Below are positions 1 to 64,000 of a stretch of DNA of 64,000 nt, in pieces (positions within the stretch are counted from its first letter, which is position 1; the number at the start of each line of letters is the position of its first letter). A program made the translations under genes and the position numbers. A model generated the notes under the pieces. It was not told the DNA's origin. It saw only the letters and a program-made list of their open reading frames with translations, and did not search any database. The DNA is from Ylistrum balloti. Its lineage: Eukaryota. The stretch spans positions 186,001 to 250,000 of the forward strand of contig NW_026782621.1 of NCBI RefSeq assembly GCF_031769215.1. The letters run 5' to 3'.

Positions 1-2231
1 TCTAAGATAAAAACATTGCTTGGGTGTCATTAATGTTTCTAAAACAGAGCGATCATCCATGTTTCAAAGCTTTTTGTTTTTACACCCACGCTACATGGTT
101 AATTTAGTATTACAAAACACAGACGCTTTAACCGTCTTATTAAAGAACAATAAAAATGCCAACTACACCATTTGCGGGGAACGTATTAAGACTGCAGGAA
201 CATTTCTCATGGTGGAAGTTTCCATTCATACTCGAACCTGTGTTCACTCTCGTAAAAGGTTGCAGACGTTCATACTGATCTTTACACGTATAAGAACATT
301 TGATATATGACGTTTTTATTGCTATTCTCGAAATGAAACATATTGACATAATAATTGGCCGATTCCACGTCCATCATAATGAGTTCGTTAATGAAACTCA
401 ACGTGTTAGTGCCACGTGTTACAGCCAAATATACAGATGATAGCATTAATATTTTAACAACAGACGCCGTTGGAAATACAATGTTCTGTTCGCGTTTTAT
501 TATCATTATTCCCGATTTAACTTCGTTAAAAGTTGGATACGTCAGTGGAAATTTCGAATTAGATTTCAGGTTTCGATGACATATCACCAACAAGGATGCC
601 AGACTGTTCTGGAGTTATTTTGAATGTATATTGCTTAATGTTAATAACAATGGTATTTATTATTTTGCTTTCTACCTAATGATATATTGCATCTTTGCTC
701 AAGGTCGCCATATTACTCATTTTGATCACATAATAACCGCCGCTGTTAAGTTGTAACTTTTTAATCCATTGATTACATTTCAACAAGGCAAGTTGTATAT
801 CCAGCATATAAAGACATGTGAGATATGTTTTACATTAATATGTATTACAACTACATTATTGAATTTTTTTTTACAACACAGCAATAGAATCTATATTTTG
901 TAAAGAGTGACCTAAGCATAAATATCATACATATGCTTCATTCAAATCGACATAGACCAAATATCATGCTGTATAAATATGTTTTGCCAAGAGGTCAATA
1001 CATAATAGGATCTTTAGTGAATGTTCATTTCATGTGATTTTTTTTAATGAATCCGGTCTTAGAATTTTTTTTCAATTTCTGCGAGATTTAAAACATTAAA
1101 ACACCGTGATGGTTTTTTTTCTTAATATCATAGGAAACTAAAACAAAGATAAGGTACCTTTTATAATATATGTAAAAAATGATATTTTGACAGGTTGAAG
1201 GGTTGAAATGTGGAGGACAAAAACAAACTAAAACTGCCATTTTGTTACATCATTTTAAATTCATGGCATTGTTCATACTTAAAAACGTCCACATACGCAA
1301 AAGTATAACTATAATGCATTAAATGGATAACAGGCCGCAAATGTGATTAAAAGTAATAATTTGAATTCGTTCAAGAAATAACATTCCATAACATATACAG
1401 CAATATCATAGTCCAAGATAAATTAATGACCTAAACAGCTAGGTATAGACGACAGTGTATAGCAAACCAAAATGCCATATGAAAAAATATTCTTAAAATA
1501 TTTATAGGGAAAAACATACAATGTGCAATTTTTGATTAAATATGAGGGCCAGTATACTTAACAGAAATATGTTTACATGAGGACGTAATATGTGTTATAT
1601 GGAAAAGAATAGGAAACAACATCCGTTAACAAAATAAATTATCATTTCCTTTGTTACAGTTTGCTTGTACATTTCCCCAATAACAATCTATATTTGAAAT
1701 GAACTGTTGATATTTCGATATTTAGTACTTTAAGGTTTTGTCATTCTGATAAGATATGGTGAACCCGTTGCACTCTTCCACTATCGAAATATGCCAAAAT
1801 GATGACGTAAATCTGTTGATTGTTGCAGTGACTTTTAATGGTGCAATATTCTATATTTACTTTTTCATTCTACAATGATTTACGTTAAAATAGGAGAAAG
1901 ACTAAAGATAATTGTAAGTGATAATTAAGACAGACTTTCGCCGTTACATCACTGGATGATCTTTTGAAAGATTTGGATGTTGTTTAAAACGACACGTAAC
2001 CCGATGGTACATGATTGTTTTGCATGAAGGTTAATAGCTAAATCGATAAAATCTGTTTACCTGTGGCACAAAAACGATTATTTTTTCTCCCACCTTCTTC
2101 TATCATCAAAGTATGGTGAAAATGATGACGTAATGTTGTTGTTCGTTATAGTGTTTAATCGTACGATGTTCTCTTTTATGAACTTTTTATGAAATAATTA
2201 CACAAACATTATCATAACTCTGAATATAAAC

Positions 2232-2672
2232 ATGTAAAGTTTAAAAGTAAAAGGTGTTATAATTAATAACCATAACATAGATGTGTAAAGTTTAAAAGTA
2301 AAAGGTGTTATAATTAATAACCATAACATAGATGTGTAAAGTTTAAAATTAAAAGGTGTTATAATTAATAACCATAACATAGACGTGTAAAGTTTAAAAG
2401 TAAAAGGTGTTATAATTAATAACCATAACATAGATGAGTAAAGTTTAAAATTAAAAGGTGTTATAATTAATAACCATAACATAGACGTGTAAAGTCTAAA
2501 ATTAAAAGGTGTTATAATTAATAACCATAACATAGATGTGTAAAGTTTAAAAGTATGTTATGATTAATAACAAATAACATAGACATGTAAAGTTAATCAG
2601 TAAAAGGCATTATAAATAATTGCCCAGAACACTGACGTGTAAAGTTTAAAAGTAAAAGATGTTATAATTATT
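2232..2672. repeat. 51-bp minisatellite, about 9 copies (first 6 near-identical)
   Basis: Unit TGTAAAGTTTAAAAGTAAAAGGTGTTATAATTAATAACCATAACATAGATG. GTAAAG anchors at 2234, 2285, 2336, 2387, 2438, 2489 and 2540, then degenerate copies at about 2587 and 2639. It explains the 17-aa periodic ORF 2198-2533. Confidence 0.95.
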
Positions 2673-5600
2673 AGTGTAACGATCTTGGCCTCATCAAAAC
2701 TAAAACTGTCAACAGGAAAAACATGGCAATATTCTCTTGTTCTAAATCATTGTTATTTTATAATGATTATGAACTTTCTTTTGCTTTGATCATCAACCCC
2801 TTTTTCAGTCGTACATGATGATGTTAACGTTAGAGGTAAATCCCGGTGGGATGATCCAATACCACATGCGGTCCTGTTACAAATGCAGTTGTTTAAATAA
2901 TTGACAAAAATCTATTTTTAAACATTTAATACTCACAAGACATGTTATTAATCACTTTAAATATTTAAATGGAATTATTCAGGAAAGTGATCTTGTTGTA
3001 TGTTGTAGAATGAAACAATTCAATGACATTATGTTGCAGAAAAAATAGTCGTTACCATGGCATTAAATAAATAATGTTTTAATTAAAATTTCTAAAAATA
3101 CTCTCGATCGTTGTGTATTTATTAACGTAAAGGGAGATAAACTGGATAATGGAGTTGAAAGTAATTTATGTCAAAAATACGGAACTACGTAACAACGATA
3201 TGACGTGGAAAATGATTTTTTTCTGTTGACTCTGTGACGTCACATTATAGTATTGTTACATCATCAGTGTAGCTCATAACGTTTGCTATATGACACTATG
3301 TGTAACATTTTACTAGATGAACCAAATCCTTGAAATAACGAATTATTCCAACTTACCACCCAGAATTCTGTCCTGATACAAATGCGGTTGACCTTCTTAT
3401 TGAGCAAGACTTGAATATCACCGTAAGTGATGATTTAGAAAGACTAAATTATACCAATGAAATGCTTTCAGAAGACATTTCGTTGGAAGACCTGTATCAT
3501 TTTAATTTTCTTTTTAAATACAAATATCTGTTTAAGATATCTTTAGCTTATACCCCTAGAAATATGTTTTAAAGCACTGGATTCCAAGAAGACAATTATA
3601 TCAGCGAGAAAAAACACTGTTAATTTAGCCATGTGCCACTGACTAGAACTGGAACCAAATATAAACAGCATACTTTTTAACATTTCTGTTATTTGTCGTC
3701 TTTTTTCTATCTGATGCATCTCATTATACATAACAATACAGCTAGGGCACACCTTGCCAAAATTCATGTATTCCTTCACCTATGTCCCACTGTTGCATTT
3801 TAATATTCATAATTGGAGAAATATTTGGGTCCTATATTGCAATGACGAACAAGACTGCACAAGTTCTCTAGTCGCTTTAAGAATTTATTTTAGATAAAGT
3901 ATAGCGCTGTCGTGTTATCTTATTACCATATATACCTACAAGAACTGATGTACCATTTCTAATGCACCAACACTGTACGGTCTTCACCTGTGGCCATTTA
4001 ATACACATTCAACAGTACGCACACCTAACCATAGAACAGTTATAAAACACCTGAGGTTAACAGTACTATCTCTTCTCCCAGGTGAGTCTGGAAAGAAATA
4101 CATTACACAGATTTGTGATCCGTAGACATGTAAATCGGATCCCATTAGAATCAATAGCATAGCTTGCGTTGTTGTCGCTGATCCGGACCGCAACGGTCGT
4201 TATTCGGGTCACGCCGTGCTCCGTACAGCGAGCGGTCCCGTGCAGACCTGGACACGGCCCATAGCCGACGTTATCCTTCATTGTAACCACTGGGGCCTGC
4301 AAGTGTTAAATGGAAACAAATAATTTAACATACATCACTAATCACTATTCTTGTCACGTGATACACTGGCATCACGACAAAATGTCTTTTATTTACAATC
4401 TATCTGTAATACTATTTCGCACTGTACAGTACTATATGTGTTATCTTTAGGAACCAACACGTTGGGGAAACATTTCACTGAGACGGAAAAAAACATTACT
4501 GGTGATAAATCTATAAACCAAATTTAGAAAAGCAAAACACCATTTTCTGAGAGAAATAACTTCCATCGCAGGGATTCAGAGATCTTGATAAGATTTCAGA
4601 TGGCTATGTATAAGATTAAAAATGTTCTTGTGTGAAAAACGTATCCTGTATTTTCTTGTGGCAGGGAATATCAAAACTTGTGACCCTTGACGAGAGATGG
4701 GCAGGCTTTACTCTCTTTATTGTGTATCAGGGACGGCAGAGGAGTGTGGCCATTGGAGGAGGATCCGGCAGGAGGCCCTCGGGGGCACTGTTGAGTAACG
4801 AGGGCGTCTGGTTAGTGTTTCTCTGTGACAGACTTACCTGCTTCCATTGGCTGCTCGCCACCTGTTTCTCGAGTTTTTAGTGGGCCAAGTATAAATGGCC
4901 GAATTCTGATCATATGAAGGTACATCACCGATAACCTATGATTATGTCTTGCAAGCACATCTTACCTATGCATTTGTATTAATTATGCAGCATTGTACAG
5001 CAAAATCTACCTCTCTCTTTAAATTCTTGTTTTTGTGAAAAAAAATAATAATAAACTAAAAATGTTGCTTTCTTGACTACGTCTTTTAAAAGTTTCAAAC
5101 GAAGCGAATATACACGAGTGGAAGTATACAAGGTTGATACTTCGTTACAAAAACTTAGCTGCCGTTACACAGACGAGGTAAAAATACGTACATGTTTAAA
5201 ATCAAGAAGGAAAACATCGAATCACACCATGAGAATTAAAAAGAAAGAAAATAGCACTCTTTGCCAGCCTTTAAAATGATATATAAAAGTATTTTTGTTT
5301 CTTAAAACGAATACAATTAGTGACGATCAATCTTCTGCTCTTTGTTATGAATTTGCTTTTCTCTTGTTTAGAATAAATCACATGTACTTAACGTTATACC
5401 CCTGCCCTGAAGAAGTCTGCATACAAGTTATAGATCATATTATAAAACATCGTCAAATGTTAATTTCATCATATCCAACATTATGAAATATCCATACTTT
5501 CTACTATGTTTGTAACTTTTCTCGTTACTAGTATACCTCGTCCTCTATGGAAACGTCGGCCTGACATTGGGCTCGTACTTAAAAAAGTCCCAGAATTATC

Positions 5601-7664
5601 CCTAAATTTAGGTATCAAAGTAAATGTGTATTTAAGTGTTGTAGGTTACAAAGTGGTTCATCTCTGACTGCCGATAAGACATTGAACTTTGTTTGAGTAA
5701 TCTTGCGATAAAGTTATTAATTGTCTTGACCAAAATTCAGTCCTCTTTTAATTCTGTTATGTAGTGTTCAGTGAATCACAGCGCGGTATGTTTCAAAGGA
5801 AATTCTAATTATTTCCGTAAATAAAATTCTACACTTTTTTAAGCTCGATTCATTGGTATATACTTCACCTTTGACATTGCATCTCTTTGTTAAGTTTTAT
5901 CTTAATTTTGATTGAAATTATAGAGCAGTGGGGCAGGAGCCTAGGCGGTGAATGGCCGGCGGAAGTAGACGACTGTGATGAGGCTGCGTCTGATGTACGA
6001 CAGTTTTATTGCCGTCCGCCATTGCAGTGTCTCTAGGCGGATTATAAGACAAAACGGAAAGAGCATGTGGCCAGATACTTGATCCCGTCAGATTATTCAA
6101 TTACAAACACAGATAGCGAAAGATAGGGAAAACAGTAGTAGCCACAGACCCACCACTAACAACGATAAAGATCATACGTCATATGTCACGTGACCAAAGG
6201 AAAATAACAACAACTTGACCGATAGCAGCTTTCGTTAATTGACATACTGATAATCCAAAAGAATGGATACCGTCATTTGCGTCATAATACTGATTCACAG
6301 AATTTAGTTTTTCTTTTGGAATAATTTTTCACTTATTAAGGAGACTAACTTTCTAAGATTAATATAGATCTAGCACTCAATTCGAAAATGTAGCAGATTT
6401 GAGCTGTAAAGTTCGCTTCATAGGGATAATTTGTAAACAAATTTGCCTTTACTGTTCATCTGTTCTGCATTGTTTGTCCTTTCATGTTCTCAAATTATAC
6501 TTAATGTATCGTTTATGAAACATAATCATAGATAGTTTCAACAACCATGATAATTTTCATATTTTCTTTTTTAACGTAAGACACACGAATATTAATGCAC
6601 TTCTCACATATGCTTAAGAGAATATCATACCAATTAATACTATAAAAAGAGTAATTTACAGCAGTGCTCTATATGCATTAAGGACTCTGTACCGACTGTC
6701 TATTTCATCATCTCTAAAGCCGTTTTAAAAGCTAAATTTCATTGGACATTCTAACATATGTAAATCTACTCATTGTTCAAGCTCGTAAGCATCATTTTCA
6801 TATTTCAAATAATGTGACACGTTCATAAAGCTATGACAATGCGGCAATCTTTATCTGAGACCTTTTCAAGATGGAAGACTAGCCGAATATAACCATATCA
6901 AAACAGAATCCTGAGTTTCGGGATTTGTTTGAAAACTTCTCCATTTTCAGAGCTACTCGAAGTCAAACGTAGGGTAAATAGCGTATATATTTCAGTACAT
7001 TGTATTTTATAATGAGACTTCCTGTCTCAGTACCGACATATGTATTTCACTATAGGGGCAAATTAACCGTTCTGTACCTGATGCCCCTATGAGATGAGGT
7101 CGGATCAGGGTAAGGTCAAATTAGGGTGTACAAAGGTCAAAGGTTACTGAGAGTAAACTTAAGGCTAATTGACCACAATTCTTCCGAGCAGGATATATTT
7201 TATGGTTTTAGGATAGGACTGTTGGAAAGTTTGCTTATTGAATACTAATAGCTCTAAAATCAAAGAAAAAGCTTAACTGAACTTTCTGTATTTAATATAT
7301 TATATGTACATAATCAACTTTTACATTATTAATTTATCATTAATTTAAGTTTCCAAGTTTTAATTTGCTCTGAGGAACTGACAATGTCATCTGACATAAA
7401 ATATCGACTGATGGTGGTTAATTATATGCTACTATTCATTTTCTAGCTAGTTTACCTAGTCCGCAAAGCACTTAAACATTACTAGATATTTGCTACTTAG
7501 AATATTGCAACAATCGTTCGAAAATTTGTTTTTAAAACACCCGATTTAAAATCCCGCTTGTGATATTTTTTTATGTCGTTAACTACTTCTAGGATGCTGG
7601 GAGAAGGGGAATGACACAAATGTATATTATTTCCGATAAACATTTTAAATACTGTTAAAAAATG

Positions 7665-8070
7665 GTAGACAAAATACAGCTGACAGCAATAAACACAAAA
7701 AACGACAAAAATTACAACCTTTGATGACAACAAAACAAACTTTGGTGACAGCGAAACAAATACAACATAAAATATAATAACAACGAACAACGCATATGGA
7801 ATACTAAGAAAATGAATTTTTGGTGATAGCAAAAGACGCACATGGCGTCAGAAAAAAAAACGATAAAATAAAATACGATGACAACAACAACAAAAAAAAA
7901 CACTATGGAGACAAAACAAGGACATAAAGTATGTCGAGAGCAAAATAAAACACAGCAGAAAATATGGTGACAGGAAAAATATGTATATGAATGTGTTATG
8001 GTACAGTAAAAAAAATTAAAATGCGGCAAAACCAAAAAGACAAGAACAAAATCAGCCACAGGCTAAAATG
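7665..8070. repeat. Degenerate A-rich repeat tract with recurring TGRTGACA core
   Basis: Strong A/C skew on + with repeated cores TTTGATGACAAC, TTTGGTGACAGC, TTTGGTGATAGC, ACGATGACAAC, TATGGAGACAA and TATGGTGACAGG, separated by A-rich spacers. Confidence 0.6.
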
Positions 8071-8424
8071 AAACACCAGGTTACCACCGAATGCCTTTGT
8101 GTTCTTGAAGGTATGGAGAATATTCTAAGACAACTATCAAATTTGTAAAAAAAAAAAAAAAAAAAAAGAAGCTTTGGTTTCAGCTTCATTATGGTAGTGT
8201 TGTTCTTTTTTAATCCTTAGGAACGTTTCTGAGAAAACCATAGTTATCATACATTTGTCGTTACAGAATTTGGATTCGGAATCAGTTTCGGACCATTGGT
8301 GCATCTAGATACGAAGTCAATTTCTTGATTTGGCTCATTGATTGGTTTACATGTGAAACATTTAGACTCATATTCTTTTTCGTGATTATCAATTGATGAA
8401 TATATGGATGTAAAGATTATCATA

Positions 8425-8830
8425 TCTTATCTCTTCGCAAACGAAGTTTTAGGGATAAAGGACCTACGTAAGTATGTTACACTTTCTTGTCAGCCCACTA
8501 GCGACTTCATCCCTAAAACAATTTCGATCAAACCTTGTCAACACTATAGCGACTTCATTTAGCGATGAATTTTAATCAAACTTCACACACCTATGAAGAA
8601 TTATGATGTATATCTTGGAGGATTTTCCTTGTCAGGGTTAGTGGATTAAAGTAAAGGTCATTGTGATTTTTTTCAGAAATCCTTGGCAGTACTTTTCTGG
8701 CTTCGTTTCTCGGGGGATTTCAAATAAAGTTTACACACTTATAAAGGACCATTATATCTCGGACAAGTCGTTGCAGAGTTATAGGCTCAACGTCAATATC
8801 ATTGTTTATAGGAAATCACTGTAAGCACTC
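8425..8830. mobile_element. Probable non-autonomous Helentron-associated (HINE/MITE-like) element remnant
   Basis: Imperfect terminal hairpin TTATCTCTTCG-caaa-CGAAG...AGGGATAA, an inverted ATCCCTAA copy at about 8510, and internally duplicated ATCAAAC(C/T)T and TAGCGACTTCAT segments. Family assignment is from recognition only. Confidence 0.4.
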
Positions 8831-10736
8831 TAGCAGCTTCCTTTATTTGGGGATTTTCATCAAACTTCACACTTACGAATTACTATAAAATCTGAAGGAA
8901 GTTTGAGATTTAATTTGTTGAAACAAATGATTTTATATCCGAAAATAAATGATAAGAAATAAAGTTCCGTTGTATCGTTAAGTTTGGAATCATTTTTCCG
9001 CGCTAAACAATTATTTTGGCGCAATAATAAAAAAAGAAAACAAACTGTTGAAGTTTTCAATAGCCTAAATTTTCAATAAATGTCACAGGAAAAATAAAAT
9101 AAAATAAAAACACGGTCAGTGTTTAAAATACAAGCTACATTTTGTCTCGGAAGAGAAATACAAATATGGCTAACTAAATGCTCGCCTCCTTTGTCTTTCT
9201 TCACTCTTATTAAAATACTGCTTAGGTTTGAAGATACCGACCATTTCTCTGTTTACAGCATTTTATTGGCAGAGGGGCGATAACTCTTATACACTAAAGA
9301 TGATCGACTGTATATGAGAATTCAATTGTTTCGTCCTTGGTATATTAGTAACATGAAATTAAACGATCAACTGAACTTATTTTGATTGACAGACAAATGG
9401 ATAATGGTTTAACATTTATAACCAGTGTCCAAATTAATAAGAATATATAATATATTTTGTTCAATATATATACTTTTTAAATGGCTCTTTAAACATTTTA
9501 GAATTGAATTATTTAAGTATTGTCATAACACAGCAACATTCACGGTTCTAGCAAAATTGTTCTGTTAAAAAGCCCGTGTTATTGAAATCTAAGGAAAATA
9601 TTAGAAACAAAAAAAAATCCACGAATTTAGTTCTTACTTTTAATATATTGCAGTAGATATTCAAAATATCTAGATATCTAAAGTACATTTTAGAGTAAAC
9701 ACAAATGTGACCAAAGGACATTCTCTATCATACTTTTGAAAATATCTAAGTAATATCAATATCTTTGAAGACTGATTTACTGCAGGCCGTGTCGTCACGA
9801 CAACATGTTAATTTACTTAATGTCCACATGTTGGTGTCTTTATTACGTAATTGTATAATGTATGTAGCTATAACTTTAGAGTTCAACAGGGAAATTAATT
9901 TGAGATCACTGGATTCATTAGTGTATACTTCATTCAAAACTATTTCCACTAAGACGACTTAAAAATTAAATACCGAGACATTGAAGTAGTATAAGATTTA
10001 CAATTCATCGTAAAAATGGGGAATTCTTTTAAACTTTATCCGAATTTGAACGTGTCGGTGCATTTGCTTTCTGAAACTGAACTAGGGAAACTATTTGTAT
10101 GCCTTTAAAGTTTTAGAATAAATTATTCTACTCTAGAAAGACATAATTTGCCTATTGCAACGAATTTTAAAGTTAACAAGACCAGTGAAAACGAACGTCT
10201 GGTATATCCGCTTTACAAGAGTAAACAGGAAGGACATCATTGACACAATTTCCTATATGACGTCTCGTGACACCATCATTGTTAAATTTATAAAAGGGAA
10301 ATAATTGCCTGTGAACATGACTAACATTTACGTTGTTGTTTCGATAAAATATACATAGTATGTATATGACTATCTGTATCTTAATAAGATCAGAAAACAT
10401 AAAAAAATAATGTCTTGATATGTTGATGTATTCATGCGGCTTTCATAAATACGTTTTCAGCACGTGTAATACCTGTTAACAACACACGATATGACGAATA
10501 CAAATACAATATCTCGACGCAATTCCCTCGTGTTATGTCGATTTCCAAGAAGATTGATTTTGTCCAGTAGATAAAACAAAAACGGATTTCAAATAATTTT
10601 AAGTAATGAACATTGATGATTTGGTTTATTCTTACTTCATATCACGTGTTATGTATGATATGGTGCCTCTGTAAACAGTTGAATTCCATGGTCATGTCAT
10701 TCGTCTTATGACCTGTTTGTTAAGATCATATCCAAA

Positions 10737-11478
10737 AACAGAACATTGTCAACGACTATCACAAACAGAACATTGTCAACGACTATCACAAACAGAACAT
10801 TTTCAATGTATATAACTAACAGAACATTGTCAACGACTATCACTAATAAAACATTATCAATAACTATCACAAGTAGGACTTTTTCAATGGCTATCAAAAA
10901 CAGAACAATGTCATTGACTATCACTAATAAAACATTATCAATAACTATCACAAGTAGAACTTTTTCAATGGCTATCAAAAACAGAACATTGTCAATAAAT
11001 ATTACAAACAGAACATTGTCTGACTATCACAAATAGGACATTGTCACTGACTATCAAAAACAGAACATTGTCAATAACTATTACAAACAGAACATTCGGC
11101 AATGACTTTCACAAACAGAACATTGTCAATAACTATTACAAACAGAACATTGTCTGACTATCACAAACAGAACATTGTCAATGACTATTACAAACAGAAC
11201 ATTGTCTGACTATCACAAACAGAACATTGTCAATGACTATTACAAACAGAACATTCGGCAATGACTTTTACAAATAGGACATTGTCACTGACTGTCACAA
11301 ACAGAACATTGTCAATAACTATTACAAACAGAACATTGTCAATAACTATTACAAACAGAACATTTGGCAATGACTTCACAAACAGAACATTGTCACTGAC
11401 TATCACAAACAGAACATTGTCAATAACTATTACAAACAGAACATTGTCAATAACTATTACAAACAGAACATTGTCAAT
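10737..11478. repeat. 27-bp minisatellite, about 27 copies, with a higher-order 81-bp duplication
   Basis: Consensus AACAGAACATTGTCAATAACTATTACA, with 25- and 28-bp variants. A 3-unit block at 10841 is repeated at 10922. It accounts for the periodic ORFs at 10706-11496. Confidence 0.95.
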
Positions 11479-12459
11479 GTAGCTTGCCCAGTACAAAATG
11501 TAGGATTAGATTCTATAGTCATTTCAACGTCAGCTAGTATGCTCCGGAGTTTCCATGAGGTGAGTAATTCCAATGGAAAATACGCAGGATAACTTGTTTC
11601 CTGGAATAGTCAATACAGATTTGATGTATTTCTTACCAGATTCTATATCTGCTGTTTGTGGAAACTTGAGGCTTGCAGATAGTCAAGAATACACACCATG
11701 TCCAATTCAAGCCCCTGTCTTTGTCGAATTTCCATTGCGTTTGCCTCACACTCGATGTAAAGTCCTTGGTTGATGAAATTACTCAGGTTGTTGGAGTCCG
11801 TCACTTGATATCTACTGCGCAGCTTGTAATGTTTGGCAAATACTTGACAGTATGAAGAGTTTAAATGTATTTAATTCATATATTTGGTTAAAATCTTGTA
11901 TCTGTAACTTTTTGGTTTCAAACTTTTCTTGTTCTTTCGTTAAGCAATACTTTTAACAAGAATCACAGTCCCTTTTAATAGTGTTTGGACAAACTTTTCT
12001 TCACCAAACTGTATATATGCTGTTGGAAATCATTTCTTTGAGTAAGACTTGGTAAAGTGACTAAACCGAGAGTCATTTGGGCTAATTGTATGTCCTGGAA
12101 TGTTGGTAACTTCTCCATTTTTCCACCATCACCCTAGTGATTCACTTCGCCTTTATTACAGATATAGTTATATGTTTTAGTAGTTTCCTGTAGTCTGTGG
12201 AATAGATGTTTATATCTCCTAATAAGTGACTCCTTGAGAACGGGAAATACCACATTATTGCGACATTAACACAGCTGTTCTATCAAATAAATACTTCCAC
12301 CTTGGCGTGGAAGGATTTCTAGTAACAATTAACATCGTTCTTTCCTTTTTCTCCTGTGTTTCTTCGTTCACAATCAGTTGGTTTGAGTACGTCGTCTTCT
12401 TTCAAATGATTACATACATCTTTGGGATCTACATCATCCACTAGAGCAATCCATTTCAG
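11479..12459 (-). pseudogene. Decayed third paralog of the CARD-CARD/helical-domain family (internal deletions, frameshifts, stops, 3' truncation)
   Basis: Manual minus-strand translation gives WIALVDDVDPKDVCNHLKEDDVL...RKERC*LLLEILPRQG (CARD1), LIEQLC*CRNNVVFPVLKESLIRRYKHLFHRLQE (end of CARD2), IHLNSSYCQVF, NLSNFINQGLYIECEANAMEIRQRQGLELDMVCILDYLQAS, TADIESGKKYIKS, YPAYFPLELLTS and KLRSILADVEMTIESNPTFCTGQA. All are collinear with the paralogs at 14505 and 21369. Confidence 0.9.
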
Positions 12460-13220
12460 CTGAAACAAGGAAACATATTATTTTTCATGGTGCAAAAATA
12501 AGGATTTCAACGAAACATCAGATGATATTCCACGACGAACCAACTGAACACAGGACGCGTATTGTTTATGTGATGTGAATAATAATGAGAGCACGTTCCG
12601 AAAGTCTATTTGTTTAGAGAGACTTTGCGTTCTTTTAAGATATTTCCTTAATGGTCATGATTAGATCCCCCGAATGAATGAATGTAAATTCTAGGAGTGA
12701 ATTAACATAACCTCTTCGCGACAGACATCATCAGCTTGAAGAGGAATGAAGGTTTTTAGGGGAGTGGGGGGACTTCATAATTCGCTAAGACGGAAAGGTG
12801 TCCAGCACTGGGAAATGTTACAAAAACACCCAATGTAAGGGGAAGTATCAAGTTAAGATTACTATAAGGTCAGGTATTGCTGCCAATTCTGCTATCATAA
12901 CATTTGTTTAGGACAATTTCAAGATAATGTCGACAAAGATTCAGCTGAATCCTACCCGGAACTTGAGAAGATGCCTTTCAAAGACACCTGTTACCTTGAA
13001 CGTGGGTCGAGGTCATTTATATTACCAAAATTGAAAGCCAATAACATGTAATTTTTTAGCCTTTGCGCCTTGTAGAATATGAGAATGAGTAAATTAAATT
13101 TATAATTTGTACTTTGACCCCTGCCAAAAACCGAAAGTTGGCATGTAACAAAAATTATTTCCTGAAAATAAATGTTATTTTCTTGTGATCCTATATAACA
13201 TATACATATCCAAAGATGGA

Positions 13221-13312
13221 TTGCGGCAATTTTTTTGTTTTTGCTTTTTTGTTTTTGTTTTTGCTTTTTTTGTTTTTTTTTTTGTTTTTTTTTTTGTTTT
13301 GTTTTTTTTTGT
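13221..13312. repeat. T-rich (TTTTG)n simple repeat
   Basis: Run of TTTTTG/TTTTGC units visible directly. Confidence 0.8.
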
Positions 13313-14504
13313 CACTAAATGGCAGAGGACATCTTGGAAACTTAAACTAAACTAAAGCGATTAATATAGGTATTTAACAAGTTTTAATAAATTGTCAGCG
13401 ATTTCGAAAGATCAAAACAAATTTTAAAAATGACCCAACAGCGAGATTTTTTTTATTTGAAATATTTTGTATTAACATGTAATGGGATAAGAATTGATAG
13501 AAATCGTCTACAAAAATATAATTGCACGAACTCTGTGCAAATCATGTCTGTTTCAGAGGTTTTAACTGAATTTTTTACATACTTTTAAAAAGTGGCATTG
13601 ACAACTCCAGATACATCCCTACAGCATACTACATGGACTATTGAACCTGTTTCTTACCGATCAAAATGATTAGGAGTCCACAAACTTCGGAAGAATTATT
13701 AAATAAGTATTTATATAATACTACAAATATTTATATTAATGACCGTAGTTACTATACAACAACTGTTCCGAGTATATCTAGACTAAATCAGATGTTTGAT
13801 CCACACGGGGATATAGTATACGGTTTACTTGCCGTAAACTACGGCATCGAATCCCAGTTTAAGGCGCCTACTCGTTCATCAGTCGCCATTTGTTTAAATC
13901 ACTATTGCAAAATTCCAATTATTGATTGACTGACTACTTTTTCCTGAAGTAGCCAACTACTGGATTATTTGTAGACTTATAGCTAATGTATTTTTGAGCA
14001 AACAGTCGATAAATGCATGGTGCCGTAGCTGTATAATTTCAAACAAAGAACCTTGAAAACATTTTAAACTGATCGGCTACTTTTTCCTCAAATACCGAGT
14101 ATGTACCCGGGTTATTTATAGGCTGTTTATGTTTTGTGGAATACAAATAGTCGATAAAACTACGGTGCCGTAGCTACATAGTTCGCAATCCTGACAACAC
14201 TGTAAAACTACCTGATGAACAAAAATTAAGTAATTACTGCAACACTACAACGAAACTAATTTATTATATAGTTTTCAAGTAATAAAAATCACCAATACAT
14301 TTAAACACAAATTTACTAATATATGGGACACAATAATCAATGAGAATTTGAAACATTTCAGTTATATCCAAATATCTGCCATCACTTTTAATATGACCAA
14401 CGTATTCAGATTAAAGTGACGATGTCGTCCATTTTCTGTCAATGAAATATTTATGATTGTACAATAAAATCCATTTAAGAATATAATCGAAAGCAAATGT
14501 GCCT

Positions 14505-16613
14505 TCAACTGAATGCAGTGTTACCTCTTAAATAAATATTACCTGAAAGATCAATTGAATCTGTGAGCAATTCGGCATCCATCTTTGAATGCAGGAAAGT
14601 TATTCTATTTTGAGCTTGTTCCTTGAATTCTAAAATACTGTTGTTAACTGCAAGAAGGAATGCTTCTTCGGCATATTCTAAAGCCCTGAGTACATGTTTC
14701 CGACGATAATGATAGTCACTCTTTGCTAAGAGGAGAGGGACTTTTAAAAATGCTGTAATCGGAATGTCAGAATCTTCCAGTTGACGCAGATACTTTCCAG
14801 CAAGTTCAATATCTTCAACACTTGGCAGTACGTCTTCTCTATACAGGCCCCTGTCTCCACAGCGAAGTAACAAAATGATGAGTCGGCACAAAGCAAAACC
14901 GAACCCAAATGGTCCGTCATTTCCTTCTTCCCGCTTAAAATTATCCAAGGATTTCTCACAGCTTTTCTTGGCTATTTTGTAAAGATGTTCGTACACGGAT
15001 GGATAGGTTGATCTTTGGGTGTTCAACATTGATATTTGTACCATAATATGTTTAACGTCATTCATATACAACCAGCCAGCCGCTCGTCCTGTACAACTGG
15101 TAGGATCTGCCTCAATCATCATTTTGGCATCATCTAGAGTTCTCTGTAGTTTTTCAAACTTTTTCTTGATACTTAACATTCGCGTTTGAGATGTTAGTAA
15201 TTCTAAAGTAAAATATTTTGGATTATTTGTTTGTCGTGCTAATTTAAACCCAGTTTTTATGTATCTTTTAGCAGAATCCACATCCACTGAATGCAAGAAC
15301 CGGCTAGCGAACAGGTAATCAAGAGTACACGATATATCCTTATCACTGCCTTGTTTTAGTCGAATTTCCACCGCACACTTCTCAAATTGATCATACCGTC
15401 CTTGATTTATTAATGTACTTAGAGAGTTGAACACAATTTCGTGACCTCTTTTATGTAAATTTCTTGACTGTGGTAACACATTGAAATGAGTCGGAACTAA
15501 TGACATACTTTCCGTAAATTTGGACTTAGAAGATAGTTTTTTTCTTTGACGCTTAATCCTTTCCTCCTGCTTTTTATGTACTATATTTCTCGCAATGTCC
15601 TCTTCGGATGTATCCGAATAAATTGTTGTTTGATGACACTGCGTGTTCTTCAATGATCGAGAAGAATAGTTTCCAGGGTATTTGGTTGTGTGAAAATACC
15701 GATCATAACTCGATAATTCGACGTTAGTTGTGACCCTAAAATCTAAATTGTCGGTATTGTAGACGCCTTTTGCTTCAGAATTCGTTAAGAAAGACATATC
15801 CAGATTTGGGATCAAAAGTGTTGACACTGATGTAGGTGTTTTCACTTTACTGACTCCAAGACCCCTACGCATCACTTCAAGGAGAATTGGATGAGAACAT
15901 TCCTCACCAATCTCTTCTTCTGAATGCTTAGGAACGACTGGAATCTCTACTTTTATTTCCCTAAGTCTTTGTGCTATGTAACCATACTTTTGTCGTAGTG
16001 ACTCTCTAAAAATGTTAAAAACGTTGTCATGGCCACATGTTGATAGCTTCTTTAACAGGGCAATGCATCTGTCTCTTCGGGTTTTCTCTGATTTTATCGA
16101 TTCATAGTCATGTCCTTCTAAAATGGATTCTTGGTACAACAAATCTAAGAGGTCGTTCACTTCTACATTTTGTAATATCAAACAACAGTTTTCTTGTATT
16201 GCTGTTCTCAAACTTGGGTCGACAATGTAAACTGGAATAAACGGCTGACAATTCAAACATACTTTATGTTTTCTTTCTTTTGAAGGGGGACTGTTTCTTA
16301 TACTCTCGCAGCCATCGACACATTCATATCTGGCCACAGTACTTTCCGTTCCGTGCAATAATTCTTCTAGATGTGAACAGCTCTGTTTTAAAGCATTCTT
16401 AAAAGAATAATACGCGTCTGGACCACGAGTAGGAAGAATTCCCAGCAGCTTCCGACATCTTTCCTTTCTTGTTTTACCCGTATTGATAAGTTCATGGTCA
16501 CTTTCAGTAAATATTCCATCTTGTTGTAAATAATCAAAAACTTCATTCGGATCCAGCTCGTCTACCAGAGTGACATAATTTCTTCGAAGGATTTTCTGCT
16601 GTTCGTCGTACAT
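14505..16613 (-). CDS. Tandem-CARD (2xCARD) protein with C-terminal alpha-helical (TPR-like) domain, 702 aa, single coding exon
   Basis: Uninterrupted ORF. CARD1 is RNYVTLVDELDPNEVFDYLQQDGIF...RGPDAYYSFKNAL (caspase-2/RAIDD/Apaf-1-type signature). CARD2 is LILQNVEVNDLLDLLYQESIL...FNIFRESLRQKYGYI. A splice acceptor TTGCAG|GTTTG (exon starts 16624) lies just before ATG 16613, so the first 22 ORF residues are probably not translated. Stop TGA at 14505. TPR-like is an inference from the amphipathic helical pattern. Confidence 0.88.
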   Translation of the reverse strand: MYDEQQKILRRNYVTLVDELDPNEVFDYLQQDGIFTESDHELINTGKTRKERCRKLLGILPTRGPDAYYSFKNALKQSCSHLEELLHGTESTVARYECVDGCESIRNSPPSKERKHKVCLNCQPFIPVYIVDPSLRTAIQENCCLILQNVEVNDLLDLLYQESILEGHDYESIKSEKTRRDRCIALLKKLSTCGHDNVFNIFRESLRQKYGYIAQRLREIKVEIPVVPKHSEEEIGEECSHPILLEVMRRGLGVSKVKTPTSVSTLLIPNLDMSFLTNSEAKGVYNTDNLDFRVTTNVELSSYDRYFHTTKYPGNYSSRSLKNTQCHQTTIYSDTSEEDIARNIVHKKQEERIKRQRKKLSSKSKFTESMSLVPTHFNVLPQSRNLHKRGHEIVFNSLSTLINQGRYDQFEKCAVEIRLKQGSDKDISCTLDYLFASRFLHSVDVDSAKRYIKTGFKLARQTNNPKYFTLELLTSQTRMLSIKKKFEKLQRTLDDAKMMIEADPTSCTGRAAGWLYMNDVKHIMVQISMLNTQRSTYPSVYEHLYKIAKKSCEKSLDNFKREEGNDGPFGFGFALCRLIILLLRCGDRGLYREDVLPSVEDIELAGKYLRQLEDSDIPITAFLKVPLLLAKSDYHYRRKHVLRALEYAEEAFLLAVNNSILEFKEQAQNRITFLHSKMDAELLTDSIDLSGNIYLRGNTAFS

Positions 16614-19600
16614 TATCAACAAACCTGCAAAGATAAGATAGTTACCATAAATTTTACCACAACTGGTACATAGTAACAATGCATCAAAATTAGATATACC
16701 GTGTCTTTAAAATTAAAAAAGTAATACAAAGTGACATTTCACATCGTTATAACAATAGTGAATATTTGCATCTTCCCTCGAAATATCTTCATCCAGATAT
16801 TTGTCAAAATGTACCTGACAAACTGTCGCTCATTATCATGGATTAGATGCCATTGACATTATCATATATGAATTCCCTGATATCAATAGGAATATGTTAT
16901 GCACTGTCTATTTATCTTCATATTTCGACGAATACAACAAAGAAAAGACATACAATTTTCTGCATATCTCCACGTCTTTGTGAACAGAAACATCTACACA
17001 TCTACATATCCTGATGAACACAAAAACTCCATTCCCAAATCTACATATCTTCATGTCTTCATAACAAAAGTCACAAATAAGTCATACAGTTTTCTTCATA
17101 TGTTAATGTTTTGATCAACAAAAATGTCTTCATACCTTAATGTCTCGATGAATTCATGAAAAAAGCCATACAGCTATCTCCATGTCTGAATGTCTTACAA
17201 CTATCTCTTGTACATATCTTCATACTTGTTAAATACTACCTACATATATACATGTCACCGACCTACGTGTATCTAAGTATATACGTCCTCTCAAATACAG
17301 GAGACACAGCCATCATCACATAAGAAAGATACATTCAGCCGTTAAAATGTTACTTTCTCTAGTTTACCACTACATGTTGTTGTATATGTTAAAACTCGTA
17401 CCAAATCAAATTTGAGGGTACACTATACACATAGCTTCGCCATTATATCTACTACATATGATGTACAGTATGAAACAATATGCATGGAAACTGGAATATA
17501 GTTTTAAGACATCAAATTTGAAAAAAAACATTGTATTTATACTAAAAAAACAAAAAACAAAACAAAAAGACAGACGTTGTAAGCAACATATTATGATATC
17601 CTACCTGTACTTTCACCAGAAAACTTCATGTAACAGAGTTGCTCTACATTAGAGATGACTACGTAGAAAATTTCTAAATTCGTAGCCCGAAGTTGAATGT
17701 TACAGTTGGTCTACATCCGCCTGCATTACCGTAGCGATTACAGCACAGCTTATGTCGTTTAACACTGTAGTAATGAGAGGACGGAAGTTAGCTAACTTAT
17801 GGATACTTGCTTATATGTGCAAATACTCTGAAAATTACATTTTAACATGGCGATCGATATGCCGGTTATGTGATAACAATACATACCAGCAATAAAACAG
17901 TATGGGCATACAGAAAAGTGACTTTAAAAGGAAAGATGGCGGAGATTGAGAAAATGACACATATGGGTGGCTAACAAAGAGGTTTACACTCTATCAAAAG
18001 TATATGTGTGGTTATCACATTACAGAGGCAACCGGCAGCAGTTAACACCAGGGATTGTGTTACTGTTTAACACACATGTGTATTATGTGATGGCCTCATA
18101 CAAGATCTTTCACTTTAATGCAGTGTCAGATAAACATGTCTGAAGAAAAACAAAAATCGATAACTATAACAGAAACGAACAGCATGTATTTCTGTCGACA
18201 GTAATTAATATCGGTCTTTCTAATCGAACTTTTATGAAATAGAGTGTCTCGATGTTATTGTACTACAGTCACTAACCTCGTCTGTAAATACACATACATG
18301 TATATACAATTGAAGGTACGTAACTCTACCGGCCTTCCGAAGCGACCTAATTTAGGAAGGATTATCATTGCTAAACCACTTAATATTTCTCGCTGGGAGT
18401 GCTCTGAATCGACAAACAAATACCTTTTCTTCAATTTGATATATAATTCACTATATAAAATGCCTTTGAGTTATCGCTAGATTTCATCATATATATTTTA
18501 ATTGTCAAATTTGTGTTAGTCGGACAGTCATCTAGCAGCGATCTGAATCATTACATGTACGCGATTCAACCTCAGTGTTAGACTAATCAGTCACTTACTT
18601 ACTATTGTGCTAGTTCCATTTCTCTGGTTATCTTGTCAAACATTGAAGCTCAGATTTAAAGCCTACGATGCACAGTCATACCTTTAAATGTAAGTAGTCC
18701 AAACAGGTTCAAGCTTTCATTGTTAACCACGTGTAGTGGGATTTACAGAAATTTATTTTGATGCGTATACACATAGATGAGGCCGATCCCAGACTATTGT
18801 AAGCGTGACGTAAACAGTTACGGACCAGTGGTCGCGTTATTCATTACTGACTACGAAATTTATTTCGCTGATATTTTATTTAACATGGTATGTAAAACAC
18901 GCGTGTAATATCATCTGTTATTATTAATGATTAGATATGCTTACATACATATTGTTTGTTAATTTATTTTTATGTGGCTTAATTAATATTTTAAACTATA
19001 AATATTTTTACTGGAAATACCCAGTTTGAAGAAAAAATCATATTCTTGGTATGACTACTAACGATTTGGGACACATTTAGTTTTCTCTCGCGACGTTCAT
19101 TCGCTTACAGTACACTTTTGATTCGTGTCTTATTTCATATTTGAAAGAGGGCGCCGGAAAATTTCTTGTCAAACTAATCTAACTCTACTTTTATCATCGT
19201 TCACGAATCGGTTCCCAGTTCATATCCTGTAAATTCACAATTCTATTTTAAGCGATTACACATTACACAGAAAACCCCAAACGGCATAATTAGTCACTAG
19301 AAACTAGTATGACTTCACTAAAACATTTCGTATCATAAAAAAGTTAATATTCTTTTTTTACAACGAATAATTATAGGTAGACAGATTGGTCATATTGCCC
19401 CTGCATAAACGATATATCAAACATCTTCTGAAGTGGAAATGTATCAGTCATATAAAGGGAGTTTGAAGAAACTCTTTATTGTTTAGAATTAGCAAAAAGT
19501 AAGTCAAAATAAACAAAGCATGTTCGATTATACAAAATTAGGGTCTGTATAATGTCTTCGGCTAACGTAGACAGCTATTATTTAAATGATACCTGTTGTA

Positions 19601-21368
19601 ATAGATCCAATAATCAATGTTTTTGGTTAGAGGTGATTTCTATCCTGGTGTTTCATGGTTTTATATTGGTACTTGATACATGTATCTATATTTCTGTTTT
19701 GTTTGCTTTATATTTGTTTTCCCTCATTATTTCTTACGACATGTATCATAAGGAAATTTAAATCCGATCAATATGATCCTGTCAGCCATGGCTTTGATAC
19801 TTATTTATGTGTTTAAGATTTATCTTATAACAGTTCCTTCCCAAATTTATCCAAACAAAAAGACAATGTGAACGTAAACAGGCATAGCTTTGCTAGATTA
19901 TCTTTTCAGTATTATCAAACAATTTGTTCAATATGTCTATCTCTTCATTTATGTGCAGAATATCAAAAAGGCTCGATAGATTAACCTTGAAAAAAACAGA
20001 ACACAAAACACTGGCTGATCTTACCACCATGCCAATAAATCACACTTGTGGTTGTTACTATCGCTATTTATATCAATAACCATATAAATCTCACGATGTA
20101 TACATTTTATAATGTGCTCTACGGCAGGGTCGAATTTACTGTTGGATTAAGATCCTCGTCTACCAGCAATTGTAGGATTGCACACTCTAGGAAAGGGCAA
20201 GTTCTGGAATTTCAACCCACATGCAGTTGTAGATGAATTGTCTCGGGTAAGAAGAATTGTGATATATCTATTATACACAAAGAATGACAGAAAAAAATGA
20301 TGTATTCGATGTAATTGCGCATGTTTCGGACGAAAGCCGCGGGTGTGGTCTTTTGCTGTATGTTTCATCCGAGCTGTAATTGGACTGTTGTTCTTGTTTT
20401 AATCATTGTTTATTTTTATAAGCATAATGCAGTCAAACTTGCCTATAGACGCCACGCAATGAAGCAGAAATAAGTTACCTTGATAAGCAAGTAGTCTTTA
20501 TATAAAGATAATATGACCATAATATGTACAACATAAGGTCCCGAAATCATTGGCATTTATAGATATTTTTCATGAACAACAATAGCTGTTTAGCTCATTG
20601 TTTGGCTCTACTCTATCTCACTCTAAATTATGAAAAGGTGCTATTCACTTGTGTACAATCTTTAAGCATGTATGACTGTAGTAGTACATAAATTATGTAC
20701 ATTTCCACACCTATTTTCTTGGTAATCATATACATGTCCTTTTATTGAGTTCATCAACGGAGTGCAGCATAATAAATATCAATAACGATACTTTAATTGA
20801 ATACTGGTTAATTTTAACTGTTTATGTCAATATACAATCTCTACGTATGCATACTGTTCATATTACAGACAGTGGCTGTATGTGTAACAGTTCGGTATTT
20901 CCAATACAACACGTAACTAATCACACATAAAACGCTATATATAGTGCGTGTCGTATGTTGAATGTGATCTTCTTCCACGTAACAACGTTGTTTATTTTGT
21001 ATTCCACAATTGGTAGTATATTACTTGATACAGATCTGAAATGCCCCAGATTAATACAGACTATTTTCATATGCATACAGGTAATTAGAATTCTCTGATC
21101 TTCAATCAGTTCTGTTATAATTCAAAATATCATCAAGGAAGATTGAAACCACGAATGGAATGTATACCGTATTAACTGTACGCGACGATGCAGAGTAAAA
21201 CACTCGTCCTACACCACATAACGTAACAAAGTGTTTAGCACGATTGGCTATTGCGTCGTATCATCATGATGGTCCCAATCATTGATTTTATGTTATTGTC
21301 AAGTTCAGCTGTGCACTGAGGAAACTCACCCGGTTTTGAGCCTGTTCCTTGAATTCCAAAATGTTGTT

Positions 21369-23303
21369 TTAAGTCAACCGTAGAGCATCTCCTGCGTATT
21401 CCAGAGCCCTTTGTGTGTGTTTACGCCGATAATGATAGTCACTCTTTGCTAGGAGGACAGGCACCTTAAGAAAAGTGGTAATTGGAATATCGGAATCTTC
21501 GAGCTCCTGCAGATGTTTTCCAGCGATTTCGATCTCATGATCTGGCGCTGTACTGTCCTCATACTGACCCTTATCCCCACACCGAAGTAACAAGGTGACC
21601 AGTCGGCACAAAGCAAAGCCAAACCCGAAAGGCCCATCTTTACTTTTGTCACGTTTAAAATGATCTAATGATTTCTGACAGCTATCCATGGCCTGCTTGT
21701 ACAAATGTTCGTACAAGGATGAGTAATATGATCTTTTGGGGTTTAACAAAAACATTCGAATCATTATTTTTTTTACATCATTCATATATAACCAGCCCGC
21801 AGCTCGCCCTGTACAACTGTTAGGATCGGCTTCTATGATCATTTTTGCATCATCTAGTGCGTTCTGAAGTTTGCCGTGTTTTTTCTTTATTATCAACATT
21901 CGCGTTTGACAAGTGAAAAATTCTAGAGTAAAATACTTAGGATTACATGTTTTTTGTGCTAATTTGAATCCAGACTTTATATATGCTTTAGCAGAATCTA
22001 CATCAGCAGTATTTAAAAACCTACAGGCGAATAGATATTCTATAGTGCAAATCATGCCGATATTGCTACTCTGCCTTTGTTGGATACCCAGGGCGCATGC
22101 CTCAAACTCTTTGTAAGAACCTTGGTTTACTAATGTACTGAGGTGATTGAAAACTAAATCTTCTTTTGTGTTAAGTGGATCACAAGGCTGAGTGAAAAGT
22201 TGGCAATGTGATGTGCTTAAATGTATATATTTTGTAATAACATGCGAGGATAATGAAGTTCCATTTCTTTTCCGACTTTTTAGTGTCTCATGGGATCGAC
22301 ATGCATTGTTGTTTCCACAGTTGTTCTCTAAAATGTCAGCTGAAAACGTTGATGGGACACGACAGTTCGAATGAGAATATGTTGAGTTCCAAAATCGAGT
22401 TTTGATAGAGAGTTTTCTATCGAGCTTTTCCGTTAAGTCAAGTTCATCAAAACTATCGTTACATTCGTCTGTGGTGTCTGTTAAAACACATTCAGGCAAC
22501 GGAGAGGAAATCCTTTCAGGCACTGGAAAGTCCGATGTTTCTCCCGGCATTACTTTAGGGAGAATGAAATATGATTTCCGGTCATTCCTTTTAGCATTCG
22601 CTGAAGATACATGCACTTCCGTGACTTCTTCACTGACTATGTCAATCCTATCGGCTATGAAGGCATATTTTCTCTTCAATGACTCTTTGAAAACATTCAG
22701 CATCTTACAATTTACGCGTTTTGATAGTTTCTGTAAGAACGCAATACATCTGTCTCTTCGGGTGTTCCTCGATCTGATCCATTCACAGTCGTTCATATCT
22801 ATAATATTTTCTTGATAAAACAAATGTATTAAATCGTTCGCTTCTACATTTTCTAATATCAAACAACAATGTTTCTGTATGACATTATCTAAACCTGTGT
22901 TGCTAAAGGTAGCTGGCAGGTACGGTTGACACCTGTGGCATATTCCGTTGTTTCGACAATTTTCCGATTCTTGTCGGTAATTTGCTTTGTAGGAGACGTT
23001 TACACGTAAGTCATTTATCGTGCTATTATTTGAAGACGTTTCAGGAAGCAATTTTTCCAAATGAGAATAATTATGTGTTAATGCTTTCTTAAGTGAATCA
23101 TACGCACACGGGCCACGCCTGGGAAGAATTGCTAGTAGCATAAAACATCTTTCCTTTCTGGTTTTACCCGTATTGATAAGTTCATGATCACTCTCTGTAA
23201 ATAATCCGTCTTGTTGTAATTGATCAAATATGTCGTTTGGATCCAGCTCATTCACCAAAGCAACATGGTTCTTTTGAAGGATTTCCTTTTGGTTGTTGTA
23301 CAT
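21369..23303 (-). CDS. Paralogous 2xCARD + helical-domain protein, 644 aa, terminated by a premature TAA
   Basis: Collinear with 14505-16613, for example CTGRAAGWLYMNDVK, GPFGFGFALCRL and LLAKSDYHYRRKH. It has the same acceptor context TTTTAG|GTTTG (exon starts 23317) and ATG at 23303. After the TAA at 21369-21371 the frame continues NNILEFKEQAQNRVSFL to a TAA at 21288. Confidence 0.85.
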   Translation of the reverse strand: MYNNQKEILQKNHVALVNELDPNDIFDQLQQDGLFTESDHELINTGKTRKERCFMLLAILPRRGPCAYDSLKKALTHNYSHLEKLLPETSSNNSTINDLRVNVSYKANYRQESENCRNNGICHRCQPYLPATFSNTGLDNVIQKHCCLILENVEANDLIHLFYQENIIDMNDCEWIRSRNTRRDRCIAFLQKLSKRVNCKMLNVFKESLKRKYAFIADRIDIVSEEVTEVHVSSANAKRNDRKSYFILPKVMPGETSDFPVPERISSPLPECVLTDTTDECNDSFDELDLTEKLDRKLSIKTRFWNSTYSHSNCRVPSTFSADILENNCGNNNACRSHETLKSRKRNGTSLSSHVITKYIHLSTSHCQLFTQPCDPLNTKEDLVFNHLSTLVNQGSYKEFEACALGIQQRQSSNIGMICTIEYLFACRFLNTADVDSAKAYIKSGFKLAQKTCNPKYFTLEFFTCQTRMLIIKKKHGKLQNALDDAKMIIEADPNSCTGRAAGWLYMNDVKKIMIRMFLLNPKRSYYSSLYEHLYKQAMDSCQKSLDHFKRDKSKDGPFGFGFALCRLVTLLLRCGDKGQYEDSTAPDHEIEIAGKHLQELEDSDIPITTFLKVPVLLAKSDYHYRRKHTQRALEYAGDALRLT

Positions 23304-26239
23304 TTTCTTCAGCAAACCTAAAACAATGATATGTTTGTAATTTAAGCGTAATGATATAAGCATTTATTACTGTAATCTCTGAATACAACTGCTTTGCATA
23401 ACACATTACAACATCTAGTGCATGAATGTTTTATATCAGAATAATGCATATCTAATAATATAATTTTCTTTAAAATAAGAAAGAAGAAAGTAATTCAAAT
23501 TAACAACGGTTTTATATTCAAATCAAAGAAGTTTTGTTGTTGTCTCTTTAATTCTAAGATATTTTCCTTTTGATGTCAGCAGTAGGAGTTTTGATATTGT
23601 CAACGATGAGATTTTATCACGGATTTAAAAAAAACCCACACAAGCTGAGGAATACAAAATTTAGCTAAGTCATAAATAGTCTCAATTCAACTTCGTGTAT
23701 TCATAATCAAAACACTTAGCTTTGAAATAAATTGGAAAGCGAACCGCAAATCAACGTCAAGGTTAACATTTGTAGACAAATTTTATCAATATGTTAGAGA
23801 TCTCAGAAAACAAAAAATAAGGATTTGAATCTGGATTATTTTTGCGTCCTTGTACCTTATTCTGAATTTGTACAGAAATGTGTTATCGCGAATTTTTGCT
23901 TTCTGGCTATCTTTCATACGCTATGCAGGTTTCTGCCGATCGATTACACTGTGAAACGGAGTCACCTGTGTTTACGTTATTTACATTGTACTAAGTATTA
24001 TCATTTTTAAGTAAATTTTAATTGTCTTTACTTCTAATATACATAAGTGATGACACCTTACCTTCTAATCCGATAAACCATATATCTGTCCCTCTTCCTT
24101 CAGTGCCGTTTTGCTTTGGCACAAAGGAGAATTGATCACATAATTTGCTATTTTTAGCCTATTTGTAAGACCAACCACCTCCCCTTCAGTGTAGGTTCCA
24201 CGAATGCACCTCTTGACATTAACTGCTGCATAATGCCTATTCTCTTTCCTTGTTAGCATTACCCGATCGTGCAATAGCTCTATTAAATGTGTATTACATT
24301 CAGTTGTTCATAATTTTAAAAAACCAGCAACATGTACCCTACTGATCTCTAGTCATATGCTCTTTATTTATTTATGCACAAGTCAGTCGTAGATAACTTC
24401 GTTTTATTGTTAGACGTGGAAGGATTTTTTCCAGAACTAAACATACATTTAAATGCAAACAGATAAAGACACTATGCTGGGTTCACGTAGTCTATTATAC
24501 TGTTTTATTTGTTTAAATAGACTAGATTTCAATACAAAGGAAGGAGCGGCTTTTAACTGGTATAATTCCTTCTGACATTGGTTCAAAAATGCTTCACAAT
24601 GAAGTGAATACAATGCACGCGTTAGAGCGACGAACCACTATTAACCTAAGCAATTCTCAACTCCAACTTTACAATACAAGGAGCTCTTCTGCTAGTACAT
24701 GTTTTATATAATAAAAAATAAAGATATTATATAGTTATTCACTTTTGTGTGTTTTGTACAATCTCTACATTTACATCTGAGGTATGTACGTTTCCCATTT
24801 TAGTGAAAAACAAACCCAAACGGCATGATAAAAGCGAGTGTATTCAAAAGCGAAAGATTTATTCATTTGATATCAATATATATTTTGACGATGTAAATCA
24901 CATAAAAGAGATTACAGAAAGCCTTTTAGATGACATATTAGAATTCGAACAGCTATAGATACATTTAATTGACGTTTCCAAAAATGTTTCTGTTTGATAT
25001 AATGTTAATGGTTAAACATTCCGTTATAAATAACATTGATATCACACCACACGTGAAGTGGTAGTGTTTGCCCTTAGACATCAATTAAGGGTTTTCAGGT
25101 GTATTTGATGTGGTTGGGTTATCGATGTTCAATGAGTTTGTAGAGATAAAATATCATAACAACTTTGTATCACTTGATAAACATATCATTTATACTGATA
25201 AATAAGCTGTACTGATAATCTATGTCTGAAGTTGATTATGTTCCTATTTGCAGATTGAAAGTAAACAAGAGGCCCATTGGGCCCCGCTCCTCTCGCCATA
25301 GGGACCCTACAAGAATAGCTGAATTATTCTCTTTATTATGTAGCGTTTAAAATCATGACGATATCATGTTCGTGGAGAGGACGTTTTTGCAACACTATTG
25401 CTTTAATGCTATGATGTGACTTATCGACAATATTTATTATTACTTCATATAACATGGCATGTTTTGCAAGAAGTCGTTGTGACTTCCAAAGTACCATTGT
25501 TGCAAACTTATTGTAATAAATTATTTATTGTTAAAGTTATTACATTAAGGAATTGCAATAAGCTGAAATATATTACGGTCAACAACGCTTATTGTTATAA
25601 ACACATGATTTATTACAATAAGGTTAACTGTAATGTAATTATTACTTCATAAGACAAACTGTGGCAAAATACATCTACTCTCAGTCCAGCACATCATTCT
25701 TAAAGTAATTTCTCGTAACTTCGTAGTGGACTCAATCCGCATAACGTGCTTCTTAAATTATTATGTTTTGATAACATACAACTAAATAACATACTGAAAA
25801 CAATTCTACATGATTTTTTTCTAAAAAAAACCCCACTAAAATCATAATGTAAGTGGCTAGAATTGGCCGTGCGACCTGTAATTTTTTAAAGCCAGTCAAC
25901 AGGGAGAACCTACGTGTTACGTTTGAGATAAATATGTTTGTTTAGATATATTGCTATAGCAATAATCTTTTGTTTGCAGTAGAACGACAGAGAGATAACG
26001 AGCCACAAGCCGTGTTGATAGGCTATCCATTTCATTAACTGGATTAACAAGGGGGGGGGGGGGTGTCATTGTTACCACAATAGTATATGTAAAGCCACCA
26101 ATACTATTACTCCCGTCCGCCTTTAGATACTCGTATAAAAATCATTTTTGTTTCAGTTTTCGGTTTTGTCGCTATACTTGTGATCGGGTTGTCGAATATG
26201 CAGTGCAGATCTAAATATACAATGCACACACAACTGTTT

Positions 26240-26700
26240 ACAAGAGCATCACACTGATGAATGCTCCCGAAAACTGCTTTATTGGACACAAAATTTTGAC
26301 AAAGGGTAATAATTCTGTAATTAGGGAGTTGCAGTATCTACAAAGCTTATTTACCAATTTTAGATGCAAGTAATATGATGCGCTCTACTCACCAGTTTTT
26401 AAGAAAGGGCAATATCTCTGAATCAAGGGGTTGCGGGCCTTGAATTTGGTATACTACACATCGTCTTAATATGATCAATATATATACCAAGTTTCGTTAT
26501 CTAAATTAAATAAAGCAAAATGATGCTGCGGACATGTATTGAGGGAACAAGGCCCCTGAATTTGGTACAATACACATCCCTTTAGTATGTCCAATGTATA
26601 AATTCATGATCTTTGCTTAAATAAGGGCAGATTTATACTCTGGACATGAATGGAAGGACGGACGAAAAAGGCGGCGACTATATGCTCCCCCGGAAAACCT
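26240..26700 (+). mobile_element. HINE-like (Helentron-associated) non-autonomous element, 3' hairpin incomplete
   Basis: 5' ACAAGAG-CATCA-cac-TGATG palindrome followed by ATGCTCCC. Internal duplicated CCTTGAATTTGGTATACTACACATC / CCCTGAATTTGGTACAATACACATC, a GGAAGGACGGACG microsatellite, and 3' GCGACTATATGCTCCCCC. This layout matches bivalve HINEs as I recall them. Confidence 0.6.
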
Positions 26701-29483
26701 AACAGCATTATGTGCATTGATTTGACACATCATAGGTAATGTAATATCTTTATTAATGTATTACCATTGTGTGAAGGGTTGTAATATTTAATGTACTCTC
26801 AAAATCACTTGTATCAGGGAAGGGAAGTAACTCTTCAGATATCCAGAAACATAAATTCAGATTGCTTCAAGTAGAAACGATTACAAACTGAAAGCGTAAA
26901 AATCTAATATGGCTACCTGCCTCAAAATACAACCGACGTAATAAGACAACAAGTACACATGCAATTAAAGTTTTGAAATACTTCATCCTGCTATTCTTCA
27001 GAAATATCACTTACCTTTCAGAATGAAAGCATTCGTACTAGCCTGCTGTTACAACCAGATGCTCAAGGAAAACTACAGGTGATATTTGAGAACGACCCAT
27101 GTAGGACTCCATGTTAAGAAATTTATAACAAACTTTATCTGTCAAATACGATGTCAAATACGAAAAAGGCTATCCAGACCAATATTTAAATCAACCTGGC
27201 ACATCCAGGCATCAAGGCCGTCCTACATCATATGTGCGATAAAGATACGTCGAGTGCTTTGCAAGAAATAAACAGGAATTGTAAGCAGGACGACGGAAAG
27301 ACAACGGAGTATTGAGGATGTTGATAAGATATCCATTTCATCTTTTTCGTTAACTACATCGGGTATTATTATATCCGTTATAGTGTAGGTATAATTGCTA
27401 GTAAACCGATTTCCCTCACCTTTTAGCAATTCTTATACAGACGACAGCGAATCTTTCTCCTTCCTAATCATTGTCGATGTTTTCCTTCAGTAACACCATC
27501 CGTCTTCTTTCTCTACCAATATGACTTCATTACTATATATATATACAGCCACTGGTAGGTAAGTCACATTATCAGTAGAAAGGATATATTTATCAGTATA
27601 GACATTGATATCAGCTGTATTTTTTTATCTCAAACAACTCGATTTGTATGGAGGCTTTAAATAAAACGTGCCATGACTGATTTTACACGCCAGAAGTATT
27701 AAATAATCTAATAGATAAATTGCCAATATGGGAAAAGTTGCAGCGTTTTATTTCTAGAGCTGCAAATTCGAAAGCATCACTGACAACATCATCCAATTAG
27801 ACAAATGCTGAACTGGTTAATGTTTGTTGTGGATTTTTTTTTCTTTTTGTCACCATACCATTAACATAAGAACGTTTATTAGCAAACTCCGAAAGAAAAT
27901 ACTACAAGAAATATATAGTTTATCATCTAGTGAAAATATTAAATCATTGTCCAAATAGAGCACACTTCTAGCCTTCCATGATATACTTGTAAGATAAATG
28001 ATTTTATATCATGTAGATATAAGATATATCTACGGTCATACAACAGGAATCCACGTTTATTTATAAGTACGGACACAAGGACCTTTTCCTGTATCTATAT
28101 TATCTCCGAAATTCACACGTGTTATCCGGCTACTTGAACGCTATCAAATGATGCTTGTTTATCGGCGATATGTGATATGTGATATGTCGCTATAAATGCG
28201 AGTGGATTATCGAACATTAACTCTGTAATTACAATGCAGCAAATACCTGACAGAGTCATACATTATACTGATAAAAATGTAAGTAGAAAATTAATACAAT
28301 TTGTTAAAAATTATTTATACTATTAAAATACATTGTAATGTTGTCTTACAATTAACATGATTATGATATTACGTTAATGATATTCCGAATTGTAGGTTTG
28401 AATTTGGGAAGAATCACTACCGGAAAATTTCTTAAAAATAATAGTTATTGGATTACTTCACCTGCTAGACATCAGGAAGTAATACAAAGCATAGACGGGA
28501 CCCGATGTGTTCAGTGCGAAATCCAACACCCGCTGTAGGATCTCCAATGAAAGAAGGTCGAATAACGGAGGGGACGAAGAAAAAAGGACGAAAAAAGAAT
28601 AAGGTAAAAAGTGTGGGGAATGCCAGAGAATAACAGATAGACAGTAAGGGACACTAATATGTTTATATTCCGTCTATTAATTATTACATTTGAACTGTTC
28701 TTGAAATCCTCCAAATCAATTTATTGATGAAGGGAAGTAACTCTTCTGATATTAAATATAAAATATATCGAAGACAGCCACGGATATTAACAATGATGTG
28801 GATATGCCAGATCAATTTTTGTGCAATTAATTATATGTCCGTGAAAGGAAAAAACAACATGAACAAATTAATCTGCGATTGTAAATAAACAACAGATTCA
28901 TATCAATCGAATCTGGTGAAATATGTCCGAACTAATCTTATTTCCTTCCTGTTCCAGCAGTATTACTGAGTTAAAGTGAGATATTTTCCATTATCGTTAG
29001 TCAGTATTATAATGTGATTCGCTTTCCATCACATTTTGTCAGTGTTATAAGGTTTAATTAGTATCATAGGGTTTATGTGACCTGTTTTCCTCACCTTTAG
29101 TTAGTATCATAGGTTTCAAATTACCTTTTCCCTCTCAATCTCAGGATATGTTAAATTATTGAAATCACTCTGTTTTCCTCACTTTTAGTCAATGTTATAG
29201 ATTTCAAGTAACATGATTCCGTCTCTTTCGGACAGTTTCATAGGGTTCAAGAAACCTTTCACCCGGGCCTTTTGTCGGTGTTACAAATTTTGAGTAACAT
29301 GTTTTTAGTCTCTTTAATCCATTTACAGAAGTGGACTTTATTCCTTCACCAACAAGTCAGTATCATAGTTTCATCGGCCTATTTCTTTCACCTGTTTACC
29401 CTTACCTTCAGGCAGTATGATAGGGCACGTTTTTTTTTATTATTATTATTTATTTTTGTTTTTCTGTGTGTGTAAGTGTGTGT

Positions 29484-29520
29484 TTTTTTTTTTTTTTTTT
29501 TGGGGGGGGGGGGGGGGGGG
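29484..29520. repeat. Poly-T followed by poly-G tract (about 19 G)
   Basis: Seen directly. A second G-run occurs at about 26050-26063. Confidence 0.85.
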
Positions 29521-30054
29521 TTGTTACATTTTTGGCAGTACTAAATGAGTGAACTGCTCCAGAACAAATTTAATCTTGTCACCAAATCGTTTCAGAATTC
29601 AGATATAGTTGTTGTTCCAATTTACTGCTGAATAGTGTATGTAAAAAATCTTGCCAACATGCTTTAATCATTTGTCATTGATTAAATTCAGCATCGTTTT
29701 GATGTTGTTGTTTCGGTGGTGGTGGTTTTGTTTTGTGAATGTACTTTTGAATATCTAAATAAAACACAATGTCTCCTACTAGTTAATTCATATTTATTGT
29801 ATCACACAGATATTTCGGTTTTGAGCATTCTTCGGTGAAACTAGGCGCTAAGATATATCAGGAAAGGAAGTAAGAAAAATAAACAAACAAACAAAAATGT
29901 CAACATAATCATTATCCATACCCATACTCAAATTCAATAAAATACGAGTTTTATAAAAACGAAAGAAAGACTTACACGGAGACTTGAAAAAGTACAAGAA
30001 GAATAAGACGAAGTGTTCCGGGAGAGTAAGCGTCCTAAATCGAAGACACCCGAT

Positions 30055-30108
30055 ATGAAACAATGGTCAATCCAAGTAAGAAATGCCACGTTCTCAAATG
30101 AGGACAAG
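30055..30108 (+). CDS. Candidate first coding exon of the CNG channel gene (MKQWSIQVRNATFSNEDK)
   Basis: First ATG after an in-frame TAA, with a phase-0 donor AAG|GTAAAC compatible with the exon at 32109. Confidence 0.35.
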
Positions 30109-32108
30109 GTAAACAACAGCGGAAACAACGGGAAAACGCACATCAAACACGTCCAGTTTCATATCTTACAAAAATAGAACATTTCTAATGAGATCTCTAT
30201 GACGACTGTAAAACATCTCCATAATTTTCCTCAATCTGCATCTTTTGAAACACTTTGTTATGAATTTATCCGCCATTTGATGACATCTTGCACGAAAATC
30301 GCGATAAACGGAACAGGCCCTTATAAAAACAAACTAAATCCTCTTCAAACAAGTCATTATATAAGAGGAGAGACACTTTACGAAAAATCAATTAATTTCA
30401 TGTGATTTTTCACTTGTGTAAAACCGAAATATTATATTGATTATTTTACCAAATTATTGAAATAAGATGCCGCAAATACTTTCTGATTACTGAATACGGA
30501 TCGAGAAATTTACATCATTATATCAATTAGAGTTTTGATACCTCATATATTCATAAATAAAGCAGCGCAGAGTATATCAACCAGTAAACACATTTCTTGA
30601 AATACAGCTATACTGCAACATCATCGATCAAATTTGATTATTTTGAAGGTAGATGATAGAATCTTTCAAACACACATCTTAATTCTTTGTAATAGTGTTA
30701 TTTATCTCTTACAATTAAAAAAAACTATTTGACATAGATCGTTCAGCAAGAAAGATGATGAAAGAATGCGTACCGGCTTACGTAACAGAAGCAAATGTTT
30801 GTAACTGAAAGTGATGTGTTTCTGATCTGCTCGTGATGGTATATTGGAATTGCCATCTATCTCCATTGCACTCCATTACGTGATGTTTTACGCAGATATT
30901 TGTCTACATACCGCAATCTGTTCTGTTACTTCCGATACATTGTAAATTAGGAAGAAGGGACACGTATATACAGTTCAATATCAGATCAATTCCAGACGGG
31001 TTTTAACTACGCCTATTTGGTTTTTACTCGTTTGTTATGCAGTGAGGCGTATATATACAAAACAGCGACACAGCGGGGGATAAATTTCTACATCTATCGA
31101 TCATGTAGTAACAGATTTGTCAGCTTGACATTAACATAAAAAATCTCCAAAATCATTTATTTGTAAAGATTTTTATATTTTGAATAACAGAATATAATCC
31201 CTTTTTACATTTTGCGTTTCAAAACACTCTTTTATCCAGGTGTAATATATCAAAGACTATACAAACAGCATCGATTATACTTTTATCATTAAAATGTCAA
31301 TCTAACAGGACCGATATTTCTTTATCAATGTAAATGTTAAGGTGACCACTCTCTATTTTACTGCATCAAAGTGAATCCTTCTTTAAATAGCTTTACGGAT
31401 TTTTCAATTCCATCCAAACTTATAGATCCTAATTAAAAATATCACATCTTTGATGAATCAGAGAGTAGCTAAACCCTTTACTCCAAATACAAACGGTACC
31501 TGTGTATTACAGGTAGATAAATCTCTATGCATTTAATGAATATTTTATTTTCATTTCTTTAACCCATAGATAGATAAATGTCTCGCCACAGTTGAAAACA
31601 TGTTCATGACCTTCTTGCACTTATAGAATCAAGCATGAAGATATAGATATGAATCATAAAATGGTCAATGGATTTCCGGATAAAAACATGCAATCATCTA
31701 AATTATTTATGGCTTCGGTTAATCAAATCTAGCTATTTATGTAAAATAACGATCCCTAGAGAGCTGTTTATAGTTACCTATTATATCCAGCATGTACAAA
31801 TCGGCATACACTGTGTGTTGCAACTAGCTACTGGATTTACCCTAGACGGACAGATGTGGCAGAGCTAGCCGTTACTACACACTGCTATACATAAAAGACT
31901 CCCTATCAATAATATATTATAAACATATTTATCAAGTCCTAAATCACAAACTGTAAGCATGTAATTTGTCAAACAGAAGGATGATGGTCAGTTTGCGGAT
32001 AATGGACTTACTTGGAGTATTACAATTTGAATGAGACATGTTGCGTGTTCCTGTGCTATATCCTCCTACTAAAGTTGGAATGTGTGACTTTTTGTGACAA
32101 TGTTTCAG

Positions 32109-32183
32109 CCGGTGAAAAAGCTCAATTCCAGGAGGCCAACACTTATACCTCGGCGATGGGCTCCTGTTCTGCATTCGGCAAAG
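32109..32183 (+). CDS. Candidate upstream exon of the CNG channel gene (PVKKLNSRRPTLIPRRWAPVLHSAK)
   Basis: Acceptor TGTTTCAG| and strong donor AAG|GTGAG; 75 nt, phase 0-0, stop-free. Confidence 0.5.
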
Positions 32184-35100
32184 GTGAGATTTTTTTACGC
32201 ATAGTTATCGCCAAAAAATTGTTCATATTGTAGACAATGTAGAGATAATCGTGAGTAGTTTTAAGACAATTGTAGACGGTGTTTGTTTTGTTTTGTTTTC
32301 AGGAAATTGGTATCAAAATTCTGACACCAGCATGATAACTATCAGTATAAAACGGCCACTTATATCTATTGACTTTATATTCATGGTCTTGATATTCTGC
32401 ATATTTTTTTTTTATATTCGCTGATCAAAACTTTATAACTACTGATAATAGAATAACTAGCAAACAAATGTACATACTTCGACGGGTAGTCAATACAAAA
32501 CATCTATAATTATATGTTCAACATTTTTATATAAAAATACGGAACGCATGTTTACTAAATATTTTGCAATATGTTATTAATAACTAGAATATGATCTATC
32601 TATTACTCCATTTGATCTAAATCTAACAATATTTTGAAAGGAAATCAGAAGTAAACCTAAATATGTGGAAGTTCATGCCGACTCCTTTGATTTAAAAATC
32701 AAATATTTATTCATTTCGGAATGCTATCCCAATCCTTTAACCAATTCTGCAACATAATTTATAATACGTTTGACCTGTGTATGTTTACTATGATGGGAAT
32801 TGATGATGATTGTTGTTGATCATCGGAAGTCCACACGTTGCTTTTTTAAGAGAATGGAAAGAATGGGGCTTATATCTTGACGTTACTACAAATCAATCCC
32901 GATCAACATCCCATGTGTCTGATGGCGCATTATAGTGTCAGTGGTGTGTTGAAACTGATCCTGTGACTCTCAAATGCCGTCGGATGTTTGATTAAGCTTA
33001 ATTATTCTATACTTGAAAATTAGATTAGATAATTAATGTCATAATATTAATCTCAAGTTTTGTGAAAAAAAAATGACAAAAACTGAGAAAATTTGTTTGT
33101 ACTGAGTACACAGAAGTAACATACACTATCGTTTCAACTCTTAGAAACAGTTTAGTGCAAGTCCATACAATTTGACATGAACTTGCTTTGCATTTACACA
33201 TATAAAACATTTCAATGTCCTTTTATTCAGGTAAAACTGCCATTGACATATTGTCATTGTTTGATATAAGGTCCCATGGACACGACACTTTTCAAACATA
33301 TAAGTTTTAACAACATGTCTCTAAGTTTTATCTTTATTTACTATCGAATGTCAAAGAGCAATGTTAAATGTAATTATACTTTTCTCGTGTAAGTTCTACT
33401 TTTTTTATTTATTTATTTATTGTCAGTCTATTTAGAAGAAATGCGGGAGGCCAGGTTAGTCAGGTTCCGTCGCAGTTTTAGTGTTACACCATAATACGTC
33501 TACAATTCCTAGTGTTTAAATCAATGAAATATCGACAGTATAGAAATAGTTCTACCTCAAAATTTGGGCTCATTTTGATTTCCTTTCCGACATGAATGTC
33601 ATTTCATGTCTCTCGTTAGAGTGTGTGGTTTGGTTGTCACAAATACAAGAAGAAAATATCGACTTATCAAAAGAATCTTAATGATAGTCAAAAAGAGAAA
33701 ACGAGGGCAGAATACGTAAGATTAATGTAGAAACCTTCAAACAAGTACAAGGAGTTCAAAACATGGTAAATGCATCCACCCTGCTCATCTTGGTAAAGTC
33801 AAGAATGTGATGGCACATTCTACAATTTTCAACGAGAATGAGACCAATGTTAAAAGTAAGCAAACCAGTATGCTTACTAGCGTCCTGTCTTTCGTGTATA
33901 TTATCATCGTGAAAATAGATGTCTATATATCGTTCGTTAATTTCTTTTCACACTGATATGCAACCTGTTTGCGCTTCGTTATCTTCTGTTGACACTCTAT
34001 AATTTCTTATTTTAATCTTTCACAAAAAGTATGTTTTCCTTTTGTTCTGATTGCTATGATTGAAATGAAAGATTGATTCTTTTGCACGATTTGCAATCTA
34101 TTTACAAAATCACAAAAGGAAGCACAATGAAGCTCATGAGTACCATTTCAACAATATATATATCGTGGTAAATTTTGCATGATTTTCTAACCACTGAAGT
34201 AACATGGCTGGATCGAATACCGATTATAAATCCATTTGGATTCATCACGGTTTGGCAAATATTTACATTAACCAATTCATGAAACGAGGAAGATGTCGTT
34301 ACATTGTGGGGAAGAGATTAATGTCGATCCCGCGTACTTTGTTATACGTCTAGTGACAATAAACACATCACTAAGTGATAAACTCCTCTACAAACATAGG
34401 CAGAGTATATACTAGGTGTTCGTATTATCGTCCAAATGGTAATTCATGCAGGCTTTCTTGATCGGCCAGCGTTGTCTTGTTAGCGGTTGTTATTGGTGTT
34501 TGCATACCGTGTCTATTACTTGTCATTTTATATCCTATGGAAATATCAAAACCGAATCTCTTCACTTTTAATGGCTCCTGTTCACGCTGAATAACTTCAT
34601 AACGATGAAAAAACTTATGGCTTTCATGTTATGTTTTGTATCAAACCACAATAACTAGCCTTCGATATACGTTAATAAAGCCGACAGAAATGACACTGGA
34701 ATGCATCTTCCTGTACATGTCACAATTTGTTATAGTTGAAGATTACATATAAAATATACAATGTTTCTCAGCATTAGGACTCTATATTAAACAATAAGAT
34801 AGAAAATATCATAATCTGGAAAATTTTTATCACCCAGGTTTTATTATTGATACGAGGCGAATTTCGGTCCGATTTTGGAACTATAAAAAAGCAGTTAAAT
34901 CAATTAATATGACATACAGAATTCTTAGATTCTGAAAAAAGCATTGTTGAAACTTCATTGATTTAACAACAATTCCTAAACAAGTCATGTAATTATATAT
35001 TTTACACACTTGTGGCTTAGGTGAAAGGCGATTTCGTTATTCCTGCACCATCAAACCACTCCTGTCTATATGAGGACTAGTATGAGTAATCATAGTCAAG

Positions 35101-35690
35101 TAGCTGCCCTCTGAAATATATCTCATTTGTCAAACCAAAGGTCTCAACCTTCTCTACCAATTACTGGTCTTGAAGCAAATTACAATAGTGTCGCGTTTTC
35201 AATGATATGCATACAAGTGGGACTGTATTACTTTGACCAGTATCGACCACAGATATGGCAGGCGCTGTTTATGGCGTGCGAAATCATTTTCCTTCTTGCA
35301 ATAAATTGGAACTGTATATTTGTATCGCTCAGAAACCGTTTTAAGATACAACAATTTGAATTGATCTGTTGACAATTTAGCTTGATTTTATTATGTCAAC
35401 AGTTAAATCTTTAAAATAAATAATTCACCACAGATTAATATATAAGTTACTTAATTTATTCATATAAAAAGGATATCCGCATGGAAAGAAAATTAAAGGC
35501 ATGTATGATCAAATACTGGTAGAACTATCTATCAAGAGGACTGTCAATACTTAATGTTGTCACAACGCGTCCACACTACAAACCAAAGGGCAGAGTAACA
35601 GTTAGGCCGGAACCGGTGTGACGAGACACAAACGTTCCGGATTACACTAAGGAGAATAGACTAAACACAAAGTATTTATATATGTTGCAG

Positions 35691-35755
35691 TGTAACGATG
35701 AATTTGAAGATGAAGACGACGTTGAGGATACCAAGACTGTTAATTCAAAAATAAG
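35691..35755 (+). CDS. Candidate upstream exon of the CNG channel gene (CNDEFEDEDDVEDTKTVNSKIR)
   Basis: Acceptor TGTTGCAG| and donor AAG|GTATGT; phase 0-2. It joins in frame to the phase-2 acceptor at 42465 (R|RIEGLMETC). Confidence 0.55.
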
Positions 35756-38700
35756 GTATGTCAATTTTATAAATATGTCCATATCAAACAGAGTTGCTAT
35801 TCATACGTGTCACAAATACATCATTGAAGATTGTGTATATAATTTAATTCGTTTGTATGAAATCGAAACTCACTTGGGGAAAAAAGGCAAATATGGACAA
35901 ATACTGGTACCACATATACCAAGATGTCTATCAGTTCATAGTCACTATGATTTATTTCAACAATCGTTTTGTATCTGTCATATGCAACAGAAGCCGCGTG
36001 ATTACCAGTGCAATATACCAAATACATCTTATCTATTTATTTAGCCTATTTATTCGTACACGTCAGAAGAAAAATGGCAAACACATGTTGACTATTGGTT
36101 TAAAAATCAAAATAAATGAATCTGCTATCATAATGATTTGTGTTCATTAATCGAGGGATATGGTAACTTAACATCTACCCAAGTAATAGAAAACTAGTGT
36201 GTTCAATCCAATAAAAGTAAAATAATTAGTGTGCCACAGATTGTTTTTAATTTTCAAAAAAAAAATGTTTTTTACCATGAGTTGTACTCTTGAAATCACA
36301 GTTTGTAAGTAGGTCCTGACGCGAAACGTAAAATTTACGCCATTCCCTTTTAGACTTGCCAAATAAAGAGAACAATGAAATTATATAACGTCTCATGTCT
36401 TGGTAAATATTTAATTAGCTTGATAGAAAAAGTTTGTAAATATCTGTACTCAGCGTATGGTAAAAAACATATTAATCTCAAGTTCATGACATAAACAAGT
36501 GTGTAGTGAGAATATGAAAAATACACGATAAAACGTGTCCATAATCAGGTGTATCGCGATCGAATCGCATGTTTTATTGTATATGATACAGCATTATATC
36601 AAAATAAAATTTCAAAATGTCTTTGCAAATATGTCTTTAAATGGCACTGTCTGAATACACGTGAATGTGTTAATATTATATCCCGTTTATGAATTTTGAT
36701 TATGCCAGTAAGTGCGTCCTCGGTTGAGACCATGTTCAAAATTATTTCAGGAGCCCCAAAATAGACTTGATTCATTTCCACACCATACACTTGAACAATC
36801 ATGTGGGGTTTAATTCCCATAACGGACGTGTAAAGGTAAGGTATCACCTGCCCGCCCACTTGGGCTTCCCCTGTTCAGTTTCCTTCCACAGTAAGACCCT
36901 TAAAGTGATTCCAACCGGGACAACAAGAATTATTGACATTAGTTTTGCAGTTGTTGTAAAATTAAACAACTTTCATTGTTTATTTAGAAACTCAAATTTT
37001 ACTACCGATCATATTTTGTGTGTAATTTTTACGAGCCTAGATCAGACATGGCAATGTCTGAATTGAAGAATTATACACATTTTTTTTTTTTTTTTGTTAT
37101 TCTTATCATACAACATTTAAAAATAAGCATTTTCTTTAATATAACTTAATGGTGTACTTAGAATGTACTTTAAGAATCAATCTTACAATGTGGAAACTAA
37201 GTTTTTTCTTGGAAACGACATTTTTGGATTCGAAACACTATACAATTCATTTGGAGTTTGAATACACTCGGCAAATTACTTTCCGCTCTAGTATGCCATT
37301 ACCAATCTACTGGATTACAACACAAGTACAAAATCGTTTATTCTTAAAGACACGGCGCGCATGTGTTGTTTGTCTCCTTGCTACTCGGCACTAATACAGG
37401 ATAAAGAACTCACAGATTCGTTGGTGGAATAACCATTCTTTAATACAAGTCGACTCATGAATTCCTTCGTTCTGTTAGCACAATGTATCTATATAGGTTC
37501 ATCACGAGTTAGAATCAGATTGGCGTTCTACGTTTTCCATTACTATCACGTGATATTACATCATGATGAAATGTGTACGTCAAGGATTATATAAACGCCG
37601 AGCCAATGCGTCGGGTAATAACAGAATCATTATGAAAGGACTTTAACACCTTATACTAAAGTTGAATGGTTGTTTATATACCCTCTGATTCTCTTGATGG
37701 CCCATATTTAATGTTCATTATTATTCCCATTTTCCCCTTTGTTACTGACATTGGCTTTATGTAATATCAAATGTCAACTTAGTTTCTTGCAGTCCACTGA
37801 TTCAATAATGTTTTATCATTATTAATTTTGTTTTTTATGTGAGTTGTAATCTTGAGATGGTGAGTTGGAGCTCCGATTAAGTCTTTTCTGAATTTGTACT
37901 AAAATCTGTAAGTCACACGTGTCCCTTTTGTACAATCTTCTTTATGGTTAGTGAAAGTATGTCACGGAGAGCGAGCAAAGCAATTGTTTAGTATTATTCA
38001 GTGAGGACGTGGTACTTCACAATCATTTGCATTCTCCTTTATCTGGAGCCATTCTCGTAATCTGGACTACCGAAGTACTATTAAGTTGCCGGACCTAAAT
38101 GCAAAGGCAATAGTTTGTGTTTACTGGTACACATTAGCGTCTCATGAATAACTAAGCAGGACAGTCGTGGAGCGTATTCTGGGCGAATATATATACTGTT
38201 TTACATCCTGCTGCACTGTTATTTCGACAATTGATGGGAATATAAGGGAAATTTCAGCATACCCTAAAGCTTGGTTTAAGCAGCCAACATACCATTTATA
38301 ATATAATCGCTTGTTGCAATGCATATCGTGTGCGGCATAACTTCAAATGGATGCATTTATACAAACAAACGATATGCTGCTTTTCAACGTCAATGATGCT
38401 CCGAGGTCAAGCTAAATATGATATTGCTGTATTGACTTTCAATCACGCATGAAGCGAGCCTGGAAACCACGACCATTTTGGTTTGGTGCATTGCACCATT
38501 ATGCCGGTGCTGTAAGAGGTTATAGTAGCCAGACATAACATTATTCATATCTTTCATGATCTCTTGACGGCGCCTGCTGAATAAACGTCAGCTTTCTTTA
38601 TTGAATTACATTTGATGAAACACAAATTATGACAGGTGCATAATTTAGAATATAGTTATTTCTATTTGATTTCTTTCCTTCTACCTAATAAAGACTCTCC

Positions 38701-41377
38701 CTATTTAAGCTTGGAAGCCAGACTATAAGGAAAACTGTTTTGATGTAGGACGTCAACATTTAGGAATCTTACTCTTCTGCCGATATTTAAGCATTCAACT
38801 TCGTTTTCATTATCATAATGATTTCCTGTCATTATTAAATCACCTCACGCAACTGTCGTTTTAGTTAATCGCAATATCTAATAATTTCAACTACACAGGA
38901 TAATTTCAATGAATTTTCGACGTATTGTTTTTAAGATAAATTCTTTCATCTAGCGGGATAGATATTTGTCAAAATTCGGCATTTTCTAAACGAACTTTAG
39001 TGTGGTGCAGTCTTAATTAACAAAATGGTTACGTTTAGCAGTATCAGACATCATGATTATAACCAAAAAGAAGAGTGTATTCTGATTTGCACATTTCAAT
39101 ACAAATTTAAAAGTAGATATGGTACATATAAAAAATGAATTAAACTGTGTCATTTAGTTGTTTCGTTCTTGATTAACTAATAACTTTGAGTAATAGTTAT
39201 CCATCAAGTACCAATACAAAATATTGGTATATTGCTAATAATTTGAAGCTATCGTCAGTTGTTTCTCGTGAAATACGAAATCTCAGTACAGTATTGAATT
39301 GTCCTCTGTCTATTGTTATTCTATCAATTCTTTCAGTAGGATAGTTTCCAACAGTAAGAACTATATCTGGTTTCGACGTTATAAAACCAAACGGTCAAAT
39401 GTGCATAATGTTATTCTGAACAAAGATACAAAACTATACGTGACATTCGGATGACGTCACAAATCTATTGTTCTAAAGACCAATTATACATTGTCGTGTT
39501 GATACACTATGGTAAGCTTTTCTATGTGTTCTGCCTGTTCCATCAATGCTAGACCTAGATGTCTGCAGTGTATCCGACAACTACTATATTTGTCACGTTG
39601 CCGATACCAATGTGATCCATATTAGGATTTGAATTCGAGCTATTTCCATTTGTGAGACTATGATTGTATCCATTATCAGCACTCCTCTTCAAAAACAACC
39701 CCGCGTATGATGTCCTCGGTTATATCTTTAAAAACATTTGAATCTAAATTTGATTGGTTGAAAAAAGAGAAACATTCGGTATGAAGTTATCTATAGAATT
39801 ATCATCATGTAACTGTAATGATAGATTAATATTCCTCTATGTTTCAATTCGAGTCTTACGTGTTGTGTATATAAATTTGCTGTTGTCACTACGTATTGAT
39901 TTTTACAAAAGTGATTATTAAAGATTGCATTTCAAACTGTGAGCTCTCTGAACAAAATAATGTGTTAGTCATATTTTAAAATATTGACTTTAAGAATTTA
40001 CTAATCAGTATTGATGTTAGATCATCCAAAGTAGTTAAAAGGAATGTCAAAATCTAGATGGCGAGATGTGCAAGTCTCTTAGTTCTAGTACACCTCTCCA
40101 TCTAGATTTCGATTTTTCTGTAGATCACTTTGGAGTTTTCTCAGTCGCCTTCTATGTTTTTAAAACATTTAGGACATAACATCACTGACGTGTCCTTTAA
40201 CTGTGACTAAAATCAGTGCCTACTACTCACAGATTAAGAAAAGATAAATACACGAAATAAAAACAACTCGCACACATAAATGAAATGGAGCAATGTGTTA
40301 CTGAATAAAATATAAGTTTTACATTTACCGTTTCAAAGTTCAAAAGGAACCTTGCCTTCACTTGGTTGTTATCCGTTTGTTAAGGTTGTAATTTGTGACG
40401 ACGTTACCTAAATACACATAACAGCAGATGCTTTCACTCCTTATAAATGTTATCTTACTCATATACCTCTGACTCCGTAATCAATAACGAGGGTTTAGGC
40501 AAAACGCATTGCAATCTTCATTAACTTTTCATACATAATCGATTATAGTTTAGTCTTTTATCGAAATTTACAAAAGTCGAAGTTGATACACTAGATTATA
40601 CTAGTTAGTCTCGTGTAACTTCATCCCTGAAACTGAACATGCTTTTATCATTTCATGTTATTTCAGCCTGATATACGTTGCATTATTGACCTGTCTAGGC
40701 ACGTTGTCCAAGTTTCTCGCGTCTAATGAAAGTTCTAGAGTGCCCTGGAGAAATGACTTAGAATATAAATGTATCAGATGTCAATGTGAAACCCTTAACA
40801 AGACACGGAGGATTCGAGGCAGATGTTCATGGACAATTAACACAAATTTAGAGTCTGCTAATCCGTAAATGTAGAAATATATTGGAATTACTTGTCAGAG
40901 ACGTTCACTAAGTGCAACTATGAATATCGGTTACTGTCAAAATACAACCTAACAGTAGTTCCTTGACACATTACTTTTTCTTGTCGTTGTATATAAAAGC
41001 CGGAACAGTCGGAATTGCTGAAGGTTATTCGTCTGTAGCAACTGGGTATACTGAACTTTCTTAAACTTATATTACCATAAATATTTGAGGTCAAAGAAGA
41101 AACATATTTTAAAAAAAGGTCAAAATTCATTTTAAAACAAAATGCAATAGAATTTCGTCTGTAAGTTTGAGCTTTTAAAAGATTACTATGTTCATGACAA
41201 ATTGCATTCATAAAATGCTTCCAACGTCTGATGTTTTTAAATTGTAGACAGATTAAAGGCATTGTGATAGTACAAATAGAAATTCCATTGGGTTTGCTAC
41301 AATTTTAAGAACATATGTGGTCAGCACTACAATACACGCCGATTAAGAGTATGCACATTACTAATCTATAAACTGAA

Positions 41378-41590
41378 GGCCGCGATAGCTTAGTAAAGCG
41401 TTGACTTATGAATGCCCAGATATATATTTGAGGGTCGTGATTCGACGCCCCCATGTCCATGGCTGTTTGTGTTTGTGGACGGACTCCCGCATTGTATTCA
41501 GTGATTTAGTCATCATCCATTACGAAAAGACTTAACCTTAAAAACGACCTTGGCTGTCCAAGGGTTGCTAAATCCCGAAAACAAAGTATA
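41378..41590 (+). mobile_element. tRNA-derived SINE
   Basis: GGCCGCGATAGCTTAGT (A-box-like, 41386-41394), GGGTCGTGATTCGACGCCC (B-box-like), and a tail GACCTTGGCTGTCCAAGGGTTGCTAAATCCC followed by an A-rich end. There is no complete cloverleaf, so this is not a tRNA gene. Confidence 0.6.
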
Positions 41591-42480
41591 TAAACAGCTT
41601 ATGTATATACTGTGGTATTTTACAGCGAGCGGTGTAAATCCTGAATATAACTGCTTTGCTGGTGTATAATACCGCACCTTAAAGAAAAAGCATTCAGCCT
41701 CTATTGAAAATAGCATTTCTGTCTATTTCATTTCTTTACTTCTTCACATCATAATAATTATTTTATATATATATATAAACTAAAATACAAACCATTTTAA
41801 CACAGCTTCCTTAGGTGATGCCGACTAAAGAAATCAAAACACTGCTGCAATGTAAAATAAATAATTTGCTTAATCGGATTTTTTTCACGCAAATATATTA
41901 TGAATTCTGTACATTAAATGGTCGTCGTTTATGAGATTCATTATTTGCATCAATTTGTTTGTGGGTGTGTTGAATGGCTCTGCGCTGGTTGTTTCTCCCC
42001 CTAACATATTACGTGTCCAATAAATCTTGTTTTATGGGTGATTTTGTAGCATGTTGGATATACAGATTTTTTGTCTCCATCCATGTGATTTTCGTGTTTA
42101 GGTCCTATATATCTACGTAGAATCTAAGCATTTGTGAACTAAAGGCCATCGTCTGTCGACTAGTGGTTATACAATATGCATCAATCTGGCTACTCAGTTT
42201 GTGCGGATATTTATTAGAAGCGTTAAAACCAGCTGACACTGCAATATTTCTATTAGGCCTGGGCACCATGCCATACCATAACTGTCATGTTTGTAATTAA
42301 TTTAGGAATCTATCCAAGCGTGTTTATGAGAATTATTCGATAGACTATATTTGAGATATTACGAAAATGCGAATTTAACTGGACAACAAATAATACTATA
42401 TTTTAATCATTGCAGTTAAACCATTAAATATATGTCTGAAATATTTTATTGTTTGGCCATGCAGACGAATTGAAGGATTA

Positions 42481-45400
42481 ATGGAGACTTGCAAAACGCC
42501 TGATACCGTATACCAAAACATTGATTCACCTGTAAAGCGTTGCCATGATAACAGCGGGCGTCATGCGCGGTCAGGTGAAGGTTTTCCGGAAGGAAGTTGC
42601 ACCATGGACACCACAATAGCTTCACATGAAAACAAGGTATGTGGTTAGGGTTAGTGAGTTTCATTGTTCATAATGTCATACAGAGGGAGCGTGACATAAG
42701 TACAATAATAACGTTCAGTTCGTGTATAAATTGAACTTCCCGTAAGTAATACTCAACTATTAATATTTATTACAGTCAACAAAATCACAGCATAGTGAAA
42801 TGTCCTGTGGAGTTTTGGACCCCGACGGAAACAATTGCTACAACTGGATGGTATGTGTTCCAATAAAAGACAAACCATTTAGGACTGAATGATTTGATGT
42901 TGGTGTCGCCTTCAAATATAAAATGCATTAACCAAAGTAATAATTTCTCCCCTGTATGCTCAAGAATACATTTAAAAAACTTTGCAACATTTTATGTTTA
43001 GACAATTTTATCAAAATCACTCCGTGCAATAGGTTTCTTTTAGGCAGTATTTCAAACTGACAGCATATCTAACTGTAAAGTAATGTCCAGGTAAACATTT
43101 AGCGTGACGGTACATTAGAACGACCCTTGAGCTTCCCAAATATCATTAGAAACGGTCTTCTCTTTTGTTAGTTGTTTCCAACAACAAAGCATCCGAAATA
43201 GTTATACTTCACCGTATCACTTGGTAATTTCTGACATATCCTTCGAGTTTCTCCTATTTAGTCACAAATAATGAATATTCATTAAATAACGAGTATTCAT
43301 TACTATTTCACTGATTTCCATTGCGTTGTTCTTCCAGATCATTATCACCACAGCAGCCCTTTACAACATAGTTGTCATCATACTTCGGCTTGCCTTTACA
43401 GAGATGAGGGAACATGTAAGTAATGATGGATTCATATTTTCCATATTAACAATATTCGTTATTTCATTTTATTAAATATTTTAGTGTTTATTCTATGTTA
43501 CAATCACATGTACTAATTATGCATGGAATTGATTCTTTATGTAAAGCATAATTGTCTGATCATAATATTTCGTATTAGGTGTTACCAAGAACGATATTTA
43601 CCGTCCTTGACCTTGGATGTGATGTGGTATACTTGTTTGACATGGTAGTACAAAGTCGTATGTCTTACTACGAGGACGGCTGTCTGGTAAGAACATTGAA
43701 ATATATCAACGGTCAGAACTTGTTTGTTGTAAATTAAGACTGATATGCAGTGTAATGGTATTATCACGTATTTTTGTGTTTGTGTGCAACATGATTAATA
43801 TCACTTACTGTGGCGTTACAAAACCAGGCAAACACAGCACTGGTCAGACAATCTTTGATGTTTCTAAGTTACATTATATGGCCATTTAGGTTTTAGTGTA
43901 TAATGTACGTTTTGATGGGCCGTCTACTATCTTATTTGGTGGTTTATTTGTTGTATACCTTGCTCTCAATTGGGAACGTAACATTACTCACTTGGATTGG
44001 CTAGCCTATACACGTGTTACTTTTCCAGAACCTTTAATCTTATTCTCCTTACACGTTTATGAGGAGTCTCTGTGTAAAGCTTTTTTTTTTTTTTTTTTTT
44101 TTGCCGTGGTTACATCGAATTTGTGTTTGAATTAAGATTTTGTCGAAATGTCAGCATTATTTTCATACGACTGATTCAAATGTGCTAATATATGTGTTTG
44201 AAGACATATGCAGAAACGCAGCAATGGTTCAAACTTCTTTATAAAACATCAAATTACAAATGAATTCAGAAAAGATAATAATTAACATCGTCTTGCCATT
44301 TATAGGTAACTGATACTCAAAAGGTGTATGAGGAGTACTGGGGTAGGCCACGATTTAAGCTTGATGTGTTATCAATTCTTCCACTTCACACCATCATCTT
44401 CGTATGTCAAGGTAACTTTCACCTGCTGACGCTCGATGTTTGTTTATACACACACACGTGTGAATTGCACGTACAGTCGCATCGTATACAACGCAAAACA
44501 ACTTTATATGAAGTTTTTGAGTAAACACATTACTATCGAAAACATACAATTAACCAAGAGGTGTTTGCTTATTTTGCAGGAATGCTGAAGTGCATAAAGA
44601 TATACATAGGCTTCGATAAATATCGTACGTATTTGTTTTCATTCCTAACATTATCAAAACATTGTGTTATTTATTCTAACTTACTGCCTGTTTTACTTTA
44701 TACACACATTATCTTTGTCTGTTTACTACAATAAACTTATGAATACACATCTTTATTTGGCTTTGACAGAAGGGGTTTACGTTTCCTTGACACGGTTACC
44801 AAGGTTACTTAAAGCTCACACTGTTTCCGGTTTCTTCGACATTACTGACAGGTAGTTAAAATTGACATAATACACGTCCTTACGAGTTCATAGTGTTTTT
44901 ATTAGATTTTCAATCTTCATCAAAGTATACATCGCCAATGTCCACTGATGGTAGGGCCTTAGCTTTAGAACTAAATATAAATCGATATGGTTTAAAATTT
45001 GTTTTATTTCTTTAAATATCACCAAAAAAATTGATCATGCTTTTCTAAACCCGGTAGAGTCTCTTTCAAGCGATTTTTGTGAAAGTGAAAATTGTTCTTG
45101 AATAATATTGCCTGTTTGTTTTACATTTCGCAGTCGCACGTCCAACCCTAACTGTGTCCGGGCGATCAAGCTCTCTTTGTATTTAATACTTGTTATTCAC
45201 TGGATCGGGTGTCTATATTACATCGTATCCTTGGTAAGTATTATGTGTTTAACGATACGCTACAGAAAAGGATATATTGTTTATTATTATTGTTGTTAAT
45301 TTGATTTACCTATCTAATGAATAGATTTAATTATAACCCCTAGCTATTTTAATTGAGACCTTTTCAAACAATTTTTTTTTCTTATGAAAGACTTATTAAT

Positions 45401-48400
45401 CCCTACAGAAATCTTTCTTACGCATTATTTTGTTTAGATACTATGATGTTAGCATATTGAATAAAATATATCATTACAAATAAATTATTTCTGCAAGATT
45501 GAATAATTGTACCAATGCATATATTGTTACCAAGAACTTAGTCACAAAAGGGTGATGGGTCCTCCATTTCGTGTCTCCTGTGTAGCCCGTCATTCCTCTG
45601 CGTGTGGCACTCGCTGTATATAGCCTTTTTACCAAAGAATTCCATCAACCTGTAAAATGTATCTAGTTACTTCCGACGTTATGCCTATTCCACTCATCAC
45701 AGTCTTTGCGTGACTTGGACAACATTTTGTATGTGTTGATTCGTTCATGTCAATGATGTTGATAACAAGCAAATCGATCGTATAGACATCTTGAACACAA
45801 GACCCACTAATATCTTACGGGAAGAGCACAGGACTAGCTTACTGATAAACGCTTGGTTATGCATACCAATCCGGCGTACACAAAATCATACAAGTGTTCG
45901 TGAATTTACATGAAAATGTCATAGAAGAGAATAGGATATATATTGGTGTTAAATAGTATCATATATTGTGTATGATGTATAGTGTACCATGCACTATTTG
46001 ATAATAGATCACCTGTGTAAAAAAAGCATATTTCTTTCAATGTCTAGAATTTCAAGTTATGTTGTATAACAGTTGTGGCATGAAAAGGAAAGAATCAAAA
46101 TATTTTCGAACCTGAATGTTGAGAAATTGGGTATGTTTCACTTACCACTTACAACCGAGGCGGATGATCGCAGCAACATTGATTATATTTGCAAACCAAA
46201 TGACGCATGGTCCTGTTATAATCGATACATCTTTAACGAATCATAAACAAGCGTACCAATTAACTGAATACGTTAATTAATCCTTAACGAGAACTGTTTC
46301 CTTTACAATTTTAATTCACGCTCACAATAGATAAAGACGCATTATCCGTAATTGTTAAAGATCACAGCCCTAAAACATTGTTCTTGTTGAATATATGCCT
46401 TGTAAACCAAAACGACATTTCAATGTCTATTACAGTACGAGGGGATAGGGTCTACTGAATGGGCCTACTCCAGTGGAAACTACCCAGATAATTTCATAAG
46501 GTAACCCATCACTGACACAATCACTACCACACTTGTCACTTTTCTAAATGTTTTAATAAACTGATGACACATTTAGACAATGATATGTTGATTTTGTGTT
46601 TATTTCTTACTTGATTTAGCGAATAAATATGTATAAAAATCATATATATACACTCAGTCTTCAGTAAGGAACCACCAATATCTTAGATTTGGCTTTAAGA
46701 AAACTATTCAGTGACAACTCAACAGGATACATACGATTCTTCGGCATTTAACGAAGGATACACATTCAACAGGGAACGAAATTCACATAACCAGAGGTGT
46801 TGCATCTTTTCATAAAGACGTGCTTAAAAAGCAATCCTAAATTATAGAAAAATATAACTGTAATTAATATAACTCTTATTTACAGATACGTCATCAAATT
46901 ACCTAAACAATTAATTAGTTCTGTTGGGTCTGAAAATATCAACTTCGGGTAAAGCTACCACTTTTCTGGTACAATTCTTTTGTCCATTGAGTTTGGGTTT
47001 GAGATAACCCCACTCATATCTGATGACATTGCATGCCATAAGAACATGTTTCATACAAGGCGGGCTCTGTGTGGTTGAATTGTTATCAATTAGGATAGGC
47101 GGACCTGTCGATAGAGGGCATCAAAATGTGGAACAACTTTTTTCAAAAGTAACAATAAGTTTTGATTTCACTTTCCATACGGAATTTGATGGTCCCTTAC
47201 TTGTGGACAAGTGTTGTATAGTATTCTCTAATGCGTCTTAAGTTACTGTGTCTTTGTACTGTCATATGGGGCTTACTTTGACGAACAATAACATGGAGCA
47301 GAAGACGCTTAATCTTTAGCAGCACCCGATCTTATTTTCCTCGTCCTTTTTCTGGAGCCTCTCTTAACCTCGCTTCACTGACTATCAATTTAAATTACAA
47401 TTCCGTTAAAATTTCCTTTGTTACTTTCATAGGAAATACATTTGCTGTATTTACTGGTCGCTTTTGATACTGACCACTATAGGGGAGAGACCGCCGCCTC
47501 AGACTAATTTGGTAAGGTACTGCCAATGAAGTATTGATGCGATTTTATATGATCTCGGTGTTTTCACACTTTTTTAATTTTCATTTAAACTTTCTGCCAA
47601 TATAATTTTATTGTTGTCTTATTTCAACAAGTCTCGATTTTTTTCTTTTTTCTTCTGATTGTTACACGTGCTTCCTACATGATCTTACATAAACATAGTT
47701 AATCATCAAGTACGAAAAATTTATTGTTCCTTTGAAGTCATACATTTCAGATTAATTGTTTCAGGAGCACGTGTTTACTGGATTGACGTTTGTTATTGGT
47801 GTTTTTATATTTGCTGCCGTTGTCGGTAACGTCGGCGATGTGATCAGTAATCTAAATGCTTCTAGACAAGAATTTCAATCTAGGTGAGGATCCCTATATA
47901 AATCATGATATCTCTACTGGCATTGAAATTTGCATTTCACGTAAAGAATAGCATTTTACTTCCTGTGTTTCGTCATCCATTACAAAGATGTTCAATATCT
48001 TGCATAGCATATAGCCGGTTATTTTCGCGGGAATATTTTCGCTCTTTCGCGATTCATTAACGAGATCGCGTAAAAATGATTTGCGTAATAGTGAAATATG
48101 TGTACTTATAACATGTTCTTTTAATGTCCAGATCACGAAATATAAATTTTCTAAGATAAAATTCGATGGTTATAGAAGAAAATTGCGAAATTTTGACCCC
48201 TGAAAATTACCAGCTGTACGGTAGCGATTCATTTACTGTGAAACCGCTGATCGCATTCTTATGTACATCTCCTTATTGCAAAGAAAGTATTTTCCATTTT
48301 ATAAAATGTTACACTGTTTACACAAATAGAAGTTGTCGGTTGCAAGACGTTTTCGGCAATCACTTCGTAATAATCAACCTGTTCATGTTTTCACAGGATG

Positions 48401-51400
48401 GACCAGATAAAGTTTTACCTGAGGCACAGAAATGTCCCTATACCTTTACAGAACAGAGTCAAACGTTGGGCCGACTATACATGGGCAAAGTATGATTATA
48501 TAAATTTGGAATGAAGTGGTCCATGATTTGACAATAATAAGTAGGATAACTGTAACATAAGTAAATCAATGATGTACTTACGTCCTCGTCGTTGAAACTA
48601 GACTCCTAAAAACGGATAACCCAAAGATCAAATGCACATTTGCTTTCATTTTGCTCAATAATGGAAATATATTTACATCACAGTGTTTTGTAGATTTCTT
48701 CCTATCCTCGCCACCTCTCCCTCCATACATTACCGGTTTCTTGTATATAAATGTTGTTTTTGTTTGGCAACAATACGGCACTAAATGTTCTCAGTATCCA
48801 GATGTTGGATGTTCTTCATCAGTAATTGTACAAAATGTTTTCAGTACACATATGTTGGCCCTTCTTGTTTAATCGTGGTACTAAATGTTTTCAGTATCCA
48901 GAGGCTGACTGTACTTGTTTTGTTGCAGTACTTAATGTTTTCAGTTTTCATATACTGCATAGCTTACAAAGGAGAAATCTAAGGTAGTTAGAGAATTACT
49001 TCCTGGCATAAATTGTAATAGAAAAAGAAAAGTGTCTTGAAGGAAAACAATAACAGGACATTTTGCTATATTTACGAAACGGATTATGCAAGAGATAAAG
49101 AAAACAGCAGTAATACAGTAGTATATACGAAGGATCGAGGGACTTATTCTATTCTTACTTCTATTTCGACGTGTATTACAGGAATCAAGCCATGGATGAG
49201 CCTCAGTTGTTACAGATGTTACCCGAGAGATTGCAGATGGAGATCGCCATACAAGTCCATCTAGATACCCTCAAAAAAGTATAACAAACCTCATATGCGA
49301 CCTTAAGTAAAAGAAAAATGGCAATAATTTGCCTTTATTAAGTTTTAAATTTACTCCTTCAAACGGAATGACTTCTGACTTTACAATTATTATCCTTTGC
49401 GTTAGTATCAGTCTATAAATTTGTGAAAGGCCGCGTCAGTGATGTTCGAAAATAACAATATGGTTTTTTTTAATGTCACTGTGTTTTTAGGTCACTATCT
49501 TCGAAGAATGTGAGGAGGGACTTTTGAGGGAGTTGGTGTTGAAACTTCGACCACAGATCTTTTCCCCTGGTGATTACATATGTCACATCGGAGACATAGG
49601 TGTGTGGAATGTTGATAGCTGGAAACAAATCACCCTCTCACTCCTCATTTCTCTATATCCCTCTTTTTTTTTAGTTGAAAAGCATTTTTCCATTCGTTTC
49701 ATTCACTTAACATTAACATATATGATAATTCATTTACATACTCTAATCACGGATTGGGACTGTTTAGTCAATCGATAGATCGATCTAAATCATTCGCTCA
49801 GGTAAATGTGAATTGAAGACTGACTTTAGTATCACTTGTTATATACTCACAATTACCTAACTTTTATTGTATTGCAGGTCGAGAGATGTACATCATCAAC
49901 CATGGAAAGATAGAGGTACAAATGTCCCTCATAGATGGTATCTGAAGTTAAGATTTCTTTACCATTAGTTCTATTGATATATAAGTTTCATTAGTCTGAC
50001 TCGCCCATTCCTAGTTTGCATGCAGGGATCTCTCAGTTGATCACAGGATGAGATTTCAAGACAGTTTTGCACCTATACGTTTTGATCATCAATATTTACA
50101 TCGCTAGGACTGAAATTCTCGGTATCCTTATTCGTTAGAAATCATTTAAGATCTTGAATTTGTTCAAACATGTTCCGACGGGTTTTGTGTTCCCATATTT
50201 TGAACGTTGTTATTTTTTTCATGACTTTGAGTTAAAACAAAGATTTCTTTTCTAGATTTCACTCGTTCATAACAAAGTTTTCCCGAACTCATATTGTTTT
50301 AGATCATAGTTCCTTGTGCCGACACAGGACAGAAACAGAGAGTTGCAACATTAGGAACTGGTAATTACTTTGGGGAGATCAGTTTGCTCAAACTCGATTC
50401 CGGACAAAACAGGTAAAAAGATCTGAAAGCAGGCTCGTGAAATTAAATATCAGCAATAATTAGATAAACGCATCTATGTATTTTCCAATGCATGTAAAAA
50501 AATGCTGGTGAAAATGAAGTTTTAAAACGACATTTTAAACGTATAATGGCAGGAGGACCGCAGATGTCCGGTCCGTTGGATACTCGGAACTGCTACGGCT
50601 TTCCAGGAAGGATCTCCTTACGGTGAGTGTTGTGGTAGGACAACATGGATATTGATACGTTACATAGCATTCACTGATGACACTCAGATTGTTTCTTCTT
50701 TAATAAGAAAAAAATAGTTGTTATTACTTTTTAATTAATTAAATTTTCATATTGTGTACTGTTGTAGGCACTGGTGGAATATCCTGAAGCAAAGCTGATA
50801 CTGGAAACACAGGCTAAGCTTAGGTATAGTACTATCTCAACGAAAATGTCATCTCATTTGTGACATCGAATACGGTAAAAGAGTGATACAAATACTTTAA
50901 AATTCTTGTTATTTACTACAGTACACGTTTATCTTATTTAGATGCTGCATTATTTGAATTATTTTACAACTTTTCGTTTTCAGAATGAAAGAAACTATGG
51001 TCATTCGAAATACCAATGGGGAAGAACCGTCTCCTCCTTCAGAACGGCAAACAAACGAACCTTCTAGGAAAAAACGTGACTGGCTCACAGGAATTGTCCA
51101 ATCAGATGGATTTAAGAAACTTGTGGAGAGCAAAGGTAAAATTATATGCTATCATTTTGATGTGGATAAATGACATGTTGCATTCAATATAATATCTCAT
51201 CCCACTAGGTTCTTTCTATATTCCTACACGGGTGTCATATTTGTAATATATATCGTTTATAATTAACCAAGTTTTTATCTTCAAATGATTTATTATCGTT
51301 TCTACACGGAGAAACATCCAGCTGGATCGCCCAGGTAATATTTTAGCGTATGTCATTAGTGTTATATTCCCTGGAGTGTTTTTCATTGGCTGGGCCAGTC

Positions 51401-53173
51401 AGACATTGATTGTGATGTCATGATATGAAAAATGACGTTATGTCATGAGTTGAAAATGGTGCCAAAAAAGGATGCCTCCAACTGCTTTTATCATCAACAT
51501 TTTGACTTTAAAACTTTTCTGAGTGATAAACAGTATATAGCCCAGTCTGACAAAGACAAAAGGTCTAAGACTCGTTTCATAAATTCTGATATGAAATGAA
51601 AACTCGTTTAAGATAAGATAAAAAATAAACTGATTCAAATTATTTTGATACTTTTACATAGGCACTGAGTTGCTAGAACTGAAGACGATCATAGCCCAGT
51701 TGAAGGATTACCAAGCACAGGTCTGTATCGTGTTGTGTTTAAAAAAAACTCTCTTCAAATCTGAATCGACCAATGTCATAAATATATTTATTATATAACA
51801 TCCATGGAAACTTCAAATCACCTAGTTAGCGCAAAAAGGAGTTTTGTGAATGCTCCTCTGTGAAGATTTTGCCTGGATTTAATCTACAAAACGAAAACAA
51901 TAAGTATTACATAGTATTGGTTGATGAACATTCCCAAGAATAGATATGATGAAATATGTGATCCATACATGTTGAAAAAATTTAATGAAATCATTATAAA
52001 ATCAAATTCCTAGATTTTGTTGAGGTTCAACAAGGTTATAAACTTGAAAGTGGCTCAGCTGAATGATTTTTGTGTCTGAAATTGTATCGAGTAATAATCA
52101 TCTTGCTAATTCTATTCATTGTATTGTAGATTCAAGAAAAAACCAATACGCGTTGTGTAGAAAAGGTTTGTATACATTAGAAGAGCATGGTGGAGTAAAT
52201 TTGATTTTTCTTCTTAAATTTTCGTTAATTTAAACATGTATATAAATGCACGTTTCAATAATTCTACTAACACATCGCAGATTATATCAAATAACTTTTT
52301 TTCGATTTAATTGATTTGGGGATTTTATCTGCTATGTCCTTGTTTGAAGAACATGATACTTATTTGATTGACGAACGAACATTTACATGACACGCAGAAT
52401 ACCATTATCTTTCTGATTCTACGGTGACCTCCGTGTAAATCTTTATCTGCTTCATATTTCCTCAGGTTTTTTATTTTAGTTTGCATTACGCGTTTTGTTG
52501 ACAATTCAGTACTTTTTTGTCGATTCATGACATAATTTTGTCCTTTCAGAACAAACGACTTGAACTGAAATTACAGCAGTACGACATTAATCTTCGAAAG
52601 GCAAACGCTAAGTTAGAAGAACTCCATGTGGCTTTAAGGTCGCCCTGCTCCTGTGGAAGACCGTCCAGGGCCGTGAACACAGAGAGTCCGTTTAAAAATA
52701 GAATCACGCGTTCTTCCGTTTCGGATAGATCTTGCAAGTTATCGATAAGAAAGAAATGTGCTTCAGAACACTACTTAGAACGTCGAGGGATGAAACCGTT
52801 CACAGGTTTAGAACCTGGACAGTCACAACGTGGAAAGCCAGGTTCAAACAAAATCTCGACCCTGATGACTAGGTCACAATTAAACGTAACACATTCCGAC
52901 AACATGGAACCGGTGAAACAGAGTAGCGGTTATTCAAGTGATACAGAGACCATGGCAACACTGCTGCGCGTCAGTAGTGCTCTGCGATTGCGCCACCGAT
53001 CACAAACAAATTCAGAAAGCAATTGTGATTCAAGCGTGTCCACTGATGGAGATCTAGATTCAGACTGGGAGCCGGTTTCCATTAGCAACAGCATTCCGCT
53101 CACACACTTGACAAATAGTCCAAAGGCTAACAGTACACGCCGTCGATCTTTTTTCAAGGAGACCAATGTCTAG
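42481..53173 (+). CDS. CNGA: Cyclic nucleotide-gated cation channel, alpha-type pore (803 aa from ATG 42481; about 873 aa if the upstream exons are used)
   Basis: Exons, all flanked by AG/GT and phase-consistent: 42481(acceptor 42465)-42636, 42776-42850, 43338-43415, 43579-43686, 44306-44411, 44770-44851, 45134-45233, 46436-46500, 47433-47511, 47765-47883, 48397-48489, 49182-49278, 49491-49599, 49878-49915, 50303-50412, 50553-50622, 50768-50823, 50984-51135, 51662-51720, 52130-52165, 52550-53173 (total 2412 nt). Motifs: [10 protein letters not shown] (S3), [16 protein letters not shown] (pore), [23 protein letters not shown] (S6), [20 protein letters not shown] and [14 protein letters not shown] (CNBD). 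Confidence 0.93.
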
Positions 53174-54491
53174 TAATGCATAAAACGAAACAAAATCGCC
53201 TCATTCTTTGAACAATACATACAATAACAGCTCAGTGGTCACTGATGGCATTATCAAGAAACAAGACTGTGGGGAACTGTGGGATATCTTTTCTCAATTT
53301 CCATACATTAGTTAGTCTGAATATGTACACAGGTTTTTATATTACAAAAGACGAATGCAAGAAATGATTAATTCCACAACAAAAAACGACACAAACCACG
53401 AATATTTCCGTACTCACAGAAAGTGAATTTGCAGTTAAACGATAGAAAAATACCGATCTTGTGTGTAAATGTTTCATTTGATTTAATAATAAAATTGTTT
53501 ATAAATACAACTGGCTTTCGGATGGTGAACACCTAACAACACAGTACTATCTACGTATACCAAACACAAGTTGATTTATGGTCAAATGTCACTGTATCTT
53601 AATTAAAACGAACTTCTGGATACATTATAACATTTAGACTATTTCTGTTCTTTTTTTTAATTTTTGAAGTCACTATTGGAATAACCGTGAAGTTTTAAGT
53701 CTAAATATGTTTCTATTATGCTTAAGTTTTTAAAAATGTGTCTAGGAATATTTATCGTAAGATCACAACGATAAATTTCTTAACTTGAGTTCCAATAAAA
53801 GACCCGTTCAAGTCGAGAGTGAATAGATTCATCTAAAGATTGAAAGAATGCAAGGTCCGATCAGTTTATTTCGGAGCAGACATGGGTAAGTGATGTTATG
53901 TTTGGATGGCTATGTGATCCGTAAGTGCAGAGGAAGTGGGACAGTGCTCTCCCTTCTAAAATTAGCAAAGATTTTTTTTAACATAAACTAAAATCCCATC
54001 AACACACAGATATAGGATTACGGCACTTCAAGTTATATACGAAGTGGAATTTGTTATCTAGATCTATTAGGAAATGTTATCCTCCTGCCGACCGTTGTTA
54101 AAACCTAATCTTTCCCACAGCTTTAATCTAATTTATTTCAATTCCATGTAGTATTAATATGTACTTTACTATTTTCATGTAGTTATGCCAATTTTGCCAT
54201 TTCAGTTAATAATATGCTGTGACCGAATTGATTCACTTCAAATCTGTAACTTGAATCTTTTTCAGTGTACGTCCCTTACATGGAGTTAAAACCATTTTGT
54301 CATTCAGTTAGTAAAATCAAATTTTTCCGAAGTTTTAACCGGTTCACTTTAAATTTGGAGTTTAGGACAAAATCGTTCTAAGGCAGAAATGTCAACCTAA
54401 TACAAATTATGTATCTTTGGAAACTTCATTTAATTAGTTTCATTCATTTTCATTAGGGGTCATTAATGGAAACGTCCAATACAAAGTCTAT

Positions 54492-55396
54492 TTAATATCG
54501 CGTGTGACCATCATTTGCGTTAATCACAGCGTTGATTCTTCTCCTCATGGACCTGGTAGGATACTGTTCCTAAGAAGTCCCAAATGTGCTCTATCGGATT
54601 TAAATCCGGGGATTTTGATGGCCACAGCAACACATTAATGTTATTGGTCCTCAGGTAATTTTCTGTTGCCCGCGCAATGTGCGGGGTGGCGTTGTCATGC
54701 ATTTACGTCAAATTTGGGCCATGACGTCTGAAATATGGTAAAACCTCTCGGTTCAGTACCTCGGCGCAGTACCTTGTTGCAGTAAGATTCCCCGGAATCG
54801 TGATCAGATCTGTTTTGTCATTATGTCTGATTCCTCCCCACGCCATAACACTTACCCTTCCCCAACGGTCGAACTGTTGTACACAGTTATCGTGAAAACG
54901 TTCTCCGCGACGTCGCCAGACCGTACAGCGTCCATCGTCCATGCCGAGACAAAATCTCGATTTGTCTGTGAAAACTACACGATTCTAGACCCGTTGGTGA
55001 TGAAATTGACGTTGGCGAGCCCACCGAAGACGTTGACATCGATGACGTTGTGACAGAACCAAACCTTTATATAGCCGTCGAGCTTTCAACCAAAAAGATT
55101 TTCAGCCATCTTCATAGTGTCCATGGACTGACACGATTCCGAAAATAACGTCGTGACGTCAAATAACGATCCCCGAGATGACAAAGGTGGATGTACCTGT
55201 CCTCTCTGGCGGACATTTTACGCGGTCGACCACTTCTTAGAAGATCTTTTTTTGTTCCGTGAATCCTATACTTTCTCCACAATTTAACGATTGTCAGTCT
55301 TGTCACATTGAATGTTCAGGCAACGTCAGTTTGTCTGACGTTAACTAGGAGCATTCCAACTGCCCTGTTTCTTTGTTCCTTTGTAAGTCGTGGTAT
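54492..55396 (-). mobile_element. Tc1-family DD34E transposase remnant (stops, frameshifts, internal deletion)
   Basis: (I/M)PRLTKEQRNRAVGML, HTH region with SGRPRK, VFTDKSRF, MHDNATPH-34 aa-NPIEHIW and C-terminal SMRRRINAVINANDGHTRY*. Start codon mutated to ATA and several in-frame stops. Paired TIRs were not found. Confidence 0.92.
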
Positions 55397-58249
55397 ATCT
55401 GTATTTGTCAATTATCAATGGCGGATTGCCGGGGGACCTCCGTAGTACAGATGTAAGCGCAGGTAACAAGATACACACCGATAGCGTGCACTGCACGTGC
55501 AAAGTTAGAAAAACAGCAACATTCGGTAAGACGTTTTTACGCTTGGATGGTTTTTCGTTTGTTTTCATTTCAGAACATGATTTTGTGTCAGGAATATCAT
55601 GTTTTATAAATTATACCGATCTTTCTCTCAATTTAAAAAAGAAATATGTTTTTCGCATGTACACTTCCTTTTGCACCTCGGTATGTATGTGTATGTTTGG
55701 AATTTTATGACGAGATAAAAGTTTCAATAAGACGTGGAAGAACCGCATCATTACAACCTGATTTGAGCTTGTGTGCCGTTTACACATATATATTATGGTT
55801 GGACATATTGACGACCACCGGTTGGGAAAGAGAATATATTCGACCACATAATTCGTTGTTTTTGAGGGGGAAAATATGAATAAATATCCGTGTACAACAA
55901 GAACCATAGGTATCACATATAGCTAATGAATACTAATAAACATTTGGAAATATATAGTTTGAAAGGAAGATTGTTTCTGCATTTTTAGTTGAAGTTGTCA
56001 TAATAAAGTTTAACCAAATTTTCAACAAAACGATTATTTCCACAAGTTCAGTGACAAAATCAATGTTTTATCATGTATAAATCTGAAAAGAGTCGTATCA
56101 GACAATTAAGTATATCAGCTCCCCAACACACTAGCAAAACTTTGAAGAGCGTAAAATAAGAATTAGTTTTGCAATTGGTAAAAATTCGAGTGTAATTTCA
56201 TTGCTGTGATATTGTTGCAGTACCATTGCCGTGAATATACTAGCTAAATGGACTGGTGTACAATATAACGTGCATTTTTTTAAATCTCAAATATATCATA
56301 CGTATTCTTTTGTCATATATTCATGCTTGTTAGCGCTACAACGATGCAAAATCATCCAACAGATTCTTATAATTATGCATATGCGATAAACGAAACGGAA
56401 ATCTGAAATTGACGTTTCCAATTTCTATTAATTGGAATTAAAATTCATAAAGTTTCGATCTCGGAACTTTTTGGTCATAGAGCAGAGATAATTTACTAGG
56501 CATTTCTTATTGTATTTGTTGGTATTGTTTTAAACATGTTTTATTTGCAAATATACCAATGCGATCAGCCACACGATAACAATTTATAATTTGTCTCCTT
56601 TCGTAAAAAAATAAATCGTTATATAAACATATGACCGCAAATTAGAAAAACAAAAAATAATGATGATGAAAGAAACATTTGGAAAAATGGAAAAATCGTA
56701 ACAATTTACCAAAACCAAAGGTCAACAAGACTAACTATCCGATGTTACATCAGTGTATGACTTTTATCAGGATCATTACACTAATTAGAATTAATTAGAA
56801 TTTATTGTTATACTGCAAAAACAATTATTTCTATTACCTAAACAGAGACTGGATATATATCAATAAATGTGAATCAACCCAAAGGTGATAGCTTTGATCG
56901 GTCTAAGTTGCTACATTAACGAAGCTCCCGAAAAGATCTCTGGAACCCTGTCGCCATGGATGTGTTTTCGGAATCAAAGTGTCGGTGCTATTTCGTTAGT
57001 TTCCTTGAGGCCTAATTTTGGACTAGTTTAAGACTACCGACAAAAGCCATCCTTTCAATATGCATGAGTGTTGCCAATGTCTGAATTTTAAGTTCCCTTT
57101 TAAACTCGTTTAAATGAATAATATTTATATCCTATGGAAGAAGTGAATTTCTGTATGATGTCAAAAACCAAACGCATATTGCCTGTTTATTGAACTTCTT
57201 AATTCGGGTTTATAAATTGCATCTTGGTGAAAGGGGATGCTTTTATCCTGGCTAGATGATAACGACTTTTATCTTTTTTTTTAATCTAGTTTTAACATAT
57301 GATCTGGAAAAGTGAATGACAACCAGAAAAGGTTATGTTTCCAACAAAACTTACTACTGATTTAAACACTGTGAATAAGCCATATTTCAACTTTCTGGTG
57401 TTTTATGTCCTTTAATCACTACCGGCATATGTTACCCCTACTATTGATTTTCAATACTGAAAATTTAGATTGGATATATATCAATTAACCCGAATCAAAA
57501 TCACGGTGTGCATAACATTATATAAGACAGGCAGATTATATCACCGTGTCTCACCTAGCTTTGATCAAATAAATTATTTGAATTTCGACCAATTTATTAA
57601 AAGGACAATTGAACTCAAACCCCTTTTAACAACATCATTATATATAAATTGTGTAAAATTGTCAAACAACACATGTCAAAGATTCTGATGACATTTGCCA
57701 GCTTGTTGCACATTCTCGAAAATATAGTAGCATTTAAGCGAATTTGACAAAAATAGATAAATAAATAAAAATCAGTATCTCTTAATATATCAGTTAGCTT
57801 CAAATCTAAAAAAAACTTATTCTGGGCTTCCATTCATTCATTGAACAAAGCAAAACATACTCTTACATTTGGTCACTGTCACTTTTCACTTCCCTTTCCT
57901 TGTTGTTTGACACTTGGTTGGTTTTACAATGGTGTATCTTTAATTTCATTGTAAAATAATTCATTTTATCATGAAAAAGGTAAATAATTATATAAAACAC
58001 TTCAAAAAGATTATAGATACATAAATAGTGTTTGTCATTTACAACTAATAATTATTTCATCCATAAATACATATTACGTGAAAGAATTATGTATTTTTAA
58101 AAAAAATGGTGTAAATAATCGACTTGCAGGGTGTTAATATTTTTGACAAAAGAGCCCGTTCAGTGGAGATAAGTCAGACCAGTTCTTTTTCTATTAACAT
58201 GATGCCTAAGGAACCTTAATCAACTTGATGGTTCATCAAGTCAATTTCT

Positions 58250-58700
58250 GAAAATCTGAAAACATGCTACTATGTAAACACATTTACTATAACCAAAGAC
58301 CTATTGCTTGTTGAACAGGAGAAATATTAAATTCCTAACACATTTGGCTTCTGTAACTTTGAAAGTATGCCAGGGTCATTCATTTGAACAAATTAGGAAG
58401 CCTTTGATCCCAGCCTGCTACCAAACCAATATCAGCAACCTAGGCCCAGTATTAATACCCTAGGCTTTTTGGTTATTGAAAAGAAGTTGTTGAAAGATTT
58501 CAACATATTAAACCTGTGACATTGAAATTAGGCCAAGGTCGTGCAATTGTACAAACTTGTTTGCCCTTCATCCTTTATGCTAAAGGCCCATTAATTTTTA
58601 TCAGTGCCCAGAGCCTTTTGGTTATTGAGAAGTTGCTTGAAGGGAAAAATTGATGCTGGTTGGACATTCCAAGGCAAAGGGCACATACAGGTGAGCTAAA
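58250..58700 (+). mobile_element. HINE-like element remnant with degenerate internal repeats
   Basis: Two related internal units (TTTGAACAAATT.../GGCTTTTTGGTTATTGAAAAGAAGTT vs TTGTACAAACTT.../GCCTTTTGGTTATTGAGAAGTT) and terminal CAGGTGAGCTAAA. Boundaries are approximate. Confidence 0.45.
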
Positions 58701-59138
58701 GTACAAAAATAAGTTTAAAAATACTTTTACAAATGTGTATGTATGACAGTGATATTCTGCTCTAGGGCCACAAAATAAAATACTTTTGTCAATTTTCCCT
58801 GGATAGTAAATGAAGCAGCCTTTTGTGTGTTCCTGATCTTGTATTTTTCAATGATGTCTGAACTTTTTCATGTTCATGTTTGCCTTCATGTAATAGATTT
58901 TCACTCTAAATTCTAACAAGCATGATCATCATTTCGAATGAGATGCATTCTATGCCTTCTTCACAGCATGGTATCTTTGCACACTTAATGAACTGGATAA
59001 TCAAGACGCAGTTGGTTATTTAATTTTTCACAAAATTTGATTTCTATAGGATGAAGGACTAACATATTTGTTGAAATGGATTACCTGGAATCATTTCCAA
59101 AGTCAAAGAGGTCAAATGGGATAAATCATTTTGACAGC

Positions 59139-59376
59139 TTTTTACCCCACAGCCCGAAAGGGTGTGGGGTATTGCGATCACGCACAGCGTCCATCCGTCT
59201 GTCCACAATTGCATACCGCTTATTATCTCAAAAACTACATCACCGGTCATTTTCACTGGGCCCATGGACCTACGCAACCCATTCTTGAGATAACTTTCCA
59301 CTCACCCCAACCACACATTTCCAACTATATAATAAGGCTGTGGGGTATTGCCCGCATTTGCGGAGCTATTTTTTTT
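59139..59376 (-). mobile_element. Short (about 235 bp) HINE with both termini intact
   Basis: Hairpin TACCCCACAGCCC-gaaa-GGGTGTGGGGTA (59143-59171), GTCCATCCGTCTGTCC microsatellite, subterminal copy GGCTGTGGGGTATTG (59336-59350), small palindrome CCGCA-tt-TGCGG, flanked by T-runs. Confidence 0.75.
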
Positions 59377-60933
59377 CAATAACAAGGACATGATATAGGG
59401 CCAGTAGCATTAGCAAGAAGTAGCAAATGGCTACTTCCCAGGTAGCATGTGTTAAAATCATTAAATGATTTCTCAGTAAATAAAAAAGAGATTCAGGGTC
59501 ATGGTATTGGTCCTATTGTATGTTGCGAAGAAAGGCTACCAAATTTGTTAAAATGAATGACTTCTCCTATTTTAAGGTCACATGGAATGAATGTGATGAA
59601 ATATTTAAATGAATTCAATGTCACCCCAGGTCAAGTGTATCTGTCCATATTGTGTCATCTTTTAAAAGTTAATATTCATGTGTCAATGAATAAAATCTTT
59701 TCTTCTCTTAAAGGTGCAGATACTTCTTGCAGTGTCATAAATGAAAGAACAAAATATACACAAGCAGCTTCTACTGTGTATTGATCAAACTGAACATTTA
59801 TTATGCTTATAAAACATCATTTAAGCTTGGATATATTTACATGTATACTCATGTTTCATATGAAACTGGTTAGAATTTTGTTAAAATATAAATTTCATTA
59901 TTTACTACATAGAATTGTTTAAGATATTAAGTTTGTGCTTAATATGTCAAAATGTCTTCTTTAGGTTGTAAGTTTCTTCCTATACCTGGTCATATCGAGA
60001 AACCAACAAAATGGTGATGCATGACATTGGATTATTTCTGTCATTCATTGTGCAATAATTCAAGTCTGCATACATTTAAATATTGACAATGTATATTAAG
60101 ACAGCCCTAACTGAATCAACTTGTCTACTTCAGTATTATAATGTAAATTATTAAATCCTGAGTGAACATACCCTTAAAGCCAAATTTAAATTGAACTCAT
60201 CATAAACTTAATTTTATAATGATCTTGAAATAAAGTATATAAATTTATATTAATATTCATTCTGGCTAAAAATGAAGTACACAGGGAGTCTAAATGTGGA
60301 AGGTAACCAAAGTACTCAATGAAAACCTGTAAGATCTGGATGTTCAGCCAAAGCGTTTTCATATCTGATAAAAAAACAAGTACCTCTTTTATGCTCTGGT
60401 TATAGTCTACCACTCAAATATCCTGTAAATCTGACTATCATATCACACTGTATGTTTTAAAACTGTATCATACTTTTATCAACAGACAATGGTACGCTGG
60501 TCATATATCTGATGAAAGTGGGCAAGAAAATATCTGAACAAAGTAATCAAAATGTCATACAAGCCAGTCAATATTGACAAAGTATGTGCTCATCAAAATA
60601 TCATAATTTCCACACTTCATTATATAATTATATATATATATAACTCTATTTTATGACTATCACAAAAAAATTATCAAAACTATGAAATGTATCTGTTAAA
60701 GAAGCAAACACTGTAACACTGATATCATGCATGTTTTTGGCTTCAAAGCATGCAATGTTGTTTGACAATCACAGTAATACATATAATAAAAACACTCAAA
60801 AAAACAAAAGATAGATTTTAAAGAGCAAAATTTCAAGACAATTCAAATTTTGACTTATCATCTGCCTTCTTGTCAAAGTGTATGTTTGTAGTCCTCTGAA
60901 ATTTGCATGTATTAGAAAAAGTTTGTAGAATCA

Positions 60934-61925
60934 TCAGTCTTTTTTCGTATCGTCATTGTCATTATCCATGTACTCCAGTTTTGATTCAATTCCTACTTTT
61001 TTAAGTTCTTCAATTAATTCTCCACTTTTGTGCATCTCAAATAAAATGTCGCAGCCACCAATAAATTCACCTCCAAAGAAAACTTGTGGTATAGTAGGCC
61101 ATTCAGTGTAATCTTTGACACCTGGAAAAAACAAGAGAAAAACAATAATGGTATGAAGAGAAATGTTTTCAACTCATTTTTTTTTTAAATTCATGTGAAG
61201 AAAGATCCAAAGTGAAAATCAAAGAACAATCTAATGAAATATCATTCACTTCCTTATTTACTATAGTGTAAAGTATGGAGTGAAACACAAAATCTGATTG
61301 GTGCCAAGTGAATTGTGAGATCTTATTTTCTACATCTACTTCTTAAGTATTCTGATAAACTTCTTATACACTGGTTGCTGAAGACGTGAAGTACAGAAGA
61401 AAAGAGAAATAATGTTTAGTGGAGATGGAGACATATCTTGTGGATTTGGTTCCATTGAGTAAAACTGGATTTGAATTAAATTGATTAAACAGAGAACTGT
61501 CCTGTTAAATTCAGTTATTAATTTATGACAGTTTCAACAGCAAGCAATTCATCAAAATGAGGAAACATGTTACATTATTTTATCACAAGATCTATAGCAG
61601 TAGTATTTTTATCACACATAACAGTAAAAAGTCATTTTTGCACGATAACTAATTACTGACCTTGTCTCATATCTTCATCTGCGAGGACATTGTGTGCATC
61701 ATATTGATTCACTCCGTGAACGTGCAAGATCTGTACAACAGCATTGCTGAAGCCACATCGAGGAGTCTCGGGAGTGCCTTTCATGAACACAACAACAGGT
61801 TTGTCTTTTACAATTGCCTCAATAAACTCTTTTGAGCCAGATTTCGCAGAATAATGTGCGGCAAGCAGTCGCGAATATGACAAACTCTTTGAAGGAAGCA
61901 CCATGCGTCGCAGAAGGGCACTCAT
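60934..61925 (-). CDS. GLRX5: Glutaredoxin-5, mitochondrial monothiol CGFS glutaredoxin, 150 aa, 2 exons (61661-61925, 60934-61121)
   Basis: Arg/Ser-rich transit-like N-terminus [67 protein letters not shown]. Phase-1 intron G|GTCAGT...TTCCAG|GT; TGA at 60934. Confidence 0.96.
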
Positions 61926-62233
61926 GATTGTAACTGATAGAAAATGCCCTAGCGCATTTCCGGTATATATCCTTCCAATTCCGGCTGTAGAATAAAAATA
62001 GTGCAATATATCAACTACCAATACTGACTGTATTTAAATTAAAATGTATCATTCTAACACATTTTGAATATTTTAACGATTATGCTTCTTATCTTACTGT
62101 TTCTTTTAAATCAATTAATTTCGTTTATGCAATATTTTTGGCGTATTAATCTCTTGTAAAGTTGTAAACTTCCGGTTAGCGTGTCACTGGTGTCACTTCA
62201 AGCACATGCAGTGGGAAAAGAGGCTGGGCTGAC
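61926..62233. promoter_or_regulatory. Putative bidirectional promoter with ETS/GABP-type site
   Basis: Only 308 nt separate the divergent start codons. ACTTCCGG (CCGGAAGT on -) lies at 62168-62175. Confidence 0.55.
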
Positions 62234-64000
62234 ATGGAATCTGTATCTGACATTGCACAGCAATTGAAAACAGCAGTTGATGTTGACAGAGCAGACATAG
62301 TCAGATCTATATTATCGACACTGCAACAAAGTAATTGAATATACTTGTGTTACAAAAAATGCATACTTGGTTTTATTTTAAGTTTCCAAAGAACACTTCC
62401 TAACAGGAGCCCACTCGATCTTCGGATAAGAAATCGTGTTTATTCTTTTTTAATCTTTGTGACTGCATAGGGGAAAAGATGCTGGTGATCCACTCATCTG
62501 CATTTATTACAGCATTAATGATTCATGATAATTCAAATTTTACAGATAGGTATATGTGCGAAACCTATGGTTATTCCAAGTACTTAACTGCAGTTATTTC
62601 TGAATTCATTATACATGCTGCATGTATGTCACCAACTGATATTATCCATCAATAAGTCATGCATGGTGATAAGCTAACCCATGTCTATTACTGTTCAGCA
62701 GAATTACAAACAGACGTGTCTGCATTGTTGTTCTGTAATAAGCCCATTCTCTGATTTCGAGTCATGATTTGTATATTGGGATTATTTCAGATATATAATC
62801 ATTCCAGAGAATCCTGTTCCCCTGATTCTTCAGGCTTATGTATCTGAAACCAAACCTAATTAAAAATCATGACTCGGATACCACCTTGCAAAATGTGCAT
62901 ACAGCCATACAACACAGAATAACTAGTGAGGCCACACAATGTTAAAACCAAATCTGAATAAAACATATAAGTGTATTTGTTTAGTTCTTCCTTGAGACCA
63001 CTGATCCATGCCTTTTACATAGTCCTATAGGATCGTGTTTTGTCCTTTCATTAAGTCTTTGACATTGCCTATTGTGACATAAAAGAAGAAAAAACTATCA
63101 CCTCTTATATGTGAATTGAAAAATGTTTGTGTCTGTAATAAGCACATTGTAGCATCATTGGGTTAATTGAAACATTGTCCATATTGATCTGTTCTATAAA
63201 AAAGGAAATATATTGCTGTATTCATTTAACTTTTTTAACTTTAAGTCTTAGTATATGTAGTGTAGTGCTGTTTTTGGTGTTATATCTGCTTCAGTTATTT
63301 GTACATCTTCTGAATTATGTTTGTGAGGATGATTATATGTAATTATTGATTGATTTACTTATAGAACTATCTATAAATGTCTTTCTTTCCAGATAATAAA
63401 GATATCCTTCAGAGTGTGTTGAGTGAAGTCAATAATGAGGATGGGACCTTACTTCACCTGGCTGCTAAGGTATAACATAAACCAAATATCTATTTGGAGA
63501 AAAAAATGTATTTGCAAATTCATCTCTTTTATGTTTCAATTTCAAAAATATGTGTTGTAATTATTAGCATTTTTCAAGGTATAAAATCATGGAATAACGT
63601 TGGATTCAAAGTCATAAAGGTGATCTTTATTTATATTGATTAGCTTATTCAGAATATTGAATGAGATTGCTATATTAAATATATGAAAAATAAAATCTAA
63701 AGGATAAACAGCATGCTTCAAAAGGTCTTAAGTAAGGCTTTTCTTGTGTACCTGCTATTTTCTAAACCAGGATTCTTGGCTTACTTTGTAGAATATTTTA
63801 TTCTGCCAAGAGTATATTGCCAACAGGATCATTTTCAACTATATTTATAACTAAAATTATTGATCATATTTCGTCTTTTTATTCCTTCCTGCACTTCAGG
63901 AATAATCTAAGTTTGGTGTTGTATTCAAATTCTATTATATAACAGGGTGGTAAAACAGACATAGTGCGTAGCCTATTGGCAGCAGGTGCTGACCCTGGCA
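62234..64000 (+). CDS. Ankyrin-repeat protein, 5' part (exons 62234-62330, 63393-63469, 63946->64000)
   Basis: Spliced frame MESVSDIAQQLKTAVDVDRADIVRSILSTLQQN|NKDILQSVLSEVNNEDGTLLHLAAK|GGKTDIVRSLLAAGADPG. It contains the ankyrin consensus G-T-x-L-H-L-A-A...IVxxLLxxGAD, and the intron phases are consistent. Confidence 0.8.

What the first reader, a model, noticed from the sequence alone, without database searches (positions are those of the whole stretch)
11479..23303. Three-copy cluster of 2xCARD + helical-domain proteins lacking any NTPase or protease domain: a candidate uncharacterised innate-immune/cell-death sensor family
Seen: three same-strand paralogs share the layout CARD-CARD-variable linker-conserved helical domain of about 290 aa (roughly 60% identical between the two long copies, by eye). 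No P-loop (GxxxxGK[ST]), QACRG caspase site or DExD helicase motif is present. Known: tandem N-terminal CARDs are the signalling module of RIG-I/MDA5 and NOD2, where they are coupled to helicase or NACHT domains. Inference: here 2xCARD is coupled directly to a TPR-like solenoid with distinctive conserved blocks (CTGRAAGWLYMND, GPFGFGFALCRL..LLLRCGD.G, LLAKSDYHYRR). This could be an NTPase-free receptor/adaptor or an RLR/caspase decoy. The copies span intact, truncated and dead states, the birth-and-death pattern typical of immune gene families.
Basis: partly seen in the sequence, partly recalled or inferred. Interest (0 to 1): 0.78.

Follow-up and report, generated by a model that had tools for sequence, protein, structure and literature searches.

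The report
Scallop tandem CARD-CARD-TPR adaptor genes
Three neighbouring scallop genes (one intact, one with a stop codon that another individual lacks, one dead) belong to an undescribed family, conserved in molluscs, an annelid and a brachiopod, of enzyme-free proteins that join two caspase-recruitment domains to a TPR-like helical domain; they are candidate caspase-activating adaptors in animals reported to lack Apaf-1.

Summary
The window comes from the scallop Ylistrum balloti. It carries three same-strand paralogues:
- A (main exon 14543-16624) is intact and corresponds to RefSeq LOC132560955.
- B (21369-23363) ends at a TAA stop. Another sequenced individual reads GAA (Glu) there, as does the Pecten orthologue.
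- C (11478-12468) is a decayed pseudogene.

A and B each have two Pfam CARDs, a disordered linker and a roughly 300-residue C-terminal domain with no Pfam family. AlphaFold models that domain with confidence as a 14-helix TPR-like superhelix.

No P-loop, caspase or helicase domain was found in any of about 140 family members scanned.

The family is not scallop-specific. It occurs in bivalves, gastropods, a chiton, Lingula and Capitella, with 66-67% TPR identity between a scallop paralogue and Lingula or Lottia. Distant death-fold+TPR relatives occur in a coral and in amphioxus.

CARD1 is closest to the Apaf-1 and RAIDD CARDs, not to RIG-I or MDA5. The named core members come from molluscs, an annelid and a brachiopod. 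A 2024 paper reports that these same groups lack Apaf-1, PIDD and ASC and share a clade-specific CARD caspase, caspase-Y.

Best reading: a non-enzymatic CARD adaptor that recruits CARD caspases. The A/B/C cluster is a faster-evolving scallop offshoot. No function was tested and no RNA data were available.

The parts
17604..17629 (-). Copy A, small 5' coding exon of the RefSeq model (MKFSGEST + first base of a Gly codon)
   Evidence: tblastn of P0001 residues 1-9 at 17629-17603. The phase fits the exon-2 acceptor read.
14543..16624 (-). Copy A, main coding exon (LOC132560955). It encodes CARD1, the spacer, CARD2, the linker and the TPR-like domain.
   Evidence: ORF. P0001 is 99% identical. Acceptor ...tttgcag| at 16625-16626 and donor G|gtaata at 14541-14542.
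16350..16613 (-). Copy A CARD1 (model residues 1-88)
   Evidence: Pfam CARD. The family profile matches the Apaf-1 CARD at 2.6e-15 and RAIDD at 7.9e-15. AF2 gives a helical bundle with pLDDT about 93.
15954..16262 (-). Copy A conserved CxxC motif plus CARD2 (model residues 118-220)
   Evidence: Second Pfam CARD stretch. The profile matches CARD8, Apaf-1 and ASC CARDs at 2e-6 to 8e-6. CARD1 and CARD2 profiles are related at hhalign 99.5%, E 2.3e-23. pLDDT is above 90 from about residue 121. The CxxC is conserved.
15471..15947 (-). Copy A disordered Ser/Thr/Lys-rich linker (model residues 223-381)
   Evidence: pLDDT is 31-43 in most blocks, with one weak helix at 338-356 (blocks 60/49). Identity to the Pecten orthologue is 37%, against 80% in the TPR domain.
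14550..15470 (-). Copy A C-terminal TPR-like superhelix (14 helices)
   Evidence: AF2 pLDDT 89.8, pTM 0.87. Foldseek and VIA-align match TPR proteins. 28 columns are invariant across 30 members.
12434..12459 (-). Last coding piece of RefSeq isoform X2 of copy A (AEMDCSSG + stop). It is spliced into the old exon-2 acceptor of dead copy C.
   Evidence: P0001 C-terminus located. The acceptor ttccttgtttcag| and the reading frame are seen.
21369..23363 (-). Copy B ORF (664 aa): 2xCARD, linker, TPR-like domain. Orthologue of Pecten LOC117323290.
   Evidence: The tree gives 99/96 support for B + P0004.
21369..21371 (-). Copy B premature TAA stop. It reads GAA (Glu) in another individual.
   Evidence: Sequence. 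Run X1 has C instead of A at 21371. Codon effect. The Pecten orthologue has E at this position.
21288..21368 (-). Copy B, in-frame continuation after the stop. It encodes the conserved last helix (NNILEFKEQAQNRVSFL...) up to the next stop at 21288-21290.
11478..12468 (-). Copy C, dead paralogue. The front part of CARD1 (through the LPxxG loop) is joined to the end of CARD2. The linker and about half of the TPR domain follow, with stops and frameshifts.
   Evidence: tblastn of A, B and P0001. ORF fragments.
10736..11479 (.). 27-bp minisatellite (27.7 copies) that abuts and truncates copy C
   Evidence: Tandem Repeats Finder.

Best explanation
The locus is a tandem cluster of three paralogues of a family found in molluscs, an annelid and a brachiopod.

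The family consists of non-enzymatic death-fold adaptor proteins. Each protein has two N-terminal CARDs that arose by internal duplication. CARD1 is of the Apaf-1/RAIDD type. A flexible linker follows, then a strongly conserved seven-hairpin TPR-like superhelix.

Shown here: the architecture, the fold, the absence of any NTPase, protease or helicase domain, the phyletic spread, and the state of each copy.

Inferred mechanism:
1. The TPR domain binds a conserved cellular partner or ligand, or self-associates.
2. This brings several molecules together.
3. The clustered CARDs then nucleate CARD-CARD assemblies that recruit and activate CARD-prodomain caspases (caspase-2 or the clade-specific caspase-Y).

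The protein would thus work like RAIDD or ASC, as an NTPase-free bridging adaptor, rather than like Apaf-1 or an NLR.

A and B are a scallop-specific, faster-evolving duplicate pair that lost the acidic C-terminal tail of the ancestral type. B carries a segregating or assembly-specific nonsense allele. C is dead.
For: CARDs:
- Pfam finds two CARDs in each of A and B.
- CARD1 and CARD2 are homologous at hhalign E 2.3e-23.
- The CARD1 profile best matches the adaptor-side CARDs of Apaf-1 (2.6e-15) and RAIDD (7.9e-15). CARD8 and caspase-9 come next. RIG-I and MDA5 reach only about 1e-3.

Structure:
- The TPR fold is modelled at pLDDT 89.8, pTM 0.87. It matches peptide- or ligand-binding TPR domains: APPBP2, APC subunits, MalT domain III, Rap/NprR/AimR, LGN.
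- The linker is disordered.
- There is no transmembrane segment.

Family content:
- No P-loop or caspase motif was found.
- Only CARD, Death and TPR Pfam families appeared in about 140 members.
- A profile search of 1.84 billion representatives returned only 163 clusters. The partners seen are death-fold domains.

Conservation:
- The TPR domain of the scallop paralogue LOC132557496 is 66-67% identical to those of Lingula and Lottia. This argues for a conserved partner.

Phyletic spread:
- Named members come from bivalves, gastropods, a chiton, Lingula and Capitella.
- PMC11463336 reports that APAF-1, PIDD and PYCARD are absent from exactly molluscs, annelids and brachiopods, and that caspase-Y is specific to them.

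Origin of the cluster:
- The tree places A with Pecten LOC117323289 and B with Pecten LOC117323290, on a long stem (0.58) inside the scallop clade.
Against: - No binding, expression or induction data exist. No RNA run was available.
- Similarity to the Apaf-1 and RAIDD CARDs is similarity on short domains. It is neither a phylogeny nor an interaction test.
- The authors of PMC11463336 propose CRADD as the activator of these caspases, so no activator is strictly missing.
- The match in phyletic spread rests on named hits only.
- A distant relative exists in a coral (E 3e-10) and a weak one in amphioxus. Related Apaf-1 homologues are described for a cnidarian (Nematostella) and amphioxus (PMC2246300).
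- TPR fold matches are generic and say nothing about the ligand.
Confidence: 0.45

Rival explanations
1. Antiviral RLR/MAVS-pathway component. The tandem CARDs would mimic the 2CARD module of RIG-I or MDA5. They would either relay a signal to mollusc MAVS (as a helicase-free sensor or adaptor) or act as a decoy that damps RLR signalling.
For: - Tandem N-terminal CARDs are otherwise the mark of RIG-I and MDA5.
- Several family members carry a precomputed hit to CARD_2 (PF16739), the RIG-I/MAVS-type model. A itself hits it at 6.6e-05, below the cut-off.
- Oyster RIG-I and MAVS signal through CARD-CARD contacts (PMC5557890).
Against: - The CARD1 and CARD2 profiles match RIG-I and MDA5 CARDs only at about 1e-3 to 7e-3, against about 1e-15 for Apaf-1 and RAIDD.
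- The two CARDs are separated by a spacer of about 45 residues that is partly disordered. This differs from what I recall (not tested here) of the closely joined RIG-I 2CARD unit.
- No helicase, C-terminal regulatory domain or transmembrane anchor is present.
Confidence: 0.2
2. Direct pathogen or danger sensor. The TPR superhelix would bind a microbial or viral molecule, for example RNA ends as IFIT proteins do, or peptides as Rap/NprR/AimR do. Ligand-driven clustering would release the CARDs. This is an NTPase-free receptor.
For: - Foldseek lists IFIT5 (E 4e-3, TM about 0.5) and peptide-sensing RRNPP proteins among the matches.
- MalT domain III, a STAND sensor domain, scores Z 19.4.
- The TPR domain of A has net charge +7.
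- The scallop cluster shows duplication, relaxed constraint and gene death.
Against: - The fold matches are equally good to many unrelated TPR proteins.
- The TPR domain is among the best conserved parts of the protein, at 66-67% identity between a scallop paralogue and Lingula or Lottia. This fits a conserved endogenous partner better than an arms-race ligand. It does not exclude a conserved microbial pattern.
- Copy number is low, a few per genome.
Confidence: 0.12
3. The scallop-specific A/B copies are regulators rather than signal carriers. Having lost the conserved acidic tail, they would act as dominant-negative partners of the ancestral paralogue (LOC132557496) or of CARD caspases, like vertebrate CARD-only proteins.
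For: - The A/B clade sits on a long stem branch (0.58) and lacks the ...EExxRILFE(D/E)SS tail that most other members have.
- B tolerates a truncating allele. Among the differences listed between two haplotypes, 12 are non-synonymous and 8 synonymous.
- The PDB hits include ICEBERG, a CARD-only inhibitor, but only at 1.2e-6.
Against: - A and B keep both CARDs, the full TPR domain and all signature motifs.
- A-type and B-type orthologues have been kept since before the Pecten/Ylistrum split. This argues for a retained function of the whole protein.
- Nothing is known of what the tail does.
Confidence: 0.13

Closest known systems
RAIDD/CRADD (CARD + death domain adaptor of the PIDDosome)
   Same: Both are small non-enzymatic adaptors. 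Both have an N-terminal CARD of the same sequence type: the CARD1 profile hits the RAIDD CARD at 7.9e-15. Both presumably act by bridging an upstream partner to a CARD caspase.
   Different: RAIDD has one CARD and a death domain as its second module. This family has two CARDs and a TPR-like superhelix of about 300 residues, with no death domain.
Apaf-1 / CED-4 family (CARD - NB-ARC - WD40 or TPR)
   Same: The CARD sits at the extreme N-terminus and is most similar in sequence to the Apaf-1 CARD (2.6e-15, collinear from residue 1). A repeat 'sensor' domain lies at the C-terminus. Per PMC2246300, a Nematostella Apaf-1 homologue has two CARDs and some homologues carry TPR repeats instead of WD40.
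   Different: There is no NB-ARC domain or P-loop anywhere in the family. ATP-driven ring assembly therefore cannot apply. Whether the family descends from an Apaf-1 paralogue that lost its NTPase was not tested.
RIG-I / MDA5 tandem-CARD signalling module
   Same: Two consecutive N-terminal CARDs act as the presumed output module.
   Different: Sequence similarity is weak, about 1e-3. A spacer of about 45 residues with a conserved CxxC lies between the CARDs. No helicase or C-terminal RNA-binding domain is present.
TPR ligand or peptide-binding domains (APPBP2, APC subunits, MalT domain III, Rap/NprR/AimR, LGN/Pins, IFIT5)
   Same: The overall fold is the same: a right-handed superhelix of about seven helical hairpins. 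VIA-align Z is 15.5-20.8 over 231-275 residues. Foldseek TM is about 0.5.
   Different: Sequence identity is 6-15%. Pfam TPR models stay below their cut-offs. The family's own signature blocks (CTGRAAGW..., DGPFGFG.ALCRL...LLLRCGD) are not those of any listed family. The matches are generic for TPR proteins.
Mollusc MAVS (CgMAVS: CARD + death domain + C-terminal transmembrane anchor)
   Same: It is a CARD-bearing, non-enzymatic signalling adaptor of molluscs.
   Different: CgMAVS has one CARD, a death domain and a transmembrane anchor needed for self-association (PMC5557890). This family has no death domain and no transmembrane segment.

Membership tests
CARD (death-fold) domain proteins, Pfam PF00619 | Sequence match to the CARD model above its gathering score | tested here: met
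   A scores 101.1 bits and B 74.3 bits against a 23.9-bit cut-off, with two stretches each.
CARD (death-fold) domain proteins, Pfam PF00619 | Compact helical bundle of about 90 residues | tested here: met
   AF2 gives helical bundles at residues 1-88 and 133-218 with pLDDT above 90.
RIG-I-like receptors | DExD/H-box helicase core and C-terminal RNA-binding domain after the 2CARD | tested here: not met
   No helicase or RIG-I C-terminal-domain Pfam hit. The region after CARD2 is a disordered linker followed by a TPR-like domain.
STAND NTPases (Apaf-1/CED-4 NB-ARC, NLR NACHT) | P-loop NTPase domain between the death-fold and repeat domains | tested here: not met
   No NB-ARC or NACHT hit in A, B or about 140 relatives. 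No Walker A motif in the core family.
Caspases (peptidase C14) | p20/p10 catalytic domain with a QACxG active site | tested here: not met
   No Peptidase_C14 hit. No QAC[RQG]G in any collected member. The UniRef name 'Caspase-2' for a Mizuhopecten member is therefore a misnomer based on the CARD.
MAVS | Single N-terminal CARD and a C-terminal transmembrane anchor | tested here: not met
   Two CARDs are present. The highest 19-residue hydropathy is 1.65 and lies inside a TPR helix. The C-terminus is not hydrophobic.
RAIDD/CRADD | CARD followed by a death domain | tested here: not met
   No Death (PF00531) hit in A or B. Only the CARD is similar.
TPR superfamily | Tandem helix-turn-helix repeats forming a superhelix | tested here: met
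   The AF2 model has 14 helices, with pLDDT 89.8. VIA-align Z is 15.5-20.8 to TPR proteins over 231-275 residues.
TPR superfamily | Sequence match to a Pfam TPR model above its threshold | tested here: inconclusive
   Only sub-threshold hits were found: TPR_2 at E 0.16 in B, and TPR_12 in 8 of 30 members with best E 0.0026.
IFIT proteins | TPR fold with a positively charged RNA 5'-end pocket, and interferon or virus induction | not testable with these tools
   Only a generic fold match to IFIT5 was obtained (E 4e-3, TM about 0.5). There was no sequence match. Model coordinates and RNA data were not available.

The most novel reading that the evidence does not exclude
The 2xCARD-TPR family is the missing CARD-caspase activation platform of molluscs, annelids and brachiopods. 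It would be an NTPase-free functional substitute for the apoptosome. It may descend from a two-CARD, TPR-bearing Apaf-1 paralogue that lost its NB-ARC domain. It would partner the clade-specific caspase-Y and/or caspase-2 in animals reported to have lost Apaf-1, PIDD and ASC.
Probability: 0.22. Interest if true: 0.85.

Novelty: new variant of a known kind. Interest (0 to 1): 0.6.

Why it matters
Molluscs, annelids and brachiopods are reported to have CARD caspases, including the clade-specific caspase-Y, but no Apaf-1, PIDD or ASC (PMC11463336). How their initiator caspases are switched on is therefore open.

This family has four properties that make it a concrete candidate adaptor:
- an Apaf-1/RAIDD-type CARD;
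- deep conservation;
- no enzymatic domain;
- a phyletic spread, among named members, that matches the Apaf-1-less clade.

It was apparently missed by searches that looked for orthologues of vertebrate activators. The hypothesis can be tested with simple CARD-CARD binding assays.

The family also defines a conserved, unannotated TPR-like domain that could be added to domain databases. That would correct misleading names such as 'Caspase-2'.

For aquaculture species such as scallops, clams and mussels, it adds a likely cell-death or immune signalling node.

Tried and rejected
Searches on the C-terminal domain that gave nothing specific:
- Pfam, NCBIfam and PDB sequence searches found nothing beyond sub-threshold TPR hits.

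MAVS identity was considered and rejected. Oyster MAVS is CARD + Death + transmembrane anchor.

Literature searches that found no description of the family:
- domain-combination terms;
- scallop and Lingula gene IDs;
- 'tandem CARD' with mollusc terms.

Expression could not be tested. The only public run that holds the locus is DNA contigs of another individual.

Taxon identification of unnamed members failed:
- A word search with the Capitella member found only itself.
- A word search with P0093 found only unnamed relatives.

Other limits:
- Model coordinates are not exposed. I could not map conserved residues onto the TPR groove. I could not check whether the four conserved cysteines around CARD2 sit together or whether the CARDs dock on the TPR domain.
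- dN/dS between A and B was not attempted, because at 49% protein identity synonymous sites are saturated.


Full report
**What is there**

The window is eukaryotic and AT-rich, with GC of 0.30-0.39 per 2-kb bin. It comes from the scallop Ylistrum balloti: the best database match to copy A, at 99% identity, is 'uncharacterized protein LOC132560955 isoform X2 [Ylistrum balloti]'.

Two long minus-strand ORFs stand out, A at 14505-16679 (724 aa) and B at 21369-23363 (664 aa). They are 49% identical overall. Over the C-terminal domain they are 68% identical.

A third copy, C, lies at 11478-12468 on the same strand. It is about 33% identical to A and B and has stop codons, frame changes and internal deletions. 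It ends where a 27-bp minisatellite (10736-11479, 27.7 copies) begins.

In C, the front part of CARD1 (through the 'LPxxG' loop) runs directly into a segment that fits the last helices of CARD2, the family pattern 'NV..VLK.SL..KY.F'. I checked it only by BLAST and by eye.

**Gene structure**

The RefSeq protein P0001 maps to three pieces:
- a short 5' coding exon near 17604-17629;
- the main exon 14543-16624, with acceptor ...tttgcag| and donor G|gtaata;
- a last coding piece at 12434-12459.

That last piece uses the acceptor 'ttccttgtttcag|', which is the old exon-2 acceptor of dead copy C. The start of C's CARD1 is read in another frame and stops after eight codons. So the annotated isoform X2 of the live gene splices into its dead neighbour. 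I could not check this with reads.

**Copy B is not simply truncated**

Its ORF ends at an in-frame TAA (21369-21371). The same frame then continues with the conserved last helix (NNILEFKEQAQNRVSFL...).

The only public run that holds this DNA (X1) is genomic contigs of another individual, about 1.3% different. It covers the intergenic DNA as evenly as the gene. In X1, position 21371 is C rather than A, which turns TAA into GAA (Glu). The Pecten orthologue also has Glu at this position.

X1 shows no frame-breaking indel in B, only an in-frame CAA insertion. None of the 20 other listed substitutions makes a stop. Of these, 12 change the protein and 8 do not.

B is therefore a gene under relaxed constraint with a nonsense allele in the assembled individual. 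An assembly error cannot be excluded.

No protein matching B appeared among the word-search hits, where it should have ranked about fifth. It is probably not annotated as coding.

**Domains**

A and B each score twice for Pfam CARD: 3.5e-29 and 7.8e-21, against a 23.9-bit cut-off.

Family profiles of CARD1 and CARD2 are clearly related to each other (hhalign 99.5%, E 2.3e-23). This indicates an internal duplication.

Matches of the two CARD profiles against solved structures:

| Target CARD | CARD1 | CARD2 |
|---|---|---|
| Apaf-1 | 2.6e-15, collinear from residue 1 | 6e-6 |
| RAIDD | 7.9e-15 | 8.5e-5 |
| CARD8 | 8e-11 | 2e-6 |
| Caspase-9 | 4e-9 | not listed |
| ASC | 1.4e-3 | 7.5e-6 |
| RIG-I | 1.3e-3 | 6.5e-3 |
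| MDA5 | 3.3e-3 | not listed |

A spacer of about 45 residues separates the CARDs. It holds a nearly invariant C-x-x-C (C.KC..F.P) about 20 residues before CARD2. CARD2 itself starts with a conserved CC.

In the full-length AlphaFold model:
- both CARDs have pLDDT above 90;
- residues 91-114 and 223-384 are mostly below 50, so disordered;
- confidence rises to above 90 just after the CxxC.

The C-terminal roughly 300 residues have no Pfam or NCBIfam family and no PDB sequence match. Modelled with a 30-sequence alignment, they fold with high confidence (pLDDT 89.8, pTM 0.87) into 14 helices, or seven hairpins.
- Foldseek finds LGN/Pins, NprR, Rap and IFIT5 at TM about 0.5.
- The exhaustive VIA-align search gives APPBP2 Z 20.8, an APC/C subunit 19.6, MalT domain III 19.4, and Rap, AimR and PlcR 16-19.

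The matches are generic and do not name a ligand.

No transmembrane segment exists. No P-loop, caspase site or helicase domain is present.

**The family**

A word search with the C-terminal domain returned 50 proteins of 531-999 residues, all with CARD. They come from scallops, other bivalves, Lottia and the brachiopod Lingula, at 45-79% identity apart from the window's own protein.

A profile search of 1.84 billion representative proteins found only 163 clusters at E no greater than 1e-3.

I scanned 30 of the more distant members singly and 62 as a set. The only Pfam families found were CARD, CARD_2, Death and TPR-type repeats, plus a few isolated weak hits.

Named members include:
- Haliotis, the chiton Liolophura and the annelid Capitella teleta (E 8e-52);
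- more distantly, a Stylophora coral protein (E 3e-10, no recognisable CARD);
- an amphioxus protein with three death domains (E 6.6e-5).

A subfamily of about 1000-1190 residues comes from unnamed eukaryote assemblies. It has the same plan with a much longer linker.

So the C-terminal module is a death-fold-associated TPR domain, and no member scanned has an NTPase.

**Conservation and the origin of the cluster**

Percent identity by region:

| Region | A vs Pecten orthologue | Ylistrum LOC132557496 vs Lingula |
|---|---|---|
| CARD1 | 83 | 53 |
| CARD2 | 67 | 43 |
| Linker | 37 | 13 |
| TPR domain | 80 | 66 |

The TPR domain of LOC132557496 is also 67% identical to that of Lottia. A's TPR domain is only 48% identical to Lingula's.

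In a maximum-likelihood tree of the TPR domain:
- A groups with Pecten LOC117323289 and Mizuhopecten LOC110456944;
- B groups with Pecten LOC117323290 (support 99/96);
- the A+B clade sits on a long stem (0.58) inside the scallop clade;
- the slower paralogues lie next to it.

The two Pecten genes have consecutive IDs on one contig. The A/B tandem pair therefore predates the Pecten/Ylistrum split.

Most family members end in an acidic tail '...EExxRILFE(D/E)SS...'. The A/B clade has lost it.

Birth-and-death evolution is thus real, but it is confined to this scallop offshoot. The family as a whole is old, low-copy and constrained.

**How it probably works**

Shown here: two CARDs of the adaptor type, a flexible tether, a conserved TPR superhelix, and no enzyme domain.

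The following rests on established knowledge of death-fold signalling rather than on tests here. CARDs signal by forming helical assemblies once they are brought close together. Adaptors without an NTPase, such as RAIDD, ASC and MyD88, are clustered by an upstream partner.

The most economical mechanism is therefore:
1. The TPR domain binds a conserved partner or self-associates.
2. The CARDs cluster.
3. CARD-prodomain caspases are recruited and activated.

Published context makes this attractive. PMC11463336 reports that APAF-1 is lost in molluscs, annelids and brachiopods, and that PIDD and PYCARD are not detectable. It also reports that a CARD caspase, caspase-Y, is specific to just these groups. 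The authors propose CRADD as the activator.

The named core members of the present family come from the same groups.

PMC2246300 notes that a Nematostella Apaf-1 homologue has two CARDs and that some homologues carry TPR repeats instead of WD40. Descent from an Apaf-1 paralogue by loss of the NTPase is therefore conceivable, but I did not test it.

I put the caspase-adaptor reading at about 0.45.

**Rivals**

- An RLR/MAVS-pathway adaptor or decoy (0.2). It is weakened by the poor match to RLR CARDs and by the spacer between the CARDs.
- A direct TPR-based sensor of a microbial molecule (0.12). It is weakened by the strong conservation of the TPR domain and the generic fold matches.
- A regulatory, dominant-negative role for the tail-less A/B copies (0.13).

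**Limits**

- No expression, induction or binding data could be obtained.

**Verdict**

This is an undescribed but database-visible family: a new variant of the death-fold adaptor theme, 2xCARD fused to a private TPR-like domain with no NTPase. It offers a testable link to the open question of how CARD caspases are activated in lophotrochozoans. Interest 0.6.

Noticed in passing
window 12434-12461 and 14541-14543 (-): The RefSeq isoform X2 of live copy A splices from its 3' donor (G|gtaata) into the preserved exon-2 acceptor of dead copy C. It reads C's CARD1 start in another frame for eight codons (AEMDCSSG, then stop). This is a read-through splice from a gene into its pseudogene neighbour.
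   Followed up: partly
window about 16190-16262 (-); alignment A4 columns for residues 119-145 of copy A: A nearly invariant CxxC (C.KC..F.P) lies about 20 residues before CARD2, and a CC sits at the start of CARD2, across the family. AlphaFold confidence rises from about 40 to above 90 just after the CxxC. This may be a zinc knuckle or an N-terminal cap of CARD2.
   Followed up: partly
C-termini of family members (alignment A1, columns 300-344): Most members end in an acidic tail with a conserved '...EExxRILFE(D/E)SS...' motif. The scallop A/B clade has lost it. It could be a docking motif or an auto-inhibitory peptide for the protein's own TPR groove.
   Followed up: no
window 10736-11479: A 27-bp minisatellite (27.7 copies, 82% matches) lies directly against the broken end of copy C. 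Its units give the long spurious 'VIVIDNVLF' and 'TITNRTLS' ORFs on both strands.
   Followed up: partly
window 21369-23363 compared with run X1: The second haplotype of copy B differs at about 1.3% of positions. Among the listed differences, 12 are non-synonymous and 8 synonymous. It also has an in-frame CAA insertion after 22519. This suggests relaxed or diversifying selection on B.
   Followed up: partly
window 20500-20700: In run X1, contig depth jumps about 100-fold (to about 1113) around 20590-20655, with many loose ends. This is probably a short high-copy repeat or transposon fragment between copies A and B.
   Followed up: no
window 61653-62021 (-): An ORF fragment matches Pfam Glutaredoxin (5.9e-09). 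It is probably an exon of an unrelated neighbouring gene.
   Followed up: no
L001 (ENA ERZ25074796) and proteins P0090-P0097, P0207-P0212: A subfamily of 960-1190 residues comes from unnamed eukaryotic assemblies. Each protein is encoded as a single ORF. The plan is an N-terminal CARD, about 500 residues of low-complexity linker, a second CARD-like segment and the same TPR-like domain. The taxon is unknown.
   Followed up: partly
P0005 (Mizuhopecten LOC110457563): UniRef names this family member 'Caspase-2', although it has no caspase domain. The name is an annotation error that propagates from the CARD.
   Followed up: partly
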